Positions 1 through 58,029 of a stretch of DNA of 58,029 nt are shown here, one piece after another. Every line of letters starts with the position of its first letter. Positions within the stretch are counted from its first letter, which is position 1. Under the pieces are notes generated by a model, which did not search any database, had not been told where the DNA came from, and worked only from the letters and a program-made list of their open reading frames with translations. Position numbers and translations under genes: made by a program. Source of the stretch: Synechococcales cyanobacterium bin2.concoct.b11b12b14.033 (GTDB lineage: Bacteria; Cyanobacteriota; Vampirovibrionia; Caenarcaniphilales; Caenarcanaceae); assembly GCA_013298875.1 (NCBI GenBank), contig JAAFJH010000003.1, positions 1 through 58,029 of the forward strand. Direction: 5' to 3'.

Positions 1-12
1 ATACTGTAGCTC

Positions 13-282
13 TTGACTATAAAATTAAACACAACCAAGCTACTCCTATCAAAAATGGCTACGAAATCAAATAAAACAACTAAGTCTAAGATGTCTTCCC
101 CCTCATTTATTGAGATGTCAATATATGAACCTCCAAAACCTACTTTCACGGAAGATAAAGCCAAGATGGTTCTGGAACTTTCTAGAGATAAAGGTATTGA
201 GAGAATGATGGGCAGGGATCTTAAATGTCAAGCAGAAATCTTCCTTAACGGGGTAGATGCAGGAAAGAAAGGTAAAAAATAA
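13..282 (+). CDS. hypothetical protein (start uncertain)
   Basis: ORF track; TAATG stop/start overlap with next gene. Confidence 0.5.
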   Translation: MTIKLNTTKLLLSKMATKSNKTTKSKMSSPSFIEMSIYEPPKPTFTEDKAKMVLELSRDKGIERMMGRDLKCQAEIFLNGVDAGKKGKK

Positions 283-1109
283 TGTCTACTTCGGGTTATT
301 CAAAATATAATGGTGGTGGTTATGATTATCTAGGCTCTGTAGCTCCTATCAGGATAGAGTGTAGGGTCAAGTTCGATGGTACCGAATATGTGCCTAATAA
401 ACCATTTCCAGATGCTAGAGTTAAACCAAAGTTAGCAGCAGCCTTTGAGAGAGGGGAAATATCTCATAATGATATTCTGAAAATGGCAGGAGCTGAAGGG
501 TTATTTCAATTAAGAGATAGAGGAGTTTATAGAAGGGCAGGTGCCGCAAATGCCAACGATGTAAAGATACCTTTATTTGAAGTAACGAAAGGATGTATTG
601 TGGGTGTAAGAGGTTACTGTACTCACGATTTAACTGATGTCCGTAGAGTCTTGACAGTAGGTGTAGATGATACATCTCCAGGCATCGATATAGATCCGAC
701 TTTATTTTTATTAAGTTATTTTCCTGCATGGCGAGTACATCAAGGGGAAATGATCACACAACTATATCCACCACTCCCAACTTACCCTAACGACACGATA
801 GTCGGACATGCTGCTAAATTCTTTAATCCAGAGACAGAACTCTCTAAAGGAACAATAGTTAATCTGTATATAAAGAATGATAATTTACCTCCAGATCCAA
901 ATGTACCTTTTGATCCTAACAATGCAACTGGATCTGGAGCTATAACGGAAGGGGATATAACTCTTGAGTTCTTTGTAGCGGCAGTTAGTGCAGAGCAGTA
1001 TGAAGAATATAATAATGAATATAATTCTTACGATCAGACTTCTAAACCCTATTCAGCACAAGATAGAACTTATCAATATGACTTCGGACCTGTAGTGCCT
1101 AGATTTTAA
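282..1109 (+). CDS. hypothetical protein, possibly virion structural
   Basis: 275-aa ORF, Gly/Pro/Val-rich with beta-like composition; no recognised motif. Confidence 0.55.
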   Translation: MSTSGYSKYNGGGYDYLGSVAPIRIECRVKFDGTEYVPNKPFPDARVKPKLAAAFERGEISHNDILKMAGAEGLFQLRDRGVYRRAGAANANDVKIPLFEVTKGCIVGVRGYCTHDLTDVRRVLTVGVDDTSPGIDIDPTLFLLSYFPAWRVHQGEMITQLYPPLPTYPNDTIVGHAAKFFNPETELSKGTIVNLYIKNDNLPPDPNVPFDPNNATGSGAITEGDITLEFFVAAVSAEQYEEYNNEYNSYDQTSKPYSAQDRTYQYDFGPVVPRF

Positions 1110-1114
1110 ATTTA

Positions 1115-1143
1115 TTGACATAAAATAAAAAAACAGTTATTCT
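1115..1143 (+). promoter_or_regulatory. sigma70-type promoter
   Basis: TTGACA-N17-TATTCT; predicted start about 1150, at the 5' end of the structured RNA. Confidence 0.7.
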
Positions 1144-1150
1144 TTTAAAA

Positions 1151-1221
1151 GTAGGTGTTGAGATTTTCAGATACTTCAATTTAATCTGAAACATTTAACC
1201 TGAAAATCAATTTCCCCCTAC
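1151..1221 (+). ncRNA. candidate structured ncRNA copy 1 (Y-RNA-like?)
   Basis: GTAGG pairs with CCTAC and GATTTTCAG with CTGAAAATC; shares motifs and compensatory changes with 2957..3034. Confidence 0.55.
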
Positions 1222-1303
1222 AAACATTAAAAAAATCTAATATTGTTAGTTTTTGATTGAGAAAGGTATATTTAATATCTAGTTAAAATACTCTTTTTAT
1301 TGA

Positions 1304-2923
1304 ATGAAAAACACAGGTCAGTTTATAAATAAATCAGTTGACGAACAAAATACAGTTATACAGAAAAAGTATCCTTATTTGACTTTATTATCTTATACAA
1401 GTTTTGAAGATTATTGTGAAGTAATTGATACAGAATATAATGAGACATTTAAATGTCGTTACAAAAATTTACATTACGGTAGAGTTAATTGTCCCTCTAG
1501 AAAAAAAGAAAACCGAAAAAAAACATTATTGGAAAAATATGATGTCGATAATGTATGTAAGATACCAGGAAATTTAGAAAAAGTTAAAGCTACAAATCTA
1601 AAGAAATATGGGGAAGATAATTTTGCTAAAACTACAGAATTTAAAAAAAGACACAGTGATTTATGGGTAGCTAAATCCCAAGAAGAAAAAGAAGCAATTG
1701 TAAAAAAGACACAAACAACAAACATAGAGAAGTATGGGGTTGTTAATCCAATGCAGCATAAAGAGGTAAAAGATAAAGCTAATAAAACCATAAAAGAAAG
1801 ATATGGTGTAGAGAATGTGTCCTATATTCCAGAGGTTAAAAAGAAGTTATCGGATAGTTATTATCAAAATAATATGAAAGAAAAACTCATTCAAGGAATG
1901 ATTTCAAAGCACGGAGTAGAAAACCCTATGCTTATTCCAGAAGTTAAAGAGGCAGTTATTTCAAAAAGTATTCAGACAAAAAAAGATAAAGGTTTAATCA
2001 AATATGTATTTAATGGGAATACTTTATCAGAACTCATTCAAGATAATTTAGTGCCATTTACTTATTCTCATATGAGAAACTTAATTGTATCTGACCCTAG
2101 TTTAGATATATTTTGTCTTGATAAATCTTATACTGATTTAGAAAGAAAAGTAGCAAATTTTCTGACAGATAATAATATTAAATTTCTTCATGATCGTTCA
2201 ACAATACCAACCTTTGAAAAGAAAAGACCTGACTTTCTTATTGAAGATCATAAAGTGATAATAGAGTGTCATGGATTATATTGGCACTCAGAATTAATGG
2301 GATGGAACTCTACAAAGGCTAAAAAAAGAAGAGAAATATTTAATAACGCAGGTTATCGTGTGATATCTTTATATCAAGATAATATTGAAAAGTCCTGGTC
2401 CATCTGTCAATCTATTTTAGGCAATGTTTTGAAATTAAATAAGTCAAAAATATATGCTAGAAAATGTGAAGTTAAAAAGATTGAAAATAAAAAAGAAGGT
2501 ATTGATTTTTTAGAAAAGAATCATTTAATGGGTAAAGGAAAAGGGGGAATATTAGGTTTATATCACAATAATGAATTAGTATCTGTATTACAGTATTATA
2601 ATAAAAATAATATTTCGGAGATTTCCCGATTCTGTACTTTATTAAACCATTCGATTGTAGGTGGATTTAGTAAATTATTAAATAAATTAAAAACAATTAC
2701 AGAAGCTAAAGCAATATCTACATTTATTGATCTTGATTATGGTACAGGATACCATTTAACTAGTATGGGATTTATCTCTAAAAATATATACCCTAGCTTT
2801 AAATGGACAGATATGAATAATAGATTTAATAGATATAAATTTCCCGGAAAAACTGGATATATTCATAACTTAACAAGAATATGGGATTCTGGTCAACAAT
2901 TATGGGTATTAGAATTAAATTGA
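1304..2923 (+). CDS. Hef-like homing endonuclease (KYGVEN repeats, Vsr/PD-(D/E)XK-like nuclease, C-terminal GNAT-like domain)
   Basis: repeats KYDVDN/KYGEDN/KYGVVN/RYGVEN/KHGVEN; RPDFLIEDHKVIIECHGLYWHS; IYARKCEV..FLEKNHLMG..EISRFCT..VGGFSKLL. Confidence 0.7.
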   Translation: MKNTGQFINKSVDEQNTVIQKKYPYLTLLSYTSFEDYCEVIDTEYNETFKCRYKNLHYGRVNCPSRKKENRKKTLLEKYDVDNVCKIPGNLEKVKATNLKKYGEDNFAKTTEFKKRHSDLWVAKSQEEKEAIVKKTQTTNIEKYGVVNPMQHKEVKDKANKTIKERYGVENVSYIPEVKKKLSDSYYQNNMKEKLIQGMISKHGVENPMLIPEVKEAVISKSIQTKKDKGLIKYVFNGNTLSELIQDNLVPFTYSHMRNLIVSDPSLDIFCLDKSYTDLERKVANFLTDNNIKFLHDRSTIPTFEKKRPDFLIEDHKVIIECHGLYWHSELMGWNSTKAKKRREIFNNAGYRVISLYQDNIEKSWSICQSILGNVLKLNKSKIYARKCEVKKIENKKEGIDFLEKNHLMGKGKGGILGLYHNNELVSVLQYYNKNNISEISRFCTLLNHSIVGGFSKLLNKLKTITEAKAISTFIDLDYGTGYHLTSMGFISKNIYPSFKWTDMNNRFNRYKFPGKTGYIHNLTRIWDSGQQLWVLELN

Positions 2924-2949
2924 CAAAATTTAAAAATATATGTTATTAT
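2920..2949 (+). promoter_or_regulatory. sigma70-type promoter with extended -10
   Basis: TTGACA-N18-TATTAT preceded by TGn; predicted start about 2956. Confidence 0.65.
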
Positions 2950-2956
2950 ATTGATA

Positions 2957-3034
2957 GTTAGTGGTGAGATTAACAGTTACTTCAAAAATAATCTTCATCG
3001 GATAACCTATACCTGTTGATTGATTTTCCCTAAC
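2957..3034 (+). ncRNA. candidate structured ncRNA copy 2 (Y-RNA-like?)
   Basis: GTTAG pairs with CTAAC and GATTAACAG with CTGTTGATT; conserved TGAGAT, CAGnTACTTCAA and ACCTG. Confidence 0.55.
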
Positions 3035-3067
3035 AAATTTTTTCACTCCAACTATAATCTCTCTTTT

Positions 3068-3099
3068 AAGCTAGGAATTTAATTTTCTGGCTTTTTTTT
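3068..3099 (+). terminator. intrinsic terminator
   Basis: AAGCTAGGA..TTCTGGCTT stem followed by T-run. Confidence 0.55.
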
Positions 3100-3183
3100 A
3101 TTTGGTACTATATCTACTCTTTTGTAAATACAAAAATTAAGCAGGCAATAAGAAGTTTTAAGATTGGGGGAATGTTTTAAGAG

Positions 3184-5496
3184 ATGTCGGTATATACAAA
3201 TTATTATGGATGGTATTTATTAGGAGGCTCGGGTGGTGGGGGAGGCGGCGGAGGTGGCGGTGCTCCGACTGGACCTGCGGGAGGTGATTTAACCGGTACA
3301 TATCCTAATCCTGAATTAATACCTTCTGGAGTAACTGCGGGGACATATGGGGATGCTACTAATGTGGGTCAGTTTACGGTAGACTCTAAAGGAAGAGTTA
3401 TAGCAGCACAAAATGTTCCGATTGTGTTGAATCCAACTCAGATTAATAATTTCAATGAAGCAGCCCAAGATGCGATCGGTTTAGTGTTAGTAGACTCAGC
3501 CAATATAGATTTCACGTATAATGATCCAGGAAACACCATAACGGCTGATTTGACCAATACTGGAGTTATACCTGGAACATATACCTACCCTACCGTAACG
3601 GTTGACCAAAAAGGTCGAATTACAAATATTACAAATTCTCCAGTTGTGCCAGGACATTTAATATTAGAAGATAATACCCCATTTACCCAAAGGTCTGGAT
3701 TAAGTTTTCTGGGTTCTGATTTTGATGTTTCGGACGATTCCCCAAATAATCAGACAGATGTTCAGTTAGCAAATACAGGAGTAGCCCCCGGAACATACGG
3801 ATCCACTAACCAAATCCCAATCTTTACAGTAGATCCAAAAGGACGAATTACGAGTTTAACTACAGTAGCGGCATCTGTAGGTATTGGGGGACACGCAATA
3901 CAGGAAGACAACACAACATTCACGCAGAGAGGAAATTTAAGTTTTGCGGGACAATACTTTGATTTGACAGATGATTCAGCAAATAACCAGACCGAAGTAA
4001 CGTTCGCTAATAGCGGGATAACAGCCGGAACATATGGATCAGCTACCCAAATTCCTCAAGTTACTTATGATATTAAAGGGAGAGCTCTATCGGCCGTGAG
4101 TCTGCCATTATCTATAACATCCTCACAAGTAACGGACTTTAACGAAGCAGCCCAAGATGCGATTGGGTTAGCGTTATTGGACTCAGCCAATATAGATTTT
4201 ACATATAATGATCCAGCCAATATAATAACGGCTGACTTAACCAATACAGCGGTTTCTCCAGGTACATATACTTACGCTACCGTAACAGTTGACCAGAAGG
4301 GACGCGTTGTTTCTGCCGCTAACGGAGTAGCTCCTCCTGCCAATACAGATGGATTACCAGAAGGGGTAACTAATTTATACTTTACGAATGAGAGAGCACA
4401 GGATGCGGTTGGCAATGCGTTATTGGACTCAGCCAATATAGATTTCACATACAATGATCCAGCTAATCAAATAACAGCCGATCTAACCAATACTGGTGTT
4501 TCTCCAGGTACTTATGGTTCGGCTACTAATGTGGGTCAGTTTACAGTTGATGTAAAAGGTAGATTAACTGCTGCTACCAATATACCTATTATAATCAACT
4601 CCACCCAAGTAACTGATTTTGTAGAGGCAGCCCAAGATGCAGTTGGGGGTGCTTTAACAAATTCTCCAGATATTTTATTTAATTACAATGATCCTTCAAA
4701 TCAAATAACAGCTGACTTAACTGCTACTGGAGTTTCAGCCGGTACATTTACTTACCCTACCGTAACGGTTGATACCAAAGGAAGAGTAACAAATATTTCT
4801 TCCAATACTCTATCGGGTGGTCATACAATTCAAGAAGATAATGCATCATTCCCTACTCGGCAAGGATTAAGTTTCTTAGGTAATCATTTCGATATTTCGG
4901 ATGATTCTGCAAATAATCAAACAGATGTATCTTTAGCTAATACAGGAGTTTCTCCAGGTACTTATGGAGGTGCAAATACAATTCCCGTATTTACAGTAGA
5001 TGCTACAGGACGAATAACTTCCGTAACTAACACACCAGTAAATGGGGCATTAATAAACTGGGGTGGTATTTATACAGATATTACAGGAGCTACAGGTCAT
5101 GGATCCACAGATACAAAATTCCGGTTTCTTTCCAACATAATAGTAGAATCAGGTTCCGCAGGTATAAGTGGATCTACCACTATAGCGAATGGTACTTCCG
5201 TAACGATAGGAGTTAAAGGTTATTATATTGTATCTTATATTGATTCTTTCTCTGGAGGATCCTCTCAGATAGGTATTAGCAGAAATTCTGCACAAGGCAC
5301 AACCAATGTAGCGAATATTTCATCAGGAAATCGATTAGCTTACTGTAATACCCCAGGAGCCGGATTATTAGGTGAAGTAATGTGGCAAGGACAATTAAAT
5401 ATAGGAGATGTAGTAAGACCTCATACAGATGGGCAACCTAATGCCTCATCTGATTTTGTGAGGTTTAATGTTTATAGAATGTTTGAAGTGCCTTAA
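3184..5496 (+). CDS. tail/head fibre protein with internal repeats
   Basis: poly-Gly linker, [16 protein letters not shown], repeated [38 protein letters not shown]. Confidence 0.8.
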
Positions 5497-5792
5497 GATT
5501 CATAGCTTAAAACGATTCTGATTGTACCGAATGAATTAATTTGGGCAATCAGATCGCTACAAGCCGCAGACTCAAATCCAGTTTGCTCCATAGCATAAAG
5601 GGCTTCTAGATTAGAGGCATCTAATGTAATGATTGGACATTCTTTTATTCTGGTCTTAAATATCTCACAGAATTTCTTACCAAATGTACTGAAAGAATCA
5701 ACCGGAAGTGCTGTATCTTTGTCAGCTGTGTGTTGATACGCTATATTGGGTCCTAATGTCATGTATTTAATATGAGTAACTATACTATACAT
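5493..5792 (-). CDS. hypothetical protein
   Basis: ORF track. Confidence 0.5.
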
Positions 5793-5881
5793 TATATATC
5801 AAAAAACGTACTCTGTCTATAAATTAATCAATATTGTATCTTTTGTTTGAAAAAGAAGCTTCCCAATCCTCTAAATTATAT

Positions 5882-6127
5882 TTATTCAATATTGTTCCCC
5901 TCCAAAATTTTTCTATTTCTAGAAACATCATGTTCTTCTTTTGAGATTACCTTGTAATACATAATAACTACCTGCTCCATCTTATATGTGTCATTAAGGT
6001 GTTTTTCGATTGCCCTTATTGAGAATATATGGGACTTCTCCCCTGTGAGTTCGCAAACATAATTTCCATGTCCCTTTGCACTCAAGTAACTTACAAAATA
6101 ATAAGTTGATTTTTCTGTTTTCTTCAT
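5882..6127 (-). CDS. hypothetical phage protein
   Basis: ORF track; part of a minus-strand gene run. Confidence 0.6.
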   Translation of the reverse strand: MKKTEKSTYYFVSYLSAKGHGNYVCELTGEKSHIFSIRAIEKHLNDTYKMEQVVIMYYKVISKEEHDVSRNRKILEGNNIE

Positions 6128-6161
6128 TGCTTTGCTCTTTTAATTGTTTTATCTAACTCCA

Positions 6162-6287
6162 TCAATTCAGGGGTTTCAAACTTATTTTGTGAGCTTCGTT
6201 ATCAGCTCCAGTAAAGCGAATTCCTGTTACTTTATGCATCTTCTTTGCAACTTTGTCGAAAACTCTAAATTTAATTGTTCTAGACAT
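6162..6287 (-). pseudogene. short YopX-like N-terminal fragment (41 aa)
   Basis: AAGGAG RBS; MSRTIKFRVFDKVAKKM resembles the YopX start MREIKFRAWD; ends in an IS-end-like GTTTGAAACCCC motif. Confidence 0.4.
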
Positions 6288-6357
6288 TGACTAACTCCTT
6301 ATTTCCTATATATTAATTTACTTGCCCAAAATAGTTATTAACTAAACCTATTTGTAT

Positions 6358-6837
6358 TCATATTTTTTCTAATCCTTTTTCTTTAGATAATTTAAATTTT
6401 TGCCCTGTCGCAACAAGTTTTTGATTGGATTCTGAACCTTTTAAATCTGAATAACAAAATTCATCAATAATAAGTTCTTCTACCTTAAGGGTATCGAAAT
6501 AATCAAACATATCTTTGATATTCTCAAAGAAAGGATATTCTTGTTCTTGTCTATATTGAGTGGTGTAGGAAGTTCCCTTCTTGCTACCTAAATATTCTGT
6601 AAACTTTTTGAAGTAATTTTCTTGATTCTCAGCTCCATTAGAGGATCTATTGTCTAACACCCATCTTTCAGCTACAGCATGAGCTACGGGGTGTTTCTTT
6701 TTATTATCTTTCATCTCATCAAAAAAAACTTGAGCTGTCAACCATGTAGAGGTTGGTTTCTTTAACCCGGTAGAACAAACACCTTTTCTAGATAAAAATT
6801 TACTTCTAGCCATTTTAAACCTCTTTAAAACTCTCAA
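6358..6837 (-). CDS. hypothetical protein (probable start MARSK near 6813)
   Basis: ORF track. Confidence 0.55.
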   Translation of the reverse strand: MRVLKRFKMARSKFLSRKGVCSTGLKKPTSTWLTAQVFFDEMKDNKKKHPVAHAVAERWVLDNRSSNGAENQENYFKKFTEYLGSKKGTSYTTQYRQEQEYPFFENIKDMFDYFDTLKVEELIIDEFCYSDLKGSESNQKLVATGQKFKLSKEKGLEKI

Positions 6838-7531
6838 CTCTTTTAACTAATGCTTGATAACAAGACTCTCTGCAAGTACCGGTGTTACCCGATAAAAACC
6901 ATGATTTTAGATGTTTGATTCTAAGTTGCTTAGCTAATTCTAAATCCCCATTTGCTTTTTTGTCAATAACATTAGATAGCCTTACAGATTTATTAACCGC
7001 AGTATCGAAAATAAAATTAATATATTCTTGATTATACTTTAAGTCTAAGTGAAGGGGCTTAAAGTAATAGTGATAATAATATTTTCTGACTAAATCCTTG
7101 TTAAGTCCCGATACATGAATAGGGAATCCTTTAAGGGGGGTATACCACCTTTGATTAACTCCGTAGTTAACCGCATAGCCATTATTATCAATACCATAAC
7201 CTTTCTCATGTTGTAGAGTTCTATTAAACGCAATATCATAAGCTCTGGTATCTGTGAGTTTATTATGGTTTAACTTTTTTAACTTACTAGATAATAGTAT
7301 TTTCTCTAATTGTGCTCTTTTAAGAGCTTTACTCATATAAGCTAATTTTCTTTCAATTGATTTCTTTTCCAATTTTAAAAGTTCTAATTCCGCCTCTGAT
7401 GAAGCTAATTCACTAACAAAGGCAATTCTCGAATAAGGTATTGCTAAGGGCTTAGAGGAATGGAGTATTGAAAAATAGGTAAATGAACTAATTAAAGTAA
7501 CCCCTAAAAAAGAAATAAAATAATTTCTCAT
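6815..7531 (-). CDS. glycoside hydrolase family 108-like lysozyme with N-terminal membrane anchor and coiled coil
   Basis: hydrophobic N-terminus; LQHEKGY..D.NG..VNYGV and YYYHYYF..IFDTAVN match the GH108 pattern. Confidence 0.65.
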   Translation of the reverse strand: MRNYFISFLGVTLISSFTYFSILHSSKPLAIPYSRIAFVSELASSEAELELLKLEKKSIERKLAYMSKALKRAQLEKILLSSKLKKLNHNKLTDTRAYDIAFNRTLQHEKGYGIDNNGYAVNYGVNQRWYTPLKGFPIHVSGLNKDLVRKYYYHYYFKPLHLDLKYNQEYINFIFDTAVNKSVRLSNVIDKKANGDLELAKQLRIKHLKSWFLSGNTGTCRESCYQALVKRVESFKEV

Positions 7532-7535
7532 CTTT

Positions 7536-7925
7536 TTATTCTCCTATTAAATTTGGTTGTATGATTGTCAAATCAGTATATTCATTACTTAACCAGTCTA
7601 AAAGTGACTGAATACCTGCCACAATAGAAGGATTATCATTGCTTTCAATAATTAAATGAACCTCCATAAGATCATTTAATTGTGTTCTTTTCGGTAAATC
7701 TAAAGAAGTTTTATAAATTTTGCCATTAATTACGCTAGATATTGATTCGGTTTGGGTTAAATTATTCTCAGAAGATTTAACAAATTCCCCATTTTCCCCT
7801 ATTTCAGAGCTAAGCGAGTAATTAGTGGCTGGTGGAGGCACGCATTCATTGACCCACTTAGCAAATTCTAAATGCGTAAACATTTTACTTTCGGGGGAGT
7901 CCCAGAAATTAACGAATATATTCAT
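7536..7925 (-). CDS. hypothetical protein
   Basis: ORF track; operon-like spacing. Confidence 0.55.
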   Translation of the reverse strand: MNIFVNFWDSPESKMFTHLEFAKWVNECVPPPATNYSLSSEIGENGEFVKSSENNLTQTESISSVINGKIYKTSLDLPKRTQLNDLMEVHLIIESNDNPSIVAGIQSLLDWLSNEYTDLTIIQPNLIGE

Positions 7926-7974
7926 ATTATTGATTTTCCTATTATTTTTGCGTTGTTTCTATATGTTTTTATTT

Positions 7975-8027
7975 GTTTCAAAATCCTGCAAAGCTTCTTC
8001 CAGAGAGTTTTAGGCCGGGGAGTGTCA
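7975..8027 (+). mobile_element. IS200/IS605-type right-end remnant (PATE-like)
   Basis: ends TTTAGGCCGGGGAGTGTCAA, similar to the GTATGTCAA right ends at 37847, 41766 and 54857. Confidence 0.45.
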
Positions 8028-8037
8028 ATGAAATTAC

Positions 8038-8733
8038 CTATTCTCCTTTTAACTGTATTTTAGTCAGAACCTGATTTACACTTTTCACAGTTTTATAATT
8101 AGCAATTGTCTCTAAATCTGATCCGTCTAATATACCTCTCCCTGCTAAATCTTTAATTTTTGTTTCTGTTATTTTAAACTCTTGAAAATACGGAACTTTG
8201 GAAACTGGCAATAAACCCTGAATTTTAGGATCATAACTGGCTGTTTCTCTTTCGGACAAAGAATAACCAATTTCCGAACCTTCCGCTTTTTTTAGATTTG
8301 CTTGATTTAAAAGTCCAATTAATTCATTCTTGGCGGTTGTTTCTTCTTTTCCTTTAAGTAAAATTTCTTGTTGGATTGAATAAAGTTTGTCGGTAGCTTC
8401 TTTTATTAGATTCGCTATTTCTTTTTTTTCGTAAACAATTTGCATTTTCTCTACTGGGAAAACTTCGTAAATTTGCTCCCACATTGTCTTCAAGTCCATA
8501 TCAGAGGCACTACCATCACCAGTTATATCGTAGTCAGTAAAGGATATAAATTTGCCGTTTATCTCCACAACTTTTTCCTCAAGGTTGTACCAGCGGCGTT
8601 CATCTATTTTTTTACTGTACTTTGTGTCAGCACCACAAAGCATTTCCCAAGTATCGTCTTCATCTAAGTAAGGGTTGCTTGCGGTTTCGCAAAGATGTTT
8701 GTAAATGTTTTTATCTAATTTGTCAAAGCTCAT
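8038..8733 (-). CDS. hypothetical phage protein
   Basis: 231-aa ORF with RBS. Confidence 0.6.
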   Translation of the reverse strand: MSFDKLDKNIYKHLCETASNPYLDEDDTWEMLCGADTKYSKKIDERRWYNLEEKVVEINGKFISFTDYDITGDGSASDMDLKTMWEQIYEVFPVEKMQIVYEKKEIANLIKEATDKLYSIQQEILLKGKEETTAKNELIGLLNQANLKKAEGSEIGYSLSERETASYDPKIQGLLPVSKVPYFQEFKITETKIKDLAGRGILDGSDLETIANYKTVKSVNQVLTKIQLKGE

Positions 8734-8754
8734 TTTCGTTTCCTTATTATTTAG

Positions 8755-9510
8755 TTAGTAGTATTTATTTTTGTTGAGTTTGTCTTTATTTTCAGACGGA
8801 GGATATAAATTGCCTGCATAATCCTTTGACCATCCAGTTATCCAAAGTTTCTTGCTCCGAGCCATAAGCCAGCCCGGAATCCCAATATTTGAATCTAAAA
8901 GCATTTGAATCATTGCGTCTGGTGAGATATGAATAAAGTTTTGCTCAAAATATTTTAAAACTCTCTTCGGGTCTAAGTCATGCCGAAAATCAGGATTTAA
9001 AACTTCTTTCATTTCTTTTTCTTGTTCTTCTTTTAAATTCTCTTGAAAAAGAGAATTTGGAGGAATATCTGACCAATCTGGTTTGATATAGGTGTAAAGT
9101 CCTTCACTTTTCTTTTTAATTTGACTAGCGGTCATATCCTTTTGAATCAGCTCACCAGTGGCACAACTAATACCAATTTGGCAAAATTTAAAATCAAAAC
9201 CTCTTAAAATCACAAAAGGATCTCCAATATGTTTTTTAACACATTGCACCTTAAATTCATCGAATAAGCGTAATGTCCAAGCATTGTCTGAATTCCATTC
9301 GATTGTAGCTCCTATCGCAATAAATTCTTCAAACGCATTAACTAATTCGCTGTTAGAAGGAAACCATAAATCATAATCGTTTACTTTTCTGCCTAAAATG
9401 CCCGACAAGATTGAGCCACCAGCCAAAAAAGCATTATATTCTTCTAGTATTTTTTTTAATGGTTCAGGCAATTTTAGAAATATTTCTAAAGCTTTTTGTT
9501 CACTATTCAT
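8755..9510 (-). CDS. nucleotidyltransferase-like protein (CCA/poly(A) polymerase head-like)
   Basis: FLAGGSI..VNDYDLWF and FDFKFCQIG motifs. Confidence 0.65.
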   Translation of the reverse strand: MNSEQKALEIFLKLPEPLKKILEEYNAFLAGGSILSGILGRKVNDYDLWFPSNSELVNAFEEFIAIGATIEWNSDNAWTLRLFDEFKVQCVKKHIGDPFVILRGFDFKFCQIGISCATGELIQKDMTASQIKKKSEGLYTYIKPDWSDIPPNSLFQENLKEEQEKEMKEVLNPDFRHDLDPKRVLKYFEQNFIHISPDAMIQMLLDSNIGIPGWLMARSKKLWITGWSKDYAGNLYPPSENKDKLNKNKYY

Positions 9511-9566
9511 GGTTAATTATGTTTAAAGGTTAAAAGAAAAGATCATTGATTTTTAATTTGTGAATA

Positions 9567-10064
9567 TTAAATATGATATAATTCCCAAATACTTTCAGAA
9601 TCACCATCCTCCCCATAAGCTATTGTACCGTTAGAGCTTGAAGCTATCTTCTCAATATTAAATATAGTACTAATATCAGTCCTCTTACTGTAAGAATCAT
9701 AGGTTGATCTATCACGTCCTCGCACTAAGTCCCCTAATTTAAATTTAACAGATGTACCATTTTTATCTATCGTAACAGAGCTATAAGTTTTTAAATTTTC
9801 ATCCAGATATTCCCTATCCAAAATAATACAATGTCTTCTAGAATCATTATGTTCTATTTTAATTATTTCAAATAGATCTGTAATATCATTAAAAATAACT
9901 TTTGGGTTGTATTCATTGCCATTGAAATGAATAAATAAAACTTTCTTATCTATGGTTAAAATTATACTTCCATAAGCTGATTCATTAAAATCATGTTTAC
10001 CATAGTGTGGTAATTCTCGTATAACTTCTTTAGTTAATTTGTTTTTGATATAATAGTTAGTCAT
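9567..10064 (-). CDS. hypothetical protein
   Basis: ORF track. Confidence 0.5.
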   Translation of the reverse strand: MTNYYIKNKLTKEVIRELPHYGKHDFNESAYGSIILTIDKKVLFIHFNGNEYNPKVIFNDITDLFEIIKIEHNDSRRHCIILDREYLDENLKTYSSVTIDKNGTSVKFKLGDLVRGRDRSTYDSYSKRTDISTIFNIEKIASSSNGTIAYGEDGDSESIWELYHI

Positions 10065-10265
10065 ATAAATTTTTTCTTATTTAAATAAACTGGTGTTTGT
10101 CAATAGAGATAATTAAAATATTACTCCACAACTATCTAATACACAAAATAATACAAATAATTACACATGTTCTAATTGGTTTTTATATTAAATTAATTTA
10201 ACAATTCATATTTATTATGCTTAAAGGGCATTTGAAATGTTAAATTAAAAAAAAAGTAAAAAATT

Positions 10266-10514
10266 ATGAATCCTCAAATTCTCAAAATAGTGGCTATACT
10301 AAGTATTTTCTCTATATTTGTATTAATAGTGCTAAGACCTCCCCATAGATGTTTAGTGGTGGAAGATATTATTCTATATACTAAGAAATGTAAGGAAGCA
10401 GGAATGGGAGTTACATCCTTTGCACATTGTTTAGATTGCTGTATTGAATTGTTGCAATGCGATACTTTGGGTGAAATGGGGAATATAAAACCAATGAAAA
10501 ACGATAAAATCTAA
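10266..10514 (+). CDS. small membrane-anchored Cys-containing protein
   Basis: N-terminal TM segment followed by several Cys. Confidence 0.45.
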   Translation: MNPQILKIVAILSIFSIFVLIVLRPPHRCLVVEDIILYTKKCKEAGMGVTSFAHCLDCCIELLQCDTLGEMGNIKPMKNDKI

Positions 10515-10522
10515 GAGGGCAT

Positions 10523-11485
10523 ATGGACATAATTGTAAAAATGAATTTTGGTTCTTTGGTATATGGGACTAATTTACCTACAAGCGATCAAGATTTTAAA
10601 ATGATCTATATACCGGATGCAAAAGATATATTGTTAGGTAGAATACAGAATAGTATTGTGAGTCACTCAACCAAACAAAAAAATACACAGGATGATGTAG
10701 ATTATGAGAATTATGCTTATCATTATTTCTTGAAATTGCTATGTTCGGGTCAAACAGTAGCATTAGATATGTTGTTCACCCCCGAAAATCATTTATTATT
10801 AAAAACTTCTTTATGGGAAGAGATTTTATCGTTAAAGGATAAATTTATCTCTAAATCCCTTTATCCTTTTGTAGGTTATTGCAAAAGTCAAGCTTATAAA
10901 TACAGTATTAAAGGTGTTCGTATAAAAGAAGCAAAACAGGCTCTTGAAGTGTTAAAGCCTCATTATTTAAAATCACCTCAAATAAATTTAGAAGAAATTC
11001 TAATTGAATATGAAAAGATGATTCCAGAATGCACTCATATAAAAATAGAAAACAAAGTCAATAAACATAACTTAAGTGAAGATTTTTTGGTTGTGTGTGG
11101 GAAAATGATCCCTGTAAAGGCATCATTTAAATTTGCATATGGGATACTAGATACATTAGTGTCTCAATATGGTCACAGAACACTAGAGACAGAAAAGAAT
11201 AACTATGATCATAAAGCACTCTATCATGCATTCAGGGTGGCGTATGAGGCTCTTGAGTTATTAAAGACAGGTCATATAACTTTCCCTAATCCGGAAGTTT
11301 CTTTCCTTCTAGATATAAGAAAAGGATTATGTCAATATGAGGATTTGCAGTTTAAATTAGACGAATTAATAGAAGAAATAGATAAAGCAATGAATGAATC
11401 TAATTTAAGAGAAAAACCTGATTTAGACTTGGCAGATCAGTTAGTGTTAAAGGTATATAGAGATAAAATCAAAGTAAATACCTGA
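10523..11485 (+). CDS. pol-beta superfamily nucleotidyltransferase (RlaP / T4 NrdC.11-like)
   Basis: FGSLVYGTNLPTSDQDFKMIY (GS..DxD); YDHKALYHAFRV..ELLKTG.ITFP. Confidence 0.8.
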   Translation: MDIIVKMNFGSLVYGTNLPTSDQDFKMIYIPDAKDILLGRIQNSIVSHSTKQKNTQDDVDYENYAYHYFLKLLCSGQTVALDMLFTPENHLLLKTSLWEEILSLKDKFISKSLYPFVGYCKSQAYKYSIKGVRIKEAKQALEVLKPHYLKSPQINLEEILIEYEKMIPECTHIKIENKVNKHNLSEDFLVVCGKMIPVKASFKFAYGILDTLVSQYGHRTLETEKNNYDHKALYHAFRVAYEALELLKTGHITFPNPEVSFLLDIRKGLCQYEDLQFKLDELIEEIDKAMNESNLREKPDLDLADQLVLKVYRDKIKVNT

Positions 11486-11538
11486 TAGTCTAGTCTAAAA
11501 AATACAAAAATTATTTAGTTTTACTATATATAGACAAA

Positions 11539-13773
11539 ATGGCAGCAGGCGGAGTTTTAACGGGGACATACCCAAATCCTCTATTAAGGAATACAGGGGT
11601 AGTGCCAGGAACGTATGGTACTGCAACCCAAACAGCACGATTTACAGTAACTAATACAGGTCAACTTACTCTAGCACAAAATGTACCGATCTCAATCCCT
11701 GCATCTCAAGTTATTGGATTTGATGAAGCAATACAAGATGCGGTAGGTAACGCATTAGTAGACTCACCCAATATAGACTTTACGTATAATGATCCAGCCA
11801 ATATAATAACGGCTGACCTAACAAATACACCCGTAACATCAGGCACCTATAATTTACCAACCATAACAACCGATCTTAAAGGTCGAGTTACCGGCATCTC
11901 GAATGGATCGGTATTTAGTCCAGGACATACAATATATGAAGATAGCACTATTTTCCCTCAACGTTTAGGATTAAGTTTTTATGGTGCTAATTTTGATGTG
12001 GTGGATGATAACTTAAATAATCAGACAGATGTTCAATTATCCTTAACAGGGGTAGTATCGGGTTCCTATGGGTCAAACATTCAGGTACCTCAAGTCACAG
12101 TAGATCAAAAAGGTAGACTAACAATATCAGGCACTGTTCCTTTAGCGGGTCAATTACCTCCTCATGCAATACAGGAAGACAACACAACATTCACGCAGAG
12201 AGGAAATTTAAGTTTTGCGGGACAATACTTTGATTTGTCGGATGATTCTGTAAATAATCAGACTGAAGTAACGTTTGCTAGTAGCGGGATAACAGCGGGA
12301 ACATACGGATCCGCTACCCAAATTCCTCAAATTACTTATGATGTTAAGGGTAGAACTTTATCGGCTATAAATATTCCTCTCTCAATATCTTCAACTCAGA
12401 TTAATAATTTCAATGAAGCAGTACAGGATGCGGTAGGTGGAATTCTTCAAGATACCCCCAATATAGATTTCACGTATAATGATCCGGGAAATACCATAAC
12501 AGCCGACTTATTAGATAAAGCAGTTGTACCCGGTACATACAACTATGTAACTCTAACAGTAGATCAAAAAGGCTTAGTTACTTCAGCTTCATCTGGGATT
12601 TCATCATTTACTAATACGGATGGATTACCAGAGGGGGTAACTAATTTATACTTTACGAATGAGAGAGCACAGGATGCGGTCGGGAATTCATTAGTAGATT
12701 CAGCCAATATAGATTTTACATATAATGATCCAGCTAATCAAATAACAGCCGATCTAACAAATACTGGTGTAGCTTCAGGTACTTATGGTTCCGCAGGTAA
12801 TATACCAATATATCAAGTCACGACAAAAGGCAGATTAACTTCAGTCTCTACAGTTCCTATACAAATAACACCTTCCGGTATATTAGATTTCAACGAGGCA
12901 ATACAGGATGCGGTAGGTAACGCATTAGTAGACTCACCCAATATAGACTTTACATATAATGATGGAACAAATCAGATAAATTCCGTCTTAACACCTTCGG
13001 GGGTTTCTTCAGGTATATATATTAACCCTACCGTAACTATAGATACGAGAGGTAGAATTACAACAATAGCATCAAATAGTCTGATCGGAGGACATATTAT
13101 TTATGAAGATAATTCGTCTTTTGTTCAACGAGGAAATTTAAGTTTTGATGGTAATCAGTTTGATTTATCGGATGATTCCGGGAATAACCAGACAGATGTT
13201 AGGTTAAATAATACAGGTGTTGTAGCAGGAACTTACGGAAACGCTACAACAATAGGTACCTTTAATGTGACGAATAAAGGAAGGTTAACAAGTGCAGGTA
13301 CAGCAACTTTCACAAAGAAGATAGGTGTTGATAATGTTTCCTTAACAAGTCAAAATAGTCCAACAGGTCATGGATCTACCAACACAGCTATAAGATGGTT
13401 TAATGGATTAAACTTTTTAGTATTTAATGGGAATTACAATGTAGCGAATAGTGCCCCCTCAGGTATGTCATGGACAATAACTTCTGGAAATGGTGCAGGT
13501 ATTTACATGGTTACATATATAGATGCAAGTAGCAGTGGTGTTCTCAATATGGGGATAAGTCGTAACTCTACTCAATTATCAACACCAATTCAATCCATTA
13601 ACCCTTCTAATAGATTAGCGATGATTAACACGAGTGGTGCAGGGAATATTTCTTGCCTATGTTGGATTGGTGTATTAAATCCGGGAGATGTATTGAGAGC
13701 TCATACAGATGGGACAGCAAATGCAGGTGCGGGGGTAATTTATTTTAGTGTATCTAGAATGTTTAAATTCTAA
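11539..13773 (+). CDS. tail/head fibre protein, paralogue of 3184..5496
   Basis: colinear repeats; shared C-terminus TGHGST.T..GISRNS.Q..R.HTDG..RMF. Confidence 0.8.
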   Translation: MAAGGVLTGTYPNPLLRNTGVVPGTYGTATQTARFTVTNTGQLTLAQNVPISIPASQVIGFDEAIQDAVGNALVDSPNIDFTYNDPANIITADLTNTPVTSGTYNLPTITTDLKGRVTGISNGSVFSPGHTIYEDSTIFPQRLGLSFYGANFDVVDDNLNNQTDVQLSLTGVVSGSYGSNIQVPQVTVDQKGRLTISGTVPLAGQLPPHAIQEDNTTFTQRGNLSFAGQYFDLSDDSVNNQTEVTFASSGITAGTYGSATQIPQITYDVKGRTLSAINIPLSISSTQINNFNEAVQDAVGGILQDTPNIDFTYNDPGNTITADLLDKAVVPGTYNYVTLTVDQKGLVTSASSGISSFTNTDGLPEGVTNLYFTNERAQDAVGNSLVDSANIDFTYNDPANQITADLTNTGVASGTYGSAGNIPIYQVTTKGRLTSVSTVPIQITPSGILDFNEAIQDAVGNALVDSPNIDFTYNDGTNQINSVLTPSGVSSGIYINPTVTIDTRGRITTIASNSLIGGHIIYEDNSSFVQRGNLSFDGNQFDLSDDSGNNQTDVRLNNTGVVAGTYGNATTIGTFNVTNKGRLTSAGTATFTKKIGVDNVSLTSQNSPTGHGSTNTAIRWFNGLNFLVFNGNYNVANSAPSGMSWTITSGNGAGIYMVTYIDASSSGVLNMGISRNSTQLSTPIQSINPSNRLAMINTSGAGNISCLCWIGVLNPGDVLRAHTDGTANAGAGVIYFSVSRMFKF

Positions 13774-13831
13774 ACATTTCTAATAAGCTTCAAATTGGTC
13801 TTAACAAAATACAAAAATTAAATAGAAAACC

Positions 13832-15073
13832 ATGCCAGGATATTTACAACCATACGGAATGTTTCCAATTTGCTGCGGAAGTAGCGGAACTTCAGGGGGA
13901 AGTTCAGGAGGAAGTACAACACCGACGGGGCCCGCAGGAGGGTCTTTATCGGGTACATACCCCAACCCCCTATTAGCTAATACAGGAGTGACAGCCGGAA
14001 CTTATGGTTCCTCTTCACAAGTGCCTGTATTTATAGTAAACTCTTCAGGTCAGATCACATCTGTCACAAACACGCCATTATCTATAACATCCTCACAAAT
14101 ATCAGATTTAAGTGAGACTGTACAGGATATTGTGGGTACGGCATTTATAGATTCAGCCAATATAGATTTCACGTACAATGATCCTGGAAATACCATAACT
14201 GCCGATTTAACAAATACAGCGGTTTCTCCAGGTACGTATGGCTCTAATGTATTGATTCCTATCATAACGGTAGATACAAAGGGAAGGGTAACAAGTTTAA
14301 CCACAATACCTGCATCAGGTTCAACAGGAGTAACGCCTCCCGGAGGGGCAAATACTCAAGTCCAATTTAATAATGGAGGGGTATTTGGGGGGAGTCCTAC
14401 TTTTGTATTTGATCCTACTACTAATAGATTAGGTCTAGGTACAGGTAGTCCTACCGCAAAGCAAGATATAGTAGGACAAATTGACGAAGTACAATTAAAA
14501 GTCAAAGGAAACGCTACACAAACAAATGATATTGTCCAGATACAAAATAGTGCTGGTCAGAATCAATTAACGGTAGCAAATAATGGAGCTATTGAATTAG
14601 GTACCGGAGCAGTAGCGACCGAACTAGGTCAGTTAGTACACGCAAATGGTAATTTTTCAACACCAGGAGATGCTCAAACCAGTGAATACCCCTTGAGGGT
14701 TGCGACATCAACAGGCACTCAAACACCTTTAAGTATAGATGGGATAACTGAACAGATCACAATACCAGTTAATAAAACTATAATTTTTTCAGGTGTTGTG
14801 GGGGCAAGAAGTTCCATTGGGGACTCTGCTTATTGGGAAATTAGAGGGGTAATTAAAAATGATTCAGGAACTACTTCATTAGTGGGGACACCTCTAGTAA
14901 GCTATATAGCTTCTGATTTAGGTGCCTTAACATGGAATTCTGGAAACATATATTCCGCTATAGCTATAAATGCAGATAATGCTACAGATTCACTAGCTAT
15001 ATTGGTAACAGGAGAATCAGGTGTGACTATAAGATGGAATTCCTTTATAAAAACGGTAGAAATCGGTTTCTAA
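13832..15073 (+). CDS. tail fibre-like protein
   Basis: PTGPAGGSLSGTYPNP, QFNNGG.FGG, RLGLGT motifs. Confidence 0.75.
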   Translation: MPGYLQPYGMFPICCGSSGTSGGSSGGSTTPTGPAGGSLSGTYPNPLLANTGVTAGTYGSSSQVPVFIVNSSGQITSVTNTPLSITSSQISDLSETVQDIVGTAFIDSANIDFTYNDPGNTITADLTNTAVSPGTYGSNVLIPIITVDTKGRVTSLTTIPASGSTGVTPPGGANTQVQFNNGGVFGGSPTFVFDPTTNRLGLGTGSPTAKQDIVGQIDEVQLKVKGNATQTNDIVQIQNSAGQNQLTVANNGAIELGTGAVATELGQLVHANGNFSTPGDAQTSEYPLRVATSTGTQTPLSIDGITEQITIPVNKTIIFSGVVGARSSIGDSAYWEIRGVIKNDSGTTSLVGTPLVSYIASDLGALTWNSGNIYSAIAINADNATDSLAILVTGESGVTIRWNSFIKTVEIGF

Positions 15074-15127
15074 TCTCTACCAGTATATACTTAAATAATT
15101 AAATAGAAAGGTTAAAAGTTAAATCAA

Positions 15128-17032
15128 ATGACAGCAGGATTAATAGATTATTCAGGTGGTAACTTCAATGTACGGAGCGGATATGCAGCCGGAAAAGGAC
15201 TTCAGGCAAATCCAGTTGGAACAGGCATGGGTAATACTGGTTATGTTTTGTTTAAGGAACTACTAGTTAATGGTTCAAATTATGTAGGGTTTAAAGCTCC
15301 TGATAGTGTTAGTGCAAACTTATTATGGACATTACCAGCAATTGATGGGGGGAGTGGTCAAGTCTTATCCACGAATGGATCTGGTATATTAAGTTGGATA
15401 TCTCCAGGGGGAGGAGGCACAGTAACTTCAGTAGATGCTCAACCTGCTGCTGGTGCTGCTGCTGCTTTATTGAATATAACAGGAGGGGCTATAACAGGAT
15501 CTGGTACTTTTGTATTTGATTTAGATACTCAGACCGCTAACACAGTGTTTGCGGCTCCAAATGGATCAACAGGTCAACCTACTTTCAGGTCTTTGTTGGC
15601 AGCAGATATTCCTACACTCACTTCAGCAAAAATTAGTGATTTTGTAGAGGCAGCCCAAGATGCAGTTGGAAACGCCATAATTGATTCTGCGAGTATTGAT
15701 TTTACTTATGATGATACCGCTAATACTATTACAGGTATTGTGATTCCTAACACAACTAATCAGAGAGTTGTTATTAGCAATGACGGTACTGTAATAGGTA
15801 CAAGGAAACAAATTAATTTTATCCCGGGAACTGGTGTTAGTTATACAATTACAGATAACTCAGGTAGTGATAGAGTTGATTTAACTATTAATGCAGCAGC
15901 TTCTACTGCATATGCGACAGTTCAAGAGGAAGGAACTGCTTTAACTCAAAGAAGTATCTTAAACTTTATAGGTAGTGGGTTTACTGCTGCGGATGATAGT
16001 GGTAATAGTAGAACTAACGTAACGTTAGATACTGATTTAAATGCATTAGCTGACTTGACGACAACTGGTTTAATTACAAGAACCGGTTCAGGTACTGCCA
16101 CTACAAGAACCCTCACAGCAGGTACTACTAAAATCTCTGTTACTAACGGTAGTGGTGTAGCGGGTAATCCTACGATTGATTTAGGGACAGTAGCTTTAGA
16201 TGATTTATCGGATGTAGCAGTTTCAGCTCCTGCTACTGGTAATGTGATTCGTTATAATGGAACTACATGGGCAAACACTTCACTAGTTAGTACAGACATA
16301 ACAGGTTTTACTCCTGGTTCAGTTATATTTGCAGGTGCGGGTGGTGCATTAGCACAAGATAATCCCAATTTATTCTTTGATGATACTAATAATAGATTAG
16401 GTATCGGTAATGCAGCCCCTACCCAACCACTAGACGTTACAGGAAATGCAAGAGCAACCGGAACAGTAACTGGTGCAGGTATTATATCAACCCCTGTAGG
16501 TACCGGTGCTGGTAATGCCGGTTATATTAGATTAAATGAGTTAGTCGCTAATGGCTCTAACTATGTAGGTTTGAAATCTGCTGATGCTTTAGCTGCAAAT
16601 GTTACGTTTACTCTTCCAGTAGCAGACGGTACAGTAGGTCAGGCTATAGTTACAGATGGTGCAGGTAATTTATCTTTTACTGAATTGGAATATACCCAAA
16701 CCGGAACAACCACAGATGCGACTCCCTTAAACTTATCGCCTGGGTTGACAGTTGCTTCTAACTCAGCAATGACATTCCATGCTTTAATTGTTGGGAGAGA
16801 TATTCTAGGTAATGTAGCCTCATGGAAAGTGGAGGGAGGTATCAAGAGAGGAGCCGGTAATGCTTCTATCATAGATGTTGTGACAAGATCCTTACTAGCA
16901 ACAGATACTTTGGCAGTAAACTGGGATGTTACAGGAGTTGCGAGTACTAACGATTTAGTAATTCAGGTCACAGGTGCGGTTGCTACTAGTATAAACTGGA
17001 AAGCGAAAATCCGATACGTAACAGTTAGTTAG
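15128..17032 (+). CDS. tail fibre-like protein
   Basis: NGSNYVG.K repeats, LP..DG..GQ, LDDLSDV, RLGIGN motifs. Confidence 0.75.
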   Translation: MTAGLIDYSGGNFNVRSGYAAGKGLQANPVGTGMGNTGYVLFKELLVNGSNYVGFKAPDSVSANLLWTLPAIDGGSGQVLSTNGSGILSWISPGGGGTVTSVDAQPAAGAAAALLNITGGAITGSGTFVFDLDTQTANTVFAAPNGSTGQPTFRSLLAADIPTLTSAKISDFVEAAQDAVGNAIIDSASIDFTYDDTANTITGIVIPNTTNQRVVISNDGTVIGTRKQINFIPGTGVSYTITDNSGSDRVDLTINAAASTAYATVQEEGTALTQRSILNFIGSGFTAADDSGNSRTNVTLDTDLNALADLTTTGLITRTGSGTATTRTLTAGTTKISVTNGSGVAGNPTIDLGTVALDDLSDVAVSAPATGNVIRYNGTTWANTSLVSTDITGFTPGSVIFAGAGGALAQDNPNLFFDDTNNRLGIGNAAPTQPLDVTGNARATGTVTGAGIISTPVGTGAGNAGYIRLNELVANGSNYVGLKSADALAANVTFTLPVADGTVGQAIVTDGAGNLSFTELEYTQTGTTTDATPLNLSPGLTVASNSAMTFHALIVGRDILGNVASWKVEGGIKRGAGNASIIDVVTRSLLATDTLAVNWDVTGVASTNDLVIQVTGAVATSINWKAKIRYVTVS

Positions 17033-17039
17033 AGAATCG

Positions 17040-17065
17040 AAGCACCTCAACCGGGGTGCTTTTTT
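17040..17065 (+). terminator. intrinsic terminator
   Basis: AAGCACC..GGTGCTT followed by T-run. Confidence 0.75.
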
Positions 17066-17117
17066 GTTAGTAGAACTTTGTCAAGACACTAAAATTAAAT
17101 AGTGAAATAAATAAATA

Positions 17118-18104
17118 ATGGCAGATGTAATTATCAGCAATAATGCTGGAAACTTAGCAGTAGGCAAAAAGACCCCTGAAGGTAAGGTTGATGTAGAAGG
17201 TACTATTATAGGAAAGGTACTGATATCTAACCCTCAAGGTACAAGTACAGGACAAACTGGTGAATTAAGATTAAGGGAATTATCTACTAATGGTTCAAAT
17301 TATGTAGGTTTAAAATCTCCCGATACTTTAGCTTCCGATATAGTGTGGATTTTACCAAGCACAGATGGCACCACAGGGCAAGTGTTATCTACTAATGGTT
17401 CTAGTACATTAAGTTGGTTAACACTTTCTTCGGGAGGTACCCCAGGAGGAGCGACTACTAATGTGCAGTACAATAACGTAGGTGCTTTTGGTGGGGATTC
17501 AAATTTCACATATGACTCAACAAACAATCGAATTTTATTAGCCTCTCCAAGTTCGGTATCTAGTGCAAATAGAACTATATTTTCGGGAGGTCAAAACAAT
17601 ACTATTCAGTCCAGTGCAGATAATAGTGTTATATTATGAGGTCAAAGAGCGGTAGTCCGACATCAATCTGCATCCGTTACAGGTTATGATAGATTTTCGG
17701 CTGATGGAGATGCTCAAAGAAGTATATACGGATTAAGGGTGCAGACTACAAATTCGACCATCACAGATATGACAATAGATGGTGCTACAGCTTCTACCAC
17801 CACTAGATTAACATTACCAAATAATTCTCGGTGGGCATTTGAGATTTCGGTTGTTAGTGGAGATACCGCTACAGCAAATGCAGGTGCTTGGTTTTTTAGG
17901 GGTTTGATAAAAAAAACAACTACAAATGGGTCTACTTTACTAGTTGGAATAGCAGAGAAAGTAGCGTTCAAAGATGTGGCTGCTTGGGACGTAACAGTAA
18001 CAGCCGATACAACAAATGGGGCATTGAGAATTCAAGTAACAGGAGCATCCGCTACTACCATTAATTGGGTAGCGACAGTATCAACATCGGAGGTAATAGC
18101 ATAA
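17118..18104 (+). pseudogene. tail fibre-like gene with one in-frame TGA at 17637..17639
   Basis: the two track ORFs are in frame; DNSVIL*GQRAVVRHQSA versus DNSVILGGQRGVVRHQSA in paralogue 18105..20357. Confidence 0.75.
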
Positions 18105-20357
18105 ATGAGTAGTCCCAGTACAGTATATCCAGGATTAAGTCTTGCAGTAGACTCACAAAATTGTGGTATTAATGCGGTAGTGACAAGTAACACTATTGTC
18201 ATAACATTAACTCAAGCAAATGGTAGTTCAATAACTTCTTCCAGTCCGGTAATTTTACCATTTAGATCTAGACAGATAGCATTCGGTACAATATCTAATT
18301 TAGCAGTAACGTCCCCATTGACAATCTCTATTCCTGCATCCGCTACACTGGGTTTTACAGCAAATATACTAGATTATATTCATGTATTTGCATTTAATGA
18401 TTCTGGTAATTTGGTATTAGGGGTATCTGGTTCCTCAATTTATTATGATTATGGATTATTAGCGACCCCTACCAATATATCGGGTAGCTCAAATAGTGGA
18501 GCAGTGTATTATTCTTCCTCTTCTGTTACAGCGAATAGTCCTGTAATTTATGTAGGGAGAATAAAAACCCAGACCGCAATACCAAATTGGTCTAACATAA
18601 CAGAGGTCTTGTCAAGATCCGCTACATTTCAAGGGTCTTTATTACAAGCAGCAGGACCAGATACAAGTATTCAATATAATAATAATGGGGTATTGGCAGG
18701 CTCTGCTGAAAATACTTATGATTATAATAATCTAAGATTGTTATTAAATTCACGAGCGATAGCGGGAACTTTAAATATTTCAAATGGAAATTGGAACTCA
18801 ATAATATCATCTAACAATCAAGCAGCTAACACAACATTAGGTATATCTTCTACAGGAACAAATAATTTAATCCTATGTAGCTCTATAACATCTACAGGAT
18901 CTACAGGCAATTTACAAATAACAGGAGGTTCGCAAAATAGTATTATTTCTAGTAACTTAAATGCAACTACTGGAACAGCTGGTATCGTAATATCATCTAC
19001 CGGAAATAGTAATACTATTCAATCTTGTTCTTCCAACTCAACAAGTTCCTCAAATCCGGGATTAGCAATAACGGGGTCAACAGTAAGCAGTATGATTTTA
19101 GGCTGCTCTACTGGAACTAGCACGGGTAGTATTTCGATAGCGGCAGGAAATTCGTCTATAATGGCATCAAGTGTTACGAGCTCAGGGAATTTACAGATAG
19201 TAGCTGGATCTTCATCTATCATATTAGCTTCAAAAGTTACCAGTACTGGTAATATGGTATCTTCCTCATCTGGGGGACAGAATATAATACTATCATCCTC
19301 AAATACAGGATCGACAAATAAAGGGATAACAAATACAGGGACGGGTTCTAACAATATATTAATCTCTACACTTAATAGTGAAATAGGTGGTACTTTAAAC
19401 TTAGTTAGGTGCGGTATTTATTCGGGTTCTAACAATTCAATTATTCCTACCGGATCTGGAACAGTACCATTAGATTTGATGATACTTGGAGGTCAAAACA
19501 ATGCAATTAATCCTTCTGGGAGTGGGAGTAGTACAAATTCCCCAGTAAGGAATATAATAATTGGAGGAAATACCGGTACAATAGGGGGTAGTGCAACTAA
19601 TACTAATTTTTATGATAATATTATTCTTGCAGGACAAAGTAACACAATAAGCCCATCCGGTACAGGAACAACAAGTCCGGAAGTCAGATCTAATATTATT
19701 CTAGGTGGAAATACTAACAGTATAACCCCTACAGTCGGTACTACAACATTATGTAATGCAAATACTATTATAGGAGGACAGAATAATATAATATCTCCTA
19801 ATGGAACATTACAGAATTCTTCTATTGTGGGAGGTCAAAACAATACTATATCGGTGGCGAGTGCAGATAATAGTGTTATATTAGGAGGTCAGAGAGGGGT
19901 AGTTAGACACCAATCTGCTATCGTGACAGGTGCTGGTAGGTTTTCAGTGGATGGAGATGCTCAGGGTGCTACGTACCATTTAAGGGTACAGACCACAAAT
20001 GCTACTCCTGCCAATATGACTATAGATGGTGCTACAGCTTCAACCAGAACAAGATTAACATTACAAGACAATGAGCAGTGGATGTTTTATGCTTTAATTT
20101 CTTGTGGGGATACCGCATCTGTCGATGCGGCAGGTTTCAGTATACAAGGCTCGGTAAAAAGGGGTAGTGGGGTAGGTACAGTAGCATTGGTAGGTACTCC
20201 CGCAGTAGTTAATTATCGAGATACTAACTTAAATACCGCAACGGTAGCAGCAGGGGTCGATACAACTAACGGGGCTCTTAACATACAGGTTACGGGTATA
20301 ACAGGTAAAACACTTAATTGGGTGTGTAGACTAATTGTATCACAGTTAATATCGTAG
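18105..20357 (+). CDS. tail fibre/spike-like protein with beta-solenoid-like repeats
   Basis: IIGGQNN.I repeats, Ser/Thr/Gly/Asn-rich, shared C-terminal LRVQTT.ATP.NMTIDG domain. Confidence 0.75.
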   Translation: MSSPSTVYPGLSLAVDSQNCGINAVVTSNTIVITLTQANGSSITSSSPVILPFRSRQIAFGTISNLAVTSPLTISIPASATLGFTANILDYIHVFAFNDSGNLVLGVSGSSIYYDYGLLATPTNISGSSNSGAVYYSSSSVTANSPVIYVGRIKTQTAIPNWSNITEVLSRSATFQGSLLQAAGPDTSIQYNNNGVLAGSAENTYDYNNLRLLLNSRAIAGTLNISNGNWNSIISSNNQAANTTLGISSTGTNNLILCSSITSTGSTGNLQITGGSQNSIISSNLNATTGTAGIVISSTGNSNTIQSCSSNSTSSSNPGLAITGSTVSSMILGCSTGTSTGSISIAAGNSSIMASSVTSSGNLQIVAGSSSIILASKVTSTGNMVSSSSGGQNIILSSSNTGSTNKGITNTGTGSNNILISTLNSEIGGTLNLVRCGIYSGSNNSIIPTGSGTVPLDLMILGGQNNAINPSGSGSSTNSPVRNIIIGGNTGTIGGSATNTNFYDNIILAGQSNTISPSGTGTTSPEVRSNIILGGNTNSITPTVGTTTLCNANTIIGGQNNIISPNGTLQNSSIVGGQNNTISVASADNSVILGGQRGVVRHQSAIVTGAGRFSVDGDAQGATYHLRVQTTNATPANMTIDGATASTRTRLTLQDNEQWMFYALISCGDTASVDAAGFSIQGSVKRGSGVGTVALVGTPAVVNYRDTNLNTATVAAGVDTTNGALNIQVTGITGKTLNWVCRLIVSQLIS

Positions 20358-20367
20358 AGGTAAGAAA

Positions 20368-22539
20368 ATGAGTAGTCCATCAACAATATATCCAGGTTTA
20401 ATAACTAGTGAGAATATTCAAAATTTGGGGTTATCGACTAGTATATCGGCCGGTGCTCTTACTATATGGTTGACCCAGGCTACTGCATTTCCACCTACAG
20501 TCTTTAATCCAGTTATATTCCCGTTTTATACGTCTTTAAATGGTATATCTAATAATGTTAACAGAACTTCAAGTTTATCTATCACAATACCTGCATCTGC
20601 AACTTTAGCGTTTAATGCAAATACTCAAGGTTATATTTACGTATATGCTGTTTTGAATGGGGCTAATCTTATTCTATGTGTTTCAGGTCAAGAAAATGGA
20701 TCTGATTATGGGGAATTAGTAACCCCCACAATAATAAGTAGTAGTTCTAATTTAGATTATGTTTTATACTCAGCTTCCGCAGGAGGTACGAACGTTCCAG
20801 TTATCCAGTTAGGGAGAGTGAAAGCAGAGTCAGCTCTCCCTAACTGGTCAAATGTAACAGAGCTATCAGTATTAAGAGGCAAGAATTACTCCCCTTTAGT
20901 AAATACAGGTATATTCGGTAATAAAAAAGGGTTACTTTTTACAAGCAAGGCACATTCTTGGGACGATACAAATAAATTATTAAAATTAAACTCCTCTGTG
21001 TATGCTGGGACAGTTTCTTTAACTAATACAGATAACTCAATAATACAATCAAGAACCTCCATAACCGGGTCAGCTTTAAATAATACTGGATCTGGAAAAT
21101 CAAATTGTATATTGAATACAGCCATAACAGGAAGTGCTACGGTAGTTAATATCTTAGGTACGTCCTCAAACTCCTTAATTCTAGGTAATGAATTTACTGC
21201 AAGCAGTACAACTATAGATATATCTAGTGCTAATACATCCTTTATAGGGCTACAACAACTAACAAATGCCAATGCAGGAACAACCACTAATACATGGGTA
21301 AAGGGAATCACATCAGCTTCTTTACAAAGAACTGGAACAGATCTTACATTAAGTAATGCTGTTTTAATAGATACATCAAGTCTTGTATTAACAGCTTCCA
21401 ATGGGACTTCTAGTTTTACTGATTTATGTATTCTTGGAGGTTTTGGAAATAGTAACGGTATAGCAAAAGGTCTAGATACAATTAGAGAAAGTTCCTTGTT
21501 AGGTACAAGAGGGCTTTTCTCTTTAAACTCACCCCCTTTAGGTAGTGTATTTACAAACTCTTCAATAATAGGAGGGGCTAGTAGCTCCCAAATTATAAAT
21601 ATTACATCTGCATCAAGTGTATCTACATCTGTAGATAACTCACTTTGGTTAAATTCAACAAGTACTTTAATAACATCGACAAATTCTGTCACGAGTTCTA
21701 ATTGTTTTTCTGCCTTCTCTGGGCTTATTAATGTTTCTAATAGTGTTATTACAGCATCGAATTCTATAAGGATTGGAGGGCTGGGCGGAGGAATATTAGC
21801 TGGGGCAGCCGCAACATGTACTATGTCAAATTGCTTTAAGGTAGGTGGTACAATTGGGGGGCTAGGTTCTAGCACTACTGCAAATTGTCAATCTTCCGGA
21901 ATAATAGGAGGACTAAGAAGAGCCAGCAGTGGGAATATAACTAATTCAGTTTTAATAGGGGGAAATGATTCAGCAGGGAATGTAGTGAGTGGGTCAACTA
22001 ATGCTGTTGCGTTAGGTGGGACTGATCAACTTTCTTCAATAGCAGCAAGTAATTTTGTTATATTGGGAGGTCAAAACTCTATATTGACTTTACAATCTAT
22101 TATAGGCACCCCTGCAAGTCAATTTACCAGTACTAATGTTTGCAGTGGTTTTGAGGTGAATTTAAGGGTACAAACCACAGATGCAACTCCTACCAATATG
22201 ACTATAGATGGAGATGCAGCATCGGGTTTTACAAGATTGGTACTAGCAAATAATCACCAAATCACTTTCTCGGCACAAATAGTAGCTGGAGGTACAGCAT
22301 CTACAAATGCAGCGGGTATAACGATTGAAGGAGTTATAAAAAAAGGTACAACAGCAGCGACCACCTCACTGGTAGGCACCCCTACTAAAGTAACATACAA
22401 AGATGCAGGGTTCGCTGCTGTAGATGTTAATGTATTAGCCGATACAACCAATGGGGCATTATTGATCCAAGTTACCGGTATAGCGGCTACAACTATTAAT
22501 TGGGTCTGTAAACTTCAAGCTGTAGCGTTAGTGAGTTAA
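20368..22539 (+). CDS. tail fibre/spike-like protein, paralogue of 18105..20357
   Basis: same MSSPST.YPGL N-terminus and C-terminal domain, divergent middle. Confidence 0.75.
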   Translation: MSSPSTIYPGLITSENIQNLGLSTSISAGALTIWLTQATAFPPTVFNPVIFPFYTSLNGISNNVNRTSSLSITIPASATLAFNANTQGYIYVYAVLNGANLILCVSGQENGSDYGELVTPTIISSSSNLDYVLYSASAGGTNVPVIQLGRVKAESALPNWSNVTELSVLRGKNYSPLVNTGIFGNKKGLLFTSKAHSWDDTNKLLKLNSSVYAGTVSLTNTDNSIIQSRTSITGSALNNTGSGKSNCILNTAITGSATVVNILGTSSNSLILGNEFTASSTTIDISSANTSFIGLQQLTNANAGTTTNTWVKGITSASLQRTGTDLTLSNAVLIDTSSLVLTASNGTSSFTDLCILGGFGNSNGIAKGLDTIRESSLLGTRGLFSLNSPPLGSVFTNSSIIGGASSSQIINITSASSVSTSVDNSLWLNSTSTLITSTNSVTSSNCFSAFSGLINVSNSVITASNSIRIGGLGGGILAGAAATCTMSNCFKVGGTIGGLGSSTTANCQSSGIIGGLRRASSGNITNSVLIGGNDSAGNVVSGSTNAVALGGTDQLSSIAASNFVILGGQNSILTLQSIIGTPASQFTSTNVCSGFEVNLRVQTTDATPTNMTIDGDAASGFTRLVLANNHQITFSAQIVAGGTASTNAAGITIEGVIKKGTTAATTSLVGTPTKVTYKDAGFAAVDVNVLADTTNGALLIQVTGIAATTINWVCKLQAVALVS

Positions 22540-22600
22540 ATGTATTAACAAAAAAAACGTTAAAAATTTAAAATTATCAAGAAACAATATAAATACAACA

Positions 22601-23365
22601 ATGCCGGGATTATTTTTTAGATCTGACAATATCGGGATAGATAAAAGACCTACAGAAAAATTTGATGTAAATGGTGTGATAAAGACCAACACATCATTAA
22701 AAATAGAGGATCCGGGAGCCGGGACAAATCAAATTACCATGCAGTCCCCTACATTAGCGGCAAGCTATACATTAACTTTACCAACATCTAGTGGATCTAA
22801 CGGGCAAGTAATGACTACAGATGGCTCGGGAAATTTATCTTTTGTAAACGCCACTCGAACTATTATACTTTCTGGGGCAGGGACATGGTCTTCTACAACA
22901 TCTGGAGCGTCAGTAGTAGCAAAAGTAGAAACTACTACTAATAAACAAAATTTACAGTTGGTAGATTTTGCAGATGGTGCCACACAATATACTGAATGGA
23001 CAATAGTTATGCCCGATAACTATAATGGAGGAACCCTAACAGCAAAGTTTTATTGGACATGTGCTACAGGGTCTACCAATTCGGTAGTTTGGGGAATACA
23101 AGGAAGGGCATATAATACAGGAGATGTAATCGATCAAACATGGGGTACAGCACAAACAGTAACATCCGCAGGAAATGCCTCCGCTAATGTAGTGATAGTC
23201 TCGTCTTCTACGTCCAATATAACTATTGCGGGAACACCTCAAGCTAGTTCACTGACTCAAATCAGGGTCTATCGGGAAGGTGCTAATGGATCCGATACAT
23301 TAACCTCAACTGCTCGATTAATAAGTGTAATGTTAAAATATACCACCAATCAATTTAGCGATTAA
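22601..23365 (+). CDS. virion fibre-associated protein
   Basis: TLTLPTSSGSNGQVMTTDGSGNLSF motif shared with fibre genes; TATAAATA upstream. Confidence 0.65.
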   Translation: MPGLFFRSDNIGIDKRPTEKFDVNGVIKTNTSLKIEDPGAGTNQITMQSPTLAASYTLTLPTSSGSNGQVMTTDGSGNLSFVNATRTIILSGAGTWSSTTSGASVVAKVETTTNKQNLQLVDFADGATQYTEWTIVMPDNYNGGTLTAKFYWTCATGSTNSVVWGIQGRAYNTGDVIDQTWGTAQTVTSAGNASANVVIVSSSTSNITIAGTPQASSLTQIRVYREGANGSDTLTSTARLISVMLKYTTNQFSD

Positions 23366-23367
23366 TA

Positions 23368-23961
23368 ATGGTAACAGAAATAAGAACAGCAACCGGAATA
23401 TCCGCTACATCTTATACAGGTACATCAGCCTCAAGAAGTCAAAATAGTAATTTAGGGGGGCTAACTACATCTGGAGATTCAAGTTATTATATATTTACTG
23501 CGTTAGGGGCAGGAACTAATACTGTTAGTTTTAGGTTTAGGTTTTCTGTAACATCTTTCACTATCCCTCCCACAGCCACTATAGACGGATTCCAATTTAG
23601 GCTAGTAAAAAAAAGAGGGGATACAGGATCGGGTTCAATTACTGAGTCTGTTATACAGCTATATGATGGTACTTCTACTATTGGTACTAATAAAGCATTA
23701 GGTACAGTATATCCTACCACCGATACATTATTTACCTATGGGGGATCTACAGATTTATGGGGTGCTACCCTTACTCCAGCTTTATTTAATAATCCCGCCT
23801 TTAGATTATCATTTACAGCCGGAATAACAGTAAGTTCTGGTGGGGTAGGCTTAGATTTAGACTTTGCAGAAGCGACAGTTTTTTACACCGATATAATAAC
23901 TCAAACCAGATCTGTGGGAGGAGCAGCCTATTCATCAGGGGGAGGGGGTTTTAGTTTTTAA
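23368..23961 (+). CDS. probable virion structural protein
   Basis: IPPTATIDG..YGGSTDLWGATLTPA beta-rich pattern; fibre cluster context. Confidence 0.55.
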   Translation: MVTEIRTATGISATSYTGTSASRSQNSNLGGLTTSGDSSYYIFTALGAGTNTVSFRFRFSVTSFTIPPTATIDGFQFRLVKKRGDTGSGSITESVIQLYDGTSTIGTNKALGTVYPTTDTLFTYGGSTDLWGATLTPALFNNPAFRLSFTAGITVSSGGVGLDLDFAEATVFYTDIITQTRSVGGAAYSSGGGGFSF

Positions 23962-24206
23962 TCTTTCAAGAAAGTCAATTTATCTTCTGTGAATTTCCTT
24001 GCCCATTCTGCCCAGGGCATTAAAAAGGGGTTTAGGGAAATAAATACTATATTCCATATAATGATTGTATTGGTATAAATTATTTTATGAAATATTAAAA
24101 AACAGATACCACTACTTATAAGAGCTATAACTAGAATCCCCATCAAGGCAAATGCTAGACAAATAATCAATTTGAGTAATTCGTAAATATATTTTTTGAG
24201 TGTCAT
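23958..24206 (-). CDS. small two-TM membrane protein
   Basis: two hydrophobic stretches. Confidence 0.45.
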   Translation of the reverse strand: MTLKKYIYELLKLIICLAFALMGILVIALISSGICFLIFHKIIYTNTIIIWNIVFISLNPFLMPWAEWARKFTEDKLTFLKD

Positions 24207-24287
24207 TATTTTATTTTTTCAGTGATCAAATATAATATACCAATGAAAAGGGTTTTAAAACAAAAATTAATTGAGGTTTCTAAATTT

Positions 24288-25616
24288 ATGGCGTATCCTT
24301 ACACAGCATCTCCTTACCAAAATAACCCTAGACCGATTTTAACTATCTTAGATTTATTGGATGTTAATTTATCTTCTTTAACTAATGGTCAGGTTTTAAA
24401 ATATAATGGAACAACAGGAAAATGGGAGAATAGTTTAGATCTCAACACAACAGAAGCAGCTGCTCCATTAAGAGGTGTTCAGTTTAATAATGGAGGTCTC
24501 TTAACGGGAAGTAATAATTTTTTATTCACTACCTCAAACCAATTACAACTAGGCTCACAAGCAGCTACATCTAAGTTGCATATTTCAGATATTAGTGAAC
24601 AAGAAGCTAGCTTGTCTTTACAGAATCTATCTACTAATGGAAAAGAATATAAAGTACTATCTAGTGATTTGGGAAGTTTACAAATTCAGGATGTAAGTAC
24701 AGGTTTATTTTTATCTTTTTCCAATGGGGATTTAGTACCAGGACAAGATATAACCCAAAATCTAGGATCTGCTTCTTTAAGGTGGAGTGATATATATGGT
24801 CAAAATGCAGTAATCAACACATCGGATAAAAGTCAAAAGAAAGATATTGAAGAGTCTGATTTAGGGCTTGATTTTATTCTAAATTTAAAACCTATATCTT
24901 TTAGATGGCATGAAGGTAAGAGAAAGCATTATGGTTTGATAGCACAAGATGTAAAAGAAAGTTTAGGAATTCAGGATTTTGGAGGCTATATATATGATCC
25001 GGAATCTAAAGTACACGGTTTACGCTATACAGAATTCATAGCTCCTTTAATTAAGTCAGTACAGGAGATAAATAATAAAATAAAAACACAGTATTTTACA
25101 ACTGTTCAATTAATTCAAGAATCAAATAAAGATTTAACACAATCTATTCCGATTAGATTAAATAATATAGATTTACAATTACAAGGACAAAAAGAGATAT
25201 TAAAAGATTTAGATAAAGTAAAATACTTGCAGGAAAAACATCATGAACTAAATCATTTACTGTATAGTAATAAATTAAATATAGAATCCCAAATAAAAGA
25301 TTTAAAAGTAGATGACTTAAAAGAGACTCATATAGATTTAAAAGCTACTGTAGATTCCCAAATAAAAACTATTCAGATATTAACTGAAAAAGTAGAGTCT
25401 TTGGAGGAATCTAACAAAACAATCCATCAATACCTGGGGAAATTTTTATTAGGTCAGAATAAAGTTAATAAACAAGAAAAACAAATAATCGAACCAGTAA
25501 TAGAAGAGAAAATTAAAAAAGAAACATTTACTATAGAACAGAAAGAAAGCCCTGATCAAATAGAAAAAACTACCATTATAGAGTGGTTTAAGGGACTCTT
25601 CAAAAACCTCTTTTAA
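24288..25616 (+). CDS. tail fibre protein with intramolecular chaperone (peptidase S74) domain and long coiled-coil tail
   Basis: TSDKSQKKDI..LKPISFRW..GLIAQDV..LRYTEFIAPLIKSVQE; ATG 24288 follows GAGG and is in frame with the track start 24222. Confidence 0.75.
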   Translation: MAYPYTASPYQNNPRPILTILDLLDVNLSSLTNGQVLKYNGTTGKWENSLDLNTTEAAAPLRGVQFNNGGLLTGSNNFLFTTSNQLQLGSQAATSKLHISDISEQEASLSLQNLSTNGKEYKVLSSDLGSLQIQDVSTGLFLSFSNGDLVPGQDITQNLGSASLRWSDIYGQNAVINTSDKSQKKDIEESDLGLDFILNLKPISFRWHEGKRKHYGLIAQDVKESLGIQDFGGYIYDPESKVHGLRYTEFIAPLIKSVQEINNKIKTQYFTTVQLIQESNKDLTQSIPIRLNNIDLQLQGQKEILKDLDKVKYLQEKHHELNHLLYSNKLNIESQIKDLKVDDLKETHIDLKATVDSQIKTIQILTEKVESLEESNKTIHQYLGKFLLGQNKVNKQEKQIIEPVIEEKIKKETFTIEQKESPDQIEKTTIIEWFKGLFKNLF

Positions 25617-25761
25617 AAAAATTGTTAGGAATTTAAATTAAAGGGAAAGAAATATTTGAAGGTGTAAAATTTCTGATAGAATTAAAAACTAAAAGATATT
25701 TGCATTTAGCAAGTACCTTTCAATCAATACAAAACAGTAAATCATATAAAAGGAACAAAAC

Positions 25762-25992
25762 ATGCAATTTCCACCACTTCCCCCATTCTCCCCAATCCGT
25801 ACAACATCTTTCAGTCAAAATACCCATAGTGTAAATATCAATTCAAATTCTAAAGTCTCTACCTTGACAGTTCCGAAAGGATTAAATACAACTCAATCAG
25901 TAGTAAATTTTCAAAGAACTCGGCAAAATAATCTTCCTTATTCTACGGATACCTATAATATCCAGAATCAAACAAGAATAAGGAATTTCTAA
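25762..25992 (+). CDS. hypothetical protein
   Basis: ORF track; AAGGA upstream. Confidence 0.4.
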   Translation: MQFPPLPPFSPIRTTSFSQNTHSVNINSNSKVSTLTVPKGLNTTQSVVNFQRTRQNNLPYSTDTYNIQNQTRIRNF

Positions 25993-26015
25993 TATTTTGT
26001 TTAAGGGGATTTATA

Positions 26016-26231
26016 ATGACAAAACAATCAAGTAAATACCTTTTAAATTTGGTCATGTCTGATTTAAAAGGATTAGAAAAATCAATGATTAAATATCAAG
26101 AGCTTGAAAAAAAAGAATCACAATACTCTTCTTTTTGGTCTGAAAGGATAAAAGCAACTAAAAATAAGATTGATTTAGCTAGAAAGACCCTAAATATTCT
26201 ATCAGCAGAAAAGGCATTAACAAAAAATTAA
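26016..26231 (+). CDS. hypothetical protein
   Basis: ORF track; AGGGG upstream. Confidence 0.5.
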   Translation: MTKQSSKYLLNLVMSDLKGLEKSMIKYQELEKKESQYSSFWSERIKATKNKIDLARKTLNILSAEKALTKN

Positions 26232-26302
26232 AATTAACTGATCCCTAGTTTAACTAAAAATAGATGAGTATTAAATTGGACATCAGCAGACTTCAATATC
26301 CA

Positions 26303-26443
26303 ATGGAAAACTTGAGTATGCCACGGTCTCAAAAAAACAAGAACCAAACCAATCCAATAAAAGGTAAACAAGAAAAACCTCCAATTGGTAAATATACAGC
26401 GATGTCTTCTAAAGCAAAAAAAGCTAAAAAGAAGGACGATTAA
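26303..26443 (+). CDS. small Lys-rich protein (46 aa, not in track)
   Basis: MENLSMPRSQK..KAKKAKKKDD; TAATG overlap with next gene. Confidence 0.45.
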   Translation: MENLSMPRSQKNKNQTNPIKGKQEKPPIGKYTAMSSKAKKAKKKDD

Positions 26444-26880
26444 TGTCATATTTCCGCTCTAAAACAAAAGAATGGGAATTATTTCCAGGCATAGAGTTGA
26501 AGTGTCTAGTTAAGCCTTCAACTCTAGGTCAATGGATTGATGTTATGAGCTTTGATTATGGGGATATTGCGATACGACATATTTTTTTCCAGACCACAGA
26601 AAATATAACATCTTCTCCTTTAAATAATATTAATTTAGAGATGAGACTTGTAGATGAAAACTTACAAGAAATGGCTAGATTAACTAACGCTCCTTTAGCG
26701 GGTTCGGTTAATTTAATACATATAAATCCTAATCCAATAAATTCAAACTTATCTTTATATATCCCGAGAGATTCAAGGCTTCAATTTAAATTTGTAAATG
26801 AAGTACCTAAATCAGGCAAGATTTGGCTTTTATTAGTTTACAAAACTGCTAGTATTGACTTTGTGATGAGATTGCTTTAA
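26443..26880 (+). CDS. hypothetical protein
   Basis: ORF track. Confidence 0.55.
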   Translation: MSYFRSKTKEWELFPGIELKCLVKPSTLGQWIDVMSFDYGDIAIRHIFFQTTENITSSPLNNINLEMRLVDENLQEMARLTNAPLAGSVNLIHINPNPINSNLSLYIPRDSRLQFKFVNEVPKSGKIWLLLVYKTASIDFVMRLL

Positions 26881-26911
26881 AGTTAGTACAATAGTTTTAA
26901 GGGAAAGTTAA

Positions 26912-27946
26912 ATGACAACTGGTGTTTTTATAGGGCGATTTCAGCCTCTTCATAATGGTCATTTAGAGATTATTGAGGATATAATAAGACAGAATGATAA
27001 AGTTCTTTTATTTGTAGGAAGTGCGAATCGGGGCAGGACATATAAGAACCCCTTTACATTTGAAGAAAGAAAATCTTTTATTGAGCAGACTTTAAAATCC
27101 CCAAAAGTCCAAATATTACCTTTAAATGATTTTCCGTTAGATGCAGACTGGTTATCTAATTTGAAAAGTGAGATAAAAGAAAATCAATTACCCGGAATAG
27201 TTAAATTTTATGGATCTTCCAAAGATTCTTCCTCTTATTATTTGGATTATTTAGGTTATAAAAAATCAGAAAAATACATTAGTGTTCTAGATGGGAAAAT
27301 TGTAGAAGATAATGTTTTTGTAGAGAAAAAAGTAATAAATAAAATAGATGCAGAGTTTATAAGAAGTACATTATTTGAAAGGGAGATAGTATTAACTAGT
27401 TTGATCCCCACACCAGTAATACAATTTTTAAATAAATTCAGGATAGAGTCCATTTATTGGGATCTTAAAGAGGAATATCGATATATTCAAAAATACAAAG
27501 AATCATGGAGTCAGTCACCCTATCCACCTATATTCGTAACAGTGGATGCTGTTGTTCGGTATAAGGATTCAATACTATTTATTAAAAGAAAAGATCATCC
27601 TGGGAAAGATTTGTATGCCCTTCCTGGGGGATTTGTAGCTGTAAATGAAACATTAGAGACTGCTGTATTGAGAGAGCTAAAGGAAGAGACTAGAATGATA
27701 CTAAAAACAACCGATATACAAGACATGAAATTATTCGATAATCCAGATCGTTCTACTAGAGGAAGAGTTATAACGATGGCTTATTATTTTGATGTCACTA
27801 ATAAACCTAGTAGAATCTTAGATTTAAAAGCAGGAGATGATGCGGCTAGTTATAAATGGATTGAGTTTGAAGATATAGAAAAAGCCCCCCTCAAATACCA
27901 TGATGATCATCTTGATATTATTAAATCTTTTGTGTCCTTAAAATAA
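26912..27946 (+). CDS. nadM: bifunctional NMN adenylyltransferase / Nudix ADP-ribose pyrophosphatase
   Basis: IGRFQPLHNGH, GSAN..KNPFT.EER; Nudix box GGFVAVNETLETAVLRELKEET; PDRSTRGR, AGDDA. Confidence 0.92.
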   Translation: MTTGVFIGRFQPLHNGHLEIIEDIIRQNDKVLLFVGSANRGRTYKNPFTFEERKSFIEQTLKSPKVQILPLNDFPLDADWLSNLKSEIKENQLPGIVKFYGSSKDSSSYYLDYLGYKKSEKYISVLDGKIVEDNVFVEKKVINKIDAEFIRSTLFEREIVLTSLIPTPVIQFLNKFRIESIYWDLKEEYRYIQKYKESWSQSPYPPIFVTVDAVVRYKDSILFIKRKDHPGKDLYALPGGFVAVNETLETAVLRELKEETRMILKTTDIQDMKLFDNPDRSTRGRVITMAYYFDVTNKPSRILDLKAGDDAASYKWIEFEDIEKAPLKYHDDHLDIIKSFVSLK

Positions 27947-28133
27947 CTATGTTTGATATACTAGGTGGAAATGAAGGAGAGAAAAATGACAATCAATAAA
28001 ATAACCAATAGCTCTAATAGGCAATATGCTCAAGCTTATCCTTTATTTGATCTAGTGCCGAATGCACGTCAATAATAATTCAAGCACTTCCAGATCTAAT
28101 ACAAAATGAATTAAAAGTAACAGGGGTTCAATA

Positions 28134-29531
28134 ATGTCCAATTTAATACTAGATACAGATAGCTATAAAGCTTCTCACTTCCTTCAATATCCTCCAGGAA
28201 CTGATTATATGTTTAGTTATATAGAGAGTAGAGGAGGTCAGTATGAAAAAACTGTTTTCTTTGGGCTTCAATATTTATTAAAAGAATATTTATCAAAACC
28301 TATAACCCAAGATAATGTAGATGAGGCGGCAAGTTTTTTTAAATTACATGGATTGCCATTCCCTAGAGAACAATGGGAATACATAGTAAATACTTATTCG
28401 GGATATTTACCTATAAAAATCAAAGCAGTAGCGGAAGGTTCAATAATACCAACTGGGAATATTTTAGTTTCAGTAGAATCCTTAGACCCTAAGGTTTTCT
28501 GGGTTGTAGGATGGCTTGAGACCTTATTATTAAGGATTTGGTATCCCGTTACAGTAGCGACAAGATCTTATCATGTAAGAGAACTAATTAATAAATATCT
28601 TATTGAGACAGCAGATAACCCAGAAGAAGAGATATGGTTTAAATTACATGATTTTGGTTCTAGGGGGGTATCTAGTGCAGAATCGGCAGGTATCGGGGGT
28701 ATGTCTCATTTAGTAAATTTCAAAGGCTCCGACACTGTAAAGGGTGTATATTTTGCGAATAAATATTATAACCATGATATGTCTGCTGTCTCAATCCCCT
28801 CAGCGGAACATTCGGGTATAATTTCTTGGGGTAGAGATAATGAAGTAGATGCGTACAAGAATATGCTTACTAAGTTTGCTAAAAAAGATTCATTTGTAGC
28901 TATTGTGTCTGATAGTTACGATATTTATAATGCGATTTCTAATTTATGGGGAGTTGAGTTAAGACAGCAAATAATAGATTCTGGGGCATTAGTTGTTCTA
29001 AGACCCGATAGTGGAGTCCCTCATGAAGTGGTATTAAGATGTCTTGATCTTTTGTCAAGTAGATTCGGGTATACAATGAATAGCAAAGGTTATAAGGTTT
29101 TTAATAATGTAAGGATCATGCAAGGAGATGGCATAAATGAACAAAGTATACAGAAAATCATAGATACGATTACTAGGTACAAATATAGTATTACTAATGT
29201 AGCTTTTGGGATGGGAGGAGCTTTACTGCAACAAGTAGATCGAGATACTCAGAAATTTGCTATGAAATGTAGTTGTGTTTGTGTAGAAGGGAAATATCGA
29301 GATGTATATAAGGATCCTATTACAGATTTGGGTAAAACTAGTAAAAAGGGTCAATTAGGATTATTTATGGGAGGATCAAATCCATTAATGAATGAGGGTA
29401 AATCTTATGTTACGAGAAAAATAGAATCCGCACAAGATGAAAAAGAAAATTTACTCAAAACTGTATTTAGTGCGGGTGAGATAATTCAAGAATATACATT
29501 AGAAGAAATTCGACACAGATTGCATTCTTGA
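28134..29531 (+). CDS. nadV: nicotinamide phosphoribosyltransferase (NAMPT)
   Basis: LDTDSYKASH, LHDFGSRG, SAEHS, VSDSYD, LRPDSG, QGDGI, FGMGGALLQ..RDT..FAMK. Confidence 0.93.
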   Translation: MSNLILDTDSYKASHFLQYPPGTDYMFSYIESRGGQYEKTVFFGLQYLLKEYLSKPITQDNVDEAASFFKLHGLPFPREQWEYIVNTYSGYLPIKIKAVAEGSIIPTGNILVSVESLDPKVFWVVGWLETLLLRIWYPVTVATRSYHVRELINKYLIETADNPEEEIWFKLHDFGSRGVSSAESAGIGGMSHLVNFKGSDTVKGVYFANKYYNHDMSAVSIPSAEHSGIISWGRDNEVDAYKNMLTKFAKKDSFVAIVSDSYDIYNAISNLWGVELRQQIIDSGALVVLRPDSGVPHEVVLRCLDLLSSRFGYTMNSKGYKVFNNVRIMQGDGINEQSIQKIIDTITRYKYSITNVAFGMGGALLQQVDRDTQKFAMKCSCVCVEGKYRDVYKDPITDLGKTSKKGQLGLFMGGSNPLMNEGKSYVTRKIESAQDEKENLLKTVFSAGEIIQEYTLEEIRHRLHS

Positions 29532-29624
29532 TTAACTTTCAAACCTAATTTTTCTCTATAAATTAAAATTGTTAGGGTTTTGTGTACATACTCCTTATCT
29601 AAAAAGGTTCTAACCTAATTTCTG

Positions 29625-30356
29625 GTGATAATTAACCCCATCAATATAAGGTATTTAACAAGACCGGCTCTACAAGGGCATAAAGCAACTTACATAAATT
29701 CATGTGATGAGGGAGCTAAAAAAAAAGAGAAGAAACCAAACCCCTCCCCTCCATTCGATATAAATAAATTTTTCTTTTACAGTATTATGGATGTTGGACT
29801 GTCAGCTTTAGGTTATTTTATTACTGCGTGCGGGTGTTTGGGGTGGGGTCAAAAGTTATTTCCTAAATTTAAAACTCTTTTATCTAAGAGAGGAACCGAT
29901 TTATCGGCAGGTCTAAATACTCTGGTGGGTGTAAGTCGTGTATTTCTAAGTCCTTCTATAAATCCTTTTAGTCTAGGTTTAGCCGCCACATCTCCTTTTA
30001 TCAATAATAAATTATATAAATGGGCCGATAAAGATAGTGATAAAAGATATCCTCTTACTAACAATATAGTTTATGGGATCGGGATAGTAGCAAAAGCCAG
30101 TAAAAGATTTACTTGCCCATCCGAAACCGCTACAGTACTGTTAGAGTCCACTATAGCGAGATTGGGACGGAATATCACGAAAGATAAATTATATTCAATT
30201 ATGGGAACTACCCCCAAACCATTTTCTTCTCAAGAGCATATAAAAACAATAGGGACTAAACTGATTTCAAAGTATAGTTGGAATATTTTAGGATTTGGAT
30301 TAATGGACTATTTGATTGGACTCACTCAGCAAGCTATGGTTTCCCAAGACATTTAA
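29625..30356 (+). CDS. hypothetical protein, possibly membrane-associated
   Basis: ORF track; hydrophobic segments. Confidence 0.45.
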   Translation: MIINPINIRYLTRPALQGHKATYINSCDEGAKKKEKKPNPSPPFDINKFFFYSIMDVGLSALGYFITACGCLGWGQKLFPKFKTLLSKRGTDLSAGLNTLVGVSRVFLSPSINPFSLGLAATSPFINNKLYKWADKDSDKRYPLTNNIVYGIGIVAKASKRFTCPSETATVLLESTIARLGRNITKDKLYSIMGTTPKPFSSQEHIKTIGTKLISKYSWNILGFGLMDYLIGLTQQAMVSQDI

Positions 30357-30947
30357 TAGTTTTTTGGTTTCTTGTACCCACGCTTCAAAGTCTTGGATAT
30401 TTGCATTATAGTAATCATTTATGTCTTTATATTGAAGCGGGATATTAAGTCTAATGCCAGATGACTTAGAAAATATATATCGGTACGCTATATCTCCATG
30501 CCAATCATTATCTAATATGTAGATAAAATTCTCTTCTTGTTTTAAGAAATCTAAAGCTTTATAGATCCGACTACCTTTCAACCCTAAAAAAGTATGTGCA
30601 TTAATACCATATTTTCTTAATAAAGCACAATCAGGCGTGCCTTCCACAATAATAAAAGTCCCTAATAAATCTAAATTATCTGTTTTTAATAAAGGTTCCT
30701 GAGTAGGCTTCGTTAATTCATATCTGTTAGGATCTTCTTGTTCCGCCCCCGTCTTGCGGATCTGATAAGTTTTAAAATTCCCTGAGAGATCATATAGACA
30801 GAATACTAAATTACCCTCCCATGTTAAAGGGGGGTTAACAAAAAACCCCCTCAAAGAACTCCAAAGAGATCTATCTGAAACTAAATCTTTTTCCTTAAAC
30901 TCAGAAGCAAAAGAAAAAGCCTCCTTGTAATAAGAGTATTTACCCAT
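30300..30947 (-). CDS. TOPRIM-domain (primase-like) protein
   Basis: IIVEGTPD, ILDNDWHG, YKDINDYY. Confidence 0.75.
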   Translation of the reverse strand: MGKYSYYKEAFSFASEFKEKDLVSDRSLWSSLRGFFVNPPLTWEGNLVFCLYDLSGNFKTYQIRKTGAEQEDPNRYELTKPTQEPLLKTDNLDLLGTFIIVEGTPDCALLRKYGINAHTFLGLKGSRIYKALDFLKQEENFIYILDNDWHGDIAYRYIFSKSSGIRLNIPLQYKDINDYYNANIQDFEAWVQETKKLLNVLGNHSLLSESNQIVH

Positions 30948-30952
30948 CTCTC

Positions 30953-32446
30953 TTAAAGCTGTACGGACTCAATCTCCTTAATTAGAGCTTGGGGATTTTT
31001 CTCTAATTCACCTATTAGATTTAATAATTTATCCGACCATCCAGATATGTATGTGATTCTGTCTTTTAATTGAACTGTCCCGTAGCAAGACATGTCAATA
31101 CTAAAAATTTTAGGTTCTGACTTACTTCTTTCCTGATAATTATTAAGAGCTTTCTGAACTCTATCAATACCATCCATACCTTGCATATCAGATAAAATTA
31201 TTATTCTCTCATAAGTTTCAGATGCTTTATCAAAAATACTAGAAAATTGCGTACCTTTAGGTTCAGTTTTGCTAATTATTTGGTCTACAAGACTTAAAAG
31301 AGTATCTTTTCTATTCAGGATGAGATATTCCGCATCATCAGAAAAAATCATTAAATGAGAGTCTATATTTTTCTTATAAAAAGAAGCTGCAAATATGGAT
31401 GCAATTTCAATCATATTCATATCAGATTTAATAGAAGGAGAATCAGTCATTGATCCTGAAGCATCCACCACAATTAAAGATCTACCTTCTAGTTGGGGTG
31501 TATTTTCTAACGCTATATCGGCTGCATTACTTATACTTTCCAGTACTTTACTCGCACTAGGAAGATTCATTTTTTTAATTTCTTTATATGCAGCATAGAA
31601 TCTATAAGGTAACAATTTACTATTCTTTATAGAATCTGGATTCTCTAATAAATCTAGAGCCTTTTTCAATACTGAGTCAGAAACTACAGACAATATATTT
31701 CTTAAATTTCTCAGTAACACCATATATCCTAATTTATTATTAATAATTAAATCTTCCCAGATTTGTTGTTTCTTTTCGGTCTTTTCTTCTTCGGTTGTGG
31801 TATTTTGTAATCCTTTAGATAAATTAGTTTCCCAAGTACCTTCTACCAATAATTCATTTTTAATAAGTTTCTCTAATGAATTAGAGTTATTAGCTTGCGG
31901 TATAGGTTTAATGATATTCACTATATCGACTAATTTCCATTGCTTCTCTCTCATCTGATACTTAGCTAATTGATAATCATTAAATTTATTAAATGCTTTT
32001 CTGAATCCCTTTTTTAGCCCATTAGGGATCGATACTTCTATTTTATCTTTAGATTGAATTGAATCATAGAATGCCAGAATTTCAGACATATCATCAGGTC
32101 TTTGGATAATTTGTTCAAAGAAATATTTCTTTTTTATAGTCCATTCACTATCTGGTTTGAACTCTAAACGAGCCAAATATCCAGCCAGTACATGAGAAGT
32201 TGATCTCATATTCGCATTAATTCTGGCATAAAGTGCTAGTTTAGCTGTAAAGATAGGATCATTTATCTTAAGGATCAGATCCCTTAAGTTGTTAAGGGTA
32301 TCTCTTTTACATCTATAAAAACGGTCTTCAATAAATGAAGTCAACACACTAGCGATTAACTCCATCTTTGAAGTTAATTTAAAGGCATCTACATTTTCAC
32401 AATTAAGAGCTAAAGATTGATTAATAGAGGTATTGAATTTAGACAT
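30953..32446 (-). CDS. rsr: Ro60/TROVE-vWA RNA-binding protein
   Basis: ALYAR..NMRS, QRPDDMSE, YQLAKY, TWE, LGYMVLLRNLRNI, LLPYRFYAAY; MIDAS VDASGSM..GT..ILSDMQ. Confidence 0.9.
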   Translation of the reverse strand: MSKFNTSINQSLALNCENVDAFKLTSKMELIASVLTSFIEDRFYRCKRDTLNNLRDLILKINDPIFTAKLALYARINANMRSTSHVLAGYLARLEFKPDSEWTIKKKYFFEQIIQRPDDMSEILAFYDSIQSKDKIEVSIPNGLKKGFRKAFNKFNDYQLAKYQMREKQWKLVDIVNIIKPIPQANNSNSLEKLIKNELLVEGTWETNLSKGLQNTTTEEEKTEKKQQIWEDLIINNKLGYMVLLRNLRNILSVVSDSVLKKALDLLENPDSIKNSKLLPYRFYAAYKEIKKMNLPSASKVLESISNAADIALENTPQLEGRSLIVVDASGSMTDSPSIKSDMNMIEIASIFAASFYKKNIDSHLMIFSDDAEYLILNRKDTLLSLVDQIISKTEPKGTQFSSIFDKASETYERIIILSDMQGMDGIDRVQKALNNYQERSKSEPKIFSIDMSCYGTVQLKDRITYISGWSDKLLNLIGELEKNPQALIKEIESVQL

Positions 32447-32527
32447 AAAGGCTTAAAAGGTAGTCATTTTATTTTAACACAATCAAATTCCCAGGTAAAG
32501 CTCAAACTATTTATTCTGCCTAGACCT

Positions 32528-32794
32528 TTAATGAGCTAAACAATATAAATAAACTGATTTAGCATTTTTCAATTGTTCTATCTCGTCTTTGAGTATATAT
32601 CTAGCGATAATAGAGTCGTCTAACTTACTATAAAGTATATCTTCTTCTGCAACGATGACTTCTTTCTTGGTGAGGGTTTTCCCTAAAGCATTAACTTCTA
32701 GGTCTAATTCATGTTTCTGCTTTAATAATAACTCTCGTTCCGCAGCTTGATTTGCCAACTCTAGTTTGATAGCTTCTATTCTTGAATTATTCAT
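32528..32794 (-). CDS. hypothetical protein
   Basis: ORF track. Confidence 0.5.
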   Translation of the reverse strand: MNNSRIEAIKLELANQAAERELLLKQKHELDLEVNALGKTLTKKEVIVAEEDILYSKLDDSIIARYILKDEIEQLKNAKSVYLYCLAH

Positions 32795-32915
32795 TTGATT
32801 TTCTCTTTAAGTTTGTATAATTTCTTTTACCCAATTAAAATTCTTGATAACACTTAAGCTTATTTTGTATTCCATTTTATTAGATATTTTGAGGGATATC
32901 TTGTTTAGTGTCAAT

Positions 32916-33335
32916 CTATATAGATTCTAATAAACTTTTTAATTTCTTCCCTATTACCATATTAAGAAATATATTCCCAGATATACGTAAATACTGTTCT
33001 TTTATAGATTGGAATAAACTATTTTGTTGTATTTCTTTTGTTTTTAAGTCGTCTAACTTAAGATTTTGGGCGTATATTTGTTTTTGTAATAAAGTTGTTT
33101 CATCTAATAAAGGTTGGAAATTTTTATGTGTGAAAAAAACGTAATCTAATATTTTTTCTGCTGTTTCTAAAGAGTAATTTGTGAAAACATCAGGTAATAC
33201 TTGCAATACTGGAATCTTATTATTATTAAATTCCATGTAAATTACTTGAGGAAAATCCACACATTTACCTAATACCCAGTTATCTGGTATATATTCAAGT
33301 AGTTCTTTATATTCAGCTATTTTTGTAGGTTGCAT
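32916..33335 (-). CDS. hypothetical protein
   Basis: ORF track. Confidence 0.5.
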   Translation of the reverse strand: MQPTKIAEYKELLEYIPDNWVLGKCVDFPQVIYMEFNNNKIPVLQVLPDVFTNYSLETAEKILDYVFFTHKNFQPLLDETTLLQKQIYAQNLKLDDLKTKEIQQNSLFQSIKEQYLRISGNIFLNMVIGKKLKSLLESI

Positions 33336-33475
33336 TGAAAAAATTTACTTTTATTAGTTAATCGTATCCAATATTAACATATTCTTTATTTACAAGTCAT
33401 AAATTATTAAGTTAAGGGGGGAAAAGTTTTAACATCTAACATCAAAAATTAAATAGATAATAAGTAAAATTTAAA

Positions 33476-35572
33476 ATGCCTACCATATACGAATGGTCTG
33501 ATAATCAATTTGGACAAAAAGATGTAATTATTCAAACTAGCGAAAGAACCAAATCATTTCGTAAAAGGGATAGAATGCAACCTCTCGAAGATGCGGAGGA
33601 TGAGGAAATTATCAGCTGGGCAAAAAAATTGACTTACGAGTCATACATATCAAAAAGAGAGTGGCATTCTCTTTGGCTTTCTAATCTTTATGACTATTAC
33701 TCAAAACCAACATTTAAAAAAGAACTTGAGGTAGGAAAAGAACCCAATTTAGGTTCACGGGATACTGACATATTTATTCCTCCTCTTATCCGAAGATTAA
33801 CAGACCTCACAAGTTCGTGGCTCACAAGACAAATATTTAGAGCCGAACCTTTCATACAATTCACAAACTATAAATTAGAAGACAAAGAGTTAACAAATAT
33901 ACAAAGATTATATGAGAGAAAACTCCAAGGAGATTGTCAGTCCTATAAAGCTAGAGATAAAGCCAAAGCCGTATTTACTGATTTCACCCTTTACGGTAAT
34001 GCTATCCTGAAAGCCGATTTTCATCAAGAGAGAGTCTTGACCAAAAGAGCAGATTTAAATCTTATAGTCAATAATGCCCTTAGTGATTTGGTTGATTCTG
34101 ATGATCCTTTAGCTACTCAGTTTGATGGGCTTACAGATGATTTAAATGCTAAAATGTCAGCACCCAAACCATATTTTGAAGTAGTGGATCAGTTTGCTAT
34201 GTTTAATCCTGTATTTCCGGGGAATTTCATTATAGATCCTTACTGTAGGTATGATGATTGGAAGAATGCTGCATATATGGGGGATGTATCGTACGTGAAT
34301 GAAGAAGAATTATGGGATATGTTTGGTTCTATCCCTAAATTTAAGAAAAATTTCCATGGAGCTATGGGAGGTTATGTGGCCTCCAGACTACCATTTGGTA
34401 TCGGGATGGATCCTTTTGTGTCTTCCCAAACAATATTCGCAAACAATTATGGTAGAAACCCTACTGGGGAATTTGGCAGGAAAATACACTCAATTTTATA
34501 TCTAGAGACACCCAAGACACAAACCTGTATTGTGGATGAGTCTTTAGTTGTGTATCACAAAATAAGAGATCCTAAAATTAAAAAAATGGGTCCTTGGTCT
34601 TTTGAGGTATTAAGATTCCCCACAACATCGGGAAGTTTATGGAGTGTAGGGTACGGTTATGTGTTGAGACAGCTTCAAAAAGAACAAACATATATTGCGA
34701 GTAAGAGACTTCAATATTTAGAGAAAATGCACAAGCCTTTCATTGAGGTTATTGATGATGCGGTTGATGAATCTAAAATAAAAGAACTTAAAGACTGTAT
34801 CATGATCCGTGCAATGCAGCCCGGTAGTGTGAACTTTAGGATGCCACCTGCGGGGGCGGAGGAAATGTACCTTAATTCCGAAGCCAGAAATGTACAGAGA
34901 GCTAGGGAATTTGTAGGGATTCCCCCAATATTAGATGGAAGTTCAGAAAAAACCCATCTTGGTGCCGTAAATCAGAGAATTGATGCCGCTCAAGTACAGT
35001 TTGATGTGTTGTTAGATGTTTGTAGAGATTCATTTAAATCTTTATATCAAAAAATACATACTCTCAATATGGCGTATCTTGAAGGCTCATTGCCTATTTA
35101 TGGTGCGGCTGGTATTACTGAGAAAAACTCGCTCGCTAATAGTTTAAGTGATGATCAAATAGGTAAATTAAGATCTTCCGATCTAGTACTAGAGCTTAAT
35201 GCAGGTATTTCAGTTGGGGAAGAGAAACTTAAATCTTTCGCTCAATTACTCAATACATCTCCGATTTCCTCTAGTCTACAATCTCTACCTCCACAATATC
35301 AAATTATTTTATTAGGTCAATTACTAGATATGGGAGGTATTCCTGAATTTAAGAGAATATTTGATTTAGGTGCCCAAGAAATACTTAATCAAATGGCGGA
35401 ACAAAAAGCAGCAGCGGGAGTTCCGGAGGGGAGCCCTCCAGAAGAAGGAATGCCTCCTGGTAGCCCTACCGGAGTACCTCCTGAAATGACTCTAAAAGCT
35501 ACCCCGCCACCACAAGCTGGAGTACCTGGCCCATCTGGAAATAACATTCCACTGCAAATGATGGGGCTTTAA
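33476..35572 (+). CDS. portal protein
   Basis: 698 aa; DFTLYGNAILK, PGNFIIDP, SLWSVGYG..LRQLQ, REFVGIP..LDG, Pro-rich tail typical of P22/SU10-like portals; lies ahead of scaffold and capsid. Confidence 0.75.
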   Translation: MPTIYEWSDNQFGQKDVIIQTSERTKSFRKRDRMQPLEDAEDEEIISWAKKLTYESYISKREWHSLWLSNLYDYYSKPTFKKELEVGKEPNLGSRDTDIFIPPLIRRLTDLTSSWLTRQIFRAEPFIQFTNYKLEDKELTNIQRLYERKLQGDCQSYKARDKAKAVFTDFTLYGNAILKADFHQERVLTKRADLNLIVNNALSDLVDSDDPLATQFDGLTDDLNAKMSAPKPYFEVVDQFAMFNPVFPGNFIIDPYCRYDDWKNAAYMGDVSYVNEEELWDMFGSIPKFKKNFHGAMGGYVASRLPFGIGMDPFVSSQTIFANNYGRNPTGEFGRKIHSILYLETPKTQTCIVDESLVVYHKIRDPKIKKMGPWSFEVLRFPTTSGSLWSVGYGYVLRQLQKEQTYIASKRLQYLEKMHKPFIEVIDDAVDESKIKELKDCIMIRAMQPGSVNFRMPPAGAEEMYLNSEARNVQRAREFVGIPPILDGSSEKTHLGAVNQRIDAAQVQFDVLLDVCRDSFKSLYQKIHTLNMAYLEGSLPIYGAAGITEKNSLANSLSDDQIGKLRSSDLVLELNAGISVGEEKLKSFAQLLNTSPISSSLQSLPPQYQIILLGQLLDMGGIPEFKRIFDLGAQEILNQMAEQKAAAGVPEGSPPEEGMPPGSPTGVPPEMTLKATPPPQAGVPGPSGNNIPLQMMGL

Positions 35573-35650
35573 TTATTAAGTTAAAGATTTAAATTAATAA
35601 AACACACACAAAAATTACTTGTCAAGGCCCCAAAAATATCTAGATATACT

Positions 35651-36559
35651 ATGTCTGAATTAAAAGAAAACGAAAAAGATACTGATGAATTAGCCCTGTT
35701 TGAGTTTGAAGAGGATGATGACGAGGATGTCAGTAAAGACAGTTTTAAAAAATATAATAATCCTCAGTTTGGTTTACCTGCCGAGTATGAAGCTAAACTT
35801 TCTTTAACTCAACAAGAATTAGCGGAGATGAAATCAAAAGTCTCTAAATTCGATTTAGCGATAAAAGAAGCAGATAATATGGCAGAAATGCATTCTTTTG
35901 AGAATCATTTTGCGGATGTGGATGATAGGATTAAAACTTACAACAAAGAACTAATAAAAAAGGTAAATAGTAAAACATACGAGTTGTTGAATAGTTTACA
36001 GAATGAGATTAATTCTTTAAAAGAAAAACAAGAAGAAGAAAAAATACATCGAATCAATTTAGCTAAAGATATAGTGTCAATGAATGACTCTTTATTTTTA
36101 GAAAAAGCTGCTCGTAGAAGTTTGGAAGATACTTTTGGAAATATTGATATTATTGATAAAAAAACTGGACAGAAAAAGAAATTAGGACAACAACAAGTAG
36201 ATGCTGCCTTAAGATTTTTTGGAGATCGTTATCAGACAGAGGCTAGGTTTGCCCAATTAGTTGATAATATCTATAGAGATAAACAACTAACACCTAAAGG
36301 GTTAAATAAAAAAATAGGTGTTTTGATTACCGATACCTTCAAACAGAAAATCGAAGAGCATATTAAAAATACTAAGAAAAACCCAGAGAAAAAAGAAACT
36401 ACCGAACCGTCAAAAAAATCTACTGATTCTTCAAAATCTTCCGAAAATGAAGAACAGAAAGAACTAACAGTAGAGGAAAAAGACAAATTAAGAGAAGAAA
36501 GAAGAAATAATCTTGAGCGAATTTTAAAAAATAAAAAAATGCTATCAACTAGTAGTTAG
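35651..36559 (+). CDS. putative capsid scaffolding protein
   Basis: acidic N-terminus, coiled coil, charged tail; position between portal and capsid. Confidence 0.5.
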   Translation: MSELKENEKDTDELALFEFEEDDDEDVSKDSFKKYNNPQFGLPAEYEAKLSLTQQELAEMKSKVSKFDLAIKEADNMAEMHSFENHFADVDDRIKTYNKELIKKVNSKTYELLNSLQNEINSLKEKQEEEKIHRINLAKDIVSMNDSLFLEKAARRSLEDTFGNIDIIDKKTGQKKKLGQQQVDAALRFFGDRYQTEARFAQLVDNIYRDKQLTPKGLNKKIGVLITDTFKQKIEEHIKNTKKNPEKKETTEPSKKSTDSSKSSENEEQKELTVEEKDKLREERRNNLERILKNKKMLSTSS

Positions 36560-36569
36560 ATCCTTGAGG

Positions 36570-36610
36570 AATACATCTTGAAATCTCAAATTGTGATTTC
36601 AAGATGTATT
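36570..36610. terminator. long perfect hairpin between convergent genes
   Basis: AATACATCTTGAAATC / GATTTCAAGATGTATT 16-bp inverted repeat. Confidence 0.6.
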
Positions 36611-36725
36611 TAAAGAAAAGTTAAAAATTATCAGGTATTTCATCAATTTATTTCTTGATTGGTATGTTTTAGTTATACCCACTATTTTTAAGTTAAAACA
36701 AACTTTCCAAAGTATTAGGTTGTGT

Positions 36726-37694
36726 CTAATGGGCTTTTGTTAATTTCTCTTGGTGTTGGGTTAGTCTTTCTATTAAATCTTCAATGTCTTGTTTTCTAGC
36801 TATTTGTTCTATCCAATTATCCGGGATATTGTCATAACCATAAAGAAGTCCAGCGAGTCCCCCTGTAACCGCCCCTGTTGTATCTGTATCATCACCTAAA
36901 TTTACGGCTTTTAAAGTAGCTTCTTTATAGTTGTCTGTTGTTAGCAAACACCAAATACTCGCCTCCAGTGTATGTAATACGTATCCTGTACTAAAGATTT
37001 CATTTTCGGGTAATTTATAAATATTTTGATTTAACAGTCTATCAAATACTAAAATTTCATTTAATTCTATTGAAAGCAAACTTAAATGGTATTTTATTTC
37101 ATATTTTAAATTTTCATAAATTTCAAATTTGTCTAGTCCTAAAATTATAAGCCTTGCAAATTCAAGGTAATAAAAACAAGCAATTACAGAACGAACATGT
37201 CCATGTGTAATTGATGAAACTAGTTTTGTGATTTCGTATCTCTCAGAAATTGGTTTATCTTTAATGTGGAAAATTAGAGGTAAAATTCTCATTAATGAAC
37301 CATTGCCATTTGAAGATATATCAAAGCTACCTGCTAGATTGGGTTTTTCTCCTCTAAAAAGTTTTGTTATTGCTTTTTTTGTTATAAGTCCAATATCAAA
37401 AATATTACCTGTTGCTGTCCAATAGTTTTTAAAATACCAGTTTACAAAATTATTCCCAATAATATTTAAATCAAATTCCTGTGTTAATGCCTCTGCAAGA
37501 CAAAAGGTGAGAGAACTGTCGTCTGAAAAAGTGCCTGGGGTTAAATTATATGTACCATAACCTGTCATAGCAATTACAGGATTTTGTTTAATTGTATTTC
37601 TACTTTCAAATTCAACTGGAACCCCTAGTGCATCCCCAACTGCAACGCCAAATAACGCTGATTTAATATGTTTTTTCAAGGTTGTCATTGTCAA
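36726..37694 (-). CDS. ADP-ribosylglycohydrolase (DraG/ARH family)
   Basis: GVAVGDALGVPVEF, SDDSSL, GNGSLMR, ITHGH, AVNLGDDTDTTGAVTGGLAG. Confidence 0.92.
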   Translation of the reverse strand: MTMTTLKKHIKSALFGVAVGDALGVPVEFESRNTIKQNPVIAMTGYGTYNLTPGTFSDDSSLTFCLAEALTQEFDLNIIGNNFVNWYFKNYWTATGNIFDIGLITKKAITKLFRGEKPNLAGSFDISSNGNGSLMRILPLIFHIKDKPISERYEITKLVSSITHGHVRSVIACFYYLEFARLIILGLDKFEIYENLKYEIKYHLSLLSIELNEILVFDRLLNQNIYKLPENEIFSTGYVLHTLEASIWCLLTTDNYKEATLKAVNLGDDTDTTGAVTGGLAGLLYGYDNIPDNWIEQIARKQDIEDLIERLTQHQEKLTKAH

Positions 37695-37808
37695 TTATAC
37701 TGTAGTTCTTTTGCTTGTAGATAACTAATGATTATGTTAATATAGCATAAATCTTTTTATATTAATGAATAGGAATTTAAAGTCCCTTTTTTGTTATCAG
37801 TAAAATCC

Positions 37809-37847
37809 GGTTTAAAACCTCGTACTTTAGGACGGTGAGTATGTCAA
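37809..37847 (+). mobile_element. minimal IS200/IS605 end fusion (PATE-like)
   Basis: GGTTTAAAACCTCGTACTTTAGGACGG-TGAGTATGTCAA resembles a left end joined to a right end. Confidence 0.55.
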
Positions 37848-37888
37848 TGAATAACCTTTTAAAATTAGATACCAATATCTAACTATTA

Positions 37889-38224
37889 ATGGCTCTTTTA
37901 GGGGAATCTTATATCTATCAATCACAAAACCTTAACTACAGGTTGCCGATTAATTACAAGACCTCAATAATTGAAGGTAATGATTTAGATGATTTTCATG
38001 CGTATATTAAAGAACTCCCAACTGTATTTAGATTAATTACTATTCCGTATCAAACTCCAGGTATGGCTGCCCCTAGTTTACTTGTTGAATGGCAAGAGGA
38101 CGGAATACCTTTAAGAAACATGATATGGCATGTACATAAAGTAAGTGAGAATGAGGAAAGGTTAGAATGTTTAGGGTATTACTTTTTAAAATTCCCCCAA
38201 GATAAAGGAAGGATTACTTTCTGA
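37889..38224 (+). CDS. hypothetical protein
   Basis: ORF track. Confidence 0.5.
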   Translation: MALLGESYIYQSQNLNYRLPINYKTSIIEGNDLDDFHAYIKELPTVFRLITIPYQTPGMAAPSLLVEWQEDGIPLRNMIWHVHKVSENEERLECLGYYFLKFPQDKGRITF

Positions 38225-38918
38225 AAACCCTTTGAACAGACTCCTCTAAATCAATACCTGATTTAACGGCTATTAACTTTAATAATGCCATAAACATTAG
38301 AAATACTTCTAAATTAGACATATATAGCTCTTCTTCAGTAAGGTGTTCTTCTTCCCCTTCTTCTGATATCTCGTATTCTTCTACTGAAATTAAATCGACT
38401 GCTAGATTTGCGGTATCACCACTTAACTCACATAATGTTTTACACACAATCGCAAACTCCGATATATTTTCAATTAAGAAATAAACAAAAAATAAAACAT
38501 TCACATTATCGTTGGCAGAATCATTTAAAGAATCAGTGGGAGAATCATCAGTTAATAGAGTTTCCATACAACTCAATGTATTGAAGGGGAAATTTTTTGT
38601 TTTCTCTATATAGTCCGGTATTTTTAATATATTGGCTATCTCGATCCAGTTCTTAACTAGCTCTAATATTATTAGTTCAAATTTCTCTTTTAATTTACCT
38701 AATCTACCTAAATTAGATATATGATTTGCCCCATCCCATATTGCTCTAGCACCTACGTTTATATTTTCTTGACAAATCCCTAATTTCCCTATAAGTTCTG
38801 TCATTTTATAAATACGATGATATATATCGTATCCAGTAGCTGACCTATACCTAGTTCGATATTTTAACAAAAGTTGTTTTATATCAATCTCAAATTGGGG
38901 CTTTTCCGAAATATTCAT
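38214..38918 (-). CDS. hypothetical helical protein, weakly MazG-like
   Basis: C-terminal GIDLEESV and N-terminal ELIGKL resemble MazG-fold helices; catalytic acidic pattern not clear. Confidence 0.4.
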   Translation of the reverse strand: MNISEKPQFEIDIKQLLLKYRTRYRSATGYDIYHRIYKMTELIGKLGICQENINVGARAIWDGANHISNLGRLGKLKEKFELIILELVKNWIEIANILKIPDYIEKTKNFPFNTLSCMETLLTDDSPTDSLNDSANDNVNVLFFVYFLIENISEFAIVCKTLCELSGDTANLAVDLISVEEYEISEEGEEEHLTEEELYMSNLEVFLMFMALLKLIAVKSGIDLEESVQRVFRK

Positions 38919-39068
38919 TATATCCTATTTTTATCTGTATGCTGTTTTTCCTAAGTAATTTTAACAGATCATTGACCTTTATCTGCACCTTGATAAAAGC
39001 CTTTTTTAATTAGTACATATAATTATTTGTAAGTAATAAATCTTTTATTCAAGGATTAAATAAGAAAT

Positions 39069-40445
39069 ATGTCTACCAGTGTTATAAAATACGGGACTTA
39101 TAGTAACTTTCCAGGGGATGTACAAGTAAATACAAGAAACCTGGATCAGACAATTCGTGCAACTGTAGTTACTAGCTCCCCTTTAATTCGTTTTTTATAT
39201 GGAACCGCTCTTGCGTTTGATAGTTTTGAAGAGTTTTTAAAAGAAGATCCATTAGGTTATGTCGCAAATGCTTCTGAAGAACTCGATAGAAATCAAGAGA
39301 AAAAGTATATAGCGAAAAATAAAGCTCCAATCGGTGATTTTGTCACTGTTATGGAAGATGTTGTTCCGCCTCCAATTTTAACCGTTAGAGGTAATTTTCT
39401 AGCCACCAATAATTTGTTGAACTTTGTAGATTTTGCTGAGTATCACGCATTAGCGGGTACTAAACTTTTATGTATACGTACTGGTGAATATTTCTTAGTT
39501 CAATTAAACGCTAACAGTAATGATGGCATCTCGGTGGCTCGTGGTATAGATACAACTACTCCTCAAGCCTTAAATGACGGAGATACTTTATTAGTTTGTG
39601 GACAACATTTAGACCTTTTAGGACCTCAAATTGTCGCTCCTTCTACCACTCCACGTGGACGTAAAAAAAGAAAAAATGGTTGGGCTCGTATTATGACTCT
39701 CGCAATGCCTATCGGTCCTGCATTTCGTGAAGAAGGTGTTTTATATAATGGTCAATTCATGGAGTTTGTGGATGATTTAGCATTAATGAAACATAAACAG
39801 ATGATCTTAAATGAAGTCCTGTATGCAGATCGGAATGGTGTTGATGAAGGTAGATCTCCTATCGGTCAATTCAATGGCTGGACTTACTGGGCTAAACAAA
39901 ACCCATCCATCTACTATGCGTTACAAGATATCGGTATCTTGACTCCTTCTAATTTTGAAGCCTTAATGACCTGGTTTGAACCCTATGAAGGAATTGGATC
40001 TACAAGAGATAATCCTATGGTATACTTCTGTGGTACTAGTGCGTATAAAGCTTTCCAAAAATACTTAAAGCACAATATCTTGATTCAATCTAAGGATCAT
40101 ATTAGTACCACTGTTGGGGGTGTTGTTGAGAAATATATTACCGATACTGGTAAGGTTATATTTTTCTGCTTGGATCGTTACCTAGATCATATAGGTCGCT
40201 CCGGTGATTGCTTTATGACTGCTGAAGATAATCTTAATTTAATTATCGGTGAAGATGAGTACTTTGCTCCTGAATCTGAAAGATTACAGATTATGGATGC
40301 GGGTGCTAGATTCTGTCAGTATATTCCGGATTACATTTCCCGAAATGGCTCAAGAGCTGATGGTCTAATTTCGCAGTTTAGTTTGCAATGTGCTTATCCT
40401 CAGTTACTCGCTGTAGCGACTGGTATTAAAGCTCCTTCTGCTTAA
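39069..40445 (+). CDS. major capsid protein (SU10/DUF5309-like)
   Basis: 458 aa; VARG..T.PQA..DGD insertion, HKQMI.N..LY, GGVVEKYITD.G; strong terminator after; head-module position. Confidence 0.7.
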   Translation: MSTSVIKYGTYSNFPGDVQVNTRNLDQTIRATVVTSSPLIRFLYGTALAFDSFEEFLKEDPLGYVANASEELDRNQEKKYIAKNKAPIGDFVTVMEDVVPPPILTVRGNFLATNNLLNFVDFAEYHALAGTKLLCIRTGEYFLVQLNANSNDGISVARGIDTTTPQALNDGDTLLVCGQHLDLLGPQIVAPSTTPRGRKKRKNGWARIMTLAMPIGPAFREEGVLYNGQFMEFVDDLALMKHKQMILNEVLYADRNGVDEGRSPIGQFNGWTYWAKQNPSIYYALQDIGILTPSNFEALMTWFEPYEGIGSTRDNPMVYFCGTSAYKAFQKYLKHNILIQSKDHISTTVGGVVEKYITDTGKVIFFCLDRYLDHIGRSGDCFMTAEDNLNLIIGEDEYFAPESERLQIMDAGARFCQYIPDYISRNGSRADGLISQFSLQCAYPQLLAVATGIKAPSA

Positions 40446-40468
40446 GAAGAGTTTCTGCTATCTTAAAT

Positions 40469-40504
40469 ACAGGGTTGTGGTTCGCCATGACTCTGTTTTT
40501 TTTT
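40469..40504 (+). terminator. intrinsic terminator
   Basis: ACAGGGTTGTGG-TTCG-CCATGACTCTGT followed by T-run. Confidence 0.85.
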
Positions 40505-41765
40505 GTTATTATTTTGGTGATTTAGGGTAAGATAAATAACAGATCAAAAAAACAAATGCAGATAAAAGAAATCCCCTTCAATATAGCGAAAGAGTTTTTA
40601 ACCGAATATCATTATTTACATTCAATCCCGAAAGGTACATCTTATTGTATTGGGGCTTTTCCTAGTTTGGACTCTAATGAATTAGAGGGAGTTATTTGTT
40701 TCGGGAATCCTATTGCTAAGAATTTATGGAAAGGTATATTTAATGTACAGGTGAGTGTTAAGGAACTTTCCAGATTAGCGATCAAAGAAGGTTCGGGCTT
40801 TATTGCTTCTCAGTTGATCAGTAAAGCTATTAAATTGGTAGATTGTGATGCGATTATATCTTATGCGGATACAAATCAAGGGCATGTTGGGATTGTATAT
40901 CAAGCTACTAATTGGCTGTATTTAGGTATTACTCAAAAGAGAACCGAATATTATTTGAAGTCTCGTCCTGACCTTCATAGTAGATCTTTATTTGGAGACA
41001 AGACAGTGCAGGAACTCCAGAAGATTTATGGTGAAGATCTAGATAAGAGGGAAACTCCCTATAAATTGAAATATCTTTATTTAAAAACCAAAAAAGCAAA
41101 GAAAAACCTTAAAGCAACCACAGAATCTTATGTTAAGACTATAGATAGTATATTAAGGAAATATATTTATTGTTGGGTAAATAAATTGAATGATAAGAAA
41201 TATGTAGGGAAAACAAGTAGACCTTTAAGTCATCGATATACTGCATTCAACCCCATAAATGGTTCTAATGGGAGGTATTTTATGAGGGCTATTTGTAAGT
41301 ACGGAAAAGAAAACTTTCAATGTTCAATATTAGAAGAGTTGCCTGGCAATATAACTTCTGAAGAGTTGAGCCAAAAAGAGCTTTATTGGATCAATAAGCT
41401 AAATACATTAAGTCCTGCGGGTTATAATGTTAGTATTCCGGATTCCGAGAATATAGGTAGTGATACTAGACCGGACATTAAAGGTATTGCTAGACCTAAA
41501 TATGTGAGGGAGAAAATTAAACTAAATTGGGAATCAAATACTAGAAAGTTTATTAGAGGTAAACTAGTTAGTCCAGAAGGAAAGTTGATTGAATTTAAGA
41601 ATTTAGCTAAATTCTTAAATGAAACAGAAGGTTTAGGTCATAAAGATGAAAGAAATATAACTGCTTTATTGAAGGGGGAAAGATATTATGTGAAGGGATG
41701 GCGAAAATATACTTCTAGTATTGATTTAATTCCCTTTTCAGAATGGGAAAAACCTAAACCAGTAT

Positions 41766-41885
41766 TTGACATACACTCTGCTCTAAAGAGCAAAGGAACT
41801 TAACGCTTCATTGAAATTTGCTAGTAAACTAGACTTACAATTTCTCTGCGTTCGTTTATAGTCTCCCAATGCCCTGTGGCGACTT
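41766..41885 (-). ncRNA. omegaRNA (reRNA) scaffold of the tnpB element
   Basis: overlaps the tnpB 3' end and right end; conserved in the orphan copy at 54741..54857. Confidence 0.7.
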
Positions 41886-42957
41886 TCTCTATATTTTTAG
41901 CGGCGTTTTCATCTCGATCATGAACAGTTCCACATCTTAAACATTCAACTGAACGAACTTTTAAATCAAGTTTTCCCCATTTATACCCGCAACTAGAACA
42001 AACTTGACTTGTAGGTTCCCAACGATTAATTACCCGACACTCTCTGCCAAACTTCTCAGACTTGCTTTCACACAAAGTTCTAAACTCTCTCCAGCCTTGC
42101 AAGCTTATTACTCGTGCCAATTTATGGTTTTTTACCATCCCCGACACGTTTAAATCTTCCAAAACAATTAGTTGATTTTCCTTTACTATTTTGGTTGACA
42201 GCTTGTGCAGAAAGTCTTTGCGTATATTTGCAATTTGATTATGCTTTTTAGCAAGTTTTAGTTTGGCTTTCAGTCTTCGGTTTGAGCCTTTTGATTTCCT
42301 TGCTAAAGCTTTTTGCAACTTCCTAACTTTTTTGTCAAGTTTTGTGTAGTTTGGGCTTTCAGCCGTCTCTCCATTGCTCAAAAATGCAAAAGTTTTTATT
42401 CCCAAATCAATACCGATACTTTGGTTTTTAGCCTCAATACTGACTGGTTCAACCTCTACGACAAAACTTAAAAAATAGCAATCAGTACAATCTTTAATTA
42501 CCGTTACCGAACTTGGCTCAGATGGCATTTCTCTTGACCAAATCGGGGTTAAATTACCAACTTTAGCCAAATAGACTTCATTATCTTTCACTGAAAAAGC
42601 ATTACTAGCGAACTCAGCCGACTGGTAGTTAGTCTTTTTCTTGAATTTTGGATATTTTATTTTTTTGCCTTTTCTTTTCCCTTTACAAGAATCAAAAAAG
42701 TTTTTAAATGCCCCTTCCAGCTTTCGGAGAGACTGTTGTAATGGAACAGATGAAACATTATTTAGCCATTCTCTTTCTTTTGTCTTTTTTGATTCAGTGA
42801 GCAAAGCCGACAATTCTTTAGAGTTTGGTTTCTTTTCAGCTTGCTTGCAAATAGCCAAAGCATCATTATACACAATCCTCACACAACCAAACAATTGAGC
42901 TAAACTCTCTTTCTGTTGGTCTGTTGGGTAAAATCTATATTGATACCTAGCTTTCAT
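41821..42957 (-). CDS. tnpB: RNA-guided endonuclease TnpB
   Basis: YRFYPT..LFGCVR; RuvC GIDLG, VLEDL, DRDENAAKNI; CSSC/CLRC zinc ribbon; catalytic residues intact. Confidence 0.95.
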   Translation of the reverse strand: MKARYQYRFYPTDQQKESLAQLFGCVRIVYNDALAICKQAEKKPNSKELSALLTESKKTKEREWLNNVSSVPLQQSLRKLEGAFKNFFDSCKGKRKGKKIKYPKFKKKTNYQSAEFASNAFSVKDNEVYLAKVGNLTPIWSREMPSEPSSVTVIKDCTDCYFLSFVVEVEPVSIEAKNQSIGIDLGIKTFAFLSNGETAESPNYTKLDKKVRKLQKALARKSKGSNRRLKAKLKLAKKHNQIANIRKDFLHKLSTKIVKENQLIVLEDLNVSGMVKNHKLARVISLQGWREFRTLCESKSEKFGRECRVINRWEPTSQVCSSCGYKWGKLDLKVRSVECLRCGTVHDRDENAAKNIEKVATGHWETINERREIVSLVY

Positions 42958-43250
42958 GCTTTATGCTAAAATGATTTAACTGTTAAATTATACTACAAGA
43001 CTCAGTAAATGCCGTCCTGAAGTTAGGGACTTTTACCTAATTTTTTCCGATAATGAAGAAACAAAACAAAAAATGTTAAAAACCTTAAATAAAAGGGTAG
43101 GTTATAAGAAGCAACTTATTAGTCCTACAGGAGAATTAATTACATTTTTTAATTATTCTGAAGTAGAAGATTTAATAGGTAGCTCTAAAGATAGTATATG
43201 TAGCTTCTATAAAAACCCTAAACGAAAAACATTTAAAGGATGGATAAAAA

Positions 43251-43448
43251 ATGATAATTAATGGTAAATATCAAATAATAGCAATTGACCGATATAGATG
43301 GAATAATAAATGTTCGGATGATGAAAAGCCTGAATATAATCTAGAGGTTGATCTATATCATATAAAAACTGGCGAAACAAGCAAAGTAAGGGGAGATGAT
43401 TTTAACCGGATAATAAGGGATTTAGTTATTGATGATGAGATGTATTAG
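43251..43448 (+). CDS. hypothetical protein
   Basis: ORF track; overlaps both neighbours. Confidence 0.45.
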   Translation: MIINGKYQIIAIDRYRWNNKCSDDEKPEYNLEVDLYHIKTGETSKVRGDDFNRIIRDLVIDDEMY

Positions 43449-44940
43449 AGATAAAGTGGATAGCGATTTAAAATACAGTCATCAAAAGCAAATAAGGGTA
43501 CAAAAAGAAATACAAGATATACAGAATAATATTTCTTATCCTATTTGTAGAATTGAAGAAAGTATAATAACACCTATTCCTCTTAAGGAAGCTAAACCAT
43601 TTATTTTAGAGTATGAATATTTAGGTACAATGTCTACTAGAATAATTCAATGTTTTGGTCTTTATTATCATGATATTTTATCGGGAGCTATCGTGTTCTC
43701 TTTACCCCCTTCAAAAGGGGTTACTGAGTCAATATTAGGCAAAGAGCATAAAGATAAGGTTTGTGTACTTTCTCGAGGTGCTTGTGCGTATTGGACACAC
43801 CTCCATTCAGGTTCTAAACTGATCTCTTATGGTACAAGATGGATGTCTCAAAACACTAAATATAAATGTTTTATAGCATATGGAGATCCAACCGCTAATG
43901 AGATCGGGACTTTATATCAAGCTTGTAACTGGATCTATACAGGACAGACAGAATCTAAAACTGAATATTATCTAAATAATAAATGGGTTTCGGGTTATGA
44001 GTTTAGGTTACAAAGAAAAAGAGAAACTCTCCCAAACAATATACTGACTAGACCTGGCTCTAAAAAACATAGATATGTTCTGATAAAAGGGAAAGATAAA
44101 AGAGAGACAAAACAACTAAAAAAACAGTTAAGACTCAATAGTTTCCCTTATCTTAAGAGACACAATATAATCTCTAAAACTACAGCTTTCAATATTAGTC
44201 TTCAAGATGTTAAGAAAAGCAATATTATTTACAAGATAACCAATAACGTGAATGATAAAGTCTACATAGGACAGACAATTCAAAATATTACTGAAAGATA
44301 TCCTGGATTAGATTTAACTAGTTCGAGAACTACAGGGTCTATACTTCAACATGCAGCCTTAAAGTACGGTAACGATAAATTTTCGGTAGAGGTTATCTAT
44401 CAATCTCCTTTTATAAATAGTCAAGAAATATTAGATGATCTGAACTCTAAAGAAAAATATTTTATTGATTTATTTCAGTCTAATAAAACGGGCTACAATA
44501 TAAGAGAGGGAGGTAAAAATCATTTTAGAACACCTGCTGAAAAGAAAAAACTATCAAACAGCCTAGTCGCTAAGAAATCTTATTTGAGGATATTTTGTGA
44601 TCCTGAAGGTAATAAAATAGAAGTATTAAATCTATCCGGTTTCTGTAAAGAGAATAAATTAGACTTTTCAGCTATGCAGAAAGTCAGTATAGGAAAAAAA
44701 TATTCTTATAAAGGATGGAGAAAATGGGAAGTAGGTCTGACAAAATATACCACACTTGAGAGTAATGAGAGAAATATAAAGGGTTCCGTCAAGGAATATA
44801 ATTTAATCAAAGAAGGAACCCCTATATATATAAAAAACCTTAAAAAATTCAGTCAGGAAAATAATTTAAATTATTCAAGCATGAGAGCTTTAGTGCAAAA
44901 AAGAACAAAAACATATAAAGGATATTTGATTAATATTTAG
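43429..44940 (+). CDS. Mom-like GNAT + GIY-YIG endonuclease fusion
   Basis: EYEYLGTM, LSRGAC, AYGDPTANEIGTLYQACNWIYTG; IIYKITNNVNDKVYIGQT..KEKYFI..GYN; YKGW repeats. Confidence 0.75.
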   Translation: MMMRCIRDKVDSDLKYSHQKQIRVQKEIQDIQNNISYPICRIEESIITPIPLKEAKPFILEYEYLGTMSTRIIQCFGLYYHDILSGAIVFSLPPSKGVTESILGKEHKDKVCVLSRGACAYWTHLHSGSKLISYGTRWMSQNTKYKCFIAYGDPTANEIGTLYQACNWIYTGQTESKTEYYLNNKWVSGYEFRLQRKRETLPNNILTRPGSKKHRYVLIKGKDKRETKQLKKQLRLNSFPYLKRHNIISKTTAFNISLQDVKKSNIIYKITNNVNDKVYIGQTIQNITERYPGLDLTSSRTTGSILQHAALKYGNDKFSVEVIYQSPFINSQEILDDLNSKEKYFIDLFQSNKTGYNIREGGKNHFRTPAEKKKLSNSLVAKKSYLRIFCDPEGNKIEVLNLSGFCKENKLDFSAMQKVSIGKKYSYKGWRKWEVGLTKYTTLESNERNIKGSVKEYNLIKEGTPIYIKNLKKFSQENNLNYSSMRALVQKRTKTYKGYLINI

Positions 44941-45071
44941 TTTGTTGATAAATCCCATATTCGGGAAAAAGTAGAAATAATATATCTGAAGGGAAATCTT
45001 TTAAAAACTTATCTCTTAGCTCTATATTAGGGAAAATAGCGAAATAACTCAGCAAAGGTAACTATTATATA

Positions 45072-45953
45072 CTAAATCAGATCAGATATAGCTAAATTAG
45101 AAGCCAATTTCGGATTTGTTATATAAGGAATGGGAGTAGATAACAATATAGGAACCACTTCAAATATAGATTGAAGAGTAGTTTCTTCAATATTACATGG
45201 GAGTAATTTGTGAATAGTTTTAATTTTTTTGTTATCAAAAATCCCGAAATCCTTGAATATTCGTTCTTCAAAATTTGTTTTTAAATTAGTTAAAAACTCT
45301 GTTTTAGACTCTTTAAGACTTAAGGCTGAAAGGACAGTTTCGAGGAGTGTTTTTTTATTTGACGCTGTTATGTATTGATTAGATAGGCAAGAGCAATAAG
45401 AAAACAAATCCAAGAGACTGATTTGATTTTCTGTTCCTATACTTAATTCCAATTTTTTAAAGAAAAACATTAGAAATGTATTTAATCCTAGTTTATCTGT
45501 ATTCTCTTCGGAAACAACAATGGAAGATAAACAATCATCCGAGCTTTTACTTACCTCATAACTACTAGCAGATAAAATGCAAAGTGGTTTTTGTGTTTTC
45601 AAATCTAGATACTTAAATATCCCAGCATAGCAATGCCCTAATACAAGAACTAGAGAGGTTAGATGTAAATTCGATTCATAAAAAGAGATAATATTCTTTG
45701 GTGTTAAACAATTAACTACATTTACCCCTTCAAAAATAAGTAAACCATCTTGATTTCCGTGTCCAATGGTGACTATTATTGCTCGGTTATATTTTTTATC
45801 AACGGTAATAGTATCTAAAGAATCAAAAGGAGATAAGATTTTAATATTTTCTTGACTTACCCCACTATTTTTTAAAGCGTTACAAGCAAAATCCAAATCA
45901 TTCTTAAATCTTGGTTCCTTGTAATTACTAATAATAAAAATCCAATAAGTCAT
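45072..45953 (-). CDS. caspase/legumain (C13-like) fold cysteine peptidase
   Basis: IIVTIGHG (His) and LVLGHCYAGIF (Cys) dyad; RFKNDL..ENI N-terminus. Confidence 0.65.
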   Translation of the reverse strand: MTYWIFIISNYKEPRFKNDLDFACNALKNSGVSQENIKILSPFDSLDTITVDKKYNRAIIVTIGHGNQDGLLIFEGVNVVNCLTPKNIISFYESNLHLTSLVLVLGHCYAGIFKYLDLKTQKPLCILSASSYEVSKSSDDCLSSIVVSEENTDKLGLNTFLMFFFKKLELSIGTENQISLLDLFSYCSCLSNQYITASNKKTLLETVLSALSLKESKTEFLTNLKTNFEERIFKDFGIFDNKKIKTIHKLLPCNIEETTLQSIFEVVPILLSTPIPYITNPKLASNLAISDLI

Positions 45954-46288
45954 TACTTTCTCACATTCCTTTTTAGATTTTCAAAGTCTATCAAGAATTT
46001 GACTTCTTCTCTTGTTTCAATCCGTTCACATTGTTCTTTTGCCATTTTATTCCAATAATTACCATGAAAGTGTCCTTCAGGGAGTGTATTTCCGAACTGG
46101 TCTAAGAACCATCCATCATATTCGCAATTAGCAAACTTAAACGTATATGTCAATAAATAACTGGCAGGATAATCATCTCCAGCTTTCAATGTGATCTTTT
46201 CTAATTTCCATTCTCTCTGATTCGTGATTAAGCTTTTAAGTGTATTACTAGGTAAATCAGGCAATTGTCTGGGAGACGTTATATACAT
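45953..46288 (-). CDS. hypothetical protein translationally coupled to the peptidase
   Basis: TAATG overlap. Confidence 0.55.
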   Translation of the reverse strand: MYITSPRQLPDLPSNTLKSLITNQREWKLEKITLKAGDDYPASYLLTYTFKFANCEYDGWFLDQFGNTLPEGHFHGNYWNKMAKEQCERIETREEVKFLIDFENLKRNVRK

Positions 46289-46308
46289 TTAGGTCTGGGG
46301 GTCGGTTA

Positions 46309-46527
46309 TTAAAGAACTTCTCTTCCCATAGCCTTCAAGCACTGAACTAAAAAGATAGCAGAGAAAGTACCTCTGTTAATTTTATTATTGATGCTATGAG
46401 GTTTCTCATGCACACCAATTTCCGCTAACAAATTAGCCAAATCTTCAAAACTTAAGTTACGCCTTGCCATCTCGGCTTTCAATAAGCCCCTGACGTAAAA
46501 CGCCCATTTGTCTTTTTCTTCTTCCAT
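46309..46527 (-). CDS. DUF6471-like HTH regulator
   Basis: GLLKAEMARR.L...LA..L..IGV.E....I.NKINRGTFSA.F.VQCL; divergent from the transposase. Confidence 0.7.
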   Translation of the reverse strand: MEEEKDKWAFYVRGLLKAEMARRNLSFEDLANLLAEIGVHEKPHSINNKINRGTFSAIFLVQCLKAMGREVL

Positions 46528-46623
46528 ATCTCTAATTCTTTTAACCGTACTACGTTAATTTTACTCATATTTGGGGAATATTACACTCATGAAAACAATA
46601 ATCTTTATATTTAAAAACCAAAC

Positions 46624-47637
46624 ATGGCAAAACATTTTCTATATTCTGCTGAGGCACGCACTATATCACTGAAACAAGTCTTTAACATGACTGAAGAGGA
46701 AGCTCATGAGCTATTCAAGCAAATCAGGTGGGAAGAAAATGCTGGTAATCCTATTTGTCCTCATTGTGGTAGCCGTCATAAAATTTATTGGGTGAAGTCC
46801 AAAAAGGCTTGGAAATGTGCTAGATGTACTAAAAGGTTTTCGGTTACTTCCGGAACTATATTTGCCCACCATAAGCTCTTATTGAAAGATTATTTAGCCG
46901 CTATTGTGATTTTTGCAAACTCAGTTAAGGGAATTAGTGCCTCTCAGCTTTGTCGAGACCTAGACGTTCAACATTTAACTGCTTTTGTTTTATCTCATAA
47001 AATCAGAGAAGCTTTAGTGAACTTTAGAGATACTAGCTTACTAGAAGGAGAAGTTGAAATTGATGGTGCTTATTTCGGGGGTTACGTGAAGCCCAAGAAT
47101 AAGAAAGAAGACCGAATTGACCGTAGATTAGCTGAAAATCAAAACCCAAATAAAAGATGCGTTATGGTTATACGTGAAAGAAGCCAAACTCCTGAATTGA
47201 AGGGTGCGGCTAGAACCGTTACATTTATCGTGAAGGAAGAAAATCAAGCCGCCACACAGAGAATTGATTCCGATGCTTCAATCCATGCAGATCAACATGC
47301 AAGTTATGATTTATTACATTCAAAGTTTGACGTGAAGCGTGTAAACCACGATAAGGAGTATAAGAATAAAGACACAAAAGCATGTACTAATTTAGCCGAA
47401 AGTTATTTTGCAAGGTTCACGAGATGCTTTGTAGGTCAACACCATAGAATGAGCCCAGTTTATTTACCATATTATGCTCAAGAGATAGCTTACAGAGAAG
47501 ATACCAGAAGGAAAAGTAATGGCGATATAGTGATTGATATTTTATCCAAAGCACTAAAAAGCCCAACCAGTAAAGAGTTGTGTGGTTATTGGCAAGGAAA
47601 TCATCGTAAAGTGGAATTGTTAGGATTGACTGCTTGA
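46624..47637 (+). CDS. IS1595-family transposase
   Basis: CPHCG..WKCARC zinc ribbon, FSVTSGTIF, EVEIDGAYFGG, IHADQ, VNH..TNLAESYF. Confidence 0.9.
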   Translation: MAKHFLYSAEARTISLKQVFNMTEEEAHELFKQIRWEENAGNPICPHCGSRHKIYWVKSKKAWKCARCTKRFSVTSGTIFAHHKLLLKDYLAAIVIFANSVKGISASQLCRDLDVQHLTAFVLSHKIREALVNFRDTSLLEGEVEIDGAYFGGYVKPKNKKEDRIDRRLAENQNPNKRCVMVIRERSQTPELKGAARTVTFIVKEENQAATQRIDSDASIHADQHASYDLLHSKFDVKRVNHDKEYKNKDTKACTNLAESYFARFTRCFVGQHHRMSPVYLPYYAQEIAYREDTRRKSNGDIVIDILSKALKSPTSKELCGYWQGNHRKVELLGLTA

Positions 47638-47681
47638 AGTTATCATAAATAATAAATTTTCAATAGACAAATTAAAAATTT

Positions 47682-47912
47682 ATGAAAAACTACCATTTAA
47701 CATATAATAAAGAAACCACACAATGGGGACTGCTAGAAGAAAACAATAGAACTCCAATTAAAGAGTTTTTAACAAAAAAAGAAGGAACAAAGTCCTCTAC
47801 TAAATATGTAGAAGAAAAACATGGTTCTTTGAAAATCCATTATCAAAACGGAGATTTTCAAGAAGAAAGAACATATCCCAGAGGTGCAGATCCTAAAAAA
47901 TCAAAAGGATAA
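47682..47912 (+). CDS. DUF2188-like protein
   Basis: TKKEG..SLKIH..NG.FQEERTYPRGADPKKSKG. Confidence 0.7.
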   Translation: MKNYHLTYNKETTQWGLLEENNRTPIKEFLTKKEGTKSSTKYVEEKHGSLKIHYQNGDFQEERTYPRGADPKKSKG

Positions 47913-47915
47913 TTT

Positions 47916-48104
47916 TCAAATAACACTAAATAGTTCTGGATCATGCTCAAATACATCATTTGGAACCACTATGCTTAGGTTGTAATCAGGAGTTATAAAT
48001 ACATCCTTCTGATAGAAATGTGCAAAGTATTTAATATCTGCACTACTTTCTTCAAATACTGTCCCGGCGGGAATTACTAGATCTTTTTGTAACTTTATTG
48101 ACAT
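47916..48104 (-). CDS. hypothetical protein
   Basis: ORF track. Confidence 0.5.
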   Translation of the reverse strand: MSIKLQKDLVIPAGTVFEESSADIKYFAHFYQKDVFITPDYNLSIVVPNDVFEHDPELFSVI

Positions 48105-48202
48105 TGTTTTGTTTTTGGGACTTTATCAAATAATTTTAGAGTTTGAAGCAAAAAGGCAACTAAATAGTACCTAGAACTCTCGAAATTATTAATAGAGACT
48201 CT

Positions 48203-48706
48203 TTAATTATCATCTTTAGCAATGATAAAAAACAATTCTAAAATCTGATATGCACTTGTTAAGGCAAATGCAAGAACAGATACAGTTAAACCAGCTAAAA
48301 AATCTACAATACTACAGCAGTAGAGTATTTTTATTGAAATACTACATGAACGAGAAGTATGAGATACATGATCTGAGTTAATTAATATTGTGGATACTAA
48401 GGCAAGGATTACGGTATAAAAATTGGAAGTTATGGAAACAAAAAAGAGATTTACTATAGATTCAAATCTACCTATATCTTTTAATTGTTTTACCTTATAT
48501 CGATTTCCCATAGAGAGAAAACTTCCAAAAGTAACCATTAAAAAGCCAAAGAGGATAGAACTTATGCTGGCAATAAGCACAAATATAGAACTTAAATTAA
48601 AGTTCGTATTACAGTGACCAAATGAACACAAAGACAAATAAAGAACCAGAGCAATTATCGCTGCTAAGTAAGGTTTTATATATTCTTTTTGTCGGTTTGT
48701 AATCAT
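48203..48706 (-). CDS. four-TM membrane protein
   Basis: four hydrophobic segments; operon with 48732..49688. Confidence 0.65.
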   Translation of the reverse strand: MITNRQKEYIKPYLAAIIALVLYLSLCSFGHCNTNFNLSSIFVLIASISSILFGFLMVTFGSFLSMGNRYKVKQLKDIGRFESIVNLFFVSITSNFYTVILALVSTILINSDHVSHTSRSCSISIKILYCCSIVDFLAGLTVSVLAFALTSAYQILELFFIIAKDDN

Positions 48707-48731
48707 GAAAATTGTTACTTAACAGATAATT

Positions 48732-49688
48732 TTAATTGCTTCCATCTAATTTCTTCATTTTCTTTATAGATTCTTCATTTCTTTGCCATGCTTGATAAAT
48801 TAATTCTAGCTTTGATTCATATGAGGCGATTTTGTCCATACATTCATATTCTACACTTTCTCTCATTCGATGCTTTATTAAATCTATTGTTTGTGAAGGA
48901 TAATTAAAATTCTTTTTTCCTTTCACCGTAATTTTGTCTACTTTCCCTCTTTTTTCGTTTCGATTAAAAACATCTTTTAAAAATTTTATTATAGAGGGTT
49001 TATCCAGATACTCAGAATTTAAAGAATTATCTAAATTTGCCTTTTTGGATTCTCGCATTTTTTTCGGACTTCTTAGCATTTTAGCCCCTATTTCAATAAC
49101 TGGACTTCTTAATCTCTCTGAAAGAATCAGTAATTCTTTTTCCGACTTTTCATTTTCAGGATCTAGAACACTAAGATCATTTAACCCAGAAAGCTGAACG
49201 CAAAAACATTCTACAAGTTCAAATGAATCAATCTGTAGAAAAAAATCTTCTTTAACTTTTATCCCTAATTGAAATTGTCCATTTATAGACTTCTCGGAAA
49301 AAAAATTCTCAACAATTTTATGGCTTATTGAGCCGTTCTCTTCTAATAAAATCGAATGAAAAGTTGGGCAATAAAGAAATACGGCTGTAGTAGCTATCTG
49401 CTTGTCATCGGGAAGGGAAGAAGCTTCATAACCTAGTTTGCTTTTGCTGCCAGTAATTAGCGAATCATCCAATAATCTTAAAAATTCCCCCTCCCATAAT
49501 GAGGTTTTTTCATTAAATTTGATAGTTTCTAGTCTAATAATTTTATCATCTGATATAGGGAGGTTCCTCCTTTCAGATAATCCGTTTATACTGCTAAGTT
49601 CTTTAAGTAGCTCTCCTAAAGTATATTTTGAACCTTCTAGAGAGTAAACCTCAAAAAAATTTACTCCTAATTTTCTTTTTTTTCTCAT
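48732..49688 (-). CDS. DUF6731/DUF4747-like protein
   Basis: V.FFEV start, IRLE....W.G.F.RL, IDLIKHRM end; family recalled, not searched. Confidence 0.5.
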   Translation of the reverse strand: MRKKRKLGVNFFEVYSLEGSKYTLGELLKELSSINGLSERRNLPISDDKIIRLETIKFNEKTSLWEGEFLRLLDDSLITGSKSKLGYEASSLPDDKQIATTAVFLYCPTFHSILLEENGSISHKIVENFFSEKSINGQFQLGIKVKEDFFLQIDSFELVECFCVQLSGLNDLSVLDPENEKSEKELLILSERLRSPVIEIGAKMLRSPKKMRESKKANLDNSLNSEYLDKPSIIKFLKDVFNRNEKRGKVDKITVKGKKNFNYPSQTIDLIKHRMRESVEYECMDKIASYESKLELIYQAWQRNEESIKKMKKLDGSN

Positions 49689-49757
49689 GAAATATTTTTT
49701 AAATTAAATAAACTTTATTATCTTTAGGGAATTTTTTCAATAAATCTTTTCTGTAAA

Positions 49758-50009
49758 CTACCTAAGCATCACCTTTTTAGGGTCATCAATTTTGATTTCC
49801 CTGCATCCAATAACATATAGGCATTCAAACAAAAAGGTAGCTGAAAATTTAGCTCTATTAATTTTGTTTATCAAGTTCTTTGGATCTTCAATTATTCCTA
49901 TTTCTTTAAGCAAAGATGCCAACTTACTATAACTAACTTTCCTACGTACAAGATCAGCCTTGAGCAATCCTTTTATGTATTCTTCCCATAATTTATCTGG
50001 TGCATCCAT
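49758..50009 (-). CDS. second DUF6471-like HTH regulator
   Basis: paralogue of 46309..46527 (GLLKA..RR..NKINR.KFSA.F). Confidence 0.7.
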   Translation of the reverse strand: MDAPDKLWEEYIKGLLKADLVRRKVSYSKLASLLKEIGIIEDPKNLINKINRAKFSATFLFECLYVIGCREIKIDDPKKVMLR

Positions 50010-50137
50010 TTGAAACCACCCTGAACTATCTTGAATTGATTTTATTGCTTGGGAACTTTTAACACTGCTAAAACATCAAAATTAATGTTGGTGCATCGTA
50101 TTTGATACCAGCTTTACTAATTTAATGGGGATTTTCT

Positions 50138-50311
50138 ATGAAAAAATTACTTTTTGCTACTTTGCTTCTTATACCTTTAGTAAATTCTTTCTCTGCTATG
50201 GCAATTGAAATTGAAACTATATGCTGTAAAACTACTTCAAGTGGTCAGAAATTTTGTAGGCTTATAGTAAGTGAATATGGATTTTGCCCAATGGGATGGC
50301 AGAGGGAGTAA
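50138..50311 (+). CDS. small secreted 4-Cys peptide (57 aa, not in track)
   Basis: MKKLLFATLLLIPLVNSFSAMA signal + IEIETICCKTTSSGQKFCRLIVSEYGFCPMGWQRE. Confidence 0.6.
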   Translation: MKKLLFATLLLIPLVNSFSAMAIEIETICCKTTSSGQKFCRLIVSEYGFCPMGWQRE

Positions 50312-50314
50312 CAT

Positions 50315-50452
50315 ATGAAACAAATACTTATATCTTTAGCATTCAGCTTAGTTTTATTACTGAATCAAATAAGTTATGCTAGTTGTGAATGCACGGGCTG
50401 CGATACCTGTACAAGGGGTGATTGCTCCTGTAGTTCTTGTGAATGTGATTAA
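50315..50452 (+). CDS. secreted metallothionein-like peptide copy 1 (45 aa)
   Basis: signal peptide + SCECTGCDTCTRGDCSCSSCECD; GGGAG RBS; paralogue at 53049. Confidence 0.7.
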   Translation: MKQILISLAFSLVLLLNQISYASCECTGCDTCTRGDCSCSSCECD

Positions 50453-50510
50453 TGACTGTAACTAATAGACAGTAATTCAGAGGACATCATTAGACTAACT
50501 GGTGATGTTC
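50381..50510 (+). repeat. about 130-bp direct repeat copy 1, including terminator
   Basis: matches 53112..53241; ends in GGACATCA..TGATGTTC plus T-run. Confidence 0.85.
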
Positions 50511-50562
50511 TTTTTCTTTTTGTTTGTTATTTTTAGTTTGTCTCTAAGTTATCAATGGTTAT

Positions 50563-50703
50563 ATGTCTAAAACGCCTAAAACTCCTAAAAATAAACCAGA
50601 AAAATATAAAAGAGCTGATAATGGACAGTTTACTACAAAAGAATTTGCAGAAAAAAATCCTGAAATTGTTTATAAGCTAGGAGCTAAAAAGAAGAAGTTA
50701 TAG
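50563..50703 (+). CDS. small basic protein (46 aa, not in track)
   Basis: KRADNGQFTTKEFAEKNP resembles small R.A..G.F.T...A..NP proteins found in mobile cargo. Confidence 0.5.
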   Translation: MSKTPKTPKNKPEKYKRADNGQFTTKEFAEKNPEIVYKLGAKKKKL

Positions 50704-50872
50704 ATTCTGTTAAGTACTCGTCAGATAAAAAATTATGGGTAAAAGTCAATTGATTTTCATTCATATCTTCTGTGATAACAAATATTCTTTTAACATTGTT
50801 CTGTTTTAATTTTGATAAATATTCTCTAAATAACCAGTCTTGGGCAGACCAATCCTCTAGTTCTTTCGGCAT
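50684..50872 (-). CDS. hypothetical protein
   Basis: ORF track. Confidence 0.35.
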   Translation of the reverse strand: MPKELEDWSAQDWLFREYLSKLKQNNVKRIFVITEDMNENQLTFTHNFLSDEYLTESITSSF

Positions 50873-51093
50873 CTTTTAATAAAATTTAGGGGCTTTATAA
50901 ACAATTTTAAAGTTCGTAGAAGCGGTTGTTTATGGAGGGACTCTAGAAATCATGGATAGCTTAAAAAAACATGTCGATGTAGTTCAAGATAATTTATTAA
51001 TCTGTGAATTAACTTTAGACAAACATTCTCCAATACTAACAGTAGGAGAAGTATCTGATTTACTAACTCAAAGAGGGTATTTTAAACAAGTCC

Positions 51094-51294
51094 CTAATTA
51101 GATTTCAAATACTGAGATCTAATTAATTTAAATTCTTCAATATCTTTCTTCGTTGTTCCAGGAGGAAATATGCAAACTATAGAACCTGAAACTAAAATTT
51201 GAACTTTACTTTCTTTTTTGTTTTCTTCTGACATATTTTTTTTGGCTTTATTAAATAATTTTAAAGGTGGAATATCAAGTAGTACCTTTAGCAA
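51094..51294 (-). CDS. hypothetical protein
   Basis: ORF track; abuts 51295..51615. Confidence 0.4.
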   Translation of the reverse strand: MLKVLLDIPPLKLFNKAKKNMSEENKKESKVQILVSGSIVCIFPPGTTKKDIEEFKLIRSQYLKSN

Positions 51295-51615
51295 CTACTT
51301 TTGCAAACTTATCCCCTCTAATTCCTGTAAGGTTGGAATTGACAGATCAGTAGTTTTTACAAATATATACTTTCCCGAAACTCTATTTCTTGTCTCTTCA
51401 TCCATTTCACCATCTACACGGACATAGGGTTTTGACATTTTTTCCAAGAATCTTTTTCTTGTGTCTTCTATTGATTTTTGGGATCCTTCTTGTTGATTAC
51501 GAATAGGCTCATTTACTTTAATTAGATTATTATCATCGTCAATAACCTCAATGAAAGGCTTTGACATTTTTTCTAAATAATAAGCTCTTTTTTCTTCTAA
51601 GTTGTTTTTATTCAT
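51295..51615 (-). CDS. small protein with two copies of a portal-derived segment
   Basis: KRAYYLEKMSKPFIEVIDD and RKRFLEKMSKPYVRVDG versus portal KRLQYLEKMHKPFIEVIDD. Confidence 0.7.
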   Translation of the reverse strand: MNKNNLEEKRAYYLEKMSKPFIEVIDDDNNLIKVNEPIRNQQEGSQKSIEDTRKRFLEKMSKPYVRVDGEMDEETRNRVSGKYIFVKTTDLSIPTLQELEGISLQK

Positions 51616-51821
51616 GTACTCTGGATATTAAGTATTTAATTTTAAGAACCCTCAATTAAACTTTATAAAAGAACACACATATAATTGAGAATACTTGAAA
51701 CAAAAATGAAAGACATCCGTCTAAATTAATATACTCCTTTACCTTCCTGTATCGACTCTCTCAATCAATAGTTGGACGATATAGGGGGGGGGTAAACCTA
51801 AAGTTTACTTGGAGATCTTCT

Positions 51822-51983
51822 GTGAAGAAATTACTTTTTGCTTTCTTGTTTATATTTACTATTATTCCCACCATTCCCACCATTCAGAGTTCTGCTCAAT
51901 GTGATAATCCTTGGGATACTGCTAGTGATGGTTCTCGCTGTGGTGGTCGTGCTTCCTCTCAAAGACCTGGCGGTAGACGTTAA
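51822..51983 (+). CDS. small secreted peptide (53 aa, not in track)
   Basis: GGAG RBS, GTG start; signal + CDNPWDTASDGSRCGGRASSQRPGGRR. Confidence 0.65.
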   Translation: MKKLLFAFLFIFTIIPTIPTIQSSAQCDNPWDTASDGSRCGGRASSQRPGGRR

Positions 51984-52549
51984 TACTCCTGCAAACTTTT
52001 TTCCTTCAGTACAATAAAACAAGGATGTTTGATTAAGGGTTTTTAGATATAAAAAAATCTTGTGGACTGTCTTCTGCTACCTATCAAATCAGTTTTATTT
52101 ACAAATTTTTAAGTTACAATAATAGACGGCCCCATAAGGAGAAAAACTTATGAATATTGGCCTGAAGTACTGGGAATATTCTTATGAATACTACCAGTAT
52201 CAACTGGAGAAAATCCAACTTGAGATAAAGGAGTTAAATTTAAAGTTTACTTCTTTATCTGAAAGCTGGCATTGGATTCAGTACAGATCTATATTAACGC
52301 AACTAATATAGATCTAGAGGGCGGGGAGAAATCCCTGTCTTCTTAATTGCAACCTGTACTCTGTAAATTAGAATTTGATTTCCGATAAAGGGATGAGGAA
52401 AACAGAGCCACATATTTTATTTAATTACCAGTAATTAATCAGATTACTTTAAGGAGTCTTTCCAGTGAAGAAAAAGCTTCTCTTTTAATTTTATTGTTGG
52501 ACTTAAGCAAAAAGGTTTTAAATTGCCCAGTTGTTAAAACAATGAACTA

Positions 52550-53023
52550 ATGAAAAAACTATTACTTATTTGCCTTTTGGTAATCGGCTCTTTCAATGAG
52601 GTAAAATCTGAACCTTATCCTCAAGACTATTATGGCGGTGCTTATTATCCTCAATATCCTAACTATCAATCCCCTAGAATAATGAACTCTTATGGTGGAA
52701 TGACAGCTCAGGACATATTGTCAGGTAATTATCAGTATCAACAGCCATATAGGAATCAGGGAGAAGGTTTCTGGTCTAAAACTGGGAGAGTTCTGAATGA
52801 TCCTGCCTTTGCGAACGCCTTATCAGCAAGTATGCAGAACTACTCAATGATGGAACAGGCACGAACTCAGGCATTATCTAACTCATTAAATACCGTTTTC
52901 CAAAACTCTTTTAACAGAACAAGAGTTCCTTCTTTTACGCCATATACACGACCACCGGAGCCTAGTTCTTACACAGTAACAAGATTTGGTGATGGCTTGA
53001 GAATAAAGGAAGACTACAAATAA
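52550..53023 (+). CDS. secreted Tyr/Gln/Pro-rich protein
   Basis: MKKLLLICLLVIGS signal peptide. Confidence 0.65.
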   Translation: MKKLLLICLLVIGSFNEVKSEPYPQDYYGGAYYPQYPNYQSPRIMNSYGGMTAQDILSGNYQYQQPYRNQGEGFWSKTGRVLNDPAFANALSASMQNYSMMEQARTQALSNSLNTVFQNSFNRTRVPSFTPYTRPPEPSSYTVTRFGDGLRIKEDYK

Positions 53024-53048
53024 CCCATAAAGAAAGGAGAAAAAGAAA

Positions 53049-53183
53049 GTGAAATCGATTATATGTTTAAGTTTTGGTTTAGTATTATGGCTAGGTCAAG
53101 CAAGTCATGCAAGTTGTGAATGCACAGGCTGCGATACCTGTACTTATGGTGATTGCTCCTGTAGTTCCTGCGAATGTGATTAA
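53049..53183 (+). CDS. secreted metallothionein-like peptide copy 2 (44 aa)
   Basis: AAAGGAG RBS, GTG start; signal + SCECTGCDTCTYGDCSCSSCECD. Confidence 0.7.
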   Translation: MKSIICLSFGLVLWLGQASHASCECTGCDTCTYGDCSCSSCECD

Positions 53184-53241
53184 TGACTGTAACTAATAGA
53201 CAGTAATTCAGAGGACATCATTAGACTAACTGGTGATGTCC
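53112..53241 (+). repeat. about 130-bp direct repeat copy 2, including terminator
   Basis: matches 50381..50510. Confidence 0.85.
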
Positions 53242-53299
53242 TTTTTTCTCTTTATTTGTTAAATTTACGTTACATTTTACTAAAATTTTTTATAGCTAA

Positions 53300-53509
53300 A
53301 TGCCAGACGATAAGAATAAAAAACATCTTGACTCTAAACGTATAGATATTAATGATCCTAAGGAGCTAGGTACTTGGTCGAAAGTACTCAATCAATCTCA
53401 AAAGAACATAATAGAAACAGTTGAAAAATTAAATACTACATCTGCACAGCGTATAAAAAATTATTTTGAAGAGACTGAAAAGGCAGACAAAATCAAAAAG
53501 AAGCCTTAA
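53300..53509 (+). CDS. DUF3606-like protein
   Basis: MPDDK....D..RIDI.D..E...W...L pattern. Confidence 0.6.
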   Translation: MPDDKNKKHLDSKRIDINDPKELGTWSKVLNQSQKNIIETVEKLNTTSAQRIKNYFEETEKADKIKKKP

Positions 53510-53697
53510 TTAGAAGGTATCAATACATTAATATTTATTAAGGTATGGTTTCCTGGTTTAATTTTGTTATCTAAATGCTGACAAGCCTCATTATCATATT
53601 CAGCAGTATGAATGTCTTCTACCATCGTTATAGTGAATCCTGCATTATTCAGTATCTCTTCTAACTTACTTAGTGCTTCTGATAATCGGTTATTCAT
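53506..53697 (-). CDS. hypothetical protein
   Basis: ORF track. Confidence 0.4.
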   Translation of the reverse strand: MNNRLSEALSKLEEILNNAGFTITMVEDIHTAEYDNEACQHLDNKIKPGNHTLININVLIPSN

Positions 53698-53729
53698 TTT
53701 TTATTTGTTTTGGGGTTCTATGGATAATT

Positions 53730-54146
53730 TTAAAGTTGGCTTTTTGTCCAATAGGCAATTTTATTTTTAATTTCTTTCTGGATATTGCTATTTCTGGCTT
53801 GAAGCTGAAGACTACTCATAACATTGTCAATTATATCTACCGTTATATTCTTTTTTACTTTGATTAAATCAGCCACTTGAGCGGATGTTAATGGACTTTC
53901 AGCTTCTCTAAGGACTTCAAAAATCAAAATTGATAGTTCACCATGAGCAAATAATTGATTTTTAGCCCTGAACTGCCGGGATTGAATTGAAGACAAATTA
54001 TAGTTCGGGTCAAATACTTTTATTGAAGCATTAAGGTGGGTTATGACTTCAGTAAATTTTTTGATTTCTTTTTGGTGATATTCAATTAATCCAAGTAGTT
54101 CAGCTTTCTTGTTTACAAGGGCACTTATAACGTGAGGTTCTGTCAT
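53730..54146 (-). CDS. coiled-coil + winged-HTH-like protein
   Basis: HVISALV.K.AEL.G.I..L.A.I..FDP; VLREAESPLTSAQVA. Confidence 0.6.
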   Translation of the reverse strand: MTEPHVISALVNKKAELLGLIEYHQKEIKKFTEVITHLNASIKVFDPNYNLSSIQSRQFRAKNQLFAHGELSILIFEVLREAESPLTSAQVADLIKVKKNITVDIIDNVMSSLQLQARNSNIQKEIKNKIAYWTKSQL

Positions 54147-54272
54147 TAAACTAAATGTATTAGTGAAAATATACTACCTTCTTTCTATCTCTTTTTCCTG
54201 TATATAATGGTTACCTTTGCTAGGTTATTTCGATAATTCCTATATCTCTCAGAAAACTCTAATACTTTTTCT

Positions 54273-54674
54273 TTAAATCCATTCAGTTACTTTAACTTCA
54301 TTAGGATCTGTTGGTAGATCTTTGAACCTATCAAGTTTTTGTTTTAATTCTTTTTGGTTAGAATCTGCAATTTTCAATTCTTCAATAAAATCCTTTATAG
54401 ACTCTTCAAAGCTTTCAAACTTTTTTCTTGCCTCTTCTGCTGTTTTTTCAAGATAAGCTATTTTATCTGATATGTTAGAACCTTTACTTTCTTCTATCGG
54501 GATAGAAAAACTTTTATAGACAGAGAAAGGCTTATAATCGATTGGAGGAATAAAGAAATTTTCAAATTTTGATCGTTCATCAGGGGATAAAAACAAATCC
54601 ATTTTATATTTTGGGTAAGTGTTTGGTATTATCAGGAAAATTGGGTAGAGTCCTGTAATTGACAAATTATACAC
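54273..54674 (-). CDS. hypothetical protein (probable start MDLF near 54602)
   Basis: ORF track; coiled-coil C-terminus. Confidence 0.45.
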   Translation of the reverse strand: MYNLSITGLYPIFLIIPNTYPKYKMDLFLSPDERSKFENFFIPPIDYKPFSVYKSFSIPIEESKGSNISDKIAYLEKTAEEARKKFESFEESIKDFIEELKIADSNQKELKQKLDRFKDLPTDPNEVKVTEWI

Positions 54675-54687
54675 TTTAGCTTAAGAT
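54659..54687 (+). promoter_or_regulatory. sigma70-type promoter upstream of the orphan omegaRNA
   Basis: TTGACA-N17-TAAGAT. Confidence 0.6.
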
Positions 54688-54740
54688 TTAAACAACTAAG
54701 GAAAATTTGCGATAACCAAGCAAGTTCAACTAAAAGCAAT

Positions 54741-54877
54741 AAGTCGCCATGGGGCATCGGGAGACTATAAACGAACGCAGAGAAATAGTCAGACTAGTTT
54801 ACTAGCAAATTTCAATGAAGCGTTAAAAATCTTTGCTCTTAGCAAAGGGTATGTCAATTTAGCATCTACACATAATT
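54741..54877 (+). ncRNA. stand-alone TnpB omegaRNA (scaffold 54741..54857 plus putative guide)
   Basis: about 12 substitutions and a 3-nt gap versus the reverse complement of 41766..41885; ends GTATGTCAA. Confidence 0.7.
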
Positions 54878-55034
54878 TTACTATATAGATGATCCCAAAT
54901 ACAAAATCAGAAATTGCCCTTAAAGCACTTCAAGAAATTAAAACATATTTAGAATATACTTTTCCTGATAGATATAAATTCAATACAGTGTGGTATATAG
55001 TATCTGAAGCCCTGAATAAAATAGAAGCAACTAC

Positions 55035-55391
55035 ATGAAGCCTTACTTGCACGCAAAAAACTCAGTTAAGAAATATGGGGGTAACTGGAAAGACTATATA
55101 GAAATACATGATTTTTTAGATTCAACTAAAGCTCATTTTCCAGATATGAGACATAGAGCTATATTACATAATTCATTTGGATGCTTCATAGCAGAAAAAG
55201 TATTCGGACATCTAATAACCAACTCAGAAGGTAAAGAAGTCTCGGTACGAGATATAGCGGAAGATCATATAATTGAAGACATAGGTAAAATTCCAACCCT
55301 TCAAGATTATCTAGTAGGTATGCCTATGTATACTTGGCTAGGTAATGGAAACCAAAAAAAAACACCCCGATTAACAATTAATTTAGACTAA
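55035..55391 (+). CDS. conserved phage protein (DUF6915-like, His-rich)
   Basis: PYLHAKNSVKKYGG..IHDFLDSTK..RHRAILH..AEDHIIEDIG. Confidence 0.65.
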   Translation: MKPYLHAKNSVKKYGGNWKDYIEIHDFLDSTKAHFPDMRHRAILHNSFGCFIAEKVFGHLITNSEGKEVSVRDIAEDHIIEDIGKIPTLQDYLVGMPMYTWLGNGNQKKTPRLTINLD

Positions 55392-55852
55392 TGGACACTC
55401 TAAAAAACTTAAAAACAATTCTTCTTGAACACAATGAGAAGATCAAACAATTAAAAACTGAAATGACATCAGAGGTAAAAGAGAAATTGAAGCTTATCTT
55501 CAATGAAATCTTTTTATCATTTCCTCAAATTGAGAATTTAAACTGGGCACAATATACCCCTTACTTTAATGATGGAGATCCTTGTGAGTTTAGATTCTCT
55601 GGATTAAATGTAAAACTAAAACCTGAATATGTAAAGAACAGGGAAGCTTACGAATCAGAGGAACAAGGTTTTGATTTGACTGATTTGGAACATTATGCTC
55701 ATAGTTTACCTTTGAATCTTATTGAAACGTTAGAGGGTTTAAATTCTACTCTTTACCTAAGTGAAGATTTGCTTGAGGATATATTTGGAGATCATGCTGA
55801 AGTAATTGTCACGCCTGAAAAATTAGAAGTATTAGACTATAGTCATGATTAA
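55391..55852 (+). CDS. conserved phage protein
   Basis: WAQYTPYFNDGDPCEF..IFGDH..YSHD; TAATG coupling. Confidence 0.65.
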   Translation: MDTLKNLKTILLEHNEKIKQLKTEMTSEVKEKLKLIFNEIFLSFPQIENLNWAQYTPYFNDGDPCEFRFSGLNVKLKPEYVKNREAYESEEQGFDLTDLEHYAHSLPLNLIETLEGLNSTLYLSEDLLEDIFGDHAEVIVTPEKLEVLDYSHD

Positions 55853-55922
55853 TTAGACCAAATAGGTTAACCTTCCTTAAAAAGGTAAAACTACCACAAC
55901 TAAAAACACTTTAAAAGACATA

Positions 55923-56249
55923 ATGAAAAACTTACAAAAAGAAAAAAAGAAATTATTTTCTCATAAACAAAGCGTTTTCGAGAAGGGATTGAAAAGTAAC
56001 TTAAAAAAAATAGTTACACTAGTTAGTTCTTTAGAACAAGACTCCGACATAATTAAAGAATTAAGTCATGTATCTAATGGGATGTATAATGAGATAGAGG
56101 AGTATTTTGACCTCGTAGAGGTTATCAACCGAGTATCACATTCACATAAAAACAGAGAATACCTCACAATTAAATTTCTTAAGAAGAACTTAACTGTTGA
56201 GATTGATACTGAAACATTTAATAGATTCTATTGCCCTACTGGATTTTAA
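55923..56249 (+). CDS. hypothetical protein
   Basis: ORF track. Confidence 0.5.
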   Translation: MKNLQKEKKKLFSHKQSVFEKGLKSNLKKIVTLVSSLEQDSDIIKELSHVSNGMYNEIEEYFDLVEVINRVSHSHKNREYLTIKFLKKNLTVEIDTETFNRFYCPTGF

Positions 56250-56285
56250 ACCCCTCAATAAACCCTAAATTAAGAACAATTTATT

Positions 56286-56528
56286 ATGCCAAAACCAACC
56301 CCAAAGAGACAAATGCACTTTAATATGTCTCCCGAACAATACAGTAAATTAAAACAACAAACAGAGAATACCCCTGCTAGTATTATTTATGATGATAAAA
56401 AACAAAAAGTCTCAGTCATAGATATTCTAGGAGATAATCCGTCTAAGACCCGAAAATCAATCAGATCATTAGTAAAAGAAACTAAAGATCCAACCATAAA
56501 ACAAAAAAAAATAAAAGAATCTTATTGA
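56286..56528 (+). CDS. hypothetical basic protein
   Basis: ORF track. Confidence 0.5.
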   Translation: MPKPTPKRQMHFNMSPEQYSKLKQQTENTPASIIYDDKKQKVSVIDILGDNPSKTRKSIRSLVKETKDPTIKQKKIKESY

Positions 56529-56593
56529 ATTTTGTTAGATTACCAACTAAAGTGTGAATATAATATTTGTAATCCTAAACCACACAAAATCAA

Positions 56594-56728
56594 ATGTTAA
56601 AATACATATTCGCACTATTAGTTTTCTTCTTCTTCTCATCTTTTGCTTATGCGGCACCAAACGCAACAGCAAATCAAACCAGATATAAATTCATCAAAGT
56701 TTTTGGGTTTGAAACCCCGTGCTTCTAG
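56594..56728 (+). pseudogene. signal-peptide gene truncated by the tnpB element left end
   Basis: MLKYIFALLVFFFFSSFAYA.. reads into the IS end and stops inside its hairpin. Confidence 0.5.
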
Positions 56729-56761
56729 CACGGCTTTATATTTTTATTCTACAATAATATG

Positions 56762-56790
56762 TTGACAGTTTTAGGTTCTCAACATATAAT
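56762..56790 (+). promoter_or_regulatory. consensus sigma70 promoter of tnpB
   Basis: TTGACA-N17-TATAAT. Confidence 0.8.
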
Positions 56791-56819
56791 GAATATATAG
56801 CGGTGCGAAAATAAAAACT

Positions 56820-58029
56820 ATGTTTAAGACTCAGAAAAATCAAATTAGAGGATTGTCTAAAACAGAATATTTAGCTCTACAGGAAATGTGTAGGTTGTCG
56901 AAAAATCTATACAATGTTGGGCTATATTGCATCAGGCAGTGTTTTTTTGCTGAGAAAACATTTCTTCGCTATGAATCAAACTACCACCTATGTAAAACTA
57001 ATGAAAATTACCAACTATTAAATACTGATATTGCTCAACAAACCTTAAAAGTGGTAGATAGAAGTTTTCGTTCTTTCTTTAATTTAATAAAAAAAGCAAA
57101 ATCAGGTAATTACCAATTTAATCAAATATCTTTACCTCACTATCTTAAGAAAGATGGCTACTTTAGTTTAATTATTCCGAGAATAAAAGTTAAAGATGGT
57201 TTCTTTAAAGTACCTATGTCTAAAGATTTCAAAGATAAATATGGTGAAGTAAAGTTACCTTTTCCTGATAGATTGCTTGATAGAAAGTTAAAAGAAGTAC
57301 GAATCTATCCTAAGTATAATTGTCAATTTTTTGAGGTTGAATTTATTACAGAGGAAGAACCACAAATTGTTGAGTTTAAGTCTGATAATGCTTTATCTAT
57401 TGATTTAGGACTTGATAATTTAGCTACTTGTGTTAGTACTAATGGGGCATCGTTTATTATCGATGGTCGCAAATTAAAAAGTTATAACCATTGGTACAAC
57501 AAAACAAATGCTAAATTACAATCAATCAAAGACAAGCAAGGTATTAAAAGTCTGACTAAAAGACAAGGACAATTATTATCAAAAAGAAATAATCAAGTCC
57601 GAGATTATTTAAGCAAAACAGCTAGATATATTATCGAAAATTGTCTTAGTTTAGATATAGGAACTTTAATAGTTGGAACTAATAAAGGCTGGAAACAAGA
57701 TATTAACATCGGAAAAAAGAATAATCAGAACTTTGTTCAAATTCCTTTTTGTTCTTTAAAAGAGAAGTTGAAATCTTTATGTGAAACTTATGGAATCAAA
57801 TATATAGAGCAAGAAGAATCCTATACCAGCAAGGCAAGTGCATTAGATAATGACTCTATTCCTATCTATAATCCTAATAATACAACTAAATATACTTTCA
57901 GTGGCAAAAGAGTTAAAAGAGGATTGTACCAATCAAAAGACGGTATTAAGGTTAATGCAGATGCTAATGGTGCATGGAATATAGGACGTAAAAGTAAGCA
58001 TAAGGGATTTTCCCAAGTGTGTAATGGGC
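56820..58029 (+). CDS. tnpB: RNA-guided endonuclease TnpB, 3' partial (absent from ORF track)
   Basis: MFKTQKNQ..SKNLYN; SIDLGLDNLA; QEESYTSKAS; RVKRGLY; NADANGAWNI. Confidence 0.92.
   Translation, partial: MFKTQKNQIRGLSKTEYLALQEMCRLSKNLYNVGLYCIRQCFFAEKTFLRYESNYHLCKTNENYQLLNTDIAQQTLKVVDRSFRSFFNLIKKAKSGNYQFNQISLPHYLKKDGYFSLIIPRIKVKDGFFKVPMSKDFKDKYGEVKLPFPDRLLDRKLKEVRIYPKYNCQFFEVEFITEEEPQIVEFKSDNALSIDLGLDNLATCVSTNGASFIIDGRKLKSYNHWYNKTNAKLQSIKDKQGIKSLTKRQGQLLSKRNNQVRDYLSKTARYIIENCLSLDIGTLIVGTNKGWKQDINIGKKNNQNFVQIPFCSLKEKLKSLCETYGIKYIEQEESYTSKASALDNDSIPIYNPNNTTKYTFSGKRVKRGLYQSKDGIKVNADANGAWNIGRKSKHKGFSQVCNG

Follow-up and report, generated by a model that had tools for sequence, protein, structure and literature searches.

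A rare podophage gene that appears to be built from two tandem copies of a segment of the phage's own portal

Our analysis indicates that the 106-aa open reading frame at 51295..51615 on the minus strand (the mini-ORF) looks, with caveats given below, like a genuine accessory gene, though a rare one, carried by a podophage that has not been cultivated. Judged by their sequences, both modules of its product, the mini-protein, are homologous to the segment of the phage's portal that is predicted to hold the end of a stem helix and the clip. Moreover, the product belongs to what appears from these comparisons to be a small protein family arisen from that stem-end and clip unit, which is in tandem here. 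The window, that is, the whole stretch of DNA that we analysed, is contig C69 in full; it is 58,029 bp long with 33.5% GC, comes from a metagenome assembly of 145 contigs and 2.15 Mb, and is part of an uncultivated phage genome. The stretch is present in four sequencing runs of one study, none of the runs listed for it being of RNA, and no terminal repeat was found in the window. The reading frame is present with the sequence given for it in a preliminary description of this DNA. The features on which the argument turns are these:

51295..51615, minus strand: mini-ORF, 106 aa, about 12.5 kDa, pI 5.6, TAG stop; two tandem modules, apparently portal-derived
51508..51600, minus strand: module 1, residues 6-36 (helix end and first strand), a near-identical copy of portal residues 407-437
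51534..51579, minus strand: DNA core patch, 41 of 46 nt identical to portal 34715-34760
51352..51480, minus strand: module 2, residues 46-88 (helix end, strand, helix, strand), a diverged copy of portal residues 404-446
33476..35572, plus strand: portal gene, 698 aa, source of the copied segment; PHROG and Foldseek matches
34685..34813, plus strand: portal residues 404-446, putatively the first stem helix end and clip core, copied into the mini-ORF

The 698-aa gene is the phage portal, as had been proposed for it. It matches PHROG 332 (E 1.4e-9) and PHROG 1216 (E 2.5e-5), with its N-terminal third only, and its predicted model gives 35 Foldseek matches against the PDB at E <= 0.001. Among the matches listed all are phage portal, neck or tail assemblies (E 1e-8 to 1e-4), and they include N4, DEV, Moo19, VP1, Pa223, Pan3, PaP3, GP4, KHP30 and SU10. 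The TM values are only 0.13-0.16, so that the likeness is local and does not extend to the global fold, and the AlphaFold2 (AF2) model, built from 10 sequences, has a pLDDT of 41.8. On these local-structure matches we accept the identity of the portal but, the model being poor, not its three-dimensional coordinates. What the models suggest is that this podophage's portal resembles N4-type portals in local structure. The gene has no match in Pfam, NCBIfam or GenBank phages, its profile found none (0) among PDB sequences, and hhalign returned no alignment of the profile with T7 gp8 (probability 0.2%). Downstream of the portal lie a 302-aa charged, scaffold-like reading frame, then inserted genes, and then a 458-aa reading frame with a weak match to SU10_MCP (E 5e-4, below the cut-off), a position that suits a portal; the portal and this 458-aa capsid reading frame both also occur on a second contig, G002:C66.

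Where in the portal does the copied segment lie? Portals have two long stem helices linked by a clip that consists of strands and one helix (PMC12847820), and in T7 gp8 the clip occupies residues 299-330 of 536 (PMC13483052). The secondary structure in our portal model runs H393-418, E422-425, H432-436, E442-445, H462-480 and H498-533, and we assign residues 404-446 to the last part of the first stem helix and to the clip core because this predicted order of elements fits a stem-clip-stem layout. The preliminary description had put the copied residues where the stem helix passes into the clip. The predicted secondary structure agrees with that location; the model behind it is itself of low confidence, and we infer the placement with correspondingly low confidence. 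In the alignment of 10 portals, segment 404-446 is among the best conserved parts.

The match of the first module to this segment is seen in both protein and DNA. Residues 9-27 of the mini-protein (KRAYYLEKMSKPFIEVIDD) are identical to portal residues 410-428 (KRLQYLEKMHKPFIEVIDD) at 16 of 19 positions, which bears out the near-identity claimed earlier, and the agreement of 41 in 46 nt around an exact run of 23 nt is likewise confirmed. The exact 23-mer stands at 51539-51561 (minus strand) and 34733-34755 (plus strand) and is absent elsewhere in the window; such a pair of 23-mer matches arose in 0 of 100 dinucleotide shuffles. A repeat search lengthens the pair to 88 nt at 74% (34703-34790 and 51504-51591). 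The portal is the sole other match of the mini-protein in the 2.15-Mb assembly (E 1.6e-4; by tblastn within the window, E 5.8e-5), and BLASTP aligns module 1 with it at 23/45. With hhalign, module 1 aligns with the portal-segment profile over 31 columns at a probability of 94.7% and E 6e-8, a score reached by 0 of 100 column shuffles, and the probability is 93% when the phage's own portal is taken out of the profile. Module 1 has nonetheless lost the nearly invariant portal positions A408, S409, L412, V430 and D431. One further DNA match exists in the assembly (contig C54, E 0.037); this candidate third copy lies inside a host membrane transporter and was rejected as chance.

The second, diverged copy that had been reported to parallel the portal also stands. 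Module 2 aligns with portal residues 404-446 in 43 ungapped columns (by hhalign at a probability of 67% and E 5e-5, a score equalled in 0 of 100 shuffles), and the probability is 45-53% against the profile without the phage's own portal. We thus regard the second copy as real, if weaker than the first, on the strength of these alignments. Module 2 is followed by a conserved tail, IPTLQE, which brings the conserved part to residue 99 (51319).

The codons of the two copies bear on their age. In copy 1 the same codon is used at 14 of 17 identical residues, where 9.9 would be expected (P = 0.026), whereas in copy 2 the same codon is used at 2 of 7, where 3.95 would be expected. The codons of copy 2 are saturated and hence this copy is old. 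For copy 1, the DNA match alone is no proof of a recent event, since identical amino acids together with strong codon bias largely suffice to produce it; copy 1 is either younger, or has been refreshed by gene conversion, or is held by selection on the same peptide.

Could the mini-ORF be duplication debris, a piece of the portal gene that was copied by illegitimate or endonuclease-associated recombination and in which a frame stays open by chance, with no selected function? We consider this somewhat less likely than our leading reading given below, yet a serious rival to it. Mobile nucleases, which promote such events, are abundant in this phage (an HNH homing endonuclease, two GIY-YIG fusions that we count among them, and two TnpB genes, of which the 3' end of one recurs as a stray copy), and the codon identity of copy 1, slightly above saturation, is compatible with a fairly recent copy. 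Against chance, however, the frame is kept in both diverged tandem copies, and copy 2 keeps the motif although its codons are saturated. Moreover, when reading frames of at least 40 aa were compared all against all, no pair other than the portal and the mini-ORF had a piece of a structural gene within a small reading frame.

The coding statistics have a place on both sides of this question. In its frame the mini-ORF has a codon log-likelihood of 0.33 per codon, like real genes (0.19-0.65 in 29 long genes), whereas the other five frames of the stretch are negative (-0.33 to -1.08), and the score is still 0.32 once the portal-like patch is removed. However, the score is not decisive, as the best of 22 nested spurious reading frames reaches 0.475, and for this reason the reality of the mini-ORF is argued more strongly by homology. 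No plus-strand gene was found across 51295-51615, and none of the sequence differences listed (40 of 189, from contigs of the four runs) falls inside the mini-ORF. We also considered whether its TAG might be read through into the in-frame reading frame at 51094-51294, and dropped this since the gap carries a common non-coding motif and TAG ends 7 of the 29 long genes.

Homologues outside this phage weigh most directly on the choice between a gene and debris. We read 1.84 billion cluster representatives at a cut-off of E <= 0.001 and obtained five matches: the mini-ORF itself, two spurious tandem-repeat proteins and two true homologues. The first homologue, P0012, is a 53-aa protein on a 2.2-kb contig, 66% identical over 38 aa to residues 4-41 of the mini-protein; the second, P0014, has 165 aa, lies on a 2.1-kb contig and matches module 2 at 46% identity along 56 aa. 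The match of P0014 takes in the tail KYIF-KT....IPTLQE, of which the portal has no counterpart. On its own, P0012 matches the portal-segment profile at a probability of 80% (69% with the phage's own portal and its 90% relative left out), and by tblastn in the window it finds the mini-ORF best and the portal second (E 2.7e-6). P0014 on its own matches the portal profile weakly (E 0.031, reached by 3 of 100 shuffles), in a co-linear alignment.

The mini-protein and P0012 have residues in common (A, Y, S and DN) that differ from those of all aligned portals, which indicates that a lineage of small genes of portal origin predates the split between the two. Since these derived residues separate the small genes from all portals, and since P0012 and P0014 come from other samples, they speak against debris. 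The modules occur singly (P0012) or fused to another N-terminus (P0014), an arrangement compatible with a self-contained interaction unit.

The family is, as far as these sequences tell, tiny and patchy, and this speaks for debris. A word-indexed search of 5.8 billion clusters leaves the mini-ORF an orphan near its own length (alone at 58-186 aa). Eight contigs (up to 56 kb) carry a 90%-identical portal, and no orthologue of the mini-gene was found beside it. Contig G002:C66 (38.9 kb) carries a portal 41-44% identical to ours and also has in common the capsid gene, one other gene and a TnpB; it has no homologue of the mini-gene, and no piece of its portal recurs elsewhere on it (best E 5.6). 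The preliminary description had taken a lack of conservation to mean neutral debris. P0012 and P0014 answer that point in part, but the family is rare and was not found beside the related portals searched. The search that it proposed, for similar portal-fragment reading frames in other phages, has given two metagenomic homologues, but no useful relatives in GenBank phages (queried with the portal, the mini-protein and P0014) or in IMG/VR (queried with these and P0012).

Further searches for relatives gave a similar picture. JGI metagenome contigs searched with the portal and P0012, and GTDB genome contigs searched with the portal, yielded no useful relatives, and the protein Atlas gave no usable match. 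The portal profile matched only the phage's own genome and G002 among 401 genomes of the class, and the same two among 61 relatives, and repeating the homologue search with the portal alignment brought up no proteins beyond the same 9. Degenerate DNA patterns of both module motifs found 0 stretches in IMG/VR. A third pattern found one stretch among genome contigs, on a Kaistella chromosome, which is not an open reading frame and was put down to chance.

A different kind of explanation would be that the stretch works as nucleic acid, either as an antisense to the mRNA of the portal, should there be plus-strand transcription here, or as an inverted repeat for recombination. The 41 of 46 complementary bases, on opposite strands at loci 16.7 kb apart, would be suited to this. 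However, both genes carry the similarity in frame, and shared amino acids together with codon bias account for most of it, and copy 2 and P0012 conserve the protein and not the DNA. Moreover, a promoter scan of the window was at chance level (11 found, 9.2 expected), among the joints listed for the four runs none links 347xx to 515xx on opposite strands, and an inversion between the two loci would destroy the portal gene. We therefore hold a role as nucleic acid to be highly unlikely. The terminator scan was at chance level as well.

The AF2 model of the mini-protein has a pLDDT of 56.4 overall and of about 70 in module 2, where the predicted elements (H46-59, E64-66, H73-79, E84-88) follow the same order as in the portal segment, both models being of low confidence; module 1 shows H4-17, E22-25 and E31-34 in the same low-confidence model. 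Foldseek of the model against the PDB gave a best E of 0.32 with portals absent, and the model is too uncertain for this result to count against a clip unit. A clip-like fold of the mini-protein stays putative, given that both models are of low confidence and that the PDB search gave no significant match. Family searches of the mini-protein gave nothing significant (best E 0.018 in Pfam and 0.081 in PHROGs, both below the cut-offs), and PADLOC and NCBIfam had no match for the mini-protein, P0012 or P0014.

The mini-ORF lies in a block of small minus-strand genes at 48-54 kb, with plus-strand genes that encode small secreted peptides in between; the minus strand of this block is opposite to that of the structural genes. 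The exact motif CTYTAAAATTR occurs 4 times in the window, where 1.0 would be expected, always on the minus strand and each time before a small reading frame nearby, roughly 25-35 nt ahead of its start. We infer from this pattern that it may be a common promoter or leader element. The mini-ORF has a degenerate form of it:

51637..51646, minus strand: degenerate CTYTAAAATTR copy (CTTAAAATTA), one base shorter, 21 nt before the mini-ORF ATG

Other genes recognised in the window are the following:

3-25 kb: paralogous tail-fibre gene arrays
In the window: a nucleotidyltransferase, an NMNAT/Nudix protein and NAMPT
In the window: an ADP-ribosylglycohydrolase
In the window: two Mom-like proteins, with a Pfam GIY-YIG domain in one and PHROG homing-endonuclease matches in both
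In the window: a Ro60/TROVE protein and a Toprim protein
In the window: an HNH homing endonuclease
In the window: two TnpB genes

Of these, the NAMPT with the NMNAT/Nudix protein, the ADP-ribosylglycohydrolase and the two Mom-like proteins are probable counter-defence genes. In the NARP2 route phages are described as rebuilding NAD (PMC13464706; 10.1101/2024.02.11.579819), and the resemblance of the NAMPT and NMNAT pair to this route suggests that the hosts of this phage use NAD-depleting defences. The position of the mini-ORF in the block and the other counter-defence-like genes agree with a counter-defence role for it.

What, then, might the mini-protein do? The clip is the docking place of terminase and of tail parts, and the portal is one of the conserved components by which bacterial immunity detects phages, one that phages cannot easily alter. 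We propose tentatively, as a possibility still open to considerable doubt, that the mini-protein is a soluble clip surrogate which competes for a clip-binding partner. The product would be a small acidic protein with two tandem diverged modules from the portal's stem-helix end and clip, of which module 1 would retain, with little change, the end of the helix and the first strand of the clip, while module 2 would span the whole helix-strand-helix-strand core. Such a surrogate, not assembling into a ring, could tie up a protein whose usual docking site is the clip of the assembled portal. As its target we find most plausible a host immune sensor that needs many adjacent clips in order to cluster and fire, as SpbK does, and a single-copy decoy would bind such a sensor without activating it; the packaging or tail-attachment machinery would be the second candidate. 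We rank the soluble clip surrogate first among the readings considered, and an immune sensor as its likelier target, because of the precedent of SpbK docking on a clip and because of the NAMPT and NMNAT pair.

In the SpbK precedent, a TIR NADase of the Bacillus subtilis element ICEBs1 acts against phage SPbeta: as described in PMC12847820 and PMC11984713, SpbK attaches by its N-terminal domains to the clips of the dodecamer that YonE forms, clustering activates the NADase, and an escape mutation sits in a helix of the YonE clip. As in our proposal, the clip of a portal ring is what a defence protein reads, and here it is the predicted stem end and clip core that are copied. The two cases differ in that for SpbK the whole dodecamer is the trigger and no free clip-like protein is described, while here we have a free-standing protein of two modules. 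They differ also in that no TIR_2 match was found here in the 92.8%-complete assembly, an SpbK-like partner being hypothetical. Nip, the SpbK inhibitor of phage Phi3T, is likewise a small accessory protein with which a phage counters a defence that its portal sets off (PMC11984713); it is set apart in that it binds the TIR (NADase) domain and is not described as portal-like. One point against a surrogate in general is that a protein copied from a trigger might switch a sensor on instead of blocking it.

The same segment could also act closer to home. The mini-protein might pair with a subunit of its own portal as a neighbouring subunit does, through stem-helix packing and the clip sheet, and so delay, cap or chaperone assembly of the ring, or it might poison the portal of a competitor. 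All four subdomains of the portal, the clip and stem included, are reported to take part in subunit contacts (PMC12847820), and for this reason a copy of the segment could compete at the subunit interface; two tandem modules might even imitate two adjacent subunits. On the other hand, several nearly invariant portal residues are missing from the modules, and self-poisoning would demand tight timing. A complex prediction of portal residues 380-545 with the mini-protein gave a score of 0.00, which in a run that did not include controls is evidence neither way. We regard action on a portal as improbable, but still as a serious rival.

A more specific form of the immune reading would make the mini-protein a decoy for STAND sensors of the Avs4 type. 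Portals are indeed a conserved pattern sensed by immunity through Avs4 and Avs11 (10.64898/2026.01.04.697583), and the phage has other counter-defence-like genes. However, as that source describes it, these sensors read the fold by shape complementarity over extended interfaces, and the modules take in about 43 of the 698 portal residues; a fragment of such a length is an unlikely ligand, and we judge an Avs4 decoy less likely on this ground. The accessible text of the same source reports no decoy of Avs4 or Avs11, there is no portal-like protein among the known anti-Avs proteins in the available portion of 10.1101/2025.06.06.658234, and the mini-protein has no match in Pfam, PHROG, PADLOC or NCBIfam. 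Taken as an explanation of its own, a decoy specific for Avs4-type sensors thus seems to us very improbable.

If, as the second candidate target would have it, the soluble clip surrogate met the packaging machinery, its partner would be a terminase or a tail part. No terminase was recognised in the window, and PF03237 and PF17289 had no match in the 92.8%-complete assembly. Small accessory proteins directed against a phage's packaging machinery are described for PLE and ICP1 (10.1101/2024.04.22.590561); unlike the mini-protein, packaging-motor inhibitors of this kind are not reported there, in the text available, as derived from a portal. The podophage portals themselves (N4, DEV, VP1, Pa223, PaP3, SU10, T7 gp8) are the proteins that the 698-aa gene resembles, and it is to one segment of that gene's product that the modules of the mini-protein are homologous. 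Unlike them, the mini-protein has the stem-end and clip segment twice but lacks the wing, the crown and the second stem helix, and hence could not form a portal.

Small accessory mimic proteins are a known kind, whereas a mimic made from the phage's own portal clip is not described in the literature searched; nor is any portal-derived small protein, supplementary files being outside the scope of that search. We may take the soluble clip surrogate further and suppose that this phage clade encodes mini-clips which bind, one at a time, sensors that cluster on twelve clips, and which thereby disarm portal-triggered abortive infection. This is a long shot. Were it true, no earlier counter-defence would have arisen in this way, from a copy of that part of a structural protein which is sensed. 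More generally, if a phage copied a sensed or docking part into a small early protein, this would be a new escape route, a decoy made from the trigger. It is equally possible that the mini-protein regulates packaging in a new way, and even with a different function it would clearly exemplify how a piece of an essential structural gene can give rise to a new family of small genes. The surrogate hypothesis is concrete, and it could be tested with three or four proteins.

Two minor observations may be added. A route through the interaction of T7 gp8 with RelA/SpoT was considered for the mini-protein and dropped because removal of the clip is reported to have enhanced binding there (PMC13483052). 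When the window was scanned for Rfam families and tRNA genes, there were no matches.

The mini-ORF, the 106-aa gene at 51295-51615 (-) made of two tandem modules derived from the phage's own portal segment, is followed directly downstream by another open reading frame in the same frame, with a lone TAG between the two.

51094-51297 (-), ORF directly downstream of the mini-ORF

Read-through of this TAG, which would extend the mini-ORF product into the downstream frame, we judge unlikely, because the gap contains a non-coding motif that is shared with other sites and because TAG terminates 7 of the phage's 29 long genes. The motif, CTYTAAAATTR, sits inside a common block of about 25 nt, some 25-35 nt upstream of four small minus-strand ORFs.

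48131, 50902, 51256 and 53725 (-), CTYTAAAATTR motif

These four occurrences compare with 1.0 expected, and none of 100 shuffles reached four. The motif probably serves the phage as a promoter or leader element.

In contigs of two sequencing runs, position 50046 is joined to 51294, so that 1,247 bp are skipped, ending exactly one base past the mini-ORF stop codon. These contigs have depths of 4.5 and 7.7 in the two runs, where the main form has 50 and 12. Since the shorter side of the joint is only 30 letters long, it may be an artefact of the assembly graph. If the joint is instead real, it would represent a minor strain that lacks the cassette adjoining the mini-ORF and retains the mini-ORF itself.

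The block of small minus-strand genes also contains DUF genes, of which the DUF6471 paralogues are 49% identical, and it is interleaved with plus-strand genes for small peptides.

46309-46527 (-), DUF6471 paralogue
49758-50009 (-), DUF6471 paralogue
48732-49688 (-), DUF6731 protein
50315-50452 (+), peptide gene, product of about 45 aa
53049-53183 (+), its paralogue, product of about 45 aa
50138-50311, 51822-51983 and 52550-53023 (all +), nearby small ORFs

The two peptide paralogues share 78% identity over 41 aa, and at the DNA level a repeat of 188 nt at 87%. Each ends in a cysteine-rich tail of the form SCECTGCDTC..GDCSCSSCECD and begins with what, judged by eye, looks like a signal peptide; the N-termini of the three nearby ORFs are similarly hydrophobic. 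Cysteine-rich exported peptides are unusual in phage.

Elsewhere the phage carries the following genes.

26912-27946 (+), NMNAT/Nudix-type protein (cytidyltransferase PHROG 395 plus Nudix)
28134-29531 (+), nicotinamide phosphoribosyltransferase (PHROG 448, E 1e-147)
30953-32446 (-), Ro60/TROVE protein with a vWA domain (Pfam E 1e-27)
36726-37694 (-), ADP-ribosylglycohydrolase (Pfam E 3e-69)

The first two genes adjoin, and the pair looks like NARP2, a counter-defence that rebuilds NAD (PMC13464706; 10.1101/2024.02.11.579819). A search of the window with Rfam at gathering thresholds found no Y-RNA-like partner for the phage-encoded Ro60/TROVE protein. The ADP-ribosylglycohydrolase gene is an opposite-strand insertion that separates the scaffold-like gene from the capsid gene.

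Directly downstream of the capsid gene, a paralogous pair of genes with Mom-like DNA-modification domains lies on either side of a TnpB gene.

40556-41803 (+), Mom-like gene, also with a Pfam GIY-YIG domain
41821-42957 (-), TnpB gene
43429-44940 (+), Mom-like gene
41786-41885, repeat arm covering the final TnpB codons and the DNA directly beyond
54741-54840, repeat arm in an intergenic gap, a stray copy without an adjoining TnpB

Both Mom-like genes match PHROG homing-endonuclease families. The two arms form an inverted repeat of 100 nt at 90% identity, and the stray copy could represent either a solo transposon end or a guide-RNA scaffold. In the four runs whose contigs contain the window, contig depth at the TnpB gene is as much as 10-40-fold the depth elsewhere in the phage, and the element is therefore abundant in the community.

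Follow-up and report, generated by a model that had tools for sequence, protein, structure and literature searches.

A probable gene-less TnpB-type mini-element with a predicted intact omegaRNA scaffold in a phage-like contig of a cyanobacterial genome bin

OMEGA systems are said to include stand-alone trans-acting omegaRNAs, which have no adjacent nuclease gene and depend on a nuclease encoded elsewhere, and TldR proteins are nuclease-dead TnpB-like repressors that work with retargeted guides. In IS608, the right end is cleaved at a TCAA site located 10 nt past the hairpin, an arrangement that is also observed in the unit described here. The PATE-like elements of Geobacillus stearothermophilus "often encode omegaRNAs" that need TnpB in trans (Meers et al. 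2023 preprint, PMC10055086), and tnpB has already been reported in cyanophage, in a text that contains neither the word "orphan" nor the word "solo" (bioRxiv 10.64898/2026.02.14.705889).

The window, which denotes the whole stretch of DNA that was analysed, is the entire 58,029-nt contig C69 of a genome bin (G000) of 2.15 Mb in 145 contigs. The contig is phage-like and encodes tail-fibre proteins, NAMPT, NMN adenylyltransferase, homing endonucleases and a TROVE/Ro60-like protein (phrog_850, 30953-32446). An IS1595-family DDE transposase gene at 46624-47637 (DDE_Tnp_IS1595, Zn_ribbon_IS1595) adds to its mobile-element load, and an 87% identical repeat (50328-50515 and 53059-53246) consists of a pair of small paralogous genes; the Cys-rich peptides they encode appear, by eye, to be secreted, and nearly the same 3' UTR, with a hairpin and a T-run, follows each gene. 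The features of the resident tnpB element (tnpB#1) and of the gene-less unit are given below, where R1 is a covariance model built only from the right ends of 30 TnpB-linked copies, with no orphans in training.

41766..41890, minus strand: omegaRNA scaffold of the tnpB#1 element, scoring 118.3 bits with R1, to whose training set this copy belonged
41821..42957, minus strand: tnpB#1, 378 aa (Pfam OrfB_IS605, Cas12f1-like_TNB, HTH_OrfB_IS605); no other cognate nuclease gene was found in the bin
42958..43054, minus strand: left end of the tnpB#1 element with its ATTA motif (43051-43054), a weak left-end HMM match (6.9 bits, E=5.9)
54628..54631, plus strand: ATTA (TTA) target-adjacent motif (TAM), immediately 5' of the presumed left-end start
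54632..54658, plus strand: putative remnant of the left-end start, TCAGGAAAATTGGGT...AGTCC, without the left-end hairpin; consensus regex, moderate support
54659..54687, plus strand: predicted sigma-70-like promoter TTGACA-17-TAAGAT, 10/12 consensus
54688..54735, plus strand: leader with the presumed internal-deletion junction (tnpB 5' and 3' remnants), at a putative position
54736..54857, plus strand: predicted complete omegaRNA scaffold, equal to the right end and finishing in TCAA; 109.5 bits with R1, positions 1-127 of 127, one non-standard pair
54831..54847, plus strand: terminal hairpin CTTTGCT-CTT-AGCAAAG, with 10 nt between it and the end of the element
54858..54877, plus strand: guide position, read directly, which is the insertion flank and the 5' UTR of the next gene
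54889..55038, plus strand: first downstream ORF, 49 aa, starting 31 nt past the element and overlapping the start of the DUF6915 gene (55035-55391)

The stretch 54632-54857 is rather probably a gene-less, internally deleted ISDra2-like TnpB element of the IS200/IS605 group, about 226 nt long and of the PATE/MITE-like mini-element kind. Its parts would be a left-end start, the left-end promoter, an internal deletion, and the tnpB tail with the right end, the left boundary being placed with moderate confidence. The window unit resembles the described PATEs in that it has no protein gene, keeps the right end with the omegaRNA, has its TnpB elsewhere, occurs in several copies and has its flank as guide; it also possesses a right end with a subterminal hairpin and a cleavage motif, and copies at unrelated sites. 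It differs in being located in a phage genome, in having as left end a short start without the transposase-bound hairpin, and in its consensus promoter about 50 nt from the scaffold. The ISDra2-type TnpB is represented by the chains 8bf8, 8exa and 8h1j, to which TnpB#1 aligns over residues 5-368 (E=2e-63), and the resident element shares with this type an RNA that overlaps the tnpB 3' end and stops at the transposon boundary, whereas the nuclease gene is deleted in the window orphan and the TAM here appears to be TTA-like, as read from 5' junctions only. Compared with the stand-alone omegaRNAs of OMEGA systems, the window copy is traceable to a mini-transposon. The likeness to TldR is that a protein of the TnpB family and a guide RNA occur together in a phage or prophage, but TnpB#1 keeps its RuvC motifs, the window guide has no separate target, and no sign of repression was observed.

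A 100-nt inverted repeat links 41786-41885 and 54741-54840 with 90% complementarity, and the gapped blastn match of 54741-54857 to 41885-41766 shows 87.5% identity over 120 columns, in agreement with the repeat reported in the original prediction. The homology opens 64 nt ahead of the tnpB stop, past the HDRDENAAKN motif, and stops at 54857. As had been stated, it starts past the last RuvC motif, and no tnpB body was found at the orphan locus, which contains only the last 64 nt of tnpB-homologous sequence with a stop codon immediately 5'. The omegaRNA of an ISDra2-like TnpB is placed at a tnpB 3' end; the window orphan has no such gene in front of it. The 226-nt unit carries no protein gene between its ends, and the one ORF that reaches into it, 54273-54674 on the minus strand, does so only through a doubtful extension to a GTG start, an ATG being available at 54602. 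The name orphan is correct with regard to the missing tnpB, but the copy is not unique, since the proposed scan of the whole genome for further copies detected a second one on contig C52 of the same bin, in which promoter, leader and scaffold all recur (77% over 217-220 nt) and whose flanking genes are unrelated to the window locus. A related orphan was observed in another genus of the same family (genome G002, contig C3), upstream of a TROVE-domain gene.

By alignment and predicted pairing, the orphan scaffold is structurally intact and belongs to the family of the resident TnpB's own omegaRNA. Like the window orphan and the tnpB#1 right end, the C52 copy (103.0 bits) and the G002:C3 copy (76.4 bits) match R1 over the full model length, and the G002 orphan scores as high as the linked copies of its own genome (73.1 and 71.8). 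The R1 alignment comprises 32 pairs, 21 of which exhibit compensatory changes (RNAalifold). In a test on seven copies from the bin, G002 and L039 (four linked and three orphan), with an alignment that was fitted to R1 and so favours high pairing, standard pairs made up 95.4% of the pair cells compared with 80.8% in shuffles (0/500 reach it), and both sides change in 19/32 pairs. The terminal hairpin, present and intact as first described, has a different sequence in each copy, and few of its cells are unpaired. Relative to the tnpB#1 scaffold, the orphan has this hairpin shortened to a perfect 7-bp stem; some of the other differences keep pairs (A-U to G-C, C-G to U-G), others lie in linkers, and one mismatch of the orphan scaffold recurs in L039, a TnpB-linked relative. 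At 54857 the scaffold finishes with GTATGTCAA, and 31 TnpB-linked relatives have the same sequence or a one- or two-base variant of it, with a constant TCAA end.

Differential patterns were also observed between orphan and linked copies. The orphans read CCATGGGGCATC where the resident linked copies read CCACAGGGCATT, which suggests that the orphans descend from a sister sub-lineage; CCATGGGGCATC and AAAAATC are common to all three orphans, whereas the variable middle arm of each orphan resembles that of its resident linked copy, a mosaic for which either exchange between copies or common descent within the sister sub-lineage could account. The A-rich linker AAAAATC creates a terminator-like site on the minus strand, where the terminal hairpin of 54831-54847 is followed by ATTTTTAA, in all three orphans and in none of the linked copies. 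A micro-peptide from the ATG in CCATGGGG of the orphans was considered and rejected, as this ATG is also found in the TnpB-linked L038 and L057 and represents a sub-family state and not an orphan novelty. No Rfam family matches the scaffold (0 at the gathering score, 0 at E<=1). The scaffold pattern gave two matches in genome_contigs and two in metagenome_contigs, the latter both being TnpB-linked relatives, namely L038 (with tnpA) and L039. In IMG/VR, one chance match at a ribosome-binding region was obtained, the other scaffold patterns gave 0 matches, and the leader pattern likewise gave 0.

The original prediction had allowed the orphan no left end, and this needs revision: a left-end-start motif lies behind TTA at 54629-54646, though the left-end hairpin is missing. 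The consensus regex of the left-end start, derived from same-phylum relatives and written after the window sequence had been seen, yields 44 matches in 4.3 M bin positions with a single window match at 54632 on the plus strand, and eight matches in the bin when the TAM is included in front, with the single window match at 54629-54646. In the tnpB#1 element (43051-43054, reverse complement) and in a micro-element (37793-37796), the left-end start likewise stands behind a TTA or TTA-like motif; same-phylum relatives have TTTA, CTTA, TTCA or TTGA there. The window left end was reached neither by the left-end HMM (E<=10) nor by single-sequence nhmmer (E<=100), its local alignment to the tnpB#1 left end is not significant (z=1.8), and the likeness is one seen by eye. 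The left-end hairpin was not found in the window copy or the C52 copy, and in the tnpB#1 element its 5' arm is degenerate.

The predicted promoter was found again at 54659-54687. It is the best promoter-like site of the region, where the total number of such sites is at chance (4 found, 4.5 expected). The 80 nt of promoter and leader are strongly alike in the window and C52 copies (z=28, 0/500 shuffles), the C52 promoter being TTGACA-18-TAAGAT, and the similarity of the leader to tnpB coding sequence is weak. The promoter of the G002 orphan agrees with the consensus at 12/12 positions and matches the left-end tnpB promoter of the full-length element on G002:C4 at 25/30 nt (TTGACA-N17; 0/500 shuffles reach the score), and an exact 14-mer at the left-end start is common to both. 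On this homology in the G002 copy, the promoter of the window unit probably descends from a left-end tnpB promoter too, and it is probably not an addition of the orphan's own.

Gene-less relatives are frequent in this IS family. Five same-phylum genomes gave 50 listed R1 matches, 30 of which were fetched as loci, and 10 of these 30 had no TnpB-like match within 1.5 kb; each of the ten has a left-end HMM match (E-values of 1e-17 to 8e-7), and in the three that were inspected at sequence level the left end is directly upstream of the scaffold on the same strand. Two of these three units are about 190 nt long, being left-end hairpin plus scaffold, compared with about 226 nt for the window unit. 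Such left-end-plus-omegaRNA elements, also described in PMC10055086, leave little ground for calling the orphan "domesticated". How small a unit can become is exhibited by the 51-nt micro-element at 37797-37847, which is located behind GTTA (37793-37796), contains only a left-end start (TCAGTAAAAT...), one hairpin (CCTCGTAC-TTTA-GGACGG) and, joined to it without a gap, a right-end tip (GGTGAGTATGTCAA), and looks like a recombination product of the left-end and right-end hairpins of the same IS family. The larger mini-elements retain a complete scaffold, a pattern that speaks for selection acting on the RNA.

The candidate partner nuclease is TnpB#1, in which the DLGIK, LEDLN and HDRDEN motifs are present and the RuvC motifs are kept. 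Relatives of TnpB#1 (identity up to 75%) were detected by protein search in 148 of the 401 genomes sampled from the phylum, and are rare within the bin's own class, e.g., 1/169 in family f2. The RNA was found in two of nine family genomes, and the TnpB clade in the same two. The intact scaffold of the resident TnpB's own family and the strong promoter-like site make loading in trans plausible, as originally suggested; the retargeting attached to that suggestion did not stand. Given the sister sub-lineage suggested for the orphans, compatibility of the orphan RNA with TnpB#1 is an assumption. No cognate Y1 transposase was found in the bin, in which the single PF01797 hit (contig C4) has an internal stop and no end of this IS family was found on the same contig, and the hairpin-less unit is nevertheless present at two loci of the bin (window and C52).

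Within 40556-43261, a Mom + GIY-YIG fusion gene has the tnpB#1 element at its 3' end, with the stop codon of the fusion gene (41801-41803) inside the right end of the element, and a 62-aa ORF at 43073-43261 is weakly like the second C-terminal ...KGW.K module of the paralogue 43429-44940 (E about 0.3), so that the insertion may have split a gene paralogous to 43429-44940. Contigs of the DNA runs diverge after 41293 (loose ends, X2-X4) or before 43057 (X3), which hints at a strain variant with other sequence across the tnpB#1 region. A second nuclease gene, tnpB#2 (56820-58028), was overlooked in the original prediction; it lies 2 kb downstream of the orphan, is unrelated to tnpB#1, runs off the contig after 403 aa and has a 92.8% identical partial copy on contig C109. 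Its element (56694-58028) has a left-end HMM match at 56686-56740 (E=4.5e-8) after TTCA, and this left end also carries a promoter TTGACA-17-TATAAT (about 56762-56790). As a partner of the orphan, tnpB#2 was rejected, its protein being 24% identical to TnpB#1, the R1 scan of the bin having given no third type of scaffold, and its own RNA lying beyond the contig end.

The reading of the unit as an inert relic, a dead and immobile IS leftover whose promoter-like site and fold are residues of recent origin and whose RNA is unused, would account for the absent left-end hairpin, the lack of a cognate transposase among the genes of the bin and the promoter-like sites that are no commoner than in shuffles. 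We consider it unlikely, as three orphans at least 23% apart keep nearly all pairs, exhibit compensatory changes and have their indels confined to loops and arm tips. A truly decayed copy looks different: the remnant L036, a named record with this RNA from a Spirulina MAG, scores 65.5 bits over the full model length, with seven broken pairs and the TCAA end lost. Moreover, all three orphans possess a perfect TTGACA -35 box, and the deletions spare the whole 127-position scaffold, unlike in the 51-nt micro-element.

The surroundings of the unit bear on a second alternative. Each of the three orphans reads toward an ORF on its own strand, with the ATG 29-31 nt beyond the end of the element; no terminator was found 3' of the guide on the plus strand, and the divergent intergenic region would measure only about 60 nt without the insert. 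These observations would suit a promoter/leader cassette, which would persist because its consensus promoter drives the downstream phage genes; the scaffold would then be a structured 5' UTR and not a DNA-targeting guide, and TnpB might bind or cut it to tune those genes. The window insert is located at the end of a TTTATA-18-TATTAT site with TG, and insertion at TTA inside -10-like boxes could produce the 29-31-nt spacing equally; the maintained pairing of the full scaffold would be left unexplained, and the cassette is quite improbable as the main explanation. In G002:C3 (L006, 2-1507), the ATG within the right-end motif GTATGTCAA is in frame with the TROVE-domain ORF. Homologues of the DUF6915 gene are 42-54% identical and were found in 3 of the 300 other genomes of the class that were searched, with distant matches only in the phage collection.

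A search for sequencing runs that contain 53800-55800 returned no RNA run and four DNA runs (X1-X4) of one study, which may be the source of the assembly. Contigs of these runs span the left junction in X1-X3 and, in all four runs (X1-X4), the right junction, and break within the shared scaffold repeat at 41803-41829 and 54797-54823; no joint skipping 54632-54857, as expected for an empty-site allele, was found in the contigs of the four runs, contigs being a form that drops rare variants. An 18-nt in-frame insertion after 54297 occurs in three of the four runs. The search for a syntenic relative with an empty site found no relative of the 109-aa upstream ORF in IMG/VR.

The guide position reads as first described, and the 16-mer 54858-54873 has only itself as a match at 0-1 mismatch in the window and the bin; the two 2-mismatch matches in the bin carry no TAM, which was taken as TTA-like from 5' junctions only, and ten shuffled guides gave 0-12 matches each. 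In eight other family genomes, the guide was matched at two mismatches only, with 10 matches compared with nine for a reversed control, and the 28 exact 16-mers in IMG/VR include none with TTA in front (0/28), their flank identity reaching at most 9/18 bases. The proposed comparison of the guide with host and phage genomes thus returned no TAM-flanked target other than its own flank in these three collections, and the guide, with a self-match alone and no TAM-adjacent second target, would point solely to its own locus without the insert. It is not a new guide against host DNA or a competing phage, but the contiguous insertion flank, with TTA sitting where the left end would begin; among the three targets that had been proposed, "the empty allele" fits, and the other two do not. 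A domesticated trans guide retargeted against host DNA or an unrelated competing phage, suggested by the promoter-driven scaffold, the intact TnpB in the genome and a guide unlike that of the full element, is highly improbable on these results, and the orphan omegaRNA is not a retargeted weapon.

As an internally deleted mini-element, the unit would keep a short left-end start behind its TTA target motif; a promoter, probably the former left-end tnpB promoter, now about 50 nt from the RNA gene; the last ~65-85 nt of tnpB; and the whole right end, which is the full omegaRNA scaffold. A transcript from TTGACA-17-TAAGAT would cross the scaffold into the flank, whose first 16-20 bases would become the guide by position, as the rule would be for every element of this IS200/IS605-type family here. 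The intact TnpB encoded 13 kb away (41821-42957) would load the orphan RNA in trans, and the complex would cut only TTA plus the flank, that is, the same phage locus without the insert, which would arise by excision or come with a co-infecting relative. Recombinational repair would then restore or spread the mini-element, and the same promoter would also read into the downstream operon. To judge from these sequence comparisons, the resident TnpB can probably make use of the mini-element in trans, for its retention or homing.

A more speculative extension, which we regard as distinctly doubtful, is that the lineage gave up transposition and is now a fixed TnpB-dependent cassette for allele drive or marker exclusion against co-infecting relatives without the insert, in which TnpB, by binding or processing the shared transcript, might also couple the nuclease level to the expression of the downstream genes. 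It draws on the loss of the left-end hairpin in both copies of the bin, with right-end hairpins that drift yet stay paired, and on a consensus promoter and paired scaffold kept at at least three loci in two genera, each time accompanied by a cognate tnpB and reading into a gene that starts 29-31 nt on.

Read as a mini-element, the unit adds a clean phage-borne example to the known class of gene-less IS200/IS605 derivatives that are reduced to promoter and guide-RNA scaffold and rely on TnpB made elsewhere. The deletions that spare exactly the 127-position scaffold, and the pairing across diverged orphans, support selection on the guide RNA and not only on transposase sites. In the annotation of phages, the first reading of "orphan omegaRNAs with new guides" should be that of mini-insertions with a local-flank guide. 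If true, homing between co-infecting phages would set TnpB beside the homing endonucleases that crowd the same genome region.
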